From Opitutaceae bacterium (GTDB lineage Bacteria > Verrucomicrobiota > Verrucomicrobiia > Opitutales > Opitutaceae): a stretch of DNA of 64,000 bases. Made by a program: the position numbers and the translations under genes. This document shows positions 1 to 64,000 of the stretch, one piece after another. The DNA is taken from assembly GCA_036675625.1 (NCBI GenBank), contig JAKFEQ010000066.1, positions 47,725 through 111,724 of the forward strand, given 5' to 3'. Each line of letters begins with the position of its first letter. Position 1 is the stretch's first letter. The notes below the pieces were generated by a model, which worked only from the letters and a program-made list of their open reading frames with translations, had not been told where the DNA came from and made no database searches.

Positions 1-570
1 GGCGATCCCGGCGTCGCGCAGCGCCGCCGCGAATTCGAAGACATAAGCGGGGCCGCTACCGCTGACCCCGGTGACGGCGTCCAGATCGTCTTCGGGGACT
101 TCAACGATTTCGCCGAGCGAACGAAGCAGTTTTTCCACGAGCGTGCGGTCATCGCCGAGGAGTACGTCGCGCGCACACCAGCCCGTGATGCCGGCGCCGA
201 TCTGGCCCGGTGTATTAGGCATGGTGCGCACGATGTTGCGTGCCTGGGGAAACGCGCGCTGGAGGCTGGCGATCCGCTTTCCTGCCAGGATCGACACGAT
301 CAATTTGCCGCGGGTGAGTTCGGCCAGCCGTGGGTCCACCGATGCGAGATGCTGCGGCTTGAAGGCCACGACAAGCGTGCTGGCTTCCAGCAGCAGTTCA
401 TCGAGCGTCGGTGCGATGGCGATTCCTGTGCGGGCCTGGAGCCGGGCTGCGGTGTCGTCGGCGCCGCCGAGGCAGATCAATTCGGCGGGCGTGGCGGTAT
501 TTTTTGCGAGCAGGCCGTCGACGATGGCACCGGCCATGTTGCCCGATCCGAGGAAAGCGATTTGGCGCAT
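1..570 (-). CDS. proC: Pyrroline-5-carboxylate reductase (partial, runs off window start)
   Basis: Manual minus-strand translation from ATG at 570: MRQIAFLGSGNMAGAIV...AFKPQ...RTMPNTP...AVTGVSGSGPAYVF; absent from ORF track because no stop lies in the window. Confidence 0.93.
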   Translation of the reverse strand, partial: MRQIAFLGSGNMAGAIVDGLLAKNTATPAELICLGGADDTAARLQARTGIAIAPTLDELLLEASTLVVAFKPQHLASVDPRLAELTRGKLIVSILAGKRIASLQRAFPQARNIVRTMPNTPGQIGAGITGWCARDVLLGDDRTLVEKLLRSLGEIVEVPEDDLDAVTGVSGSGPAYVFEFAAALRDAGIA

Positions 571-576
571 AGGGAG

Positions 577-676
577 GGAAAGTGAAAAGGAAAGTGAGAG
601 TGAAAGGGAAAGGGAAGGTAGAGGGAGGAGAGATGGGCGCGTCCGCGACCACTTTCACTTTCACCCTCACTTTCCC
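577..676. repeat. Inverted repeat with arms of tandem GAAAGT/GAAAGG hexamers
   Basis: Left arm gaaagtgaaaaggaaagtgagagtgaaagggaaaggg; right arm actttcactttcaccctcactttccc. Confidence 0.7.
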
Positions 677-683
677 CCCATTC

Positions 684-1814
684 TCAATCGTCCGTCATCT
701 TCTTCACCTTCTTCTCGACCGGGTGCATCAAGATCGCGGTCGCGCCGCCGCCGGGCGTGTCGGTCATTGTCACCTCGCCGCCAAGATTGCGCAGGGCGTG
801 ACGCGCCACGGTCAGGCCCATGCCGACGCCGACGGTGTTCTTTGTGCTGACGAACGGTTCGAACATCTTGTCGCGGATATCCGACCCGATTCCGCGCCCG
901 TGATCAGTCACGCGAATCTCCACGAATTTTCCCTCGTCGGGCTTCTCGACAATTCGCGTATGAATGGAAAGCGGTCGCGGATCGGTTTGCTTGTTCGCGT
1001 AGGATTCCCAGCCGTTGATCAAGACCTTCGCGAGCACCTCCTCGACGATCTCGTAGTTGGTGTCGACCATCAGATCGCCCAGCGGATTGTCGATCGTCAC
1101 GGGAGCGTTGAGGCGGTAGTCGTCGTGAAAGCGCGTGATGCCGCCTTCGAGCAATCGTTGCATGCTCGCCTTGATCAACGGCGGGCGCGACTTCACGACG
1201 AGCGTGCTGAGCTGCTTGATGATCGTGACGATTCGCTGCACGGCGTCCTCGACGTGCTGCGCGTTTTTTCTCACCTGATCCGGCTTGTCGTAGTACGCCT
1301 TCACCAGGTCGAGGTAGCCGATGACGACGCCGAGAAGATTGTTCAGATTGTGCGCGATTCCCTGCGTGACCGCACCGATGGTCGCGGCCTTGCGGGATTC
1401 CTCGAGGCGCCGCGTGAGGTCGACCAGCTGCCGGTTGATCGCGACGAAGCGCAGCTGCGTCTGCACGCGCGCGAGAGTCTCATCGAGATCGATCGGTTTC
1501 GTAATATAATCGACGGCGCCGACACTGAGGCCCTCCAGCTTGCTCTCCTTCGTGGTGCGGGCCGTGATGAAAATGATCGGGATGCCGTGCGTATCCGGAT
1601 TCGCCTGCAGTCGCTGGCACACCTCGATGCCGTCCATATCGGGCATCATGACATCGAGCAGGATCAAATCGGGTCTGGCCTGTTTGACGATGTCGAGCGC
1701 TTCCAGGCCATTATAGGCGGCAGAGACGCGGATGCCTTCGCGCTCGAGTTTCCGCTTCAACAACTGAACGTTGATGGGTTGGTCATCGACGACCAATATC
1801 GAGGGGGCAGCCAT
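684..1814 (-). CDS. Hybrid response regulator-histidine kinase (REC + HisKA + HATPase)
   Basis: ILVVDD, LILLDVMMP, DYITKP receiver motifs; H-box AHNLNN; DHGRGI and GVGMGL G-boxes; no TM or sensor domain visible. Confidence 0.9.
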   Translation of the reverse strand: MAAPSILVVDDQPINVQLLKRKLEREGIRVSAAYNGLEALDIVKQARPDLILLDVMMPDMDGIEVCQRLQANPDTHGIPIIFITARTTKESKLEGLSVGAVDYITKPIDLDETLARVQTQLRFVAINRQLVDLTRRLEESRKAATIGAVTQGIAHNLNNLLGVVIGYLDLVKAYYDKPDQVRKNAQHVEDAVQRIVTIIKQLSTLVVKSRPPLIKASMQRLLEGGITRFHDDYRLNAPVTIDNPLGDLMVDTNYEIVEEVLAKVLINGWESYANKQTDPRPLSIHTRIVEKPDEGKFVEIRVTDHGRGIGSDIRDKMFEPFVSTKNTVGVGMGLTVARHALRNLGGEVTMTDTPGGGATAILMHPVEKKVKKMTDD

Positions 1815-2018
1815 TAAAGGCGGAGGAAAACAAGTGCCGGGTTCGGGAGCAAGTTTTGTAGCGGGAGCCCGTCACGGCCAATGCTGAGCCGTAGAAATCC
1901 AAGTTGTGAGCTGCGAGTCTCGCGCAGAGCGCCTGTGAATCCGAGCGCTGCGCGCCAGAAGACGGGCAACGTTTCGGTTCACCCTACTGTCTGGTTCCGG
2001 CTCCTGCACGGATGGGGC

Positions 2019-2891
2019 TCAGGCCTGCCGGAGTCGAAACGCTTTCACCGTGTTTTTCATCAACATCGCGACGGTCATGGGGCCGACGCCGCCGGGAACC
2101 GGGGTGATTTTGGAGCAGTGCGGTGCCACGGCCGCGAATGCGACGTCGCCGGTGAGCTTATAACCGGACTTCTTCGACGCGTCGGGCACGCGGTTGATGC
2201 CGACGTCGATCACCACGGCGCCGGGCTTGACCATGTCGGCCGTGACGAACTCCGCGCGGCCGATCGCCGCGATGAGGACGTCCGCCTGTCGCGTGATGGC
2301 GGGAAGGTTCGTCGTCGCCGAGTGGCAGATCGTGACCGTGCCGTTTGCCCCGGCTTTTTTCTGCAACGCGAGCAGCGCCACGGGTTTTCCGACGATCAGG
2401 GAGCGGCCGATGACGACGACATGCTTGCCCTTCAGGTCGACGCCGCTGCGCGCGAGCAATTCCATGATGCCGGCGGGGGTGCACGAGACGAATCCGGTTT
2501 CGTCCTCTTGCGCGATTTTGCCGAGGTTCAGGGTGTTGAAACCGTCGACATCCTTTTCCGGTGCGACGCGCCGGAATACCGCGATTTCGTCGATGTGCTT
2601 GGGCAGCGGAGACTGGACGAGAATGCCATCGATTGTGGCGTCGGCATTGAGTTCGTCGATCAGCTTGAACAACTCGTCCTGCGTGATCGTGACAGGCGGG
2701 AGAATGACCCGGCTGGTGACGCCGATCTCGGCGGCGGTTTTCTCCTTTTTCTTAACGTAGGATACCGAGGCCGGATCTTCGCCGACGCGGACGAGCGCAA
2801 TGCACGGTTTGCGGCCGGGTAGGGCGGCAACTTCAGTTTTGAGTTCCGCGACAATGGCCGCGGCGATTTGGTTTCCGTCGATCAGATCCAT
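2019..2891 (-). CDS. folD: Bifunctional methylenetetrahydrofolate dehydrogenase/cyclohydrolase
   Basis: [41 protein letters not shown]; start reassigned to MDLIDG (ATG 2891). Confidence 0.97.
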
Positions 2892-2900
2892 GGCGGGTAA

Positions 2901-2995
2901 AAGTAGCGGGTAGCGCGTAGCGAGTAGCGAGTAGAAACCTACGCAGCGCACCCGCTGCGTGATGCTCGCTACTCGCAACCCACTACTCGCTACTT
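2901..2995. repeat. GTAGCGA-heptamer inverted-repeat element, copy 1
   Basis: AAGTAGCG(GGTAGCG)(CGTAGCG)(AGTAGCG)... inner hairpin ACGCAGCG-cacc-CGCTGCGT ...CTCGCTACTT. Confidence 0.8.
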
Positions 2996-3000
2996 TGATT

Positions 3001-3864
3001 TTACTTCAGTTGCAGCGTCTCGACCTGGATCACGATGTCCTTGCCGTCCGGTGTCGCTTTTGCGGCGCCGAAGACGACCACGTTGTGACCAATATATTTC
3101 TCGATCTGTTCGGTGAGGAGCAGCTTCGAGATGTCTAGATAAGCGTAGCGTTTTCCCGCGTTGTCGTTGAGGGCGTAATCGTAGGGCCGACGCGGCGTAA
3201 AGGGACGGCGCGTCGAAACGAAACGCCCCGCAAACTGCCGCGGCAGCGTCGTGGCGCCGCCGTCGCCGAGGTTTACCATCGGCGCCGCGAGGCCGGCCGT
3301 TGCGACGCCATACACGCCGGGGGCCACGGGTGCCGGAGCCATCGGAGGCGGCGTCGAACCCGGGGTCGGCGACGCGGTGTGGCTCGTCGGATTTGGCGCA
3401 GGTGCGGCGGGTGTCGTCGCGACGGGCGGCAGCGGGTCGGCTGCGGCGGCCGTTTTCAGATAACCGACCAGCTTCTTATCGAGGCTAATCTGCGTCCATT
3501 TTCCGCGCAGGCCCGTGATGGTGGTTTTGTCGTCTTTCTCTGCCACCGCGAGCACGGGGGCGTCGGCCTTGGGAGCGAGGCGAATGCTGACGCCGGGCTT
3601 CACGTCGAGGCTCTTCGTGAGATCCTTGTTTTCCACGTAGCCTTCGAAGGGGCCGGACAACTCGATCGCCGTCCAGCCGGCGGGAAGGTTCGCGGGAGCG
3701 TTCGCGGCGGGCTTGGGTTCCGTGCCAGCTTTCAGGAAAGTGATCGCGGGCGCGCTTGCATCCGGCTTGGTGTGGACGGCGGTCGTGGCCGTGAGCGGGG
3801 CCGCGAAACTGGCGGTAAGCCCGGTGAGAAACAGTGAGGCGGCGCAGAGAAGGTTAATCTTCAT
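3001..3864 (-). CDS. Secreted hypothetical protein with SH3b-like repeats and Pro/Ala-rich linker
   Basis: Signal-peptide-like N-terminus; two segments like '[15 protein letters not shown]' and '[14 protein letters not shown]...GKWTQI'; start overlaps upstream gene stop. Confidence 0.6.
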
Positions 3865-4660
3865 CGTTGGTAGGTGCAGGTGACGGGGTCGCGCGTTGGG
3901 CGTAGGCTTCGTACGCGGCGCGCGGCGTCCTTGGGTTTTGGAAGAGTGATTGGACTTCTTTCGTAGAAAGGACTTTTCCCGCCCGCAATGGGATTCCCTT
4001 CACTTGCAGGGCGCCGATCTGGTAGCGCCGCAGGCGTTTCACGTCGAAGCCGAGGGTCATGAACAATTGGCGGATCTCGCGCTTTTTCCCGTGGTGCATG
4101 TGCACATCGAGATCGGTCGAGGCGTGGCTGGCATCGGGATTGATCAACGCGGCGCGCTCCACCTTGAGGCGTTCGCCTTCGATGGTGACGCCGCGGATGA
4201 GCTGCGGCAGTCGCGTGGAGGGAAAGGCTCGCTTGAGCACGACATGATAGCGCTTCACGACCGTCTTCGACGGGTGCATGAGGCGATTCGCGAGATCGCC
4301 GTCGGTGGTGAGAATGACGAGTCCCTCGCTGTCGAGATCGAGCCGGCCGGCGCAGAAGAAACGAAATTTGGAGAACTCGCGCGGCAACAAATCGAAGACG
4401 GTCGCGGCGTGATGCGGGTCGTCGTTCGAGCAGAGGAGACCGCGCGGCTTGTGCACGGCCACGGTGATGCGGGGCTGCGCGGAGGTGCGCACGGATTTGC
4501 CGCTGACGGTGACCTTGTCGACCCCCGGAGTGATCTTCTGCCCGAGGGTCGCGGGGGAGCTGTTGACCCAGACTTCGCCCTGCGCGATCAGCGCTTCGGC
4601 CGCCCGACGAGAGCACAGGCCGGAATCGGCGATGAATTTTTGGACGCGAATGGACTCCAT
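3854..4660 (-). CDS. rRNA pseudouridine synthase, RsuA/RluB family
   Basis: S4 domain (RVQKFIADSGLCSRRAAE), HKPRG, catalytic GRLDLDSEGL, GKKREIR; start MESIRV at 4660. Confidence 0.93.
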   Translation of the reverse strand: MESIRVQKFIADSGLCSRRAAEALIAQGEVWVNSSPATLGQKITPGVDKVTVSGKSVRTSAQPRITVAVHKPRGLLCSNDDPHHAATVFDLLPREFSKFRFFCAGRLDLDSEGLVILTTDGDLANRLMHPSKTVVKRYHVVLKRAFPSTRLPQLIRGVTIEGERLKVERAALINPDASHASTDLDVHMHHGKKREIRQLFMTLGFDVKRLRRYQIGALQVKGIPLRAGKVLSTKEVQSLFQNPRTPRAAYEAYAQRATPSPAPTNDED

Positions 4661-4667
4661 TGAAAGA

Positions 4668-4774
4668 AAGGCTGAAGGACTGAAAGGCTGAAGGACTGCA
4701 AGACTGAAGGCCGGAAGGCTTGAACAGCAAACCCGCTTGTTTGGGATTGTTTCAGCTCTTTGGTCCTTCAGCCT
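4668..4774. repeat. Octamer (GAAGGACT/GAAAGGCT) tandem array with distal inverted copy
   Basis: gaaaggct gaaggact gaaaggct gaaggact gcaagact...; gtccttcagcct at 4763-4774 is the reverse complement of aggctgaaggac. Confidence 0.65.
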
Positions 4775-4789
4775 GCCCGCTTCTTCTTC

Positions 4790-5965
4790 ATGTCCGATTC
4801 TGTCGCTGCGCCCGATCCCACTTATTCGAAAGACCGCCCGTTTCCGGCGAAGCTCTCCGAGAATCGCCTGCTCAGCAAACCGGGCTCCGCCAAGGAAACG
4901 CGACACTTCGTCGTCGATCTGCGCGGAAGCGGTCTGCACTACAAGGCCGGCGATTCACTCGGCATTTTTCCGGTGAATGCGCCCGCCGAAGTCGATGAAA
5001 TCCTTCAGCGCCTCAGGGCGACCGGAGACGAGCCGGTGTCGCCGGCGATGTTGAAGCTCGCGGAGCCGATCACGCTGCGAGCGGCATTGTCGGATCGGTT
5101 GGCGCTCGCGAAACCGACGCGCAAAATCATCGAGACCCTCGCCGCGAAAGCGGTCAGCTCCGATGAGAAAGCGAAGCTCAGCGGGCTGCTCGCACCCGAG
5201 TCGAAGGACGTGCTGACGAAGTTTCTCGAGGAGCGGGAGTTTGTCGATCTGCTCGCGGAATTTCCCAGTGCGAAGCTCACGCCGCAGGAGTTCGTCGATC
5301 ATCTGCGGAAACTGATGCCCCGGCTCTACTCGATCGCATCATCGTCGAAGGTGTTTCCGAGCGACGTACATCTGACGGTCGCGATCGTGCGTTACCAGAC
5401 CAACGGTCGTGAGCGCGGGGGCGTGTGCTCGACGTTTCTTTCGGATCGCGCGCAGGTCGGCGCGACGCCGGTGCCGGTGTTCGTGTCGGATTCGCATTTC
5501 GGCCCGCCGGAGGATGGTGCGAAAGACTGCATCATGGTTGGGCCGGGCACGGGCATCGCGCCGTTCCGGGCTTTCCTGCAAGATCGGGGCGCCAGCGGCG
5601 CGACCGGGCGCAACTGGCTCTTCTTCGGCGATCAGAAGCGCGGCACGGATTTCCTCTATGAGGAGGAGTGGCAGCAGTATCTCGCCAACGGGCAGCTCAC
5701 GCGGCTCGATACGGCGTTTTCGCGCGATCAGCTCCTCAAGGTTTATGTGCAGGACCGGATGCGCGAAAATGCGAAGGAGCTCTGGACCTGGCTGCAGGGC
5801 GGAGCGCATTTCTACGTCTGCGGTGACGCGAAGCGGATGGCGAAGGATGTCGATACGGCGCTCCACGCCATCATCGCCGAGCAGGGTGGAATGACGAACG
5901 AACTCGCCGCCGAGTACGTTAAGCAGATGAAGAAGGAGAAGCGCTATCAGCGCGACGTGTACTGA
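4790..5965 (+). CDS. Sulfite reductase flavoprotein (CysJ)-like FAD/NADPH-binding protein lacking the flavodoxin domain
   Basis: RLYSIASS, GVCSTFL, MVGPGTGIAPFR, WLFFG, KVYVQ, FYVCGDA, RYQRDVY. Confidence 0.85.
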   Translation: MSDSVAAPDPTYSKDRPFPAKLSENRLLSKPGSAKETRHFVVDLRGSGLHYKAGDSLGIFPVNAPAEVDEILQRLRATGDEPVSPAMLKLAEPITLRAALSDRLALAKPTRKIIETLAAKAVSSDEKAKLSGLLAPESKDVLTKFLEEREFVDLLAEFPSAKLTPQEFVDHLRKLMPRLYSIASSSKVFPSDVHLTVAIVRYQTNGRERGGVCSTFLSDRAQVGATPVPVFVSDSHFGPPEDGAKDCIMVGPGTGIAPFRAFLQDRGASGATGRNWLFFGDQKRGTDFLYEEEWQQYLANGQLTRLDTAFSRDQLLKVYVQDRMRENAKELWTWLQGGAHFYVCGDAKRMAKDVDTALHAIIAEQGGMTNELAAEYVKQMKKEKRYQRDVY

Positions 5966-5971
5966 TGGTTG

Positions 5972-6075
5972 AAGTAGCGAGTAGTGAGTAGCGGGTAGCG
6001 AGCATCTGGCGGCCGCGGTACTGTGTTTCCGGGCATTTTTTCTACTCGCTACTCACTACCCGCTACCCGCTACTT
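5972..6075. repeat. GTAGCGA-heptamer inverted-repeat element, copy 2
   Basis: AAGTAGCGAGTAGTGAGTAGCGGGTAGCG ... CTACTCGCTACTCACTACCCGCTACCCGCTACTT. Confidence 0.8.
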
Positions 6076-6085
6076 TTCATCCCTC

Positions 6086-6835
6086 ATGCTCACCTTCACC
6101 AACCGCACCGCACTCGTTACCGGCGCTGGCCGTGGCATCGGCAAAGCCATCGCTGAAACGCTCGCCCGACACGGGGTCACCGTCATTTGCGTTTCCAAAT
6201 CTGCCGACTCCTGTGGTGCGACGGCTGCGGCGATCACGGCGGCTGGCGGCAAGGCGAAGGCGCTGGCGGTCGATGTCGCGGACGGCGCAGCGATCGCGAA
6301 GGCCTCGGAAGCGTTGCTCAAGGAATTCCCGACCATCGACATTCTCGTGAACAACGCCGGCATCACGCGCGACGGCTTGTTGTTTCGTATGAGCGAGACG
6401 GATTGGAACGACGTGATCACGACCAATCTCACGAGCTGCTTTCATTGGACGAAGCTGATCGGGCGGCCGATGACGCGAGCTCGTTGGGGTCGGATTGTGA
6501 ACATCGCCTCCGTCAGCGGCATCATGGGGAACGCTGGCCAGGCAAACTACTCGGCGGCGAAGGCAGGCATGATCGGGCTCACGAAGACACTGGCTCGCGA
6601 GTTCGCCAGTCGGAGCGTGACGGTGAACGCCGTCGCCCCCGGTTTCATCAAGACCGATATGACCACGGATTTCGTCAATAACCCCGAGGCATCGGCCAAG
6701 ATTCTCGAGGTGGTGCCGCTAAAACGGTTCGGAGAGGCGGCGGATATCGCAAACATGACGGCTTACCTATGTTCGGAAGAGGCCAGCTACATTACGGGAC
6801 AAGTTTTTAACGTTGACGGTGGAATGGCGATGTGA
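6086..6835 (+). CDS. fabG: 3-oxoacyl-ACP reductase
   Basis: TGAGRGIG, NNAGITRD, YSAAK, NAVAPGFIKT; upstream of acpP-fabF. Confidence 0.96.
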   Translation: MLTFTNRTALVTGAGRGIGKAIAETLARHGVTVICVSKSADSCGATAAAITAAGGKAKALAVDVADGAAIAKASEALLKEFPTIDILVNNAGITRDGLLFRMSETDWNDVITTNLTSCFHWTKLIGRPMTRARWGRIVNIASVSGIMGNAGQANYSAAKAGMIGLTKTLAREFASRSVTVNAVAPGFIKTDMTTDFVNNPEASAKILEVVPLKRFGEAADIANMTAYLCSEEASYITGQVFNVDGGMAM

Positions 6836-6874
6836 AGCCTCCGCAGACACGTCTTTCCCTCTATTTCTACGCCA

Positions 6875-7138
6875 ATGGCTGACCAAAAAACCATCGAACA
6901 ACGCGTCAAGGAGATCATCGTCAATCAGCTCAACGTTAATGAAGAGCAGATCACGCCGACGGCCTCTTTTCTGGACGATCTTGGCGCTGATTCGCTCGAC
7001 ACCGTCGAGCTGATCATGGCCTTCGAGGAAGAGTTCAAGGATGAGATAAAGGGTGAGATCCCCGAGTCCGACGCCGAGAAGCTCCAGACGGTCGGTCAAG
7101 TCATCGACTATATCAAAGGCAAAGCGGGCCAGGCTTAA
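6875..7138 (+). CDS. acpP: Acyl carrier protein
   Basis: [20 protein letters not shown]. Confidence 0.98.
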
Positions 7139-7157
7139 AGCGCTCGAAAATCATTCT

Positions 7158-7211
7158 GGCGTTCTGCCGATTTCCACCGCGGAAATTTCTGGCAGAACGC
7201 CTTTTTGTTTT
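7158..7211 (+). terminator. Intrinsic terminator/processing hairpin after acpP
   Basis: GGCGTTCTGCC..GATTTCC-accgc-GGAAATT..GGCAGAACGCC followed by TTTTTGTTTT. Confidence 0.7.
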
Positions 7212-7236
7212 CTGAGATTCGCGGTTCGTTTTGCTC

Positions 7237-8487
7237 ATGGATTCTCCTACCTCATCCCGTCGTGTGGTCGTGACCGGCCTTGGCGCTGTGACCGCACTCG
7301 GGCACGACGTCGAATCGTTCTGGGCCGGTCTGGTCGCCGGCAAATGCGGGATCAAGCGGGTGTCGCTGTTCGACCCTTCGGAATTTGCCAGCCATATGGG
7401 CGCGGAAGTCCGCGATTGGGATCCGGCGCAGCACATGGACCCGAAAGAGGCGCGTCGCAATGACCGCTATACGCATTTCGGCTTTGTCGCGGCGAAGCAG
7501 GCGTTTACTGATTCCGGCCTCGATATGGGCAGGGAGGATGCCGACCGGGTGGGTGTGATCATCGGTTCGGGGATCGGTGGGATGTACACTTACGAGTCTC
7601 AGCTCAAAGTGCTGGCTGAGCGCGGACCACGGAAGGTTTCGCCCTTCACCATACCGTCGCTGATCGGCAACATGTGCTCCGGTCTTTTCGCGATCGCTAT
7701 AGGTGCGCGGGGACCGAACTTTGGCATTGTTTCGGCGTGTGCAACCGGCACGCACGCGCTCGGGGAGGCGGCGCATGCGATTCGCCGCGGCGATGCGGAT
7801 GTCATGATCGCCGGCGGCAGCGAAGCAGCGATCACGCCGTTTGCCTACGCGAGCTTTTGCTCGATGAAGGCGATGAGCACGCGAAACGACGCGCCCGAAA
7901 AGGCCAGCCGGCCATTCGACAAGAATCGTGACGGCTTCGTCATGGGCGAGGGCTCGGGCGTCGTGGTGCTCGAGTCGCTGGAGCACGCTCAGGCGCGCGG
8001 CGCGCGGATTTATTGCGAGCTCGCCGGCTATGCGGCAACCTGCGACGCGTTTCACATCACGCAGCCGGATCCGGAGGGGAAAGGGCTTTCGATGGCGATG
8101 AAGCGCGCGATGGCGAGTGCGGGGGTCGCGCCGCAACAGATCGACTATATCAATGCGCACGGCACCTCGACGCCCTATAATGACAAGTTCGAGACGCTCG
8201 CCATCAAGAAGATCTTCGGCGACCACGCGCGCGACGTGGCGATCAGCTCGACGAAATCGATGACGGGGCACCTGCTGGGAGCGGCCGGCGGCATCGAGTC
8301 GGTGATTTGCGTGAAGACGCTGCAAACCCAGACGATCGCGCCGACCATCAATCTCGAGGAGCCGGATCCCGAATGTGACCTGGATTATGTGCCGAACGTC
8401 GCCCGCCCGGCGAGGGTGACGACGGTGCTGAGCAACAATCTCGGCTTCGGCGGCCAGAACGCTGCGGTGGTGTTTCGCGCGATCTGA
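7237..8487 (+). CDS. fabF: 3-oxoacyl-ACP synthase II
   Basis: VVVTGLG, SACATG, NAHGTST, KSMTGHLLGAAG, NNLGFGGQN. Confidence 0.97.
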   Translation: MDSPTSSRRVVVTGLGAVTALGHDVESFWAGLVAGKCGIKRVSLFDPSEFASHMGAEVRDWDPAQHMDPKEARRNDRYTHFGFVAAKQAFTDSGLDMGREDADRVGVIIGSGIGGMYTYESQLKVLAERGPRKVSPFTIPSLIGNMCSGLFAIAIGARGPNFGIVSACATGTHALGEAAHAIRRGDADVMIAGGSEAAITPFAYASFCSMKAMSTRNDAPEKASRPFDKNRDGFVMGEGSGVVVLESLEHAQARGARIYCELAGYAATCDAFHITQPDPEGKGLSMAMKRAMASAGVAPQQIDYINAHGTSTPYNDKFETLAIKKIFGDHARDVAISSTKSMTGHLLGAAGGIESVICVKTLQTQTIAPTINLEEPDPECDLDYVPNVARPARVTTVLSNNLGFGGQNAAVVFRAI

Positions 8488-8518
8488 GCCGCACGGCGCA
8501 GATCCTTTACTCGCGACA

Positions 8519-8560
8519 ACAAAAAGCCCGCGGTCGAAAAACCGCGGGCGACGAAAAAAG
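8519..8560 (-). terminator. Intrinsic terminator between convergent fabF and rpmB
   Basis: GCCCGCGGT-cgaaaa-ACCGCGGGC flanked by A-tracts (U-tract on minus strand). Confidence 0.75.
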
Positions 8561-8580
8561 GAGAGGAAGCCGAGGCGAGA

Positions 8581-8811
8581 TTAAGCCTTCTCGACGAGAC
8601 CGGCCTTGATTGCCTTGACGGCGACCCACACGCGCTTCGTGCCGCCATTGGCGGTCTTGATGCGGATGCGCTGGAGGTTCGGCCGGAATTTGCGTTTCGT
8701 GATGCTCGTCACGTGCGTGCCAATGCCGCCGCTCTTCTTCGACTGACCCTTGCGATTGATGATCGACCCCTTGACGGGGCGGCGACCGGTGATTGCACAG
8801 ATTCTGGCCAT
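8581..8811 (-). CDS. rpmB: 50S ribosomal protein L28
   Basis: MARICAITGRRP...TKRKFRPNLQ. Confidence 0.96.
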   Translation of the reverse strand: MARICAITGRRPVKGSIINRKGQSKKSGGIGTHVTSITKRKFRPNLQRIRIKTANGGTKRVWVAVKAIKAGLVEKA

Positions 8812-8972
8812 GATGGTTTCGAGTTGGTTAAAGGGTCGGGAGTAAAGGCCGGGGACCTCTCGAAGCAAGGGATTTCTTCCCTGCATCGAAGCGCGTCAAT
8901 CGAGGAGCCAAGGGCATCTGTCAGTCGTGGCTGAAATCCGCTGGGCGCGTGAGAAAGGAGCGATGACGCCGC

Positions 8973-9989
8973 CTAACGCAACGCATGAAGCACTTGGAAC
9001 TTCTGGCCCATGTGCGAGGGGTGCAGCAGTTGCAGCAACGCCACTTTCCGCGGCGTGAATTTCGCGGCGTCCGCTTGGCTCGCCGCGGCGATAAACTCGC
9101 CTGCATGCCGCACGAGAAACGCTTCCTGCGACTCCAGGGCGAGCGCTTCGAAGCCATTGCGGCTCAACGCGGCTTCGAGCCAGTCCCAGCATATATGGCA
9201 CGTGAGGTCCTGTTCGCCAGGCCGCGCCAGCAGCTCGTTCAACTGCGTGTGGCGATAGTAGGCGCGCACCGTCCCGTCCGGTGTTTCCTGCAGCAGCTGG
9301 TGCATCGTCTTGCCGTAATCGAATGCCACAAACAGCCCTCGCCACGGCTGCGCGGCGAGACGCTCGGCGAGGGCGGTCGCGGCCAGGGGCCGGTCGAAAT
9401 GGTAGCCTTCGGGCGCGTCCGCCGGTGCCGCCAGCGCGAGCGCGCGGTCGGTTTCCACGTCGCTGGCGGGCAGCTCGACTTCCGCCAACTCGCCGCCGTT
9501 TTCGCGCACGCCGAGCTCGCGCCAGCGGCCGTCGCGGAAAACGGTTCGCACGCAAGGTTGCGCATCGAAGAGCTCATTGGAAAACACCACGCATTCGCCC
9601 GCGAGCTCGAGCGGATCGCCGATTCGCAGCGTGACCACGCGATGAAAGGGATGCTGCACGCCGGCGAGAACTCCATCGGACGTTTCCGCGCCGATTTCGA
9701 CAAAGGTGTGCGCTGCGGGATCGCGACCGCCGTCGCGGAGAAGCTTGGCAACCGCGCAGGCCACGAGTTCGCCGAAAACGGTTCCGCTCGTGCTCGCCGT
9801 GAAAAAATCCGTGCCGTTTCCATAACCGATGCGGGGCCCGGCGCGGCGGTAGTAGCCGACGACCGGATGATAGAGCGCAAGCTCCATGAAGCGCGCGAAC
9901 GACATCGTGCCCGTGCTGTCGGCATGCGCGCGGAAAGCGGCCAGAAACTCCGGCGATGGCGCGACTGAGGCGGTGAACGACGAACCCAT
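8973..9989 (-). CDS. MidA/NDUFAF7-family SAM-dependent methyltransferase
   Basis: FARFMELALYHP..GYY, DFFTA, VEIGA, SNELFDA, DYG, QDLTCH. Confidence 0.88.
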   Translation of the reverse strand: MGSSFTASVAPSPEFLAAFRAHADSTGTMSFARFMELALYHPVVGYYRRAGPRIGYGNGTDFFTASTSGTVFGELVACAVAKLLRDGGRDPAAHTFVEIGAETSDGVLAGVQHPFHRVVTLRIGDPLELAGECVVFSNELFDAQPCVRTVFRDGRWRELGVRENGGELAEVELPASDVETDRALALAAPADAPEGYHFDRPLAATALAERLAAQPWRGLFVAFDYGKTMHQLLQETPDGTVRAYYRHTQLNELLARPGEQDLTCHICWDWLEAALSRNGFEALALESQEAFLVRHAGEFIAAASQADAAKFTPRKVALLQLLHPSHMGQKFQVLHALR

Positions 9990-10023
9990 TTACAAAGCGA
10001 AGCCGATGCCCACAGTGAACGGC

Positions 10024-11313
10024 ATGTTCAAACGGATTCTCACTCTCGCCGCCGGCGTGATGCTGGGTGTCGCGCTCGCGGTCGGCGGCCTGCGGGTCGC
10101 TGCGGCGTGGAATCTGTTTCCCAGTCGCGAGCTTTCGCGCACCGCCAACTATTTACGCGACGTGATGCGGCTCGTGAACGAGCACTATGTCGACGAGCGG
10201 GCGGTGGCTTACGACGCGCTGGCGCGAACGGCGTTGCACGGGATGATCGAGTCGCTCGATCCGCATTCCGAGTTCCTGGAGCGGGAGGACAACGCGGAAT
10301 TCGAGGAGGATCTGACAGGGGAATTCGGCGGCGTCGGCGTGCAGGTCGAGACGCGGAACAACCGGATCGTCGTCATCGCGCCCCTCGCAGGCGGCCCAAG
10401 CGAGCGGGCCGGGGTGCAGCGCGGCGACGAGATCGTGAGCATCGATGGCAAGGCCGTGGAGACGAGCGGCAATGTAGATGGCATCGTCGGTCAATTGCGC
10501 GGAAAGCCGAAGACGCGAGTCGTCGTCGGGCTGTTTCGACCGGCGAAACAGCAGACGCTCACGCTGACGCTGGTCCGCGAGGTCATCAAAATCGAAAGCG
10601 TGCGCAGCGTGCGGCTGCTCGACGACGGTATCGGCTACGTACAGCTCACGGAGTTTTCCGACCACACGGGCGAACAATTTCGGCGGGCGATCGACACTCT
10701 GACGGCGCAGGGCGCGCACAGCCTGATCATCGATGTCCGCAACAATCCAGGTGGCGTGCTCGATGCGGCGGTCGCGGTGGCGGAACCGTTTTTCAAGAAA
10801 AACGAATTGATCGTGTACACGAGGGGGCGAAAGCCCGAGGACCGTGAAGAGTTTCGCTCCGAGCTGGAAGGCGCGCCGATCACGTTGCCGACGGCGGTGC
10901 TCATCAATGCCGGCAGCGCGAGTGCGGCGGAGATCGTGACGGGAGCGTTAAAGGATACGGGACGCGCGGTCGTGGTCGGCGAGCGTTCGTTTGGCAAAGG
11001 CTCGGTGCAGTCCGTGTTCAAGCTCGAAGGCGGGGAGGGGATGCGGCTGACGACGGCGCGCTACTACACGCCGAGCGGCGCGACGATTCATGAGCGTGGC
11101 ATCTCGCCGCATGTGGATGTGGTGATGACGCCGGAGGAAGACACGAAGCTCGCGCGGCAGCGCGCACGGCCGGACATCACCGACGCGAAGGAATTCAAGG
11201 AGCGCTTCGGCTTCGAGCCGATCGCCGATCGGCAGCTCGAAACCGCGATCGCGATGCTCAAGGGCGTGCGGCTGTTCGGCGAGCGCACGGTGGCACGCGT
11301 CGGGTCGCGGTGA
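10024..11313 (+). CDS. S41-family C-terminal processing protease (PDZ + peptidase)
   Basis: SLDPHSEF, GVGVQV, IIDVRNNPGG, SASAAEI, RSFGKGSVQ, TTARYYTPSG; exact start uncertain. Confidence 0.93.
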   Translation: MFKRILTLAAGVMLGVALAVGGLRVAAAWNLFPSRELSRTANYLRDVMRLVNEHYVDERAVAYDALARTALHGMIESLDPHSEFLEREDNAEFEEDLTGEFGGVGVQVETRNNRIVVIAPLAGGPSERAGVQRGDEIVSIDGKAVETSGNVDGIVGQLRGKPKTRVVVGLFRPAKQQTLTLTLVREVIKIESVRSVRLLDDGIGYVQLTEFSDHTGEQFRRAIDTLTAQGAHSLIIDVRNNPGGVLDAAVAVAEPFFKKNELIVYTRGRKPEDREEFRSELEGAPITLPTAVLINAGSASAAEIVTGALKDTGRAVVVGERSFGKGSVQSVFKLEGGEGMRLTTARYYTPSGATIHERGISPHVDVVMTPEEDTKLARQRARPDITDAKEFKERFGFEPIADRQLETAIAMLKGVRLFGERTVARVGSR

Positions 11314-11314
11314 C

Positions 11315-12367
11315 ATGATTCTCGCGCTCGAAAGCTCCTGCGACGAGACGGCCGTCGCGCTCTTCGATCCTGCCCGCGGTCTGGTCGGCGAATGGGTGCA
11401 CAGCCAGATCGCGCTGCATGAGAAGCACGGCGGCGTCGTGCCCGATCTGGCGACGCGGGAACATTTGCGAACGTTTGGGCCGCTGCTGGAGCGGGCGCGC
11501 ACGGAAGTCGGGTTCGAGCACGTCAGCCGCGTCGCGGTGACGCACGGCCCGGGGCTGGCGGCGTGCCTGGCGATCGGGGTCGCGGCGGCGAAGTCGCTGG
11601 CGTTGGGGCTGCGCGTGCCGGTCGTGGGGGTGAATCATCTGCGCGGACACGTCTGGTCGCCGTTCATCGCGTTGCACGCGGAAGCGCCGCCGGACTTCGA
11701 GACGCGACTCGCCCAGTTGCTGCCGCATCTCGGGCTGATCGTCTCGGGCGGAAACACGTTGTTGTTCACGCTCGACGCGGAGCGGCGGCTCGCGGTGCTC
11801 TCATCGACCCGCGACGACGCTGCGGGTGAGGCGCTCGACAAGGGCGCGAAGCTGCTCGGGCTCGGTTATCCGGGCGGACCGTTGATCGAAAAGCTCGCCG
11901 CGCAAGGGAGCCGGGATGCGTTTGATTTTCCGCGCGGTATCGGCCGGCGCGACGAGCTCGACTTCAGTTTCTCGGGACTGAAGACCAGCCTGCGTTACCT
12001 TTTGGAGAAGATGCCCGCGGACGAGGTGCAGCGACGGCTGGCGGATCTTTGTGCGAGCTACCAGCAGGCAGTGGTCGACGCGCTGGCGCGGAAAACGCGG
12101 GCGGCGCTGCGGCTGGGGGAAGAGGCGGGCGGCGCGTTTCGCAGCCTTGGGCTTTCCGGCGGAGTGGCCAACAATCGGACCTTGCGCGCCTCGCTCGAAG
12201 CGGAAGCGAAGCGGGCGCGAATACCATTTTTAGCCGCGCAGCCGAAGCATACGGGAGACAATGCGGGAATGATCGCGTTTGCCGCGTGGGCGGATCGCGC
12301 GGGCACGGAGGCCAATGCGGGGCTGGCGTTGCGGATCGAGCCAAGCGCGGCGCTCGTTGGGGCGTAG
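11315..12367 (+). CDS. tsaD: tRNA N6-threonylcarbamoyladenosine synthesis protein TsaD
   Basis: LALESSCDETA, GGVVP, HLRGH, DDAAGEALDK, FSFSGLKT, GGVANN, DNAGMIA. Confidence 0.96.
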   Translation: MILALESSCDETAVALFDPARGLVGEWVHSQIALHEKHGGVVPDLATREHLRTFGPLLERARTEVGFEHVSRVAVTHGPGLAACLAIGVAAAKSLALGLRVPVVGVNHLRGHVWSPFIALHAEAPPDFETRLAQLLPHLGLIVSGGNTLLFTLDAERRLAVLSSTRDDAAGEALDKGAKLLGLGYPGGPLIEKLAAQGSRDAFDFPRGIGRRDELDFSFSGLKTSLRYLLEKMPADEVQRRLADLCASYQQAVVDALARKTRAALRLGEEAGGAFRSLGLSGGVANNRTLRASLEAEAKRARIPFLAAQPKHTGDNAGMIAFAAWADRAGTEANAGLALRIEPSAALVGA

Positions 12368-12415
12368 ATCGAGCGCGGCGGCTCGATAGGCGAGCGACGG
12401 GAGATCGAACCTCTA

Positions 12416-12450
12416 GCGGAGGTTGAGCGGAGGTTGAGCGGAGGATGAGC
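12416..12450. repeat. Three tandem 11-mers (GCGGAGGTTGA)
   Basis: gcggaggttga gcggaggttga gcggaggatga between convergent tsaD and rpoN. Confidence 0.75.
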
Positions 12451-12491
12451 CCAGGATCGGCGATCCCTTGGCGGACTGCCCCAGCGGGCGC

Positions 12492-14027
12492 CTACTTGTA
12501 ATCGCGCCGCAGATTACTCGGCAGGATGCCGAGTTCCTCGCGGTATTTCGCCACGGTGCGGCGTGCGATGGTGATGCCTTTTTCGTGCAGCTTGGCAACC
12601 AGCTCCTGATCGCTCAAGGGTGCGCCCTTGTCTTCCATGTTGATCAGATCGGCGATCATCTCCTTCACGCTCGTGTTCGAGACCGATGCGCCGCTCTCGG
12701 CCTGATAGCCGGGCGTGAAGAAATATTTGAAATCGAATACGCCGTGCGGCGTCCGGATGTACTTGTTCGCGATGGCGCGGCTGACAGTCGTCTCGTGCAC
12801 GCCGACGACCTCGGCGATCTGGGTCATCGTGAGGGGCTTCAACGCCGAAACGCCCGTCTCGAAAAACTCTTTCTGCGCGTTGATGATTTCCCGCGTGATA
12901 CGCTCGATGGTGCGCTGCCGCTGCTCGATCGAGTCGATGAGGAATTTGCCGGAGCGCATGCGCTCCCGAAGATAGTCGCGCTCGTCCTTGGTGAGAGTGC
13001 CTTTCGCGATGAGATCGCGGTAGGTGCTCGAGATGCGCAGGCGCGGGATGTAGTCGCTGTTGAGGTGGATCTTCCACTCTTCGCCGTCTTTCTCGACGGT
13101 GACGTCGGGCACGACTACGCGGTTGTTATCCTCGGCAAAGCGGCGGCCGGGCGCGGGGTCGAGCTTGCCGATCTCCTCGATGGCCGACTGCACATCGTCG
13201 GTGTCCACGCCGAGCTTGCGGGCGAGCTCGGGAATCCGGCGGCGGGTGAGGAGCTCGAAATGATCACGGATCATCCGCGTGGCGAGTGAGCCGGCGCGGC
13301 CTTTGGCGACGAGCTGAAGGATCAGGCACTCCGCGAGATCCTTCGCGCCGATGCCGGGAGGATCGAAGGTCTTCAGGACTTTCAACGCCTCCTGCACGGC
13401 ATCGAGCGGCAGGCCGGTTTGCAGCGCGACGTCGCTTGCGGTCTGCGTCAGGAAGCCACGATCGTCGAGGCCACCGACGAGGTGTCGCGTCGCTTCGAGC
13501 GCATTCGGCGACATGTCGGCGAGCTCGGCCTGCTGCATCAGATGCTCCTGCAACGAGGTCTCGCTCACGAGCGAGTCGAAGAAATGCTGGCGGCGTTCCG
13601 CATCCTCGGAGGTGTAAGGCTGCGCGCCGCCGACGCTCGCCATGTGGTCGCGCCAGTCCTCGTCGAGTTTGCCCAGGATCTCGAATTCGCGGTCGCGGGA
13701 GAAATCCAGTTCGTCGCGTTTCGCGTCGGAGTGGTCCGCGGGCGCGGCCGACTCGGGTGAGTCGTGCGACTCCGAGAGCGTGGCCATGCCGTTCTCCGAG
13801 ACGCCGTCGTTGCCATCGGCGTGGTCCTCGGCGGGTTTGTCGAGGCTCTCGCCTTCCATCGGCAGCTCCTCGAGCGTCGGATTGCTCTGCAGTTCCTCCT
13901 GGATGACCGAGCGCAGGTCGAGCGCGGCCACCTGAAGGATTTTCAGCGAGTGGCGCAGTTGCGGCGCGAGGACCAGCGACTGCGTCTGTCGCTGGCGGAG
14001 ATCCTGACTAAATCCGGGCCCGCTCAT
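12492..14027 (-). CDS. rpoN: RNA polymerase sigma-54 factor
   Basis: Region I QRQTQSLVLAPQL, HETTVSRA, RpoN box ARRTVAKYRE. Confidence 0.98.
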   Translation of the reverse strand: MSGPGFSQDLRQRQTQSLVLAPQLRHSLKILQVAALDLRSVIQEELQSNPTLEELPMEGESLDKPAEDHADGNDGVSENGMATLSESHDSPESAAPADHSDAKRDELDFSRDREFEILGKLDEDWRDHMASVGGAQPYTSEDAERRQHFFDSLVSETSLQEHLMQQAELADMSPNALEATRHLVGGLDDRGFLTQTASDVALQTGLPLDAVQEALKVLKTFDPPGIGAKDLAECLILQLVAKGRAGSLATRMIRDHFELLTRRRIPELARKLGVDTDDVQSAIEEIGKLDPAPGRRFAEDNNRVVVPDVTVEKDGEEWKIHLNSDYIPRLRISSTYRDLIAKGTLTKDERDYLRERMRSGKFLIDSIEQRQRTIERITREIINAQKEFFETGVSALKPLTMTQIAEVVGVHETTVSRAIANKYIRTPHGVFDFKYFFTPGYQAESGASVSNTSVKEMIADLINMEDKGAPLSDQELVAKLHEKGITIARRTVAKYREELGILPSNLRRDYK

Positions 14028-14053
14028 ATGGATGAAGAAATGGCTGGTTCATC

Positions 14054-15028
14054 TCAGATGGGCGCGCGCGAAGAAAGCGTGGGAAGCACAGGATCGCGGA
14101 CGCCGAAGAGATCTTTCAGGTAAACGCCGAGTTTCTCGTTCGTGGGGCCGTAGCGATCGCTGTAGAGGTAGAGTTCGAGGTCCGTCAGCATGTCGGAGGC
14201 GGACTGGTAACGCTTGTCGCGATCGCGCTGGAGCGCGCGCTGGATGATCGCCTCGAGGCGCGGCTCGATGTCATCGCGCAGCGTGGCGAACTTCGGGATG
14301 GGCATCGTGAGGATGTTGCGCCGCGACTGCGCGCGGTCGGCGGAGCGAAAGATGTTTTTCCCGAGCAGCAATTCCGTGAGCACGATGCCGAGCGCGAACA
14401 TATCTGCCCGGGCATCGGTGATGGCGTAGCTGGCCTGTTCGGGCGAGAGATACTCGTCCTTGCCCGCGATGACTTTGCCTTCCTCATTGTACATCAGGTC
14501 GAGGGCCTTCGCGATGCCGAAGTCGGTGAGCTTCACGTCGCCCTCGTAGCCGATCATAACATTTTTCGGACCAATATCGCGGTGCACGATATCGAGGTGG
14601 CGCCCCTCGCGGTCGCACTTGGAGTGGGCGTAAGTGAGGCCGCGGGCGACCCGGGAGACGATGAAGGCGGCGAGGTCGACGGGGATGGGTTTTCCCAGCT
14701 TGCGGTGCTGTTCGAGGAACTGCTCGAGGTTCACGCCCCGCACAAACTCCATCACCATGAAATACTGGCCGCCGACCTGCCCGAGGTGGTAAGTCTGGAC
14801 GATGTTGGTGTGGATGAGATCGGCGACGAGTCGCGCCTCGCCGATGAAGTTGTTCTGGAATTCCTCGATCGCGGAATACTCCTCACGAATGAGCTTCACG
14901 GCGACGACCTTGCGGAAATTTCCGACGCCGAGCTGCTGTGCCTCGTAGACGACCCCCATCCCTCCCTCGGCGACCTTGCGGGTCATCTCATAGTGGAGCT
15001 CGTTGAAAATATGTTTGATCGACGCCAC
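14054..15028 (-). CDS. Hanks-type Ser/Thr protein kinase (catalytic domain only)
   Basis: [35 protein letters not shown]; no TM or sensor domain. Confidence 0.92.
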
Positions 15029-15119
15029 TCGAGCGGAGGAAAGGTGTCGCCGCTGATGCTGGCAAGCGCGCAGATTCCTTATTCGGCCCGAAATTTGCTA
15101 CAGCGTTCGCAGCCACCGT

Positions 15120-15147
15120 TTGACAGCGCGTCGCGCGATCCTACGGT
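15120..15147 (+). promoter_or_regulatory. Candidate sigma-70 promoter for the HesB/IscA gene
   Basis: TTGACA-N16-TACGGT, 9 nt before ATG 15157. Confidence 0.45.
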
Positions 15148-15156
15148 GCGGGCAAC

Positions 15157-15474
15157 ATGATCACGTTGACGCCACGCGCCGCGCAGCAGGTGCGCTCGAT
15201 GCATGCGGAGATGAACGCGCCGGAGAAGCACTTGCGCGTTCTCGTCGAGAACGGCGGCTGCTCGGGTTTCCAGTACGGAATGTCGTTCGACGAGGCGAAG
15301 CCCGACGACCAGCAACTCGAGAGTGAAGGCGTGCCGATCCTGATCGATCCCACGAGTCTCGCCTACATGAGCGGTTCGGTGATCGATTTTGATGATGGCC
15401 TGCACGGCAAGGGATTTGAGATCAAGAATCCGAACGCGCAGAGCACGTGTGGGTGTGGGAAATCGTTTAGTTGA
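15157..15474 (+). CDS. A-type Fe-S cluster carrier (HesB/IscA/ErpA family)
   Basis: GGCSGFQY and TCGCGKSF. Confidence 0.95.
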   Translation: MITLTPRAAQQVRSMHAEMNAPEKHLRVLVENGGCSGFQYGMSFDEAKPDDQQLESEGVPILIDPTSLAYMSGSVIDFDDGLHGKGFEIKNPNAQSTCGCGKSFS

Positions 15475-15560
15475 GCGCGCGTATAGGCGCGCGGGCGAGC
15501 TCGAGCGCGACCGCGGGTTGATCGCATTGGTAGTGGACGCGAGTGGCGGCGCCGGTGCGG

Positions 15561-16256
15561 TTACTTCTGCGCTTCGTGCAGCGCGACGATGCCGAAAGTC
15601 ATCGCGCACGAACGCACACTTGAAAATCCCGCGTGGGTGATCTCGGCGGCGAGCGCGGTTCGATTGGGAAACGCTTCGATCGTGCGATTAAGGTAGTCGT
15701 AGGCCGCGCGATCGCCGGTCACGACGCCCGCGAGGCGCGGCAGGATTTTCGCGAGATAGAAATAATAGAGCGGCCGAAACCAACGGTGTGGTTGCGAGAA
15801 CTCCAATATGAACAAGCGCCCGCCGGGGCGCAGCACGCGACGCATCTCGCGGAGGCCGCGATCGCGATCGGCGAGGTTGCGCAGCCCGAATGAAATCGTG
15901 ACGGCATCGAACAATTCATCGCCGACGGGCAGCGCAAGAATATCGCCTTGGCGAAACGTCACGCGGGCCGTCGCACCGAGGGCACTTTTTTTCTTTTCTG
16001 CCTCGACGAGCATCGGCCGGCAAAAATCCATCCCCGTAATCGTGCGTGCGCTCGCGACCCCGCGATCCAACGCGAATGCGACGTCACCGCTGCCGGTGGC
16101 GAGGTCGAGCAGGTCGCGTGGGGAGTCGCGGCGGACGGCTTGCACCAAGCGTTTGCGCCACCAGATGTCCATGCCTCCGCTGAGAAGTCGGTTCGCGAAA
16201 TCATAGCGCCGCGCAATGCGCGCGAACATGGAATTAACCGCTGCCGGGTCAGGCAT
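15561..16256 (-). CDS. UbiE/MenG-family methyltransferase
   Basis: MFARIARRYDFANRLLSGG, LDLATGSGD, ISFGLRNL, ILEFSQP. Confidence 0.93.
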   Translation of the reverse strand: MPDPAAVNSMFARIARRYDFANRLLSGGMDIWWRKRLVQAVRRDSPRDLLDLATGSGDVAFALDRGVASARTITGMDFCRPMLVEAEKKKSALGATARVTFRQGDILALPVGDELFDAVTISFGLRNLADRDRGLREMRRVLRPGGRLFILEFSQPHRWFRPLYYFYLAKILPRLAGVVTGDRAAYDYLNRTIEAFPNRTALAAEITHAGFSSVRSCAMTFGIVALHEAQK

Positions 16257-16310
16257 ATGCCGGATGGGAATTCCCGGGGGAACGCCCGTAAAGCAAAATG
16301 GTCATAAGAG

Positions 16311-16340
16311 TTGACGCAATTTGAAGCGTGCAAATAATTT
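16311..16340 (+). promoter_or_regulatory. Candidate sigma-70 promoter for the HU gene
   Basis: TTGACG-N18-TAATTT. Confidence 0.35.
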
Positions 16341-16385
16341 AGCTGCTTCGGAATACCAAGGGCCCTCAGCAAAAGGAGAAACCCC

Positions 16386-16748
16386 ATGTCTAACCTGACC
16401 AAACGTGAAATCGTGCTGGAAATCTACCGGAAATCGGGATTCCCGCAAAAACAGATCGTCGACACTGTCCAACAGACACTCGACATAATTCAAAAGGCAT
16501 TGGCGAATGGCCGCAATGTGGAGTTGCGCAATTTCGGCGTGTTGGAGGTGCAGGTGCGCAAGCAGCGCATCGGGCGGAATCCGAATAAACCCGAGGCGGA
16601 AGTGGTTATTCCACAGCGCGCGGTGGTGAAATTCAAATCCGGAAAGATCCTCAAGCAGCAGCTCAAGAAGCTGGATTTGGCAAAGCTGCAGGGCGTCAGC
16701 GCTCCCGCGAGCAGCAGCGGCAGCAGCAGTAGTACGCCGGCGGCTTGA
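16386..16748 (+). CDS. HU/IHF-family DNA-binding protein
   Basis: VELRNFGVLEV, GRNPNKP, VVKFKSGK. Confidence 0.95.
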   Translation: MSNLTKREIVLEIYRKSGFPQKQIVDTVQQTLDIIQKALANGRNVELRNFGVLEVQVRKQRIGRNPNKPEAEVVIPQRAVVKFKSGKILKQQLKKLDLAKLQGVSAPASSSGSSSSTPAA

Positions 16749-16882
16749 TCGAACGGTGCCGGGGAATGGGTTTTCCCCTGCGCCGCGGTGTAAGTGGACA
16801 CCGCTGCGAGCGAAGCTCGAGGCGGGCGGGGAAGAGTTTTGAGTCGCGCTGCGTCGAAGCGTTTCGCAACGATGCGGCCTTC

Positions 16883-18187
16883 ATGGCGACGTTCCAGACC
16901 CTGCCCGGCTTCCGCGAATTCTATCCTGAGGATCTCGCGCGCCGGAATCATGTTTTCAGGTTGTGGCGGCAGACAGCCAACACGTTCGGATTTTCCGAAT
17001 ACGATGCGCCGGTGTTGGAGCCGCTCGAGCTCTACAAGGCAAAATCCGGCGACGAGATTGAAGCGCAGCTCTTCAGCTTCACGGACAAGGGCGGTCGCGA
17101 GGTGGCGCTGCGACCGGAAATGACGCCGACGGTGTGTCGTCTCGTCGGTGCGCGGGCCAATGCGCTCAAGCGGCCGATCAAGTGGTTCAGCATCGGGGAA
17201 TTTTACCGCTACGAACGGGCGCAAAAAGGGCGGCTGCGCGCGTTTTTTCAGTTCAACGCGGATATCTTTGGCGAGCCCGGACCGGAAGCGGAGATCGAGC
17301 TGATCGCGCAACTCATTCAATGCTTCCGCGCATTCGGCCTGACCGAGCAGGATTTCTATGTGCGGCTGAGCGACCGCGATTTGTGGTTCTACTTTCTCGA
17401 GTCGCTTGGGCTCGACGACGCCAGAACGCGGGCGATGTTGAGTGCGGTCGACAAGGATGACTTCGCGGCCTACGAGGCGAAGTTCGGCCCGCGCGAGGCG
17501 GAGGTGAAGGATGCGATTGCGCGATTCCTGGCGATCCGCTCGCTGGCGCAACTCGAGGCCGAGCTCGCAACCTTCGCGAGCGAGCGCATCCAGGGGCGGC
17601 TCCTCGAATGGAAAAAATTGATAGGCGGGCTCGCAGCGATGGGCCTCGGCGAGTTTATCGCGGTCGACATGAGCGTGGTGCGTGGGCTCGCCTATTACAC
17701 CGGGTTTGTTTTCGAGGCTTTCGACAAGAAGGGAGAACTCCGCGCGCTCGCAGGTGGTGGCCGTTACGACGATCTGGTCGCGAAGCTGGGCGGGCCGGCC
17801 TTGCCGGCGGTGGGATTCGCGATCGGCGATGTGACGACCGGGTTGCTGCTCGAGCAACGTGGGCTGATGCCCAAGCTCATGCAGGCTCCGGATGTCTATT
17901 GCGTGATTGGCGGTGAAAACGAGCGACGGGCCGCGTTTGGCGATATATACATGCTGCGCGCGGCGGGTTTTCGCGTGGAGTATCCGATGAAGGAAGTGGC
18001 GTTCGGGAAACAGTTCAAAGCGGCCGCGGAATCCGGCGCAAAGCTGGCGTTGATCTATGGCGGCGACGAGCTGGCGAAAGGCGTCGTGAAGATTCGCGAT
18101 CTCACCCAGCGCAACGAAATCGAAGTGCCGCGCGAGCAAGTCGCCACGCACGTGCGCGATTTCTTCAGCGGCGACCAGCACGGATGA
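16883..18187 (+). CDS. hisS: Histidine--tRNA ligase
   Basis: LRPEMT, YRYERAQKGRLRAFFQ, RGLAYYTG, GGGRYD; start reassigned to MATFQTLPGF. Confidence 0.96.
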   Translation: MATFQTLPGFREFYPEDLARRNHVFRLWRQTANTFGFSEYDAPVLEPLELYKAKSGDEIEAQLFSFTDKGGREVALRPEMTPTVCRLVGARANALKRPIKWFSIGEFYRYERAQKGRLRAFFQFNADIFGEPGPEAEIELIAQLIQCFRAFGLTEQDFYVRLSDRDLWFYFLESLGLDDARTRAMLSAVDKDDFAAYEAKFGPREAEVKDAIARFLAIRSLAQLEAELATFASERIQGRLLEWKKLIGGLAAMGLGEFIAVDMSVVRGLAYYTGFVFEAFDKKGELRALAGGGRYDDLVAKLGGPALPAVGFAIGDVTTGLLLEQRGLMPKLMQAPDVYCVIGGENERRAAFGDIYMLRAAGFRVEYPMKEVAFGKQFKAAAESGAKLALIYGGDELAKGVVKIRDLTQRNEIEVPREQVATHVRDFFSGDQHG

Positions 18188-18567
18188 AAACGCCCGGCCA
18201 ACGCTTCCGCGCCCTGCCGGGAAACTACGCCGTGTGCCGGCTGAGTCCCGAAGTCGCGGTGCCGGGCTGGGCCGCCGGGCCGTTTCTCAATATCACCCTC
18301 ACCGACGACGAGCTCGCGATCATCTGCCCGGCGGAGTGCGTGCCGGCTGACGTGCGGGCGGAGCGCGACTGGCGCGTGCTGAAGCTGGTGGGCCCGTTCC
18401 CGTTTACCGCGGTGGGCGTGCTGGCTTCGCTGGCGACGCCGCTCGCAAACGCGGGCATCAGCCTGCTTTCGGTCGCCACGTACGACACGGATTATTTTCT
18501 GGTGAAGAGCGCGGTCTTCGATGACGCGATCGAGGTGCTCGTCGCGGCCGGGCACACGCGGATCTAG
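18184..18567 (+). CDS. Tandem ACT-domain protein (ACT_7/CASTOR-like)
   Basis: FLNITLTDDELAII, LKLVGPFPF..VGVLA, ISLLSVATYDTDYFLV; ATGA overlap with hisS. Confidence 0.8.
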   Translation: MKTPGQRFRALPGNYAVCRLSPEVAVPGWAAGPFLNITLTDDELAIICPAECVPADVRAERDWRVLKLVGPFPFTAVGVLASLATPLANAGISLLSVATYDTDYFLVKSAVFDDAIEVLVAAGHTRI

Positions 18568-18615
18568 TCGAGGGTGAGACCCGGCGCGTCGATGCGGAGC
18601 GGACTCAAACCCGGG

Positions 18616-19404
18616 ATGAAACTATTGCTCTTTGTCGTCGCGGTGTACGCCGGGCTCGCGATCGCCGCGCACTTTCTCGCGTCGAAGGCGCTATATTATC
18701 CGGAAATGGCGTCGCGCCGAAGTCCGGCAAACGCGCAGACCGTCCGCGACGAAGCGGGCAATAACATCGCCGTGCTGCACGTGCCGAATCCGCAGGCGCA
18801 GTTTACGATCTGGTTTTTTCACGGCAACGCGGAGGCTCTCGGCGATCTCGAGCCGATGCTGTTTGCCCTGCGCGACGCGGGTTTCGCGGTGTTCGCCTTC
18901 GACTATCCGGGTTATGGTGCGAGTACGGGAAAGCCGTCGGAGAAGTCGCTGTACACAGCGTCCCGCGCCGCGCGGAAATTCCTGCGCGAGGAGCTGAAGG
19001 TTCCGGCGGCGCGCACGATTATATACGGTCGCTCGCTGGGCAGCGGGCCGGCGGTGGAGATGGCAACGGAGGAGCGCGTCGGCGGCCTGGTGTTGCAGAG
19101 CGCGTTCACCAGTGTGTATCGCGTGCTCACGCGCTGGCGGATTTTCCCGGGAGATCTGTTTGAGAACGAACGGAAGCTCGCGCGCGTCTCGGCGCCGGTG
19201 CTGGTGATGCACGGCGAGGCGGACGAAGTGATTCCATTTCGCCACGGGCAGGCGCTCTTCGCGGCGGCGCGCGAGCCGAAGCGTTCGTTCTTCGTGCCGG
19301 GCGCGCGGCACAATGATTTTCTCAGTGTCGCCGGGCCGGGATATTGGGATGCGCTGCGTGACTTCAGCGCGGTGTGTGCGCACGCGAGCGCTTCGAACCC
19401 TTGA
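18616..19404 (+). CDS. Alpha/beta hydrolase (ABHD17/BEM46-like), N-terminal TM
   Basis: FFHGNAE, DYPGYG, GRSLG nucleophile elbow, HGEADEVIP, HND; start uncertain. Confidence 0.9.
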   Translation: MKLLLFVVAVYAGLAIAAHFLASKALYYPEMASRRSPANAQTVRDEAGNNIAVLHVPNPQAQFTIWFFHGNAEALGDLEPMLFALRDAGFAVFAFDYPGYGASTGKPSEKSLYTASRAARKFLREELKVPAARTIIYGRSLGSGPAVEMATEERVGGLVLQSAFTSVYRVLTRWRIFPGDLFENERKLARVSAPVLVMHGEADEVIPFRHGQALFAAAREPKRSFFVPGARHNDFLSVAGPGYWDALRDFSAVCAHASASNP

Positions 19405-19813
19405 GGAGATTGGCGGGGCCAAACGCTTTCGGGAGAAGCTCGGGCAATGACGTCTCGAGGCGTTCAGCGGAGTCACACACGCTGATCACGACGGCGCGGG
19501 GGCCAAATTCGTTGATCACCTGTCGGCACGCGCCGCACGGCATCGTCGGTTCCGGCGTGGAGGTATAGACAACGACCGCCTTGATCTCCCGTTCGCCGGC
19601 GGCCGCGGCGGTGAAAATCGCCGTGCGCTCGGCGCAGTTGCAGAGGCCGTAGGAGGCGTTCTCGACATTGCAGCCGGCGTAGATTTTGCCGGAGCCCGCG
19701 AGGATGGCGGCGCCGACCTTGAAGTTTGAATACGGCGCATAGGCCGTGGTCGCGGAAGCGCGGGCGGCTTTTTCGAGGCGCTGAAGCTTGGCGGGGGAAG
19801 GGGAGCCGGACAT
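19364..19813 (-). CDS. cdd: Cytidine deaminase
   Basis: AYAPYSNFKVGAA, GCNVENASY, CAER, PCGACRQ. Confidence 0.95.
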   Translation of the reverse strand: MSGSPSPAKLQRLEKAARASATTAYAPYSNFKVGAAILAGSGKIYAGCNVENASYGLCNCAERTAIFTAAAAGEREIKAVVVYTSTPEPTMPCGACRQVINEFGPRAVVISVCDSAERLETSLPELLPKAFGPANLLKGSKRSRAHTPR

Positions 19814-19852
19814 GAAAGGGAAAACAAACGGTGAGGCGGCGCGGCCACGGCG

Positions 19853-30121: not shown

Positions 30122-30190
30122 AACCACTCATCCACACTCATGAACACTAACTCAGAATCATTGAGTGAAGATCAGTGTGCATGAGTGGTT
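30122..30190. repeat. Inverted-repeat element with 9-nt periodic arm (CACACTCAT)
   Basis: AACCACTCAT ccacactcat gaacactaa ... atcagtgtgc ATGAGTGGTT. Confidence 0.65.
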
Positions 30191-30657
30191 CACTCCGTTC
30201 GCGGCTTCGGTTTCGCGAGCGTGCTGATCTCGTCGACGAATTCGGCGACGTCGCGAAATTCCTTATACACACTGGCGAAGCGGACGTAGGCGACTTGATC
30301 GACGGTGCGGAGCCGCTGCATCACGCCTTCGCCGATCGCGCGGGAGGGAATATCCTTTTCGAAGGTGGCTTCGAGGGCGTCCATCACGTCCTCGATCAGC
30401 ATGGCGATCTGTTCGCCGTCGACCGGGCGTTTGTGGCAGGCCGCACGGACGGCGCGGACGAGTTTCTCGCGATCGAAATCCTCGCGGCGACCGTCGCGCT
30501 TGATCACGACGACGCCGTCGCGCACGAGCATCTCCGTCGTGCTATAGCGATGGCCGCACTCGAGGCACTCGCGCCGGCGCCGGATCGTCGAACCCTCCTT
30601 GCTGATGCGGGAGTCGATGACCTTGTCTTCGATCGAGGTGCACTTGGGGCAACGCAT
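30190..30657 (-). CDS. nrdR: Ribonucleotide reductase regulator
   Basis: MRCPKC, KVIDSR, RRRRECLEC, ATP-cone, AYVRFASVY. Confidence 0.97.
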   Translation of the reverse strand: MRCPKCTSIEDKVIDSRISKEGSTIRRRRECLECGHRYSTTEMLVRDGVVVIKRDGRREDFDREKLVRAVRAACHKRPVDGEQIAMLIEDVMDALEATFEKDIPSRAIGEGVMQRLRTVDQVAYVRFASVYKEFRDVAEFVDEISTLAKPKPRTE

Positions 30658-30674
30658 GGGGCAGAATCGGAATT

Positions 30675-30770
30675 AGTAGCGAGGAGCGAGTGGCGGGTAG
30701 CAAGTAGCACGCGGGCGCCAGCGGAGAGTGGTTGGGAGGTTTGTCATGCTCGCTGGTCGCTACTCGCTCC
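30675..30770. repeat. GTAGCGA-heptamer inverted-repeat element, copy 3 (degenerate)
   Basis: agtagcgaggagcgagtggcgggtagcaagtagc ... gctcgctggtcgctactcgctcc. Confidence 0.7.
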
Positions 30771-30777
30771 TTCCGCG

Positions 30778-31344
30778 TCAGTTCAAACTCAGGAAGTTCT
30801 CCAATATCTTCATTCCGCCTTCGGTCGCAATCGACTCCGGGTGGAATTGCACGCCCCAGATCGGGAGCGATTTGTGGCGCAGGCCCATGACCTCGCCCTC
30901 GGCGGTCTCGGCGGTGATCTCGAGTTCGGCCGGGAAGGTGGCGCGCTCGACGAGCAGTGAGTGATAACGCGTCGCGGCGAAATTCTGCGGCAGGCCGCGA
31001 AACACGTCGGTATTCTTGTGCGCGATCGGCGAGGTCTTCCCGTGCATGAGACGCGAGGCGCGGACGACGTTACCGCCGAAATACTGGCCGATCGATTGGT
31101 GGCCGAGGCAAACGCCGAAGATCGGTTTCCGCCCGGCGAAGGCCTTGATGATGTCGAGCGTGACGCCGGCTTCCTTGGGCGAGCACGGTCCGGGTGAGAG
31201 GAGCACGCGCTCGGGATTCAGTGCGATGGCTTCGGCGGGCGTGATCTCGTCATTGCGGAAAACACGCTGCTCCACGCCCAACTGCCCAAAGTATTGGACG
31301 AGGTTGAAGGTGAACGAGTCGTAGTTGTCGATGACGAGCAGCAC
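30778..31344 (-). CDS. Anthranilate/aminodeoxychorismate synthase component II (TrpG/PabA)
   Basis: [30 protein letters not shown]; GTG start inferred. Confidence 0.94.
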
Positions 31345-31471
31345 GGGCGGAAAAAGCGGATGATTGAGGTGCGGAGGCGCCGAAAGCAACGGGAGAGTGC
31401 CCCGGGCGCAATACACGCGGATAAATATTTAGGGATTGGATGTTGCGGTGCGGTGGACCGAACTTCCGGCG

Positions 31472-32641
<1,170 letters not shown>

Positions 32642-32737
32642 AAGGGTGGGGCTCCCACTCCGTTCAGTCCTCAGCAACGTTGTGCTCGCATCGTGGACGG
32701 TCGCGGCTCGGAATCGAGGGCGCTTCACCCTTCCCCC

Positions 32738-34219
32738 ATGCGCACGCTTCTCTGCTGGTTGCCTCTCGCTCTTTTCACTTTGGTCTCCGCGGCCGCTCCG
32801 GCGGCGCCGCCGCCGAACATCGTGCTCATCATCGCGGACGATTTGGCTTGGGACGACGTGGGCGCTTTTGGCCATCCGTCGGTGCGCACGCCGCATCTCG
32901 ACGGACTGGCGCGCGATGGCATGCGGTTCGAGCGCGCGTTTGTCACGGCGAGCTCGTGCAGCCCGAGCCGCTCGAGCCTGATCACCGGAAGGTATCCACA
33001 TAATACGGACGCGGAGCAGTTGCACTGGCCGCTGCCTGCGGAGCAGGTGACGTTTGTCGACGGGTTGCGGGCGGCGGGTTACTGGGCGGGGGCGGCGGGC
33101 AAATGGCATCTCGGCGACGATGCGCGGCGACGTTTCGACGTCGTGCGCGAAGCCGATCCAGCGGGCTACACGCTCGCGACGGGCGCCAAGGCGGGCGACA
33201 CGAAGATGTCGATGAAGGCGACGGGCGACATCCAGAGCGGCTGCATGGATTGGGTGCCGCTGCTGCGCGAGCGACCGCGCGACCGGCCGTTCTTCGTGTG
33301 GCTGGCCGCGCTCGATCCGCATCGCGATTACGAGGAGAAGATCTCGCAGCGGCCGACGCGTCCGGAAGATGTGCTCGTGCCGCGGCATCTGCCGGACACG
33401 CCGGCGGTGCGGCGCGAGCTCGCGGCCTATTACGATGAGATCGAGCGGCTCGATCGCTTCGTGGGCGGCGTGCTGGCGGAACTCGACGCGCAGGGCGTGG
33501 CGGACAACACGCTGGTCGTTTTCCTGAGCGACAACGGCCGGCCGTTCCCGCGCGACAAGACGACGGTGTTCGAGGGCGGCATCAGGACGCCGTTGATCGT
33601 GCGCTGGCCGGGTCGTGCGCCGGCTGGCAGCACGTGCGCGCAGTTGGTGAGCTCGATCGATCTGGCGCCGGGATTCCTCGTGGCGGCGGGGTTGAAGCCG
33701 GCGCCGACGATGCAAGGGGTGAGCTTTCTCCCGCTCCTGGCGGATGCGCGGACGCCGATTCGAGGCGAGGTGTTTGCCGAGCAGAACTGGCACGATTATG
33801 AACAGCGGAGCCGGGCCGTGCGGACGGCGCACTTCAAACTGATCGCCAACGATTACGTCGACTTGCCGAATACGCCGGGTGCCGACGCGGTGCGGGGTGT
33901 CGCCTATCGGGAGATGCAGCGACTGAAGGCGGCCGGGCAGTTGCCGGCGCACCAGCAGCAGTGTTTCACGCTGCCGCGTGCGCGGGTGGAGCTCTACGAT
34001 TTGCGGAGCGATCCGGGCGAATTTGAAAACGTGGCAGAGCGGCCGGCGTATGCGGCGGTGGTCGCGGACCTGTCGGCGCGGCTGGCGAAGTGGACGAAGG
34101 ACACGGGGGACGTCGCGGCTCCGCGGCGCACGCCTGACGAGTTCGACCGTGAGAGCGGGGCGCCACTTCCGAATCGGATTCGGCCGCGGGCGGGCAAGGC
34201 GGTAATGTGGGGCAAATGA
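32738..34219 (+). CDS. Secreted Cys-type sulfatase (N-sulfoglucosamine sulfohydrolase-like)
   Basis: PNIVLIIADD, CSPSR formylglycine motif, GKWHL, DPHR, LSDNG; signal peptide. Confidence 0.92.
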   Translation: MRTLLCWLPLALFTLVSAAAPAAPPPNIVLIIADDLAWDDVGAFGHPSVRTPHLDGLARDGMRFERAFVTASSCSPSRSSLITGRYPHNTDAEQLHWPLPAEQVTFVDGLRAAGYWAGAAGKWHLGDDARRRFDVVREADPAGYTLATGAKAGDTKMSMKATGDIQSGCMDWVPLLRERPRDRPFFVWLAALDPHRDYEEKISQRPTRPEDVLVPRHLPDTPAVRRELAAYYDEIERLDRFVGGVLAELDAQGVADNTLVVFLSDNGRPFPRDKTTVFEGGIRTPLIVRWPGRAPAGSTCAQLVSSIDLAPGFLVAAGLKPAPTMQGVSFLPLLADARTPIRGEVFAEQNWHDYEQRSRAVRTAHFKLIANDYVDLPNTPGADAVRGVAYREMQRLKAAGQLPAHQQQCFTLPRARVELYDLRSDPGEFENVAERPAYAAVVADLSARLAKWTKDTGDVAAPRRTPDEFDRESGAPLPNRIRPRAGKAVMWGK

Positions 34220-34338
34220 GCGCGTAGTGAGGCGGCACGCCGCCCCGGATGCGGGCTCGCAGGCTCTGGCACGGGAGCAGCTGAATTCGCGGGCTTGCGC
34301 GGGCCGCGGCGGGCACCGTAGCGTCGCCGATCATTTTC

Positions 34339-35358
34339 ATGAAGAAAGCGCTTATCACCGGCATCACGGGCCAGGACGGCTCCTATCTCGCGGAGCTTTT
34401 GCTCGCGAAAGGCTACGAGGTTCACGGCGTCATCCGCCGCGCTTCGACCTTCAACACGAGCCGCATCGATCACCTTTACCGCGATCCGCACGTGAACGGC
34501 GTGAAGCTGTTCCTGCATTACGGCGATCTGGCCGACTCGGTGCAGATGGTGAAGCTGCTTTACGAGCTGCAACCGGATGAAATCTACAACCTCGGCGCGC
34601 AGTCGCACGTGCGGGTGTCGTTCGATATTCCGGAGTATACCGGCGATGTCGTGGGCTTGGGTTCGGTGCGCATCCTGGAGGCGGTTCGCGAGGCGGGCCT
34701 GGTGAAGAAATGCCGTTTCTATCAGGCGTCCTCGTCGGAGATGTTTGGCAAGGTGCAGGAGGTTCCCCAGACCGAGACGACGCCGTTCTGGCCGCGGTCG
34801 CCTTACGGCTGCGCAAAAATGTACGCGTATTGGCTGACGGTGAACTACCGCGAGAGCTATAATCTGCACGCATCGAACGGCATCCTTTTCAACCACGAGA
34901 GCCCGCGGCGCGGAGAGACGTTTGTGACGCGCAAGATCACGCGCGCCGCGACCCGGATCAAACTCGGCCTGCAGGAGGCGCTCTACATGGGCAATCTCGA
35001 TGCGCGTCGCGATTGGGGCTACGCGAAGGAATACGTGGAGATGATGTGGGTGATGCTCCAGCAGGACAAGGCGGACGACTACGTCGTGGCGACGAACGAA
35101 ACGCACACCGTGCGCGAGTTCATCCAGGAGACCTTCGGCCTGCTGGATCTCGACTGGGAGAAATACGTGAAATACGACGCGCGTTACGAGCGGCCGGCCG
35201 AGGTCGAGCTGTTGATCGGCAATCCGGCCAAGGCGAAGCGCCAGCTGGGCTGGGAGCCGAAGGTGAAATTCAAGGAGTTGGTGAAGATCATGGTCGACGC
35301 CGATCTGGAGCTTGCGAAACGCGAGGCGCAAATCGCGGCGCTGCCGGTTTTGAAGTAG
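34339..35358 (+). CDS. gmd: GDP-mannose 4,6-dehydratase
   Basis: [37 protein letters not shown]. Confidence 0.98.
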
Positions 35359-35440
35359 CGAGTAGTGGGTAGCGAGTAGCGGGCATGTCGGATGCTTGAT
35401 CACCTCGCTACTCGTTACTCGACACTCGTTACTCGCTACT
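35353..35440. repeat. GTAGCGA-heptamer inverted-repeat element, copy 4
   Basis: AAGTAGCGAGTAGTGGGTAGCGAGTAGCG ... CTCGCTACTCGTTACTCGACACTCGTTACTCGCTACT; supplies the gmd TAG stop. Confidence 0.8.
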
Positions 35441-35443
35441 AAA

Positions 35444-36379
35444 ATGAAACTCTATATAGCAGGTCATAACGGCATGGTGGGCGGCGCGCTCGTGCGGCGG
35501 TTCGAGCGCGAGGCAGGGGTATCGCTGCTCCTGCGCACGCGGCGTGAGCTGGATTTGATCAGCCAGGCGGCGGTGGATGCGTTCTTCGCGGCGGAGAAAC
35601 CGGACGTGGCGATCATCGCGGCGGCGAAAGTCGGCGGTATCCACGCCAACAATACCTACCCGGCCGACTTCCTCTTCGACAATCTCGCCATTGCGGCGAA
35701 CACGATCCACTCCGCGTTTCGACACGGCACGAAGCGGCTCCTGTTTCTCGGCAGCTCGTGCATCTATCCGAAGCACGCGCCGCAGCCGATGCAGGAAGAC
35801 GCGCTGCTCACGAGCCCGCTCGAGCCGACCAACGAGGCCTACGCGATCGCGAAGATCACGGGGCTGAAGCTCTGCCAGTATTATAGAAAGCAATACGGCG
35901 TGCTCTTCCACTCGGCGATGCCGACGAACCTCTACGGGCCGGGCGACAATTATCATCCGCAGAACTCCCACGTGCTGCCGGCGCTGATCCGGCGTTTCGA
36001 TGAAGCGCGCGAGGCGGGCAAGCCGGAGGTCGTCGCCTGGGGGACGGGCTCGCCGAAGCGCGAGTTTCTGCATGTCGACGACCTGGCGGATGCGTGCGCC
36101 TTTCTCCTGCAGCTCGGGAATCCGCCGGACTGGATCAACGTCGGCACGGGCACGGATGTGACGATCCGCGAGCTCACGGAGACGGTGGCGGCGGTGACGA
36201 ATTTCCGCGGCCAGATCACGTGGGATAATTCGAAGCCGGATGGCACGCCGCGGAAGTTGATGGATGTGTCGCGGATGTCCGCGCTCGGCTGGAAGGCGCG
36301 GATCGCGTTGCGCGAAGGCATCGAGAAGACGTTCGCGAGCTACCAGGCGGAGAAGGCGGCGGGGACGCTGCGCGGGTGA
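35444..36379 (+). CDS. fcl: GDP-L-fucose synthase
   Basis: [50 protein letters not shown]. Confidence 0.97.
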
Positions 36380-36419
36380 GGGCTTGAAGTAGGGTCAGCT
36401 GACGTTACGTTCAGCCCAG

Positions 36420-36977
36420 ATGGAAGCTGCCCGCACGCTGCCGCTGTCGGTCGAGGACTATCTCGCTTTTGAGGAAGTGAGCCAGGTTCGGCATGAGTAT
36501 ATCGGGGGCGAAATCCACGCGATGGCGGGTGAGAGCGTGGCGCATAACACCATTGCGTTGAACATTGCGTCGGCGCTGCGCGGCAAACTCCGCGGCGGAC
36601 CATGCCGCGTCTTCATTGAAAACGTGAAGCTGCGCCTCGAGGTGGCGCGGGAGGATGTTTTCTATTATCCCGACGTGGTTGTTTCCTGTCACCCGACCGG
36701 TGTCGACCGGTTGTTCGTGCGCTTGCCGACGCTCGTGTTCGAGGTGCTCTCACCGAATACGGAGAGCATCGATCGTCGCGAAAAGAAGATGAGTTATCAG
36801 CAGATCGCGACCTTGGATGAATACGTGATCGTGGCGCAGGAGCGGCGCGAAGTGACGATTTTCCGGCGGGCGAATCATTGGGTGCCGGAAACGTTCACGG
36901 CACCCGAAGCGGTCGTGGAATTTCACTCGGTCAAGCAGTCGCTCACGCTGGCGGAGATTTACGAGGACGTAGTCTGA
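36420..36977 (+). CDS. Uma2-family (PD-(D/E)xK) putative endonuclease
   Basis: RHEYIGGEIHAM, YYPDVVV, FEVLSPNTESID, EYVIV. Confidence 0.9.
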   Translation: MEAARTLPLSVEDYLAFEEVSQVRHEYIGGEIHAMAGESVAHNTIALNIASALRGKLRGGPCRVFIENVKLRLEVAREDVFYYPDVVVSCHPTGVDRLFVRLPTLVFEVLSPNTESIDRREKKMSYQQIATLDEYVIVAQERREVTIFRRANHWVPETFTAPEAVVEFHSVKQSLTLAEIYEDVV

Positions 36978-37197
36978 CGTGGTGGCCCCGTGAGTTCGGT
37001 GGGGGGAGCGCGGGTTGTGAGGTAACGTGTTTCGGTGGGACGATCGGCAAGGACGTACCGGGAGCTGCCCTGGCGTCCTGCGGCTAGGTCTCGCGCAAAT
37101 CGCTACAACTTAATTTTTCCCTTTTCGTCTGGCCCGGCGGCGGGGAACCTCCCCGTTTTTCACTGCTCGTAGCGCACTCTTTTTTGCACCGCCTAGA

Positions 37198-38907
37198 ATG
37201 ATCGTCCGACGGGATCCAGAAATTCACTCCAACGCGCCCGCATCCACCCTGCCCGCGCCGCGTCTCCGGATCCCGCCGCCGCCTCGCTGGGCGTTCGTGC
37301 TCGTGGCGCTGGCAGCCTTTGCGTTTCTGCTGCGGGTCTATGCCGGGATCTGGACGCCGGAGCACGGCATCACGAAATTCCTGCGGGTGGGCCAGGAGTT
37401 CGATGATCGGGGCACGGCCGTGTTTCGCGCCACGCCGAAGTTCATCGATCCGTTTCCGGCGCATCGTTGGGGCTTCGATGGGCAGCTTTACGCCGAGATG
37501 GCGCTCGATCCGTTGCTGCGCGATCCGCACTTGCACGTCGCGCTGGATAACCCGCCCTATCGCGCGCAACGCATTCTGCTCTCGTGGCTGGCGTGGTGCT
37601 TCGGGCTCGGGCAGCCGTTCTGGGTGCTCAATGCCTACGCGGCGATGAACCTGATCTTCTGGGTCGGGCTTGCGTGGCTTGCCGGCAGGTTGTTCAGCCC
37701 GCTCGGGTGGACCGGGCTCGCCGGTTATGCGGCGGTGCTCGTGACGTGCGGCGTGATCGAGTCGATGCAGGCCTCGCTCACCGATTTGCCGGCGTTCGTG
37801 TTGATGCTTGGGGCGTTGATGATCGGAGGGACCGCGGGCGCGGGAGTTTTGGCGCTGGCGGCACTGGCGCGGAGCCCGTCGCTCATCGGATTCGTGGGTC
37901 TGGCGCAGCTCACGCCGCCGTGGGGTGAGGCGCTGAGGAAAAATATCCGGCTCGGCCTGATCGCGGCGGTGCCGCTGGCGTTGTGGGCGGCGTATGTGTT
38001 GTGGGTGTTTCGCGGCCGCGAGGTGAACTTCGACGGCGGGAATCTCACGCTGCCGTTTCGCGGCATGATGGAAAAACTCGGGGAGTTTTCCGTGACGGCG
38101 GTGACGGGGAAGATCCGCTGGCACCGGCTTTTCTTCGAGATCTACAAGAGCTACGATTTGCACGCGCTGCTGACGATCATCTCGGTGGTGACGCAGAGCA
38201 TCTACCTCCTGCTGCATCGGGAATGGAAAAACCCGCTTTGGCGGTGGGGCGCGGTCGTGGTCGTCTATTTTTCGTGCATCAGCTTCCTGTCCTGGGAGAG
38301 CCACTTCACGATCACGCGGCATGCGCTGCCGATCACGCTCGTGTTCAACCTCGTGCTGGCCGCGCGGCGCAGCCGGGCGTGGCTGATCTGGTTTCTCCTC
38401 GGCAACTGTTTCGTGCCCTTTGGCGTGCGTTATTTCGACCTCATGCGGGAGTTCAAGACGCCCGCCGCGCTACCGGAATTCGTGATGGTTGCCGCGCCCG
38501 AGGCCGGAGCGAAATCGGCGCCGCTCACCGTCCATTATGGTGAAGGGTGGTCGCGGCAGCAGTGGTGGCCGCACACGACGTGGCGCTGGGCTCGCGGACA
38601 CGCCGCGTCGGTCGTGGTGCACAATGCGGCGGCTGAACCGCTGAAAGCTTCGTTCGCGTTTCTGGCGCGTTCGCGGGTGCCGCGGACCTTTACCGTGCGG
38701 AGAAGTGGCGAGACGCTCCTGCGTTCGACGCTGCCGCCCACGACGCGGGTCGTGTCCATCGATGAGGTTGAATTCCCGCCGGGAGAGACGCGACTGGACT
38801 TCATCGTGGACGGACCGACGACCGAGACGGATGGGATTCCGGGCGAGGATGTCTCCGGTGAGGTTACGTTCAAGATGCAGGATCCGCGGATCACGATTTC
38901 GCGCTAG
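37198..38907 (+). CDS. Multi-pass membrane protein, putative GT-C-type glycosyltransferase/glycopolymer-formation protein with C-terminal soluble domain
   Basis: First loop GFDGQLYAEMALDP...YRAQRIL; about 10 hydrophobic helices; C-terminal GW...WRW beta-rich domain. Confidence 0.6.
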   Translation: MIVRRDPEIHSNAPASTLPAPRLRIPPPPRWAFVLVALAAFAFLLRVYAGIWTPEHGITKFLRVGQEFDDRGTAVFRATPKFIDPFPAHRWGFDGQLYAEMALDPLLRDPHLHVALDNPPYRAQRILLSWLAWCFGLGQPFWVLNAYAAMNLIFWVGLAWLAGRLFSPLGWTGLAGYAAVLVTCGVIESMQASLTDLPAFVLMLGALMIGGTAGAGVLALAALARSPSLIGFVGLAQLTPPWGEALRKNIRLGLIAAVPLALWAAYVLWVFRGREVNFDGGNLTLPFRGMMEKLGEFSVTAVTGKIRWHRLFFEIYKSYDLHALLTIISVVTQSIYLLLHREWKNPLWRWGAVVVVYFSCISFLSWESHFTITRHALPITLVFNLVLAARRSRAWLIWFLLGNCFVPFGVRYFDLMREFKTPAALPEFVMVAAPEAGAKSAPLTVHYGEGWSRQQWWPHTTWRWARGHAASVVVHNAAAEPLKASFAFLARSRVPRTFTVRRSGETLLRSTLPPTTRVVSIDEVEFPPGETRLDFIVDGPTTETDGIPGEDVSGEVTFKMQDPRITISR

Positions 38908-38969
38908 CCGGCGTCGCACGACGCGAGGGCGGAGTAGCGGGTTGGCGGCGCTGGGTTGTCGGTGCAGGT

Positions 38970-41900
38970 GTGTCTTCTCGGCGCGCGGTATTTCAACGGA
39001 TGCGAGTCGGTCTCTTGCTCGTGCTCGTAGGCGCGTGGGTCGCGGAGACCGCGGCACAAGAAATGTGGACGGAGGAAACCAGCGGGACGACGGCGAGCCT
39101 CCGAGGAATTGCGCACGGGCTGGGGCAGTTCGTGGCAGTGGGGAGGGGAGGCATCGTGTTGGTATCGACCGATGGCAGGCGCTGGGAAACGCGCGTCAGC
39201 GGGACGAGTGCCGATTTGTGCGCGATCGCGCATGCGGCGGCGCATTTTGTGGCAGTGGGCGAGGCGGGCGTCGTGCTGGTTTCAAGAGATGCCGTCGTGT
39301 GGCGCCGGGTGGACGTGGAGAGCGGCTACGGGGCGCAGCGACCTTATGTTCCGCGGCGATTGCAGGCGGTCGCGGTGCGGCCGATGGGCTGGTTTGGCGA
39401 GATGCACCCGGGTCCGATTGTCGCGCTGGGGGACGCGGGTGCAGCGACGAGCGGGCATCCGATGAGCGTGAAATGGGGAGGACAGACTGAGGCGACGGCG
39501 GAATCGTGGCGCGGGCTCGCGTTTGGAACTGGTCACGAAGTGCGCGTGGGCGCGACCGGACTCGTGGCGGGAAATACGGGAGCGTTGCAGGTGATCCGCG
39601 CGGGCGTGGAGTTCAATGCAGTGACGTTTGCACGCGAGCAGTTCGTCGCGGTTGGACGCGCCGGGCGGACGCTGCGATCGAATGACGGGCAGGCGTGGCT
39701 CGATGCGCAGGCGCCGACTCGCGCGACGTTGCTCGGGGTGGGTTTTTTCAACGACGCGTTCATTGCGGTGGGGGAGGCCGGCACGATCTTGAGGTCGGTG
39801 GACGCGAGGCAATGGGCGATGGCGAAGATGGGCGGCGGCCCGGCGCTGCGAGCGGTCGCGGGAGCGGAGGACATCGCGGTGGCGGTGGGCGACGAAGGCG
39901 TGATTCTGCGGAGCGTGCTGGCGCAGCGGGCGCCGGAAATCGTGGCGTCGCCGCTGGCGGCGGAGACGGCGGCGGGCGGCGCGGCGGCGTTTCGCGTGGT
40001 GGCAGCGGGGTCAGCACCGCTGGCGTATCAGTGGTTCAAGGACGGCCGGCCGGTGTCCGGTGCGACGGAGCAGGCCCTGATGCTTGATCGGGTGGCCATG
40101 GACGATGCGGGAGCGTATCACGTGCGCGTGACCAATGCGGCAGGCACGGTGACGAGTGCGGCCGTGGCGCTGACGGTGGCGGCGGGCGCGCGCACGCCGA
40201 TCGTGGACGAGGGGTTTCGAGCCGATCCGACGTTGCTCGGGCATCCGCTGGCCATGCTTCCGCTGGCGGATGGAGGCGTGGTTGTGGCGATGCGGGACTT
40301 TGTCGACCAAGTGCCGCTGCTCGAGGCGCGGCCGCGTTCGTATGTGATCCGGCTGCGCGCCGATGGCACGATCGACGCGGGATTTCGCCGGGGATTTCCC
40401 GTGATGGACGAGTTCGAGCAGCGGCCGAATTTCAACGCACCGGTGGTCACGCAACTGCTCGGGCTGGCCGATGGGCGGATCCTGGCGGTGGGCCGCTTCA
40501 TCGCGTACAACGGCGTGGCGCGCGCGGGCCTGGTGAGGTTGTTTGCCGATGGGGCGGTCGACGAGAGTTTCACGGCGCCGGCCGATGTCTTCGACGCGCG
40601 AGAAGGCGCGCTCGCGGCGAAAGCGGCGCTGCAGCGGGACGGGAAAATCGTGGTGCAGACGCCGGCGCGGCAGATTATCCGGCTGCTGCAGGAGGGAGAA
40701 CGCGATCCGACGTTCGTGGCGGAGCAACCGGTGCGCGGCTTGACCAACGCGTTCGCCATCGGCGCAGACGGGCGGATTTTCATCGGGACGTATTCGATTG
40801 AGGGGCGGCGGGAGTCGGTCGTGGCGGCGCTGTTGCCCGATGGGGCGAACGATCCGTCGTTCGTGCCGTTCATGAGCGATCCGGTGGTGAAGCTCCATGC
40901 GCTGCCGGATGGAAAGGTGATCGTGGGGACGCGCTTCGATCGCGGACCGTATGCGGGGTGGCCGCCGAATCCGGGGCCGCGTTTCGTGTTTTCCACCTTC
41001 CGGTTGCAGGCCGACGGCGCGCTCGATCCGATGTTTGCCGTGCAGCCCGTGGAACTCACGGCGCCGCCGGCGGCGAATGGCGACGTGCTGGTGGGCAACC
41101 GGTTTTTCTCGGCCGATGGAGGCGAGGTGGCGGTGAATCTCGGCGTGCGGGCTTCTAATCCGACGGCCGCGGTGCTCGAGCCGGGGGGACGTTTGTGGAT
41201 CGGCGGCGACTTCGAGGTTTATCACGGCGTGCGAACGCCACGCGTGGCGCGATTGAATGTCGTCGCGAGTGAGAACACGATGGTGCCGCGGATCCTCGCC
41301 GCCTGGGCCGAACGGCCGGTGGTGCGTATCCGCGAAACGGTGACACTGCGCGTCGCGGCGATCGGCCCGGGGCCGCTCACCTACGAATGGAGAACCGGCT
41401 CATCGCCCTCGTGGGAGGTGACCGCGGAACCGTGGCATGCCTTTACCCCGGACTCGGTGGCGCAGTCGGGCGAGTTTTCGGTGCGGGTGCGAAATGCGGC
41501 CGGTGAGGCGACGAGTTTGCGCGGCAGCGTGACGATCGTGCCGGGGGAATTGCGGATCGTTTCCCAGCCGCGGCGAGTGTCGTTGATGGAAGGGCGCGAG
41601 GGGCGGATCGCGTTCGAGCTCGCTCCCGGCAGCGCTCCCCAGTGGGGCGAGTGGTATCGCGACGGGATGCCGGTCGCGACCATGAGTTTCGGCGGCGCGC
41701 TGGATGGGGGGCTGTCGTATCTCACTTTTGCCAGGGTGGAGCGTGCGCATGCGGGCGTCTACACGGCGCGACTGACCGACCTGCACGGCGCGACCCTGAC
41801 GACGGAGCCGATTGTCGTCACGGTGGGCGACGCGTCGCGGTTTGTGAATCTGAGCACCCGCGCCCAGGTGGGTGCGGGCGACAAGGTGGCGATCCTTGGT

Positions 41901-42680
41901 TTCACGGTGCGGGAGGGATGGCCCGTGCGGCGCGTGCAGGTGCGCGGAATCGGGCCGGCACTCGAGCGCTTCGGCGTGACCGACGCGTTGCAGCGACCGC
42001 GGCTTGATGTGTTCGACGAGCAGGGGCGGGTGATCGGACGGAGCAACGGCTGGGAAAAATCGATTTTCGCCCCGGAGCAGGACGCGTTGTTCGAGCGGGT
42101 GGGAGCGTTTCCGCTCGAACGAGGCGCCGTCGATACCGCGCTGTTGCTGGATCTGCAGCCGGGAAGTTACACGGCGCGGCTTGCGGGCCTCGACGGTGCG
42201 ATCGGCGAGGGGCTGATCGAGTTGTACGAGGACGACAATCGGTCCGAGCGGATCACCAACATGTCGTCGCGCGTGTTCGTCGGCGACGGCGAGAGTGGGG
42301 CGGCGATCGCGGGTTTCGCGGTGGTGGGGCCGGTGTCGAAACGCGTGTTGCTCCGAGCCTCGGGACCGGCGCTGACGGGCTTCGGCGTGGCTGGCGCGCT
42401 GGTAGATCCGTGGTTCGAGGTGCGTGCGGCGGACGGTCGCGTGGTGGCGGGGAATGACGATTGGGGTATCGTGACCGGTCGATCGGGCGCGATGGAAGCC
42501 GGCACGGTCGAGGAGTTATCCAGGCTTATGGCGGACGTGGGGGCTTTTCCCTTCGCGTCCGCCAGCAAGGACGCCGCGCTCGTCGTGACGCTGCCGCCGG
42601 GAATCTATTCGCTGGTCGCCCGCGGGAGTGAATCCGGAGGCGGTGTGGCGCTGTTGGAGATCTACGAAGTGGACGAGTGA
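38970..42680 (+). CDS. Large secreted multidomain protein (YCF48-like repeats, Ig I-set domains, delta-60-like repeats, tandem NLSTR C-terminal domains)
   Basis: Signal peptide; repeats of FVAVG..G.IL.S.DG..W; PLAYQWFKDG Ig strand; DG..D..F repeats; FVNLSTR / ITNMSSR duplicated C-terminus. Confidence 0.8.
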   Translation: MSSRRAVFQRMRVGLLLVLVGAWVAETAAQEMWTEETSGTTASLRGIAHGLGQFVAVGRGGIVLVSTDGRRWETRVSGTSADLCAIAHAAAHFVAVGEAGVVLVSRDAVVWRRVDVESGYGAQRPYVPRRLQAVAVRPMGWFGEMHPGPIVALGDAGAATSGHPMSVKWGGQTEATAESWRGLAFGTGHEVRVGATGLVAGNTGALQVIRAGVEFNAVTFAREQFVAVGRAGRTLRSNDGQAWLDAQAPTRATLLGVGFFNDAFIAVGEAGTILRSVDARQWAMAKMGGGPALRAVAGAEDIAVAVGDEGVILRSVLAQRAPEIVASPLAAETAAGGAAAFRVVAAGSAPLAYQWFKDGRPVSGATEQALMLDRVAMDDAGAYHVRVTNAAGTVTSAAVALTVAAGARTPIVDEGFRADPTLLGHPLAMLPLADGGVVVAMRDFVDQVPLLEARPRSYVIRLRADGTIDAGFRRGFPVMDEFEQRPNFNAPVVTQLLGLADGRILAVGRFIAYNGVARAGLVRLFADGAVDESFTAPADVFDAREGALAAKAALQRDGKIVVQTPARQIIRLLQEGERDPTFVAEQPVRGLTNAFAIGADGRIFIGTYSIEGRRESVVAALLPDGANDPSFVPFMSDPVVKLHALPDGKVIVGTRFDRGPYAGWPPNPGPRFVFSTFRLQADGALDPMFAVQPVELTAPPAANGDVLVGNRFFSADGGEVAVNLGVRASNPTAAVLEPGGRLWIGGDFEVYHGVRTPRVARLNVVASENTMVPRILAAWAERPVVRIRETVTLRVAAIGPGPLTYEWRTGSSPSWEVTAEPWHAFTPDSVAQSGEFSVRVRNAAGEATSLRGSVTIVPGELRIVSQPRRVSLMEGREGRIAFELAPGSAPQWGEWYRDGMPVATMSFGGALDGGLSYLTFARVERAHAGVYTARLTDLHGATLTTEPIVVTVGDASRFVNLSTRAQVGAGDKVAILGFTVREGWPVRRVQVRGIGPALERFGVTDALQRPRLDVFDEQGRVIGRSNGWEKSIFAPEQDALFERVGAFPLERGAVDTALLLDLQPGSYTARLAGLDGAIGEGLIELYEDDNRSERITNMSSRVFVGDGESGAAIAGFAVVGPVSKRVLLRASGPALTGFGVAGALVDPWFEVRAADGRVVAGNDDWGIVTGRSGAMEAGTVEELSRLMADVGAFPFASASKDAALVVTLPPGIYSLVARGSESGGGVALLEIYEVDE

Positions 42681-42821
42681 TTTCGAATGTGCTGCCCGCG
42701 GACCTCGTGGGTCGGGAGCGTGCGGGTTACAGAACGTAACAGTGGGACGTCGCCGCGGCGTTCCACTGCGGCCTTGTGCTTTCGGGATTCCTTTATTCCC
42801 TCTGACCTTCTCTCATTTTTC

Positions 42822-43965
42822 ATGATCGCTCCCGAGACCTTCAACCACATCGAAAACATCAAGAAGCGCGCCGGCCATCTATGGAGGTTTCTTTGACTGC
42901 GATCAAAAGCAGCGTGAGATAGAGGCGATGGAGGGCGAGATGGGTGCGCCCTCGTTCTGGGATAACAACGAGCGGGCGCAGAAGCACATCGCGAAGCTGA
43001 ATCTATTGAAGAAGTCGGTGCTGCCGGTCGTGGCCTTCCAAAAAAAGGTCGACGACGTCGGGGTCATGCTCGAGCTGGTCGATGCCGCCGAAGGCGCCGA
43101 GAAGGAGACCTACGCGAAAGAGCTCGATGGCCAGGTCGATGCGATGATCAAGGAGCTCGACGAGCTCGAGATCGCGTCGTTCCTCACCGGGCAGTTCGAC
43201 AAGAACAACGCGATCTTCTCGATCCAGGCGGGAGCGGGCGGCACCGAGTCGAACGATTGGGCGGACATGATGTTCCGCATGTACAATCGCTGGGCGGAGC
43301 GGCGCGGCTTCACCGTGGAGCTGCAGGACGTGCAAGTCGGCGACCAGGCGGGAATCAGCAAGGCGACAATGCTCATCAAGGGCGAAAACGCCTATGGCTA
43401 TGCCAAGGCCGAGCGTGGTGTGCACCGGCTCGTGCGGATCAGCCCGTTCGATTCGAACAAGCGGCGGCACACGTCGTTTTGCGCGGTCGATGTGATCGCC
43501 GAGGTGACCGAGGAGATCGACATGGAGATCCCGGACAGCGAAATCCGCGTCGATGTGTATCGCTCGTCGGGCAAGGGCGGCCAGGGCGTCAATACGACGG
43601 ACTCGGCCGTGCGCCTGACTCACATTCCATCGGGCATCGTGGTCGTCTGCCAGAACGAGCGCTCGCAGATCAAGAACCGTGCGACGGCGTTGAACGTGTT
43701 GAAATCGCGGCTGTATGAGAAAAAGCAGGACGAGCAGCGCGCCGAGATGGACAAGTTCTACGGCGAGAAAGGCGAGATCGGGTGGGGCAGCCAGATCCGC
43801 AGCTACGTGTTGCAGCCGTATCAGATGGTGAAGGATCTGCGCACGGGTATCAGCACGAGCGATACGCAAGGCGTGCTCGACGGCGATCTCGACCGATTCG
43901 TGAACGCCTGGTTGCGCGCGGGCTGTCCGCGCCACCGGAACAAGGACATCCAGATGGAGGAGTAG
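42822..43965 (+). CDS. prfB: Peptide chain release factor 2, programmed +1 frameshift (42822-42893 joined to 42895-43965)
   Basis: CTT TGA C slip site at 42891-42897 with upstream TGGAGG; SPF and GGQ motifs in the +1 frame. Confidence 0.97.
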
Positions 43966-43987
43966 CGCCGCCGGTGCTGCAAAATCG

Positions 43988-44010
43988 CGCTGAAGGCATT
44001 TGCTTCAGCG
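43988..44010 (+). terminator. Hairpin after prfB (no U-tract)
   Basis: CGCTGAAG-gcatttg-CTTCAGCG. Confidence 0.35.
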
Positions 44011-44018
44011 TTCAGCAA

Positions 44019-45455
44019 ATGACCTCTCTTTCCTTCGATTCGATTCAAGCGGCGCTCAGCGCGACGCCGATGTTCGAGGCGAAGACGTGGCAGCTCTCGC
44101 CCGAGGCGTGGCCGCTGACAAGGGAGCAGGTGACGCAGCTCGAGGCGATCGGCGTCGCGTGCTACGAGTTTCACCAGGCGCTGGAGACGCTTTATCTGCG
44201 TTCGGCGACGGGAAAAAACCTGCTGCGCAACAAGCCGCTGCTGGCGCCGTGGGTGGCGGATTATCTCGATCGCGGCAAACCGGCCGCGCTCGTGGCGCAC
44301 GCGCGCGACAAGAAGAACCGCGGCACGTTTCCGCCGGTGTTGCGGCCGGATTTGCTGCTGACCGACGAGGGCTTCGTGTTGACCGAGCTCGATTCGGTGC
44401 CGGGCGGGATCGGGCTCACGGCGTTTCTCAACCGCCTCTACGGTGGAGAAACTCCCGGCACATCGCCCATCCTCGGCGCAGGCGATGCGATGATTAAAAA
44501 CTTCTACGCTTCGCTCGCGGCGCTGCGGCCCGAGGCGCGAAATCCCGCGATCGCGCTTGTGGTGAGCGACGAGGCGGCGACGTATCGTCCGGAAATGCAG
44601 TGGCTGGCGCTCCAGCTGCAGTTGCAGGGCAAGCGGGTGTTTTGCCTCCGGCCGGAGGATATCTTCCCGCTGGAGGATGCGCTCTTCTTCGACGTCGAGG
44701 GCAATCCCGAGAAGATCGACATCATCTACCGGTTTTTCGAGCTGTTCGACCTCGAGAACATCCGCACCCAGAAATTCATCTTCGAGTCGTGGGAAGCGGG
44801 TGAAGTCGCGATCGCACCGCCGATGCGGCACTTCCAGGAAGAGAAGCTCGCGCTGGCGTTGTTCCACCATCACCTGCTGCAGGAATATTGGGCGGAAGCG
44901 CTGAGCGGGCGGGCGTTGAAGTTGTTGCGCACGTTGATCCCGTCGTCGTGGGTGATGGACCCGGCGCCGTTACCGCCTGGTGCGGTGCTCGATGGCCCAC
45001 GTGCGGCCAATCGTCCGCTGAACGACTGGCGCGACCTGAGCAACGCTTCGCAGAAGGAGCGCGATCTCATCATCAAGATCAGCGGGTATCATGAAACGGC
45101 GTGGGGCGCGCGCAGCGTGGTGCTCGGGAGCGACTGCTCGCGGGAGGAGTGGCAGCAGGGCGTGGAGCGGGCGATGGAGCTGGCGCCGACGAATCTCCAC
45201 GTGCTGCAAACTTACCGGAAACCGCGGTTGATCGAGCATCCGGTGTTCGAGCCGGCGGCGGGGCAAGAGGTTGCAACGGGTGCGTCGCCCGTGCCCCGCA
45301 CCAAGCCGGGCCGCCTCCGGTTGTGTCCGTATTATTTTCTCGTCGAGGGTGCGCCGCGGCTTTCCGGTGCGCTCGCGACGTTTTGCCCGCCGGACAAGAA
45401 AATCATCCACGGCATGCAAGACGCCGCCTTGCTTCCCTGCCGCGTTTTGGCCTAA
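44019..45455 (+). CDS. Circularly permuted ATP-grasp / glutathionylspermidine-synthase-like ligase
   Basis: RPD...TELDSVPGG, IYRFFE, EEKLALA, IIKISG, WGARSVVLG resemble the GspS R-x-D, E-x-N, Lys and Gly-loop elements. Confidence 0.6.
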   Translation: MTSLSFDSIQAALSATPMFEAKTWQLSPEAWPLTREQVTQLEAIGVACYEFHQALETLYLRSATGKNLLRNKPLLAPWVADYLDRGKPAALVAHARDKKNRGTFPPVLRPDLLLTDEGFVLTELDSVPGGIGLTAFLNRLYGGETPGTSPILGAGDAMIKNFYASLAALRPEARNPAIALVVSDEAATYRPEMQWLALQLQLQGKRVFCLRPEDIFPLEDALFFDVEGNPEKIDIIYRFFELFDLENIRTQKFIFESWEAGEVAIAPPMRHFQEEKLALALFHHHLLQEYWAEALSGRALKLLRTLIPSSWVMDPAPLPPGAVLDGPRAANRPLNDWRDLSNASQKERDLIIKISGYHETAWGARSVVLGSDCSREEWQQGVERAMELAPTNLHVLQTYRKPRLIEHPVFEPAAGQEVATGASPVPRTKPGRLRLCPYYFLVEGAPRLSGALATFCPPDKKIIHGMQDAALLPCRVLA

Positions 45456-45464
45456 ACGACGCCC

Positions 45465-48400
45465 GTGCCTACTCCAGCCGGGCCCCGTTCGAATCGAATC
45501 ATTTCCCGAAAAAACCGCGCCCTGCTCGCCGCGGCGTGGGTGGCGCTCGGAGCGGCCAACGGGGTGGCGCCCCTGCGAGCGCAGGCGGATCTCACGACGG
45601 TTCGCGCCCGGGCGGAGCAGGGCGATCCCGAGGCGCTGAACGCACTCGCGAACGCCTACGCGAATGGCCAGGGCGTCGCGCAGAGTTTCACCGAGGCCCT
45701 GCGGCTCTATCAACAGGCGGCGGAACGCGGGCTGGCGGCGGCGCAATTCAACCTCGGCATGATGCACGAACTCGGTCGCGGCGTCGCGGCCGACCTGCCG
45801 ACGGCGTTCAAGCATTACCTGAAGGCGGCGGAGCAGGGCTTCGCGCCGGCACAGTTCAACGTCGGCAACATGTTTGCCGGGGGCATCGGCGTGAAACAGG
45901 ATTACTTCGAGGCCGCGTTGTGGTTTCGCCAGGCGGCGGATCGTGGGGTGCCCGAGGCGCAGTACAATCTCGCGCTTGCCTACGAGCTGGGGCGCGGCCT
46001 CGCGAAGGACGAGCCGTCGGCGCAACGCTGGTACCGCGCGGCCGCGGACCAGGGGTATTCACGTGCCCAATACAACCTGGCGCTGATGCTCGAGGAGGGC
46101 CGCGGCTCCGCGCCCGATCCGAAGGCGGCGGTGGAGTTTTACCGTCTGGCGGCGCGGCAGAATTTCGCGCCGGCGCAAAACAACCTCGGCATCCTGCTCG
46201 CGGAAGGCCGCGGGGCGCCCGCGAATCTCATCGAGGCTTACACCTGGCTGGCACTTGCGGTGGAGAACGGCGCGAAGCCGGTCGGCCGCGATCTCGTCGC
46301 GCAACAGCTTTCCTCGGCGCAGTTGGCTGAAGCCAACATCGCGGTCGCGAAGCTGCGCGCGCAGCTCGGCCTGCGCGATCCGGCGCCCGGTGCAAACGCG
46401 GTTGTGGCCACGGCGGGTTCGGGCGGTGCGCCGGCTCCGGCATCATCACCGGGCCGTCCGGTGTCGGCACCGGTGCCCGGATCGCCTCCGCCCGAAGTCG
46501 TCGCGCTCAACACCCGCATCGTCGCCGCGGAATCCGAGGTGGAGCGCCTCCGGGCGGAAAACGCACGGCTGGCAGAAGCAGCCCGAGCCGCGTCCGCGGC
46601 CGCTCCCTCGCGTGCGGACACGGGAGCAACGCCGCCGGCCGCGGGAACAGTCGATCCTGCGACGCTCACTGCCGCCACGCTGCAACAACTCGCCGCCAGC
46701 GACGCCCGGATCGCCAAGCTCATCGCGGACAACGCGCGGCTGAACGAAGACGTCAAACGCTCGACGATCGAGCTGACACAGCTCGGCCGGCAATTACGGC
46801 TCGCGCAGCAAAAGGGTCAGAGCAGCAAAGACGGAGGCGCAGGCGCAGCCGCCGAGTTGCGAACGGCGAATGAGAAACTCACGGCCGAGAAAGCCGCGCT
46901 CGAGAAACGCGTCGCGGAGCTCAACGCCAGACCCGTCGCCGATCCCGAGGCGGCGCAGACGATGCGCGCTCAGTTGGGTGAGGCGCTCGACGAATTGACG
47001 AAATCGCGCCAGGCCAGCGAGGAACTGAAGGCGCAGTTGAGCGCGGCGCAGCAGGCACTGGCCGAGCGGACGCGCCAGCTCGAGGGAGAGTTGCAGCAGG
47101 CGAAGGAAGCGCTCGTGACGGCGCAGGCGGCCGCGACACGTGCCGCCGACGAAGCGGCCACGAAAACGAAGGCCGCTCGAGCGTCAGCCACTGGCGAGCA
47201 GGGCGAGCTGGAAAAGCTCCGCGCGGCACTTGCCGCGGCGCAGCGCGAGCAGGCGGGAACTGCAGCCGTGGCGCAGCGGCTGCGGGATTTGACCGAGCAG
47301 CTCGAGGTCGTGTCGACGGAACGGGATCGCCTTCTCCAAGCCCAGGCCACAGTCGGACCGACGCGTGAAGCGCTGGCGGAGGCCACGCGCCAGCGTGATG
47401 CCCTGGCGACTGAGAAGAGCGCGGTCGAGCAGAGGCTGGCGCAGACGAGCACGAAACTGGAGGCGCAGCTTGCGCTTGGAGAGAAGCTCGAGGAGTCGAA
47501 CGCGAACCTTGGCGCGCGGTTCGATGCGGTGGTCGCGGAGCGCGATCGTCTTGCGGCCGCGATGCAAGACGCGAGCGGCACTCGGGAATCGGTCGAGAAA
47601 CTCGGGCGCGAACTGGAGACGGCGCGCCGGACCGTGGGCGAGCTGACGGCGAAGAACGACAGCCTGCAAAAGGACCTCGAAGTTTCGAAGCAAAGCGCGG
47701 CGGCGGCGCTGGCGGCGCAGGCGGCGGCGGCGAAAGCCGGACCGTCGGACGCGCTGCAACTCGAGATGCAGACGATGCAGAATCACGTCCGCACGCTCGA
47801 AACCCAACTCGACGAAGACCGGAAAAATTCTGCGCGCGAGATCGCGACGCTGGCCTCCCAACTCCAGAACGCACGGGAAACGAGTCGCGCGCTGGGAGAA
47901 GCGAATCGCTCGCTCGTCCAGGCCAGGGGCGCCGATGAGTCCGCCACCAAGGCGGAGATCGAGGAGGCGAAGACGCGGTTGAAAACGGCGCAGGCCGAGT
48001 TGGAGACCATGCGAGCGGAGCAGACCCGGCTCCTGGCCGAGCTCGAGGCGCGAACACAGAAGCTTGCGCCGCTCGAGCAGGCGGCCGAGGCGGCGAAGGC
48101 GGAAGCGGAAAAGGCGCGCCGCGACTACGCGGAGCTGCACGCGATGCATACGCAGGCGGAACGCGCGGCGGCGCAGCACGGCTCGGCCGTCGCCGAGTTG
48201 ACCGGCCTCAACGAAAAGCTGGCGAACGAGAAAACCGCGTTCGAGACCGAGCTGGCGAAAGCGCGCCAGATTGCCGGACAGGCGCAGAGTGAAGTCGCGG
48301 AATTGCGGAGCCGCATGACGGCGGGCGATCGCGCGTTGCAGGACCAACTCGGCAAGATCAACGGTCTGATGGCCGCGAACGAGACGTTGCAGGCCGGATT

Positions 48401-49148
48401 GAAAGAGCTTGGCGCGCAAGCGGAGGCCTTGCGCGCGGAGAATGCGCGCCTGGCGAGCGCGGGCGAAGTGGTGGGGACGGTCCGGGCGGAGCTTGACGAT
48501 GTGAAAGCCAGGCTGGCGGAGGCAAAAAAATCGGGCGAGCAGCACGGGGCGACGGTCGCGGAGCTCACCGCCACGAATGACCGGCTCGCGTCCGAGGTGA
48601 AGGAGTTGCAGGGGCGGCTCGAAACCTTGCGCGCGGACAACGCGCGGCTGGCGCAGAGCGAGGTGGCGCGGCAGGAAGCCGAGCAACGCGTCGCGAGCTT
48701 GAGCGCGACGGCGGCGCAGGTTGCGACGGCGCAACGCGAGCTGGCGGGGGCGCGTGAGGAGATCGCGCGTCTTAACGAAACCGTGCAGGCGCTCGATCGC
48801 GATCGATCGACCCGCGTGGCGCAGTTGCAGCAGGAGAACGCGGCGATCGCGGCGCGTTTGCGTCAGGCGCAGGGAACGCTGGACCAAATCGCTTCGGCGG
48901 CGCGCTTCATGAATCCGGGGGCGGGCGCCAGCGCGCCGGCCGCTCCCACGCCGAAGCCGGCATCGGCTGCGACGCCGATCGTGCCGGCACCGCGGATCCA
49001 CACCGTGGCCGAGGGCGATTCGCTGACGCGAATCAGCGTGCGCTATTACGGCACAGGAAATCGCTGGCAGGAAATCTACGAGGCGAACCGCGAAAGCCTG
49101 CGCGGCGAGAATGCGTTGCGGCCGGGGCAGCGGTTGAGGATTCCGTAA
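45465..49148 (+). CDS. Secreted Sel1-repeat + long coiled-coil + C-terminal LysM protein
   Basis: Six Sel1 repeats (AQFNLG.M...G.GV..D...A..WY..AA), Ala/Glu/Leu/Gln/Arg-rich heptad region, HTVAEGDSLTRIS...LRPGQRLRIP. Confidence 0.88.
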   Translation: MPTPAGPRSNRIISRKNRALLAAAWVALGAANGVAPLRAQADLTTVRARAEQGDPEALNALANAYANGQGVAQSFTEALRLYQQAAERGLAAAQFNLGMMHELGRGVAADLPTAFKHYLKAAEQGFAPAQFNVGNMFAGGIGVKQDYFEAALWFRQAADRGVPEAQYNLALAYELGRGLAKDEPSAQRWYRAAADQGYSRAQYNLALMLEEGRGSAPDPKAAVEFYRLAARQNFAPAQNNLGILLAEGRGAPANLIEAYTWLALAVENGAKPVGRDLVAQQLSSAQLAEANIAVAKLRAQLGLRDPAPGANAVVATAGSGGAPAPASSPGRPVSAPVPGSPPPEVVALNTRIVAAESEVERLRAENARLAEAARAASAAAPSRADTGATPPAAGTVDPATLTAATLQQLAASDARIAKLIADNARLNEDVKRSTIELTQLGRQLRLAQQKGQSSKDGGAGAAAELRTANEKLTAEKAALEKRVAELNARPVADPEAAQTMRAQLGEALDELTKSRQASEELKAQLSAAQQALAERTRQLEGELQQAKEALVTAQAAATRAADEAATKTKAARASATGEQGELEKLRAALAAAQREQAGTAAVAQRLRDLTEQLEVVSTERDRLLQAQATVGPTREALAEATRQRDALATEKSAVEQRLAQTSTKLEAQLALGEKLEESNANLGARFDAVVAERDRLAAAMQDASGTRESVEKLGRELETARRTVGELTAKNDSLQKDLEVSKQSAAAALAAQAAAAKAGPSDALQLEMQTMQNHVRTLETQLDEDRKNSAREIATLASQLQNARETSRALGEANRSLVQARGADESATKAEIEEAKTRLKTAQAELETMRAEQTRLLAELEARTQKLAPLEQAAEAAKAEAEKARRDYAELHAMHTQAERAAAQHGSAVAELTGLNEKLANEKTAFETELAKARQIAGQAQSEVAELRSRMTAGDRALQDQLGKINGLMAANETLQAGLKELGAQAEALRAENARLASAGEVVGTVRAELDDVKARLAEAKKSGEQHGATVAELTATNDRLASEVKELQGRLETLRADNARLAQSEVARQEAEQRVASLSATAAQVATAQRELAGAREEIARLNETVQALDRDRSTRVAQLQQENAAIAARLRQAQGTLDQIASAARFMNPGAGASAPAAPTPKPASAATPIVPAPRIHTVAEGDSLTRISVRYYGTGNRWQEIYEANRESLRGENALRPGQRLRIP

Positions 49149-49189
49149 GCGGGTGGAAGGCGCAGCGGAAGTGGTGGGACCCCGACGCT

Positions 49190-49293
49190 CACGGGCGAGA
49201 CGCCCGTGCTACCTCAAACGACGGGCGGGCGCCCGTGCTACGGGGATGGGCGGCTTGCGCGTGATCGACGTAGCATGGGCGTCCCCGCCCATG
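49190..49293. repeat. Cluster of three REP-like palindromes ending in GCTAC/GTAGC
   Basis: CACGGGCGAGACGCCCGTGCTAC (49190), GACGGGCGGGCGCCCGTGCTAC (49220), inverted GTAGCATGGGCGTCCCCGCCCATG (49270). Confidence 0.8.
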
Positions 49294-49382
49294 GATCGGA
49301 ACAATCGCGGGAAAGGCGCAGCCCCACTCGCCGACGTGCACCGATCGGACGCCTGCGGGTGGAGTTTACCTGGACAGCGACT

Positions 49383-49640
49383 TTAGGCGGCGACGGCTTT
49401 GCGGGTGGGCGAAGGCGGATTTGTCTTTGCCGTTTCCGCGAGCTGCGCGAAGAAGGAATCCCGGCGTTCGCGCGCCACCCGAATGTCCTTTGTGCCGAGC
49501 GAGCGGCGGATCCGCTCCTTGGTGAACGGCGTGGGATGCACGGTGTAGTGCAGGAACCAGGTGCCGTGGTTGTTCCACAGGTGGTGATTCGGATTTTCCG
49601 CGCGGACGCGGATGCCGGACAGTGCGGTGAGGGCGTTCAT
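49383..49640 (-). CDS. Small basic hypothetical protein resembling integrase arm-type (DUF6538-like) DNA-binding domains
   Basis: NPNHHLWNNHGTWFLHYTV...RIRRSLGTKDIRVARERRD; directly downstream of a riboswitch-like leader. Confidence 0.7.
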   Translation of the reverse strand: MNALTALSGIRVRAENPNHHLWNNHGTWFLHYTVHPTPFTKERIRRSLGTKDIRVARERRDSFFAQLAETAKTNPPSPTRKAVAA

Positions 49641-49683
49641 GATGCGTGATTTTCTTTGTGGGAGTTATCGCGCCTCAGGCTTG

Positions 49684-49718
49684 AAAACAAAAAACCGACC
49701 TAGGCATCAGGTCGGTCT
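49684..49718 (-). terminator. Intrinsic terminator (expression platform) upstream of the 85-aa gene
   Basis: Minus strand AGACCGACCT-GATGCCT-AGGTCGGTTT-TTTGTTTT, 43 nt before the ATG. Confidence 0.85.
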
Positions 49719-49725
49719 CGTCTTC

Positions 49726-49849
49726 GGGAGCGTTCTTGGTTCGAGACTCAAGGTGAGCCTCGCACATCCGGGGTCTCCCCCGATCCACCGTGGCCGCTCC
49801 CGGCCCGGTTGGCGGAGTCGGCTTGTTAAGGCCGGCTCGTTCCTGATGC
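49726..49849 (-). ncRNA. SAM-I/IV-type riboswitch aptamer (candidate)
   Basis: Hand-folded P1 GCAUC/GAUGU, J1/2 AGGA, P2, P3 CC-AA-CC/GG-U-GG core, P4 with GAGA loop, P5, and PK-2 GGGAGC/GCUCCC. Confidence 0.8.
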
Positions 49850-50021
49850 GAACGAGAACCTGAAGATCGGTTCTTCTTCGTCCAGCCTTTTTTTCCGGAT
49901 TTTTGTCATAGCCGGAACGCTGGAGGAAACCGCTCAGATCCGTCCAAATCACCTGGGCGAACCCCTGGCCGCGACCGGAGCCGATACAGGCTGAGACCGC
50001 TGCGCCGGTGCGAAACGCGGG

Positions 50022-51044
50022 TTATCGCGCGTGCTCTTTCGCGTAATGTTCGCGAAGCAGATCGTGACCGAAATCGCCCTTGAAATCGCGCACGGTCGTG
50101 TGGACGTGGTTTCCCTTGCCCTGGAAATTATCGAACTCGATGAGGAACGTCGGGCCTTGGATGCGATAGTAGGTTTGGTGGCTGCGATCGAGTCCGCCCG
50201 CCCAGGCGAACGTGATCTGGTCCGGCCCGGCGGTGTGGATTTTCGCGAGGGCTTCGTTGGCGAGATCGGGTCGCCAGCGGTTCAGGTAAAGCTTCACCAA
50301 TCCCACGAGCATCTCGCGCTGCCGTGGGGTCATGTCCGCGGCCGAGAGGCCGGCGGGGGAGAGCGGCTCGACGCGTTTCTTGTTGGTGGTGAAAATCTCC
50401 TTCACGGGCTGGCTCGAGAAGATCGCGGTCTTGCGCTGCGATTCGTCAAGCGCGTTGACGAGGGCCAGTCCGAGATCCTCTTCTTCGCCGAGCACGCGTT
50501 CGCCCTTCCGCGGTCCGGCTCGCACTTCGGCGGGATTGCTGCCGATGAACGACGGCGCGAAGAACACATGCTTGCCGTCGACGACGGTGAAGTTGAACGA
50601 GAGATGATGGCCTTCGAAGCGCCAGCCCCAGGATTTGTCGGGCGTGGGCTCGCCGAAGATTGTGACGAAATAACCGGTGGGATCGCGGCGGCCGGTGGTG
50701 TCTTTCTCCAGTTCTTTGAGCACCAGCTCGAGCGCCATGACCGCTTGTGCGCGGGCCATGCCGGTGTGGCTGAGGCCGGTGCGAAGCAGCGCGAGACCGA
50801 GCGCGGCTTGTTGCGTCGACATGCTTCTGATCGGCAGGCCCTGGCGCGCGATCGGCACGAAGTTCCAGTTTTCGCGTTCGGCATCGGTCAGCGCGTAGGT
50901 GGCTTGTTTCTGCTGGTCGGCGTTCAGGGCGGCGAGAAAGGTCTTTGCGGCGGCAGCCATTTCGGCGGCGGCTTCGTGAGCGCGCACGAGTGGTGCGACG
51001 AGCATGAGCGTGAACGAGAGAAACAGGCGAGGGGTGGAGCGCAC
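50022..51044 (-). CDS. DUF3500-family secreted protein
   Basis: WNFVP..RQGL, YFVTIFGEP, WGWRFEGHHLS, YYRIQGP, HVHT..RD...DFG; GTG start inferred before the signal peptide. Confidence 0.8.
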   Translation of the reverse strand: MRSTPRLFLSFTLMLVAPLVRAHEAAAEMAAAAKTFLAALNADQQKQATYALTDAERENWNFVPIARQGLPIRSMSTQQAALGLALLRTGLSHTGMARAQAVMALELVLKELEKDTTGRRDPTGYFVTIFGEPTPDKSWGWRFEGHHLSFNFTVVDGKHVFFAPSFIGSNPAEVRAGPRKGERVLGEEEDLGLALVNALDESQRKTAIFSSQPVKEIFTTNKKRVEPLSPAGLSAADMTPRQREMLVGLVKLYLNRWRPDLANEALAKIHTAGPDQITFAWAGGLDRSHQTYYRIQGPTFLIEFDNFQGKGNHVHTTVRDFKGDFGHDLLREHYAKEHAR

Positions 51045-51607
51045 GTGAGTGTTTAAGCGAGAAACGGGACTTGGGCGCAAGGGCGCAGCGGTCGCGTGCG
51101 CCGTGCTGAACACAGCTACATGGCGCGCCAGGCGCTTTGTGAGCGGACTGGCGCCGTTCGTCACGACGCGCTTGCCGTCGGGCAACCTGAGCTGGTCAAT
51201 GAAACCTCGAGCGCTACAACTCGTCTCGGGGGCGAGTTCATCTCGTTCTGCTTCGTTCTTTAATTTCCGGTCGCCGCGTTTCCGCACGCCACCATTCGCA
51301 TAGCGCGGCGGCCGACCAGCGAGACCCCTCGGGCGCGGTGAAGGCCGCTCCCGCCCACTGGACCCGTTTCCGACGGACCAGTGGGTCCGGGGCATGCGAT
51401 AGCGAACACCGAAAATCGATTTTCCAGGGGCGGCTTTGGTCCGTGCCCTGTTCTCTGGATAACAAAAAAAATCGCGGCGTAATGTACAGGCAAAGCATTG
51501 CGCCGCGATCCTCCGGCAGGCGCGGAGCCGCTGGGTACGGGGGCGATCCTGTCCGGGGCGGACGTGAAACAGTTGCGCCGGCGGACGGCTCGCGTTTCGT
51601 GAAGCGG

Positions 51608-52012
51608 ATGGAATCCGTCACCACGCCTGCTCCCGTCGCCGCGCCGGTTCCGCTCGGGCTTCCGGAGGGGGTGCGAGCGGGCAACGAGAACTTGATCCAA
51701 TTGACCGAACCCGCGGGCAAGAAGGTCAACGCGCTCATCGCGCGCGAGCAGCAGGGCGCGTTGCTGCGGGTTGCGATCACGGGCGGCGGCTGTAACGGGC
51801 TGAGCTACAAGATGAAATTCGTCCCGGAGCCGAAGCGGGGTGATATTCTGGTGCGCACGGCGGGCGTGAGCGTCCTGGTCGACAGCAAGAGTGCGCTCTA
51901 TCTGAAAGGCACCCGGCTCGATTACTCGAGCGCGATGGTGTCAGGCGGGTTCAAGTTCTCGAACCCCAACGCCAAGGCGAGTTGCTCGTGTGGCGAGAGC
52001 TTTAGCGTGTGA
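51608..52012 (+). CDS. Second A-type Fe-S cluster carrier (HesB/IscA family)
   Basis: GGGCNGLSY and SCSCGESF. Confidence 0.93.
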   Translation: MESVTTPAPVAAPVPLGLPEGVRAGNENLIQLTEPAGKKVNALIAREQQGALLRVAITGGGCNGLSYKMKFVPEPKRGDILVRTAGVSVLVDSKSALYLKGTRLDYSSAMVSGGFKFSNPNAKASCSCGESFSV

Positions 52013-52208
52013 GCCCTCCGGTCTTCGGATTTGACGGAATCGGTGCCGAGAAACCGTTCCACCGCGAGCCGGCGATGAAAACCGGTCAGACGGTTGGTTT
52101 CAACCCGGGCGGCTTGATTCAGGCTTTTCCCTAGCCAAATAACCCTTGCCCCGGCGACGCTTCCCAGCGAGAAGGCACGCCGACCAGATACCAGTCCAAC
52201 CCTTATTG

Positions 52209-52910
52209 ATGGCAACTTCGTTTCCTTCCGCCGGCGGCCGCCCCGGCTCTTATCAGCGTCGCAATGTCGACCCGTTCGCGGCTATTCGCCGCAACCACCG
52301 CATCAAAGTTCCGCAGGTCCGCGTGATCTCGCCCGAGGGCAAACAGCTCGGGATTCTGGATACACCGAAGGCCATTAATCTGGCGTTGGAAAACGGCCTC
52401 GATCTTGTCGAGGTCGCGCCGAATGCCACACCGCCGGTGTGCCGCATCATGGATTTCGGCAAATACGTTTACGAGGAGCAGAAGAAGCACTCGCACGCGA
52501 AATCCACGGCGAGCAAGATCAAGGAGATCGAGTTCACGGCGCGCATCGAGCAGCACGATTACGAGACGAAGCTGCGTCATGCGGAAGAATTTCTCGACCA
52601 CGGCAACAAGGTGAAAATGCGCCTGAAGTTCCGGGGCCGTGAAATGGCGCATACGGATATCGGCTTCAACGTCATGAAGCGCGCGGTGAAAGATCTCGCG
52701 AGCATGGGGCATCCGGATGCCGACCCGAAGCTGATCGGCCGTAACATTCATGTGATGCTCACGCCGTTGCCGCCGAACAAGCGCAAGCCGCGGTTCCATG
52801 AGCGGGCCGAAGGTCATATACCGGACGATGCCGAGCCTTCGCACGGAAACGGTGACTCCAATGGGAGCACGCCGGGTTCCGACTCGAATCCGCCGATGCC
52901 ACACTCGTAA
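52209..52910 (+). CDS. infC: Translation initiation factor IF-3
   Basis: NHRIKVPQVRVI, DLVEVAP, CRIMDFGKY, KEIEF, KFRGRE. Confidence 0.96.
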   Translation: MATSFPSAGGRPGSYQRRNVDPFAAIRRNHRIKVPQVRVISPEGKQLGILDTPKAINLALENGLDLVEVAPNATPPVCRIMDFGKYVYEEQKKHSHAKSTASKIKEIEFTARIEQHDYETKLRHAEEFLDHGNKVKMRLKFRGREMAHTDIGFNVMKRAVKDLASMGHPDADPKLIGRNIHVMLTPLPPNKRKPRFHERAEGHIPDDAEPSHGNGDSNGSTPGSDSNPPMPHS

Positions 52911-52922
52911 GTCGCGGCCGCC

Positions 52923-53966
52923 ATGTTTCCGGCGGCAACGCGCAGCGTCCTTCTTGCCACGGTCTTCTTGCTGGGGTTGGCCAGTGCATGGGCCGCCTCG
53001 GCCGCGCGCAAGCCGCCGGTCCGGCCCGCCACGTCGATCTGGCTCGGCGGCACGGAGTATATCGATCTTGCGACGTTCTGCGCGCGTTACGGGCTGAAGC
53101 CCGAGAAGTCGTCGACGCGACGCGCGGTCTACAAGAGCAGCTGGACCTCGCTCGATTTTGAAATCGATTCGCGCGACCACCTCATCAACGGCGTGAGGGT
53201 TTACACGGGTGACTCCGTGCGAAGTCACCGTGGCCGGGTGTGGCTGTCGCAGATCGATGCCGATGTGTTGATCACCCCGATCCGCCGTCCCGGCACCAAT
53301 CAGGCGCGCATTCCCGGGCTGAAGAAAATCGTGATCGATCCCGGTCATGGCGGACGCGACCCGGGGAAGGTCAATACCCGGGTGTCGATCCTCGAGAAGA
53401 ACGCCGCCCTCGACACGGCACGCCGCGTCCAGGTGCTGCTGGAGAAACAGGGCTACGATGTCGTGCTCACCCGAAACGACGATCGCTACCTCGATCTGGC
53501 GGATCGCGCCGAGATCACGCAGCGGGCGCGTGCCGATTTTTTCATCAGCATTCATTTCAACTCCGTCGAGGTGGGGGCCGAACGGGTGACGGGCGTGGAA
53601 GTGTTCTCGCTCACGCCGCATCATCAGTTTTCCACCAGCGACGCCGCGCGCGAGGACGCGGCGGAGGCGAAACGGACGAATCCCGGCAATCGTTTCGACC
53701 ACTGGAATGCCGTCGCCAGTTACGGCATGCATCGCGCGATGATCGAGACGCTCCGGGCCACGGACCGCGGGCTCAAACGCGCGCGCTGGAAGGTGCTCGT
53801 GCTGGCCTCGTGCCCGGCGACGTATGTGGAAGCCGGATACCTGTCGAACCATGACGAGGCGCGAAAAATCGCCACACCCGCGTATCGGCAGAAAATCGCC
53901 GAGGCGATCGCGCACGGGGTGCGCGATTATGCAGCGGTGCTGACCGCGGCCCGGAAGCGGGCGTGA
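52923..53966 (+). CDS. N-acetylmuramoyl-L-alanine amidase (Amidase_3)
   Basis: IVIDPGHGGRDPG, EK, FISIHFNS, YVEAGYLSN; signal peptide. Confidence 0.93.
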   Translation: MFPAATRSVLLATVFLLGLASAWAASAARKPPVRPATSIWLGGTEYIDLATFCARYGLKPEKSSTRRAVYKSSWTSLDFEIDSRDHLINGVRVYTGDSVRSHRGRVWLSQIDADVLITPIRRPGTNQARIPGLKKIVIDPGHGGRDPGKVNTRVSILEKNAALDTARRVQVLLEKQGYDVVLTRNDDRYLDLADRAEITQRARADFFISIHFNSVEVGAERVTGVEVFSLTPHHQFSTSDAAREDAAEAKRTNPGNRFDHWNAVASYGMHRAMIETLRATDRGLKRARWKVLVLASCPATYVEAGYLSNHDEARKIATPAYRQKIAEAIAHGVRDYAAVLTAARKRA

Positions 53967-54091
53967 GGGTGTAGTCTGCGGTAAGGTTTTGAGACGAAAC
54001 CCGGCGGCCAACGACTGAGTGGCCTGCTCGGGAGGGCGGGAGTTCGATTCTGCGCTTCGCCCTTGGGCTGAAATCTGTCAACTCGTGACTC

Positions 54092-55159
54092 ATGCGTTTA
54101 CGTCCGCTGCTTGTCGCCGCCAGCCTGGTCGTCGTCACGTCCGCCGCCCGTGCGTGGGATTACGAGGGGCATCGCATCGTCAATCAACTGGCGCTCGCTT
54201 CGCTCCCGAAAGACTTCCCGACCTTCGTGCACGCCGTGGCGCACGCCGAGCGCATTGCGTTTCTGGCGGGTGAGCCCGATCGCTGGCGCAACGTGCCCGA
54301 CCTGCCGTTGAAGCATGCCGCCGGGCTCGAGCATTATTGCGACATGGAGTACATCACCGATGCGGGCCTCGATTGGGCGACGGTGCCTTCGTTTCGCTAT
54401 GACTTCGTCGTGCAGTTCGCCGCGGCGCGGAAGGTGCACGCGGACAAGTTTCTCCCGTTCGATCCGGCGCGGAACACGGACCGCACCCGCGAGTGGCCCG
54501 GCTTCGCGCCGTGGGCGATCACGGAATATTTTGGCCGGCTGCGCTCGGCGTTTTCGTATCTGAAGGTGTTCGAGGAGCTCGGCACGCCTGACGAGATCAT
54601 GAATGCGCAGGCGAACATCCTCTACGTGATGGGCGTGATGGCGCACTACGTGGGCGATTGCGCGCAGCCGCTGCACACCACGAAACACCATAACGGCTGG
54701 GTCGGGGCGAATCCCAACGGCTACACCACCTGGCGCGGACTCCACTCGTGGGTGGATGGTGGCATCATCGCAAAGACCGGTTTGCGCGCGCCTGCACTGG
54801 CGCCGCGGATCACCCCGGCGACGCCCATCTCGATCGCGGCGCGGAGTGACGGACGCGATCCGATGTTCGTCGCGGTCGTCGAGTATCTCGCGGGGCAGCA
54901 CCGGCAGGTCGAGCCGCTCTATCGGTTGGAAAAAGCAGGCAAACTCGGCCACGGCGCAGACGGCGTCGTGGCGGATGAGGCGCGGGCGTTCATCGAGCAT
55001 CGCCTGCTCGAGGGCGGCCAGATGCTCGGCGCGATCTGGCTGACCGCTTACCGTAATGTAGTTCCGGATACGTATCTCCGTTCCGCCCTGATTCGGCGGC
55101 AGACGGGCGGGCCCGCGCCGGCGGCGAGCCAGGCTGGCACGTCGAAGCCGACGAAATGA
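54092..55159 (+). CDS. S1/P1 nuclease / Zn-dependent phospholipase C-like secreted protein
   Basis: Mature N-terminus W(DYEG)H, HY.D, HYVGD..QPLH, LHSWVD. Confidence 0.8.
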   Translation: MRLRPLLVAASLVVVTSAARAWDYEGHRIVNQLALASLPKDFPTFVHAVAHAERIAFLAGEPDRWRNVPDLPLKHAAGLEHYCDMEYITDAGLDWATVPSFRYDFVVQFAAARKVHADKFLPFDPARNTDRTREWPGFAPWAITEYFGRLRSAFSYLKVFEELGTPDEIMNAQANILYVMGVMAHYVGDCAQPLHTTKHHNGWVGANPNGYTTWRGLHSWVDGGIIAKTGLRAPALAPRITPATPISIAARSDGRDPMFVAVVEYLAGQHRQVEPLYRLEKAGKLGHGADGVVADEARAFIEHRLLEGGQMLGAIWLTAYRNVVPDTYLRSALIRRQTGGPAPAASQAGTSKPTK

Positions 55160-55241
55160 GGAACGGGGAAATGGTCGTGATTCAGCATCGTCTGGTGGTG
55201 GCAACGCACGCCTCGGCTGGAACCCGGGAGCACGTCGCGCG

Positions 55242-55607
55242 GTGAACGTCACGTCGCTGCTCCTTGTTGCGCTCGGTGGCGCGATCGGCTCCGTGGTGCG
55301 GGCGCTTGCAAGCTACGCGATCCCGGCGGGCCGGCTGCCGTGGGCCACGATCGCGGTCAATATCGCGGGCTCGCTGCTCATCGGCGCACTCATGGCGCGC
55401 TTCGTCGCGACGAGCGCCGAGGCGGGGCGGGCGCATGCGTTCTGGGTGGCGGGCGTGTGTGGAGGCTTCACAACGTTCTCGGCGTTCAGCTGGCAGACGT
55501 TCGCGCAGCTCGAAAAAGGCCATTGGTGGCTGGCGGGCGGGCATGTTCTCCTCTCGGTCGGGTTGTGCATCGTCGCGACGTGGCTGGGGTGGAGGCTGGC
55601 GCGATGA
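55242..55607 (+). CDS. crcB: Fluoride channel Fluc
   Basis: GGAIGSVVR, TIAVNIAGS, GVCGGFTTFSAF. Confidence 0.95.
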   Translation: MNVTSLLLVALGGAIGSVVRALASYAIPAGRLPWATIAVNIAGSLLIGALMARFVATSAEAGRAHAFWVAGVCGGFTTFSAFSWQTFAQLEKGHWWLAGGHVLLSVGLCIVATWLGWRLAR

Positions 55608-57289
55608 ACGGCGCGGTCGGGCTGGCTCGGAGAGCCAGCCTCACCATGTTTTTTGCAGTTGCGGTAGTATTGGCCTTGCGACTTTCGGCGCCGGCAAACG
55701 CGGCAGGGAATCACACGGACAGCCTCGCTGCCCGCGTCATCGTGCTGGCGAACAGCGACGATCCCGACTCGCTGCGGATCGCGCGCCACTATGCCGCGGC
55801 GCGCGGTGTGCCCGCCGCCAATCTGATCGCGTTGAAGCTTCCGCACGGGGAGACGATCACGTGGCGGGAGTTTGTCGCCGTGCTGTGGCAGCCGTTGATC
55901 GAGCAACTCGTGCGCGAGCGATGGATCGATGCGATTCCGATGGCGCTGACGGATCCGGTGGGGCGGAAGAAATATGCGGTGCACGGTCACCGCATCGCCG
56001 CGCTCGTGGTGTGTCGCGGCGTGCCGTTGAAGATCGCGCACGATCCGGCGCTGTCGGCCCCGGCGCTGCCGTTCACGAATCGCGCGGAGTTCCGCACCAA
56101 CGCGAGTGCCGTCGATGCCGAGCTGAGCCTGCTGCCGGCGCCGAATTACAACATCAACGCGTTCGTGCCTAATCCGCTTTTCCAGAACGACCGTCCGGGC
56201 GACGTCGTGCGCCACATCGTGCAGGTCGGACGGCTCGACGGACCTTCCGCGGCTGACGCCCTCGAACTCGTCGATCGCGCGATCGCGGCGGAACGGAGCG
56301 GATTGCTCGGGCGCGCCTACGTCGATCTGAGCGATCGCGATCCGGTGGGCAACGAATGGCTTGAAGCGGTGGCGCGCCAGTTGCACGACTTGGGTTTCGA
56401 GCCCGCGGTGGATCGCGATCCCGGCACGACTCCGTCCACGGCGCGGTTCGATGCGCCGGTGCTTTATTTTGGGTGGTATTCAGGAAACTTGGACGGGCCG
56501 TTCGCGCTGCCTGGGTTTCAGTTTCCGCCGGGCGCGATCGCATTGCACATTCACAGTTATTCGGCAGGCACGCTCCGTTCCACGACGAGCGGGTGGACAG
56601 GGCCTTTCGTCGCTCGGGGTGTCACGGCGACGGTCGGAAACGTCCACGAGCCTTATCTGCAATTCACGCACCGCCCGAATCTGCTGCTGCGCGCGCTCGC
56701 GCGGGGCGCGACCCTGGGGGAGGCGGCGTATTACTCGCTCAATGCGCTGAGCTGGCAGGCGGTGTTGGTGGGCGATCCGCTGTACCGGCCGTTTGCGGTC
56801 TCGCTCGAAGCCCAGATGGCGAAGCGGGCGCAACTGCCGCCGCTGCTCGCCGGCTACGCGGTGTTGCGGCGGATGCGGGAGCTCGACGAGGCAGGTCGGG
56901 CCGACGAGGCGACTGCGCTCGCGATCCGAAGCCAGCGTGAGATTCCGAACCTCGCGGTGGGATTCGCAGTCGCGACGCGATTGCACGAGGCGGGCAACGT
57001 CGAGGCGGCGGGAAACGCGCTGGGTTTCGTCGCGTTGCTGAAATCCTTCTCGACCGACGAGTGGGCCCTCGCGGCGGAAGCGGCACGGCTGCTCGCGGCG
57101 TGCAAGCGCGCGACACGTGCGGTCGAGGTGTGGCGAACGTTGTTGGCGCTCGAGCGCGTGCCGCGTGAGCTGCGCCTGTCGTGGCTGCGCGAGGCGGAAG
57201 CGGCGGCAAAATCCGCGCGGGACATCGCACAAGCAGGCCGTTGGGCGCGCGAAATCGCGGAGCTCACGGCGCCACTAGAAAAAAAGTAG
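55604..57289 (+). CDS. TIGR03790-family protein with helical C-terminal extension
   Basis: VIVLANSDDPDS..IARHYA, YFGWYS, PGAIALHIHSYSA, GVTATVGNVHEPYL, WQAVLVGDPLYRPF. Confidence 0.8.
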   Translation: MNGAVGLARRASLTMFFAVAVVLALRLSAPANAAGNHTDSLAARVIVLANSDDPDSLRIARHYAAARGVPAANLIALKLPHGETITWREFVAVLWQPLIEQLVRERWIDAIPMALTDPVGRKKYAVHGHRIAALVVCRGVPLKIAHDPALSAPALPFTNRAEFRTNASAVDAELSLLPAPNYNINAFVPNPLFQNDRPGDVVRHIVQVGRLDGPSAADALELVDRAIAAERSGLLGRAYVDLSDRDPVGNEWLEAVARQLHDLGFEPAVDRDPGTTPSTARFDAPVLYFGWYSGNLDGPFALPGFQFPPGAIALHIHSYSAGTLRSTTSGWTGPFVARGVTATVGNVHEPYLQFTHRPNLLLRALARGATLGEAAYYSLNALSWQAVLVGDPLYRPFAVSLEAQMAKRAQLPPLLAGYAVLRRMRELDEAGRADEATALAIRSQREIPNLAVGFAVATRLHEAGNVEAAGNALGFVALLKSFSTDEWALAAEAARLLAACKRATRAVEVWRTLLALERVPRELRLSWLREAEAAAKSARDIAQAGRWAREIAELTAPLEKK

Positions 57290-57312
57290 CCCGGCTCGGG
57301 AGAGCCGGGACT
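57282..57312. terminator. Hairpin between convergent TIGR03790 gene and clpP
   Basis: CCCGGCTC-ggga-GAGCCGGG preceded by an A-tract (U-tract on minus strand). Confidence 0.6.
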
Positions 57313-57384
57313 GGAGGGGAGCGACTCGAGGGCAGTCGCACATTTGATCCCGCTTCTGCCGAAGCGGGCTACGCTCGATCTCGA

Positions 57385-58047
57385 TCAGACCTGGTCGACG
57401 ATCCGATCGGCGAGGCCGTAGGCGATCGCTTCCTTCGCGTTCAGGTAGAAGTCGCGATCGGTGTCTTTGTTGATCTGGTCGAGCGGCTGGCCGGAAGCGG
57501 TGGCGAGAATCTGGTTCAGCTCCTGGCGGAGTTTTTCCATTTCCTTCGCCTGAATGTTGATGTCGCTCGCGGGGCCGATCATGCGGCCGGAAATCAGCGG
57601 CTGATGGATCAGCACGCGTGAATGAGGATACAGCAGACGGCGGCCTTTCTTGGCGCCGGAGAGCAGGATCGATCCCATCGAGGCAGCCATGCCGGTGACG
57701 ACGACCGTGATCGGCGAGGTGACGAGCTGCATCGTGTCATACACCGCCATGCCGGCCGTGATCGAGCCGCCGGGCGAGTTGATGTAGAACGTGATTTCTT
57801 TGCCGGGCGCGTCGGACTCGAGGAAGAGGAGCTTCTCGGTGAGATCCTTCGCGGTCTCATCGGTCACTGCGCCCCAGAGGAAGATTTTCCGCTGCTCGAG
57901 GAACTTGCGCTGGATCATCATCGCGACCGGCGCGTTCTTCTTCATCAGGTTTTCGTCCTGCTTCTTTTCGTCGTCGTCATCATCATCGTCATCATCGAGA
58001 CGCGGGAGCGGGGCGGAGAGTCCGGGCTGAAGATTGTCGAAATGCAT
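57385..58047 (-). CDS. clpP: ATP-dependent Clp protease proteolytic subunit
   Basis: YINSPGGS, GMAASMGS, IHQP, DTDRDFYL; start uncertain. Confidence 0.95.
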   Translation of the reverse strand: MHFDNLQPGLSAPLPRLDDDDDDDDDEKKQDENLMKKNAPVAMMIQRKFLEQRKIFLWGAVTDETAKDLTEKLLFLESDAPGKEITFYINSPGGSITAGMAVYDTMQLVTSPITVVVTGMAASMGSILLSGAKKGRRLLYPHSRVLIHQPLISGRMIGPASDINIQAKEMEKLRQELNQILATASGQPLDQINKDTDRDFYLNAKEAIAYGLADRIVDQV

Positions 58048-58103
58048 AGGCGCCGAACGTTGAGCGGCTTGTCGGGATTGGCAAGCCGGCGCGACTACGT
58101 CGC

Positions 58104-58221
58104 GAAGATCCAAGATCCAAGATTCAAGCTCCAGAGAATGGCCAAGCATCAATGGCCAATCGGTAATCGCGATTGGTGTTTAGAAACTGGCGGTTCTCTG
58201 GATCTTGGCGCTTGGATCTTC
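58104..58221. repeat. TCCAAGA-heptamer inverted-repeat element, copy 1
   Basis: GAAGATCCAAGATCCAAGATTCAAGCTCCAGAGAA ... TTCTCTGGATCTTGGCGCTTGGATCTTC. Confidence 0.8.

Positions 58222-64000: not shown

Follow-up and report, generated by a model that had tools for sequence, protein, structure and literature searches.

A SAM-I/IV-type leader precedes a stand-alone arm-type-like mini-protein, a candidate relay of low SAM, in Opitutaceae and other Verrucomicrobiota

SAM riboswitches are direct controllers of the enzymes and transporters of methionine, cysteine and SAM. At the protein level, methionine genes of Enterobacteria are repressed in a SAM-dependent manner by MetJ, a ribbon-helix-helix dimer which binds SAM itself. 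A further small module of relevance here is the arm-type domain of tyrosine integrases, for which lambda Int and Tn916 Int provide the structural archetypes in their N-terminal domains. We know of no work on methionine/SAM regulation in Verrucomicrobiota. The riboswitch type closest to the one described below, SAM-I/IV, is the 'SAM-I-IV-variant' of Weinberg et al. (2010; PMC2864571); P2 of SAM-I contains an internal loop (k-turn), whereas P2 of SAM-I/IV does not (PMC2864571). In the window, i.e., the whole stretch of 64,000 nucleotides that was analysed, from the Opitutaceae (bacteria of soil and water), a predicted leader of this type is placed upstream of an 85-aa ORF, the product of which we refer to as the mini-protein.

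The ORF is located on the minus strand (49383..49640; ATG 49640..49638, TAA 49385..49383) and matches the small basic ORF whose sequence was quoted in the preliminary description. It encodes a stand-alone, basic protein (pI 11.4) of 9.7 kDa. A homologue search returned more than 1,190 close homologues, a profile search with the protein family retrieved 1,042 clusters (50% identity, E≤1e-3), and the gene was found at no fewer than 580 loci in species genomes, with the isolate Horticoccus sp. 23ND18S-11 among the records. The best 150 relatives among the 1,042 clusters are 68–154 aa in length with no catalytic remnant, and paralogues are small too, which fits the earlier notion of a stand-alone small protein. 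Comparison with 22 orthologues gave dN/dS values of 0.06–0.15 (dS 0.7–1.4), and 19 residues are invariant in an alignment of 28 diverse members (A1). The number of homologues, the profile clusters, the low dN/dS and the recurrent upstream aptamer place the ORF beyond chance; by these comparisons, it is a genuine protein-coding gene under strong purifying selection. Our full-text literature search found no publication on this family.

Between the stop codon and the convergent gene we found three REP-like units GACGCCCGTGCTAC (two direct, one inverted; 49199..49284, no strand assigned). The convergent gene, encoding a protein with Sel1, coiled-coil and LysM features (45465..49148, plus strand), closes the transcription unit of the ORF; 14 related loci show the same synteny. 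With its own terminator-bearing leader upstream, and the REP-like units and the convergent gene downstream, the ORF is monocistronic here, as had been read from the DNA before. A putative promoter region lies at 49857..49910 of the minus strand and comprises TATGACA (49910..49904), CTGGAC (49885..49880), a 17-nt spacer and CAGGTT (49862..49857). Its placement follows from an alignment of 50 upstream regions; a simple sigma-70 scan detected no promoter in this region. Among 47 loci with a riboswitch, 25 have TATGACA at a distance of 52–80 nt ahead of P1. Several mini-protein paralogues elsewhere adjoin tRNA genes.

The predicted SAM-I/IV-type aptamer (49726..49854, minus strand) is built of P1 to P3, with P2 short and devoid of a k-turn; one additional hairpin sits in J3/1 and another follows P1. 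In a local search it scored 32.9 bits against RF01725 (E 0.0026), below the gathering score of 41.1, and a search of the leader at the gathering threshold of Rfam gave no match. Orthologous leaders score 25–40 bits against the same model, and two relatives pass the cut-off (L026, 43.7; G416, 41.8). Like RF01725, the leader has the P1-P2-P3 core with GCAUCA...GCCAACC...GGUGG...GAUG, a k-turn-less P2 (GAG/CUC and CGGC/GCCG with a single 1x1 mismatch, according to the fold and alignment A2), a P3-loop/3'-tail pseudoknot and the predicted character of an OFF switch with a terminator. The pseudoknot is formed by CGGGAGCG in the P3 loop (49795..49802, minus strand) and CGCTCCCG in the 3' tail (49725..49732, minus strand), and it covaries: at least six different sequences keep the pairing in relatives, e.g., AGGAGT/ACTCCT, ACGGGAT/ATCCCGT, GGAGAGT/ACTCTCC, CCGTGGAGA/TCTCCACG and GTCCGGAGAGG/CCTCTCCGGAC. 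The leader differs from RF01725 not only in its score but also in the extra J3/1 hairpin, which covaries and takes the place where SAM-I has P4.

The association of the aptamer with the mini-protein gene is prevalent. The only RF01725 match in the source genome precedes the 85-aa ORF, and of the 80 named species genomes of Opitutaceae, 79 have the aptamer core upstream of the gene. RF01725 was detected directly upstream of the gene in 18 of 20 same-family loci and in five of nine distant ones, plus further loci, while in 41 Opitutaceae genera all 19 RF01725 matches precede a mini-protein copy. SAM-I, SAM-II and SAH riboswitches (RF00162, RF00521, RF01057) gave nothing above cut-off in the 41 Opitutaceae genomes; as far as sequence models can detect, the mini-protein gene is the only riboswitch-controlled SAM-related gene in them. 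It is present in 20 of the 41, so that around half of the genera do without it. Akkermansia-like orthologues and many paralogues are not preceded by the riboswitch, and an Rfam scan before the Akkermansia-like copies and before the main metK revealed no known RNA. The activity of the mini-protein is thus not intrinsically tied to SAM. Taken with the covarying pseudoknot, the pairing conserved across the phylum supports the view that the gene is under predicted SAM control. The SAM-riboswitch-like leader noted in the preliminary description is hereby upheld as a predicted RF01725-type aptamer, and its expected recurrence before homologues applies to the named Opitutaceae and not to the Akkermansia-like copies.

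The region between the aptamer and the ORF seems to combine two means of control. It includes an intrinsic terminator (49681..49719, minus strand) with a 12-pair stem (49719..49691) followed by a U-run, conserved in alignment A2. In its 5' half and loop the terminator contains CCUGAUGC, which is perfectly complementary to GCAUCAGG, the 5' strand of P1 (duplex of -14.6 kcal/mol), so that an antiterminator can form. Behind the terminator lies a box, CCUGAGGCGCGA (49668..49679, minus strand; alignment A2), for which two alternative pairing partners are available, the P1 5' strand and a start-codon box, with duplex energies of -12.6 and -9.7 kcal/mol; the AUG is enclosed in a local fold. The start box UCACGCAUCAUG (49638..49649, minus strand) includes the AUG, mimics the P1 5' strand CGCAUCAGG and is conserved in 63 of the 80 named genomes. 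Terminator-less relatives (L025, L042 and L029) keep one such box and its partner at the AUG. We infer from these pairings that, with SAM bound, the aptamer would hold P1 and the terminator would form, and that in a transcript which is nevertheless read through, the downstream box would base-pair around the start codon. At low SAM, P1 would release its 5' strand, which could take the terminator and post-terminator boxes, and the gene would be transcribed and translated. The leader thereby appears to join termination and start-codon sequestration, a further departure from RF01725, as is its cargo: a mini-protein rather than an enzyme or transporter of methionine, cysteine or SAM.

The mini-protein itself was said to recall the N-terminal arm domain of integrases with no catalytic domain present, and our analysis bears this out. 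An arm-type-like fold is predicted for residues 21–73 (49422..49580, minus strand), a region which contains the RIRRSLGTKD...ARERRD block common to integrase N-termini. In the AF2 model it forms strands 21–24, 27–34 and 42–50, arranged as an antiparallel sheet, which packs on a helix 53–73 (pLDDT 77.5 overall, 84–95 in the core). The window protein matches DUF6538 with 23 bits (E 6.4e-5), below the Pfam gathering cut-off of 27; weak DUF6538 matches are found in all 28 family members (best E 1.6e-5) and Arm-DNA-bind_3 matches in six. Comparison by hhalign of the family alignment A1 with alignment A4, built from the N-termini of six confirmed Opitutaceae tyrosine integrases carrying Phage_integrase and DUF6538, gave 91.9% probability (E 6.8e-7, 41 columns). 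PHROGs returned a weak integrase match (E 0.012), and NCBIfam no match for the mini-protein. The structural check proposed earlier, Foldseek on a predicted structure, yielded no significant solved arm domain: the best PDB hit of the AF2 model had an E of 0.89 with no arm domain listed, small domains being hard for Foldseek, and the best viral match in BFVD was an unnamed 51-aa protein (E 0.012). Sequence-profile searches of the PDB with A1 and A4 found no solved relative. Topology and profile homology are therefore the basis of the fold assignment; they support descent of the mini-protein core from the arm-type N-terminal domain of tyrosine integrases, now apparently a stand-alone chromosomal gene in Opitutaceae and other Verrucomicrobiota.

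With the arm-type domain of tyrosine integrases (DUF6538, PF20172; Arm-DNA-bind_3, PF13356) the mini-protein shares three strands and a helix in the AF2 model, and the K/Q-x-(I/F)RRSL(G/K)TKD...A.RR block, common to integrases of the same bacteria. In contrast to integrases, it possesses neither a core-binding nor a catalytic domain (Phage_integrase, R-K-H-R-H-Y, is absent from the 85 aa), is encoded by a syntenic chromosomal gene under a riboswitch, scores below the Pfam cut-offs and has no Foldseek match among solved structures. It also differs in a family-specific N-terminal motif, NPNHHLWNNHG in the window (residues 16–26; 49563..49595, minus strand), which by comparison of A1 with A4 is absent from integrase domains; the invariant NPNHHLWNNNG of the family replaces the first strand region. 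N16, H19, H20, L21, N24 and G26 are invariant in this motif, and H19, H20 and H31 are so in the 28 diverse members, which agrees with the histidine cluster pointed out before. Three invariant histidines and several invariant asparagines in or near so compact a motif might suggest a metal-binding or redox protein using H19, H20 and H31, with the β-sheet as a scaffold. This is very unlikely, as the protein has no cysteine and matched no known metal-binding family, its basic surface and integrase kinship suggest nucleic acid instead, and nothing evident connects SAM with a metal site.

A genomic connection with SAM synthesis is provided by paralogues. We found the order riboswitch, mini-protein paralogue, metK in five genomes of three families (L073, L083, L048, L132 and L133). 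In three of the five operons the stop and start codons of the two genes overlap, and in three the Shine-Dalgarno sequence and the metK start codon lie within the 3' end of the paralogue. This gene order, seen in the genomes and new here, connects the family directly with SAM synthesis at the genomic level, since translational coupling to metK exists for some paralogues. A tree of 80 family members was too poorly resolved to place the metK-coupled form as ancestral. The overlapping codons of three operons imply stoichiometric co-translation, and the mini-protein could accordingly be a partner of MetK (a regulatory subunit, activator, inhibitor or assembly factor), with stand-alone copies acting in trans on the main MetK; its extreme conservation is what a highly conserved enzyme partner would lead one to expect, and our motif searches gave no DNA target. 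However, fold, homology and the pI of 11.4 point to a DNA-binding domain, 47 of the 52 riboswitch-bearing copies are far from metK, the genomes with coupled operons also have a main metK apart from the operon, with no mini-protein beside it, and half of the genera have MetK and no mini-protein. On balance we regard a MetK partner as rather unlikely.

The C-terminus of the mini-protein is conserved in its own right. Behind a variable linker, the window protein ends in AVAA (49386..49397, minus strand), an ssrA-like non-polar ...AA end. Each of the 120 closest homologues terminates in [V/F]AA, vs 1.85% of long ORFs in the source genome, and 78 of the 80 named genomes have the AA end, for which all four codons of Ala are used. 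Such synonymous variation is seen even where no gene follows. By this codon evidence, the ...[V/F]AA tail, described here for the first time, is selected at the peptide level. Degrons of the ssrA type (...LAA) are recognised at the C-terminus by ClpXP. Like them, the extreme end of the mini-protein is non-polar, of the form x-[V/F/A]-A-A, and follows a variable linker, but it is genetically encoded and not added by tmRNA. The resemblance suggests that the protein is probably subject to proteolytic turnover.

The tail and the operons also bear on the idea that the ORF is functionless, either the remnant of a truncated integrase or a mere coupling upstream ORF for metK. Its likeness to integrases is restricted to their N-terminus, some paralogues are neighbors of tRNA genes, and three operons have the metK initiation signals within the ORF 3' end. 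Yet we consider this scarcely credible in view of the strong purifying selection (dN/dS about 0.1), the conserved core-genome synteny, the spread over at least 580 loci, best matches that are small and retain no catalytic remnant, and the AA end kept with synonymous codons where nothing follows. The possibility raised beforehand that homologues might occur only as integrase fragments without the leader fails likewise, the relatives being stand-alone, under selection and recurrently preceded by it. Pseudogene or scar and leader-peptide readings were rejected on selection and distribution.

As for possible targets, motif searches found no shared operator, neither before metK nor before other genes. 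In the promoter of the main metK-ahcY there is a conserved palindrome, which is equally frequent in genera without the mini-protein and is therefore not the specific site of that protein. The likeness of the palindrome half-site CGCATCA to the leader boxes shows no covariation and is explained by the P1 consensus of SAM riboswitches. TATGACA(C) was rejected as an auto-operator or regulon motif, as it travels with the riboswitch promoter and not with riboswitch-less paralogues; TATGACA is not enriched genome-wide in G000 and four other genomes, nor before Met genes, and its few intergenic copies precede unrelated genes. Searches with Pfam, NCBIfam and PDB profiles detected no homology to MetJ, MetR, MtaR/CmbR, SahR or SamR. 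That the promoter motif search revealed no regulon would suit a protein binding RNA or the translation machinery (its own leader, other mRNAs or the ribosome) and tuning translation at low methylation capacity. The mini-protein is small and very basic, and the invariant NPNHHLWNNNG, foreign to integrase DNA-binding domains, suggests an altered specificity. However, searches turned up no resemblance to a known RNA-binding fold, and the riboswitch is the sole conserved RNA element associated with the gene; we judge this role distinctly unlikely.

The explanation that we prefer, with a probability of roughly one half, is that the mini-protein serves as a short-lived nucleic-acid-binding relay of low SAM. 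Both nucleic-acid binding and the regulatory role are proposed here from fold and gene context: nucleic acid is the most likely ligand of the protein, which probably reads DNA with its β-sheet as a monomer and would relay the low-SAM state to other genes. The [V/F]AA tail probably shortens its life, so that the signal would cease once SAM returns. More tentatively, the domesticated arm domain may be the master output of SAM sensing in Opitutaceae, where the mRNA would sense SAM and the short-lived protein would raise the supply of SAM/Met or curb SAM consumption, acting via DNA or MetK. Such a two-tier relay would replace direct riboswitch control of met genes and represent a new class of bacterial transcription factors; we see it as possible, though less probable than the relay as such.

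Across roughly half of the genera of Opitutaceae, and here and there in other Verrucomicrobiota, the sole detectable SAM riboswitch thus precedes a 9.7-kDa protein, and several lineages have a paralogue of it in translational coupling with an additional SAM synthetase. If the mini-protein is a regulator, it would offer a clean natural case of a riboswitch feeding a protein relay and of a DNA-binding module from mobile elements recruited into core metabolism. It would also open up methionine/SAM regulation in Verrucomicrobiota, which include relatives of the gut bacterium Akkermansia that keep the mini-protein without the riboswitch. In its proposed role the mini-protein resembles MetJ, as a small β-sheet DNA reader linking the SAM level to met transcription. 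Unlike with MetJ, SAM would be sensed here by the mRNA and not by the protein, and the two are not related in sequence according to Pfam and NCBIfam. A c-di-GMP riboswitch with a small-protein output is similar in that a family of small proteins passes a metabolite signal to another process, and differs in that the ligand is c-di-GMP and the proteins, described as membrane-associated, are unrelated to the mini-protein in sequence and fold.

The 85-residue ORF quoted in the preliminary description is present on the minus strand of the window (ATG at 49640, TAA at 49385..49383) and encodes a very basic mini-protein (pI 11.4, 9.7 kDa). It is neighbored upstream by a same-strand gene for a DUF3500 protein (50022..51395, minus strand) and downstream by a convergent gene, ending at 49148, for a 1,227-aa Sel1/coiled-coil/LysM protein. 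Between the stop codon and the convergent gene lie REP-like units GACGCCCGTGCTAC (49199-49284; two direct and one inverted), of which one-mismatch copies also occur at 26638 and 31338. Since the stop is followed by these units and a convergent gene, the ORF is monocistronic in the window, as had been proposed. We found the coiled-coil/LysM gene to be syntenic at 14 mini-protein loci; thus, the orphan riboswitch-mini-protein unit is a stable chromosomal feature rather than a mobile-element scar, a reading against which the selection and distribution data also speak.

A word-indexed search retrieved over 1,190 homologues, each roughly 85 aa long and 76–87% identical, all annotated as hypothetical and originating from Opitutaceae and other Verrucomicrobiota. 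A profile search run exhaustively over 1.84 billion representatives gave 1,042 clusters at E ≤ 1e-3. Pairwise comparison with 22 orthologues yielded dN/dS values of 0.06–0.15 at dS of 0.7–1.4, and 19 residues are invariant across 28 diverse members (R11, N16, H19, H20, L21, N24, G26, W28, H31, T33, R43, R45, S47, L48, T50, A56, R57, R60, and D61). Both its reality as a protein and the strong constraint on it are firmly shown, and it is virtually certain to be translated and functional. Past its helix, a variable Ala/Pro-rich linker leads to a conserved C-terminal end: [V/F]AA terminates 120 of the 120 closest homologues, versus 1.85% of long ORFs in the window's genome, and Akkermansia-like copies end in ..GIAA. 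The final AA was found in 78 of 80 named genomes, with all four Ala codons used in the last two positions; therefore, selection acts on the peptide, and selection on the tail is likewise firmly shown. The tail resembles the ...LAA of the ssrA tag, a signal for ClpXP. By this analogy, a degron would suit a regulator that must vanish on SAM recovery.

At gathering thresholds, Rfam has no match anywhere in the 64-kb window. A permissive scan limited to 49300-50100 placed a SAM-I/IV (RF01725) aptamer directly 5' of the ORF, at 49854..49726 on the minus strand (32.9 bits versus a cut-off of 41.1, E 0.0026), with no second such match in the whole 7.67-Mb genome; the leaders of two relatives pass the cut-off (43.7 and 41.8 bits). 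In an alignment of 30 orthologous leaders, the aptamer core GCAUCA...GCCAACC...GGUGG...GAUG is invariant, P2 is short and lacks a k-turn, J3/1 accommodates an additional covarying hairpin, another covarying hairpin lies 3' of P1, and the P3 loop is complementary to the 3' tail. This last pairing, the pseudoknot that is the hallmark of SAM-IV and SAM-I/IV architecture, is kept by at least six different sequence pairs, among them CGGGAGCG/CGCUCCCG, AGGAGU/ACUCCU, ACGGGAU/AUCCCGU, GGAGAGU/ACUCUCC, and CCGUGGAGA/UCUCCACGG. On these comparative grounds, the SAM riboswitch-like leader noticed earlier is accepted as an apparently genuine, member-like SAM-I/IV variant below the curated threshold. The main text of the paper defining SAM-I/IV (PMC2864571) does not discuss such cargo, and our full-text search found no paper joining 'SAM riboswitch' with Opitutaceae.

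The aptamer is followed by an intrinsic terminator (49719..49691, minus strand) made up of a stem of 12 pairs and a U-run. Its 5' half and loop contain a box, CCUGAUGC, that is the exact complement of the P1 5' strand GCAUCAGG (computed duplex -14.6 kcal/mol). A second complement of the P1 5' strand, CCUGAGGCGCGA, is positioned 3' of the U-run (49679..49668, minus strand; -12.6 kcal/mol) and can itself pair (-9.7 kcal/mol) with a box resembling the P1 5' strand, UCACGCAUCAUG, that spans the start codon (49649..49638, minus strand); the AUG is enclosed in a computed local fold. The terminator-less relatives L025 and L042 (L-numbers denote loci) retain one box with its partner at the AUG, and in L029 and L047 the boxes are altered in concert. 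The simplest model we infer is a two-state platform. With SAM present, P1 would be locked, so that the terminator forms and the AUG is sequestered in any read-through transcript; with SAM absent, the P1 5' strand would capture the boxes, giving antitermination and a free AUG. Repression of mini-protein expression by SAM appears highly probable.

The promoters of the riboswitch unit in Opitutaceae read CTGGAC-N17-CA(C/G)(G/C)TT (49857-49885, minus strand, in the window) rather than TTGACA/TATAAT, and may be lineage-specific or served by an alternative sigma factor; those of distant relatives carry TTGACC...TATAAT-like boxes. Just upstream of the -35-like element lies a TATGACA(C/A) box (49904-49910, minus strand), which is found 52–80 nt 5' of P1 at 25 of 47 riboswitch-bearing loci, phylum-level relatives included, and which accompanies the riboswitch promoter but is absent from riboswitch-less paralogues. 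At L005 and L008, from same-genus genomes, the box is part of a palindrome, TGACA-N5-TGTCA, and a TPP riboswitch match lies less than 1 kb from the mini-protein locus (L005 981-1094, 55.1 bits; L008 2335-2448, 50.8 bits).

Across the phylum, 70 of 401 genomes encode the mini-protein in 1–6 copies each, and an RF01725-like match lies directly upstream at 18 of 20 loci from the same family, at 5 of 9 distant ones, and at several others. Whether homologues carry the SAM leader, as the preliminary description proposed to check, is answered by the aptamer core upstream in 79 of the 80 top-ranking genomes of named species, which include Opitutus, Horticoccus, Cephaloticoccus, and numerous MAGs, and by our sample of 41 Opitutaceae genomes (40 genera). 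In this sample, a profile search detected 23 copies in 20 genomes, and all 19 RF01725 matches, from 17 genomes, lie immediately upstream of a family member; Infernal with stricter filters gave zero SAM-I (RF00162) matches and no SAM-II (RF00521) or SAH (RF01057) match above cut-off. No SAM-riboswitch cargo other than the mini-protein is thus detectable there, and the conservation of its pairing with an OFF switch of SAM-I/IV type is firmly shown.

An Akkermansia-like genus, g44, possesses a 74-aa orthologue, identical in six species, with no SAM riboswitch upstream. At these loci (L032-L037, L130, L131, L135, and L137) it sits behind an rpmB-like gene and is preceded by a conserved leader spanning roughly 190 nt; two copies stand in tandem at L135, and recA is next in some. 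Some genomes of another family carry 5–6 riboswitch-less paralogues each, a few of them adjoining tRNA genes. Such expanded sets, with up to 6 paralogues per genome, are seen at L039-L046, L120-L127, and L134 (genomes G306, G336, G282, G289, and G169), L039 and L045 being the two next to tRNA genes; this may point to mobile elements as a repeated source of the paralogues or as partners in their exchange. The order of these events is not recoverable from our poorly resolved tree of 80 members. The copies behind the riboswitch at L138 (G149:C2), L085 (G430:C3), and L072 (G416:C12), in which other sequence stands in place of the helix region or an in-frame TGA has been reported, may be decaying or reflect assembly errors.

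As to origin, the mini-protein matches Pfam DUF6538, an arm-type domain of tyrosine integrases, below threshold (23 bits versus 27, residues 38-67), so that it is not a member by the family's own cut-off; the weak match recurs in 28 of 28 aligned members, six of which also touch Arm-DNA-bind_3. PHROGs gives a weak integrase match and NCBIfam none. We collected the N-termini of six tyrosine integrases from Opitutaceae genomes, the five scanned being confirmed by Pfam as Phage_integrase with N-terminal DUF6538. Aligned with these by hhalign, the mini-protein profile matches with a probability of 91.9% (E 6.8e-7) across strands 2-3 plus the helix, the common block being ...GTWFLHYTV...KERIRRSLGTKD..ARERRD versus ...GGYYALVKR.GKQFRRSLKTKDRKLAERRL. 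Three strands and a helix constitute the arm-type topology, and an AlphaFold2 model built on the 28-sequence alignment (pLDDT 77.5 overall, 84–95 in the core) has strands at residues 21-24, 27-34, and 42-50, followed by a helix spanning 53-73. The suggested arm-type likeness without a catalytic domain is supported, the best 150 of the 1,042 clusters all measuring 68–154 aa, and the mini-protein is not an integrase. Foldseek found nothing significant among solved structures (best E 0.89), and in BFVD matched solely a nameless 51-aa phage protein (E 0.012, TM 0.76 on target). At the profile level, homology to the arm-type domain is well supported and counts as firmly shown, and descent from it is probable. 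Near the N-terminus, the invariant histidines fall in a family-specific motif, NPNHHLWNN(N/H)G, which is absent from the integrases. No paper mentioning DUF6538 was found in full-text search.

The order riboswitch, mini-protein paralogue, metK occurs in five genomes of three taxonomic families, and recurrent coupling to metK is firmly shown. The mini-ORF stop overlaps the metK ATG at L073 (G408:C14), L083 (G291:C119), and L048 (G264:C1), whereas gaps of 23 and 503 nt separate them at L132 (G338:C475) and L133 (G281:C4). The overlapping junctions read ..GGAGGGCUGCCUGAUG..., with the Shine-Dalgarno within the final mini-ORF codons, by its sequence a classic translational-coupling arrangement. 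The L073 MetK has all three S-AdoMet synthetase domains (Pfam) and shares about 54% identity with the main MetK of the window's genome, where metK lies elsewhere (C32:441953), followed by ahcY; G408 and G291 additionally have the orphan unit and a separate main metK. That the mini-protein is a partner of MetK, a reading to which this gene order is relevant, seems unlikely beside its arm-domain kinship.

In search of a target, we identified a main metK-ahcY promoter block, C(G/A)(C/T)ATCA-N9-11-GAT(G/A)(C/T)GTTGATATT-N4-5-CTTGC (also CGCATCA-N9-11-GATGCGTTGATATT-N4-5-CTTGC), 51–90 nt 5' of the start codon in 25 of the 30 genera of Opitutaceae compared, whose arms covary as a palindrome and which matches no known RNA family in Rfam. 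In the window's genome it lies outside the window (C32 ~441876-441916; L090 ~1424-1464). The block is equally present in genera without the mini-protein and is therefore not its specific operator; it may be the operator or promoter of another SAM/Met regulator. The TATGACA box was likewise rejected as a regulon motif, being not enriched genome-wide, with few other intergenic copies, all before unrelated genes and none before Met genes. Accordingly, no regulon was inferred from either element.

We give a probability of roughly 0.5 to the mini-protein being a nucleic-acid-binding regulator. The most economical mechanism would be a short-lived nucleic-acid-binding factor that, made only at low SAM, relays that state; SAM/methionine supply could be switched on, SAM consumption restrained, or MetK acted upon. 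The nearest conceptual precedent is provided by the c-di-GMP-riboswitch-regulated small proteins of C. difficile, the subject of a 2026 paper.

Follow-up and report, generated by a model that had tools for sequence, protein, structure and literature searches.

The window analysed in this study is a stretch of 64,000 nucleotides from an Opitutaceae bacterium. Its minus strand carries a short gene for a basic miniprotein, which is preceded, in the order of transcription, by a promoter-like motif, an aptamer of the SAM-clan type, an intrinsic terminator, and a conserved 5′ UTR. The coordinates of these features are listed in Table 1.

Table 1. Coordinates of the leader, the gene behind it, and the flanking elements in the window.
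Feature	Position	Strand	Description
Promoter-like motif	49856..49894	-	A-run 49894-49888, CTGGAC 49885-49880, 17-nt spacer, CAGGTTC 49862-49856
Whole element	49853-49684	-	Aptamer with P1, P2, P3, P4, P5 and PK-2, then terminator
Aptamer core	49763..49850	-	P1 encloses J1/2, P2, P3 and P4
P1	CGCAUC 49850-49845 / GAUGUG 49768-49763	-	Read from sequence
P2	49838-49815	-	GAGCCGGC-loop-GCCGACUC, single C.A mismatch
P3	49812-49785	-	CC-AA-CCG-GGCC[GGGAGC]GGCC-A-CGG-U-GG
P3 AA bulge; opposing unpaired U	49810-49809; 49787	-	
Loop L3	49801-49796	-	GGGAGC
P4, internal hairpin	49782-49769	-	CGGGG-GAGA-CCCCG, loop GNRA-type
P5, external hairpin	49762-49742	-	Directly 3′ of P1
PK-2, 3′ strand	49731-49726	-	GCUCCC, complementary to L3 GGGAGC
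Intrinsic terminator	49716-49684	-	12-pair stem and U-run, terminator scan
Antiterminator	49849-49842 with 49711-49704	-	GCAUCAGG with CCUGAUGC, exact complementarity
Conserved 5′ UTR, terminator to start codon	49641..49680	-	CCUGnnGCGCGAU ... AUCACGCAUC-AUG
Regulated gene, 85-aa ORF	49383..49640	-	Basic miniprotein, ends ..KAVAA

The promoter-like motif has the family consensus A7-nn-CTGGACG-N16-CACGTTC. Of 103 distinct upstream regions of this leader type, 94 bear the motif, and in 79 of these CTGGAC precedes GCAUC by exactly 36 nt. The motif is presumably a promoter whose start site would roughly coincide with the first base of P1, and transcription probably begins at, or just before, P1. 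It resembles ECF-sigma promoters, which we take to have the form GGAAC-N16/17-CGTT, rather than TTGACA/TATAAT. As a candidate for a −35 box or a conserved operator, the heptamer TATGACA (49910-49904) was rejected, since it was found in only about one-third of the leaders, where it lies 52–60 nt upstream of P1. At one related locus (L187), TATGACA is part of a perfect 15-bp palindrome (GTCATAG-A-CTATGAC) and could be an operator half-site.

Architecture and class of the leader

All the structural elements and coordinates listed in the initial annotation were found on the minus strand. P2 forms one continuous helix of 8 bp, closed by a loop of 8 nt; it is unsplit and has no K-turn. The nucleotides of the SAM-clan pocket are present, namely AUC..G..A in J1/2, the AA bulge of P3 with its opposing U, and GAUG in the 3′ strand of P1. 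The folding of the 187-nt stretch gave a z-score of −4.1 against shuffled sequences, and its minimum free energy (MFE) structure included P1–P5 and the terminator. Loop L2 is variable and A-rich, and no complement to it was noticed by eye in J3/4, the PK-1 position.

The Rfam search of the whole window gave no match at the gathering thresholds, and RF01725 (SAM-I/IV) emerged with E-value thresholds only. The RF01725 match (49854-49726) covered model positions 1-99, the full length of the model. Its score was 32.9 bits (E = 0.0011 for the local search and 0.0058 over the whole genome of 7.67 Mb), which is below the gathering threshold of 41.1 bits, a curation threshold and no structural feature. 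P4 appeared as an insertion in this alignment, and the P3 core CCAACC..GGUGG, which had been pointed out as a variant of the clan core, aligned to the RF01725 consensus. This was the only SAM-clan match in the 7.67 Mb genome. No RF00162 (SAM-I) match was found in the genome at E ≤ 1, and clan competition with cmscan retained SAM-I/IV as the best model. A full-length RF01725 match was present in 25 of the 36 genomes of the genus, with scores of 28–44 bits that were nearly always under the threshold, at 28–40 bits. A few relatives exceeded 41.1 bits (44.6, 43.7, and 41.8 bits).

SAM-I/IV riboswitches are defined by an unsplit P2, the absence of PK-1, a P4 helix, and P5 with PK-2 (PMC6890682). 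SAM-IV riboswitches are defined by the absence of P4 and by P2a/P2b, PK-1, P5, and PK-2 (PMC6890682; SAM-IV cryo-EM). A crystal structure of env87, a member of SAM-I/IV, is cited in PMC6890682. The leader in the window shares with SAM-I/IV the binding core, the unsplit P2 without K-turn, the internal P4, the external P5, and a PK-2 between L3 and the tail. It differs from SAM-I/IV in that P2, P4, and P5 exceed the consensus length and in that its target is an uncharacterised miniprotein and no methionine or SAM enzyme. A further difference is the terminator, in which the 5′ arm and loop imitate the 3′ strand of P1, so that the antiterminator is formed with the P1 5′ strand. SAM-I (RF00162) agrees with the leader in P1–P4 about a four-way junction and in the nucleotides of the ligand pocket, but it carries a K-turn in P2 and PK-1 and has no P5 or PK-2, whereas P2 is unsplit and P5 and PK-2 are present here. 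SAM-IV (RF00634) has P5, PK-2, and the binding core in common with the leader, but it has P2a/P2b and PK-1 and no P4, whereas the leader has an unsplit P2 and a P4 that is present and covarying.

Covariation among related leaders

Two alignments were used for counting pairs: A2, with 43 non-redundant leaders of close orthologues, and A5, with 22 aptamers from more than 10 genera. Whole alignment with MAFFT misaligned the 3′ halves of the divergent aptamer classes, so pairs were counted on these two alignable sets only, and PK-2 and the competitor boxes were parsed by script. In A2, 97.6% of the cells were paired, and the proportion dropped to 31–42% in controls in which the partner was slid by 1–3 columns; over both alignments, the slid controls gave 31–43%. 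Double-sided changes were found at 15 pairs in A2 and at 12 pairs in A5, values that none of 500 shuffles attained.

The covarying elements in A2 were P2, P4, P5, and the terminator. Two-sided changes occurred at 5–6 of the 8 pairs of P2 (A2 and A5) and at 5 of the 8 pairs of P5 (43 sequences). Of the 43 sequences, 18 had AU and 10 had CG in place of GC at inner pairs of P4, and 12 had a C-G to U-A double change in the terminator stem. P1, P3, and PK-2 did not vary in these closest orthologues; the covariation of these three is therefore drawn from more distant, partly hand-parsed sequences. P1 was 100% paired in both the 43 and the 22 sequences, its only changes being C-G/U-G and G-U/G-C, and P3 showed a C-G to U-A double change in the A5 leaders L151/L143.

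At least nine complementary solutions of L3 and tail were found for PK-2 across lineages. They were GGGAGC/GCUCCC, GGGAGU/ACUCCC, AGGAGU/ACUCCU, GGGAAA/UUUCCC, GGGAAG/CUUCCC, GGAGA/UCUCC, CCACG/CGUGG, UCACG/CGUGA, and AUAGG/CCUAU. In a script-parsed comparison that counted Watson-Crick pairs only, 10 of the 14 distinct L3 loops formed at least five pairs with their own tail, and the same was true of 32 of 182 combinations with foreign tails.

The ligand-pocket nucleotides were invariant in more than 100 relatives. Such conservation bears on the reading that the leader no longer senses a ligand, being either a relic or a protein-binding site, for example one for autoregulation by the miniprotein. 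In favour of this reading, the miniprotein is basic and could bind nucleic acid. Against it, almost perfect conservation of the pocket throughout the phylum is accompanied by compensatory drift of the peripheral helices. Such a pattern is the signature of a working aptamer and not of a relic, and we regard the loss of ligand sensing as extremely improbable.

The assignment to SAM-I/IV made in the initial annotation therefore stands. RF01725 is the best and sole clan match and covers the full length of the model, the architecture is that of SAM-I/IV, the core nucleotides are kept, and compensatory changes occur in P2, P4, P5, and the terminator among orthologous leaders and in P3 and PK-2 across genera. 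The riboswitch class is already known, and the element is a further, sub-threshold member of it. It belongs to a genuine SAM-I/IV clade, present in hundreds of opitutaceous and other verrucomicrobial species, that lies just under the Rfam threshold and is for that reason missing from standard annotation.

Terminator, competitor strand, and the proposed switch

The segment CCUGAUGC sits in the 5′ arm and loop of the terminator. The competitor box CUGAUGC, which pairs with the 5′ strand of P1 and lies partly within the terminator loop, was invariant. Its AUGC, which lies in the loop, did not change, whereas the other loop bases varied (C, CC, CCUU, CCAUC, ACUU, and others). A C-to-U change in the stem was compensated in the terminator and became a G-U pair in the antiterminator. 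The energy of the P1 duplex was −5.4 kcal/mol, and that of the antiterminator duplex GCAUCAGG:CCUGAUGC was −12.4 kcal/mol. With the transcript cut off at nt 151, so that the terminator lacked its 3′ half, the MFE structure was the antiterminator, with −70.2 kcal/mol. The mutually exclusive antiterminator that had been proposed from the sequence is thus supported both by the exact complementarity and by the fold of the 151-nt transcript. The full-length state with P1 and terminator reached −77.1 kcal/mol against −70.2 kcal/mol, so the RNA favours the terminator even without ligand. In these folding models, the ON state would therefore depend on kinetic, co-transcriptional folding.

We read the leader, with a probability of about 0.85, as a SAM-I/IV riboswitch acting as a transcriptional OFF switch on the monocistronic 85-aa miniprotein gene. 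From the sequence, the ligand is presumably SAM, and the switch in vivo would be turned off by it. In the proposed mechanism, SAM would occupy the P1/P3 pocket that J1/2, the AA bulge, and the unpaired U in P3 make up. Both P1 and PK-2 would be held, CCUGAUGC would be free to build the terminator with AGGUCGG, and RNA polymerase would halt at the U-run. When SAM is lacking, the weak 6-bp P1, which includes two wobble pairs, would open, and GCAUCAGG, comprising the P1 5′ strand and J1/2, would capture CCUGAUGC once this is transcribed. The terminator would then be blocked and the mRNA of the miniprotein would be made. With the terminator formed in the presence of SAM and the antiterminator in its absence, the miniprotein would be produced at low SAM.

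Four relatives (L141 and L112-L114) have no terminator and carry the competitor box CUUGAUGCG, CGUGAUGCG, or CAUGAUGCG. Each box complements its own P1 5′ strand and J1/2 (CGCAUCAAG or CGCAUCAUG) with compensatory changes, and it also complements CGCAUCA-UG at the start codon. The use of the P1 5′ strand as competitor is thus common to the terminator in the window and to the start-codon sequestor in these relatives. The OFF mechanism predicted in the initial annotation agrees with these compensated boxes, with the invariant AUGC of the loop, and with the fold of the truncated transcript.

The 5′ UTR that separates the terminator from the start codon was strongly conserved in 68 distinct leaders and may have a role of its own. 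Its segments GCGCGAU and AUCACGC are able to pair, which gives a hairpin beside the start codon. One could therefore suppose that the terminator is constitutive or otherwise controlled and that translation initiation, through this hairpin, is the regulated step. Besides the conservation of the UTR, the terminator-less leaders with a start-codon sequestor and the thermodynamic preference of the full-length RNA for the terminator would fit this reading. The box inside the terminator, however, is invariant, and the terminator stem covaries, which indicates a functional terminator. The second box, a CCUGAUGCG-like sequence after the terminator, was considered as an alternative partner of P1 and rejected, since its two central bases vary freely and the pairing with the P1 5′ strand cannot be maintained. 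Translational control of this kind is in our view highly improbable, and transcriptional control by the terminator is retained as the main reading. The second box resembles a decayed copy of the start-codon sequestor of the translational variants.

The miniprotein family and its gene neighbourhood

The gene behind the leader had been described as an orphan gene, which proved incorrect: the ORF belongs to a conserved family with homologues throughout the phylum and is under purifying selection. The median dN/dS of the 85-aa ORF was 0.064, indicating that this selection is strong. The miniprotein is single-copy in its own genome. At 90% identity the family comprised 1192 clusters, all named hypothetical; at 50% identity there were 928 representatives, and the best 150 of these were all 47–159 aa long. 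The AlphaFold2 model showed three beta strands and a long helix with moderate confidence (pLDDT 72.7). Foldseek with this model gave no significant match in PDB and BFVD, and a profile search of PDB sequences with the miniprotein gave chance matches only.

The Pfam family DUF6538 (PF20172) matched the protein of the window with 23 bits (E = 6.4e-5), below the gathering cut-off of 27 bits, and matched 37 of 41 family members at E ≤ 0.01, the best at 8e-6. The match covers about 30 residues (..K.R.R.SLGTKD...A..RRD..). DUF6538 is, as we assume, the N-terminal arm-type DNA-binding domain of tyrosine integrases. The topology of arm-type domains is a three-stranded sheet with a helix. The miniprotein has in common with this domain the profile match and the predicted sheet and helix, but it is a stand-alone protein of about 85 aa without a catalytic domain, and its score lies below the cut-off. 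The phylum scan gave three weak matches to frames of 443–480 aa, which is consistent with DUF6538 being an N-terminal domain of integrases. PF20172 was also searched in the miniprotein's own genome, where the only matches were the miniprotein and one spurious out-of-frame match. The miniprotein may be a regulator.

The miniprotein of the window ends in ..KAVAA (49383-49400), and distant relatives end in ..RRAA, ..GRAA, ..GIAA, or ..FAA. The tmRNA tag of the same genome (contig C68) is GKTEEMPLAA, and the ..AA end may be a degradation signal.

In GTDB species genomes, the miniprotein is encoded at more than 560 loci. Among the 80 of them that were listed, all but one were titled Opitutaceae or other Verrucomicrobiota, the exception (L095) being titled Anaerolineales. 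The aptamer was located upstream in all 80 of these protein-anchored loci, two of which are cut by a contig end or Ns. Within the family Opitutaceae, 106 of the 201 genomes and 37 of the 60 genera had the miniprotein; phylum-wide it was found in 71 of 401 genomes, with other classes among them. Twenty divergent loci were taken from different genera, and 15 of them had a full-length RF01725 match upstream and 4 more an aptamer recognised by eye. The aptamer was also present at 11 of 20 distant loci from the phylum scan. In Verrucomicrobiota, this family of stand-alone miniproteins thus nearly always lies behind a SAM-I/IV riboswitch, and the pairing of RNA and protein family persists across families and classes of the phylum. 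One miniprotein paralogue without a riboswitch was found near a tRNA gene in a four-copy genome (L155, G179:C1:1482339-1482524).

At three loci from three genera (L005, 1499-1637 and downstream; L156; L159), the riboswitch is followed by a miniprotein paralogue and then by metK, the stop of the miniprotein and the start of metK adjoining or overlapping. At another locus (L002), the same aptamer type lies ahead of a homocysteine methyltransferase-like gene. Given the phylum-wide pairing together with the metK operons, the miniprotein is a well-founded candidate for a new participant in SAM homeostasis, and the riboswitch offers a direct experimental handle on it. A point against the main reading is that the known link of the target gene with sulfur metabolism consists of metK adjacency in some genomes only.

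A SAM-I/IV descendant with a shifted ligand, such as SAH or another SAM-related compound, would fit the non-classical, unusual target gene, the sub-threshold score, and a J1/2 that reads AUCAGGAA instead of the Rfam consensus AUCAAGAG. In the structures of SAM-I and SAM-I/IV, SAM is contacted by the U of AUC, by the J1/2 G, by the AA bulge and the unpaired U in P3, and by GAUG of the P1 3′ strand. All these positions are kept in the leader, and the same aptamer type precedes metK and the homocysteine methyltransferase-like gene in other lineages, both of which argue against such a shift. We consider a changed ligand quite improbable and SAM the presumed ligand.

The only SAM-clan riboswitch of the 7.67 Mb genome serves a conserved, uncharacterised protein and no enzyme of methionine metabolism. 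The 250-nt leader of metK in this genome (contig C32) gave no Rfam match at E ≤ 5 and showed no obvious shared motif. These two results invite, and do not prove, the hypothesis that riboswitch and miniprotein form a two-tier SAM-sensing cascade conserved across Verrucomicrobiota. In such a cascade, the miniprotein would be a stand-alone nucleic-acid-binding regulator of the arm type, made only at low SAM. Its C-terminal ..AA degron, like the ..PLAA of the tmRNA tag, would keep it short-lived, and its targets would be methionine and SAM genes, among them metK, which in this genome has no recognisable riboswitch of its own. We offer the cascade tentatively, as a possible but somewhat unlikely explanation.

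Some other loci with related features were observed. In the same genus, SAM-I/IV aptamers lie ahead of another uncharacterised family (MKPVQSATFREAV.. and MKTKTVEELPVLTLP..) at three loci (L027, L003, L029). A sub-threshold match to the cobalamin riboswitch (27.4 vs. 31.5 bits, E = 1.7e-4) was found in the genome of the window, on contig C58 at about 275060-275297 (L162:461-698, plus strand), where it adjoins, divergently, a homocysteine-methyltransferase-like gene.

In an Akkermansia-like genus of the same class and another family, with genomes of 2–3 Mb, the orthologous miniprotein gene is located downstream of an L28-like gene. Its leaders (L181-L183, L201-L220) lacked a SAM-I/IV aptamer and matched no Rfam family at E ≤ 5. 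They carry instead TTTTTTTGAAC-N17-GTCT(A/C) at a fixed spacing, as well as a long hairpin with a U-run behind it. This leader may represent another kind of attenuator or a riboswitch class not yet described.
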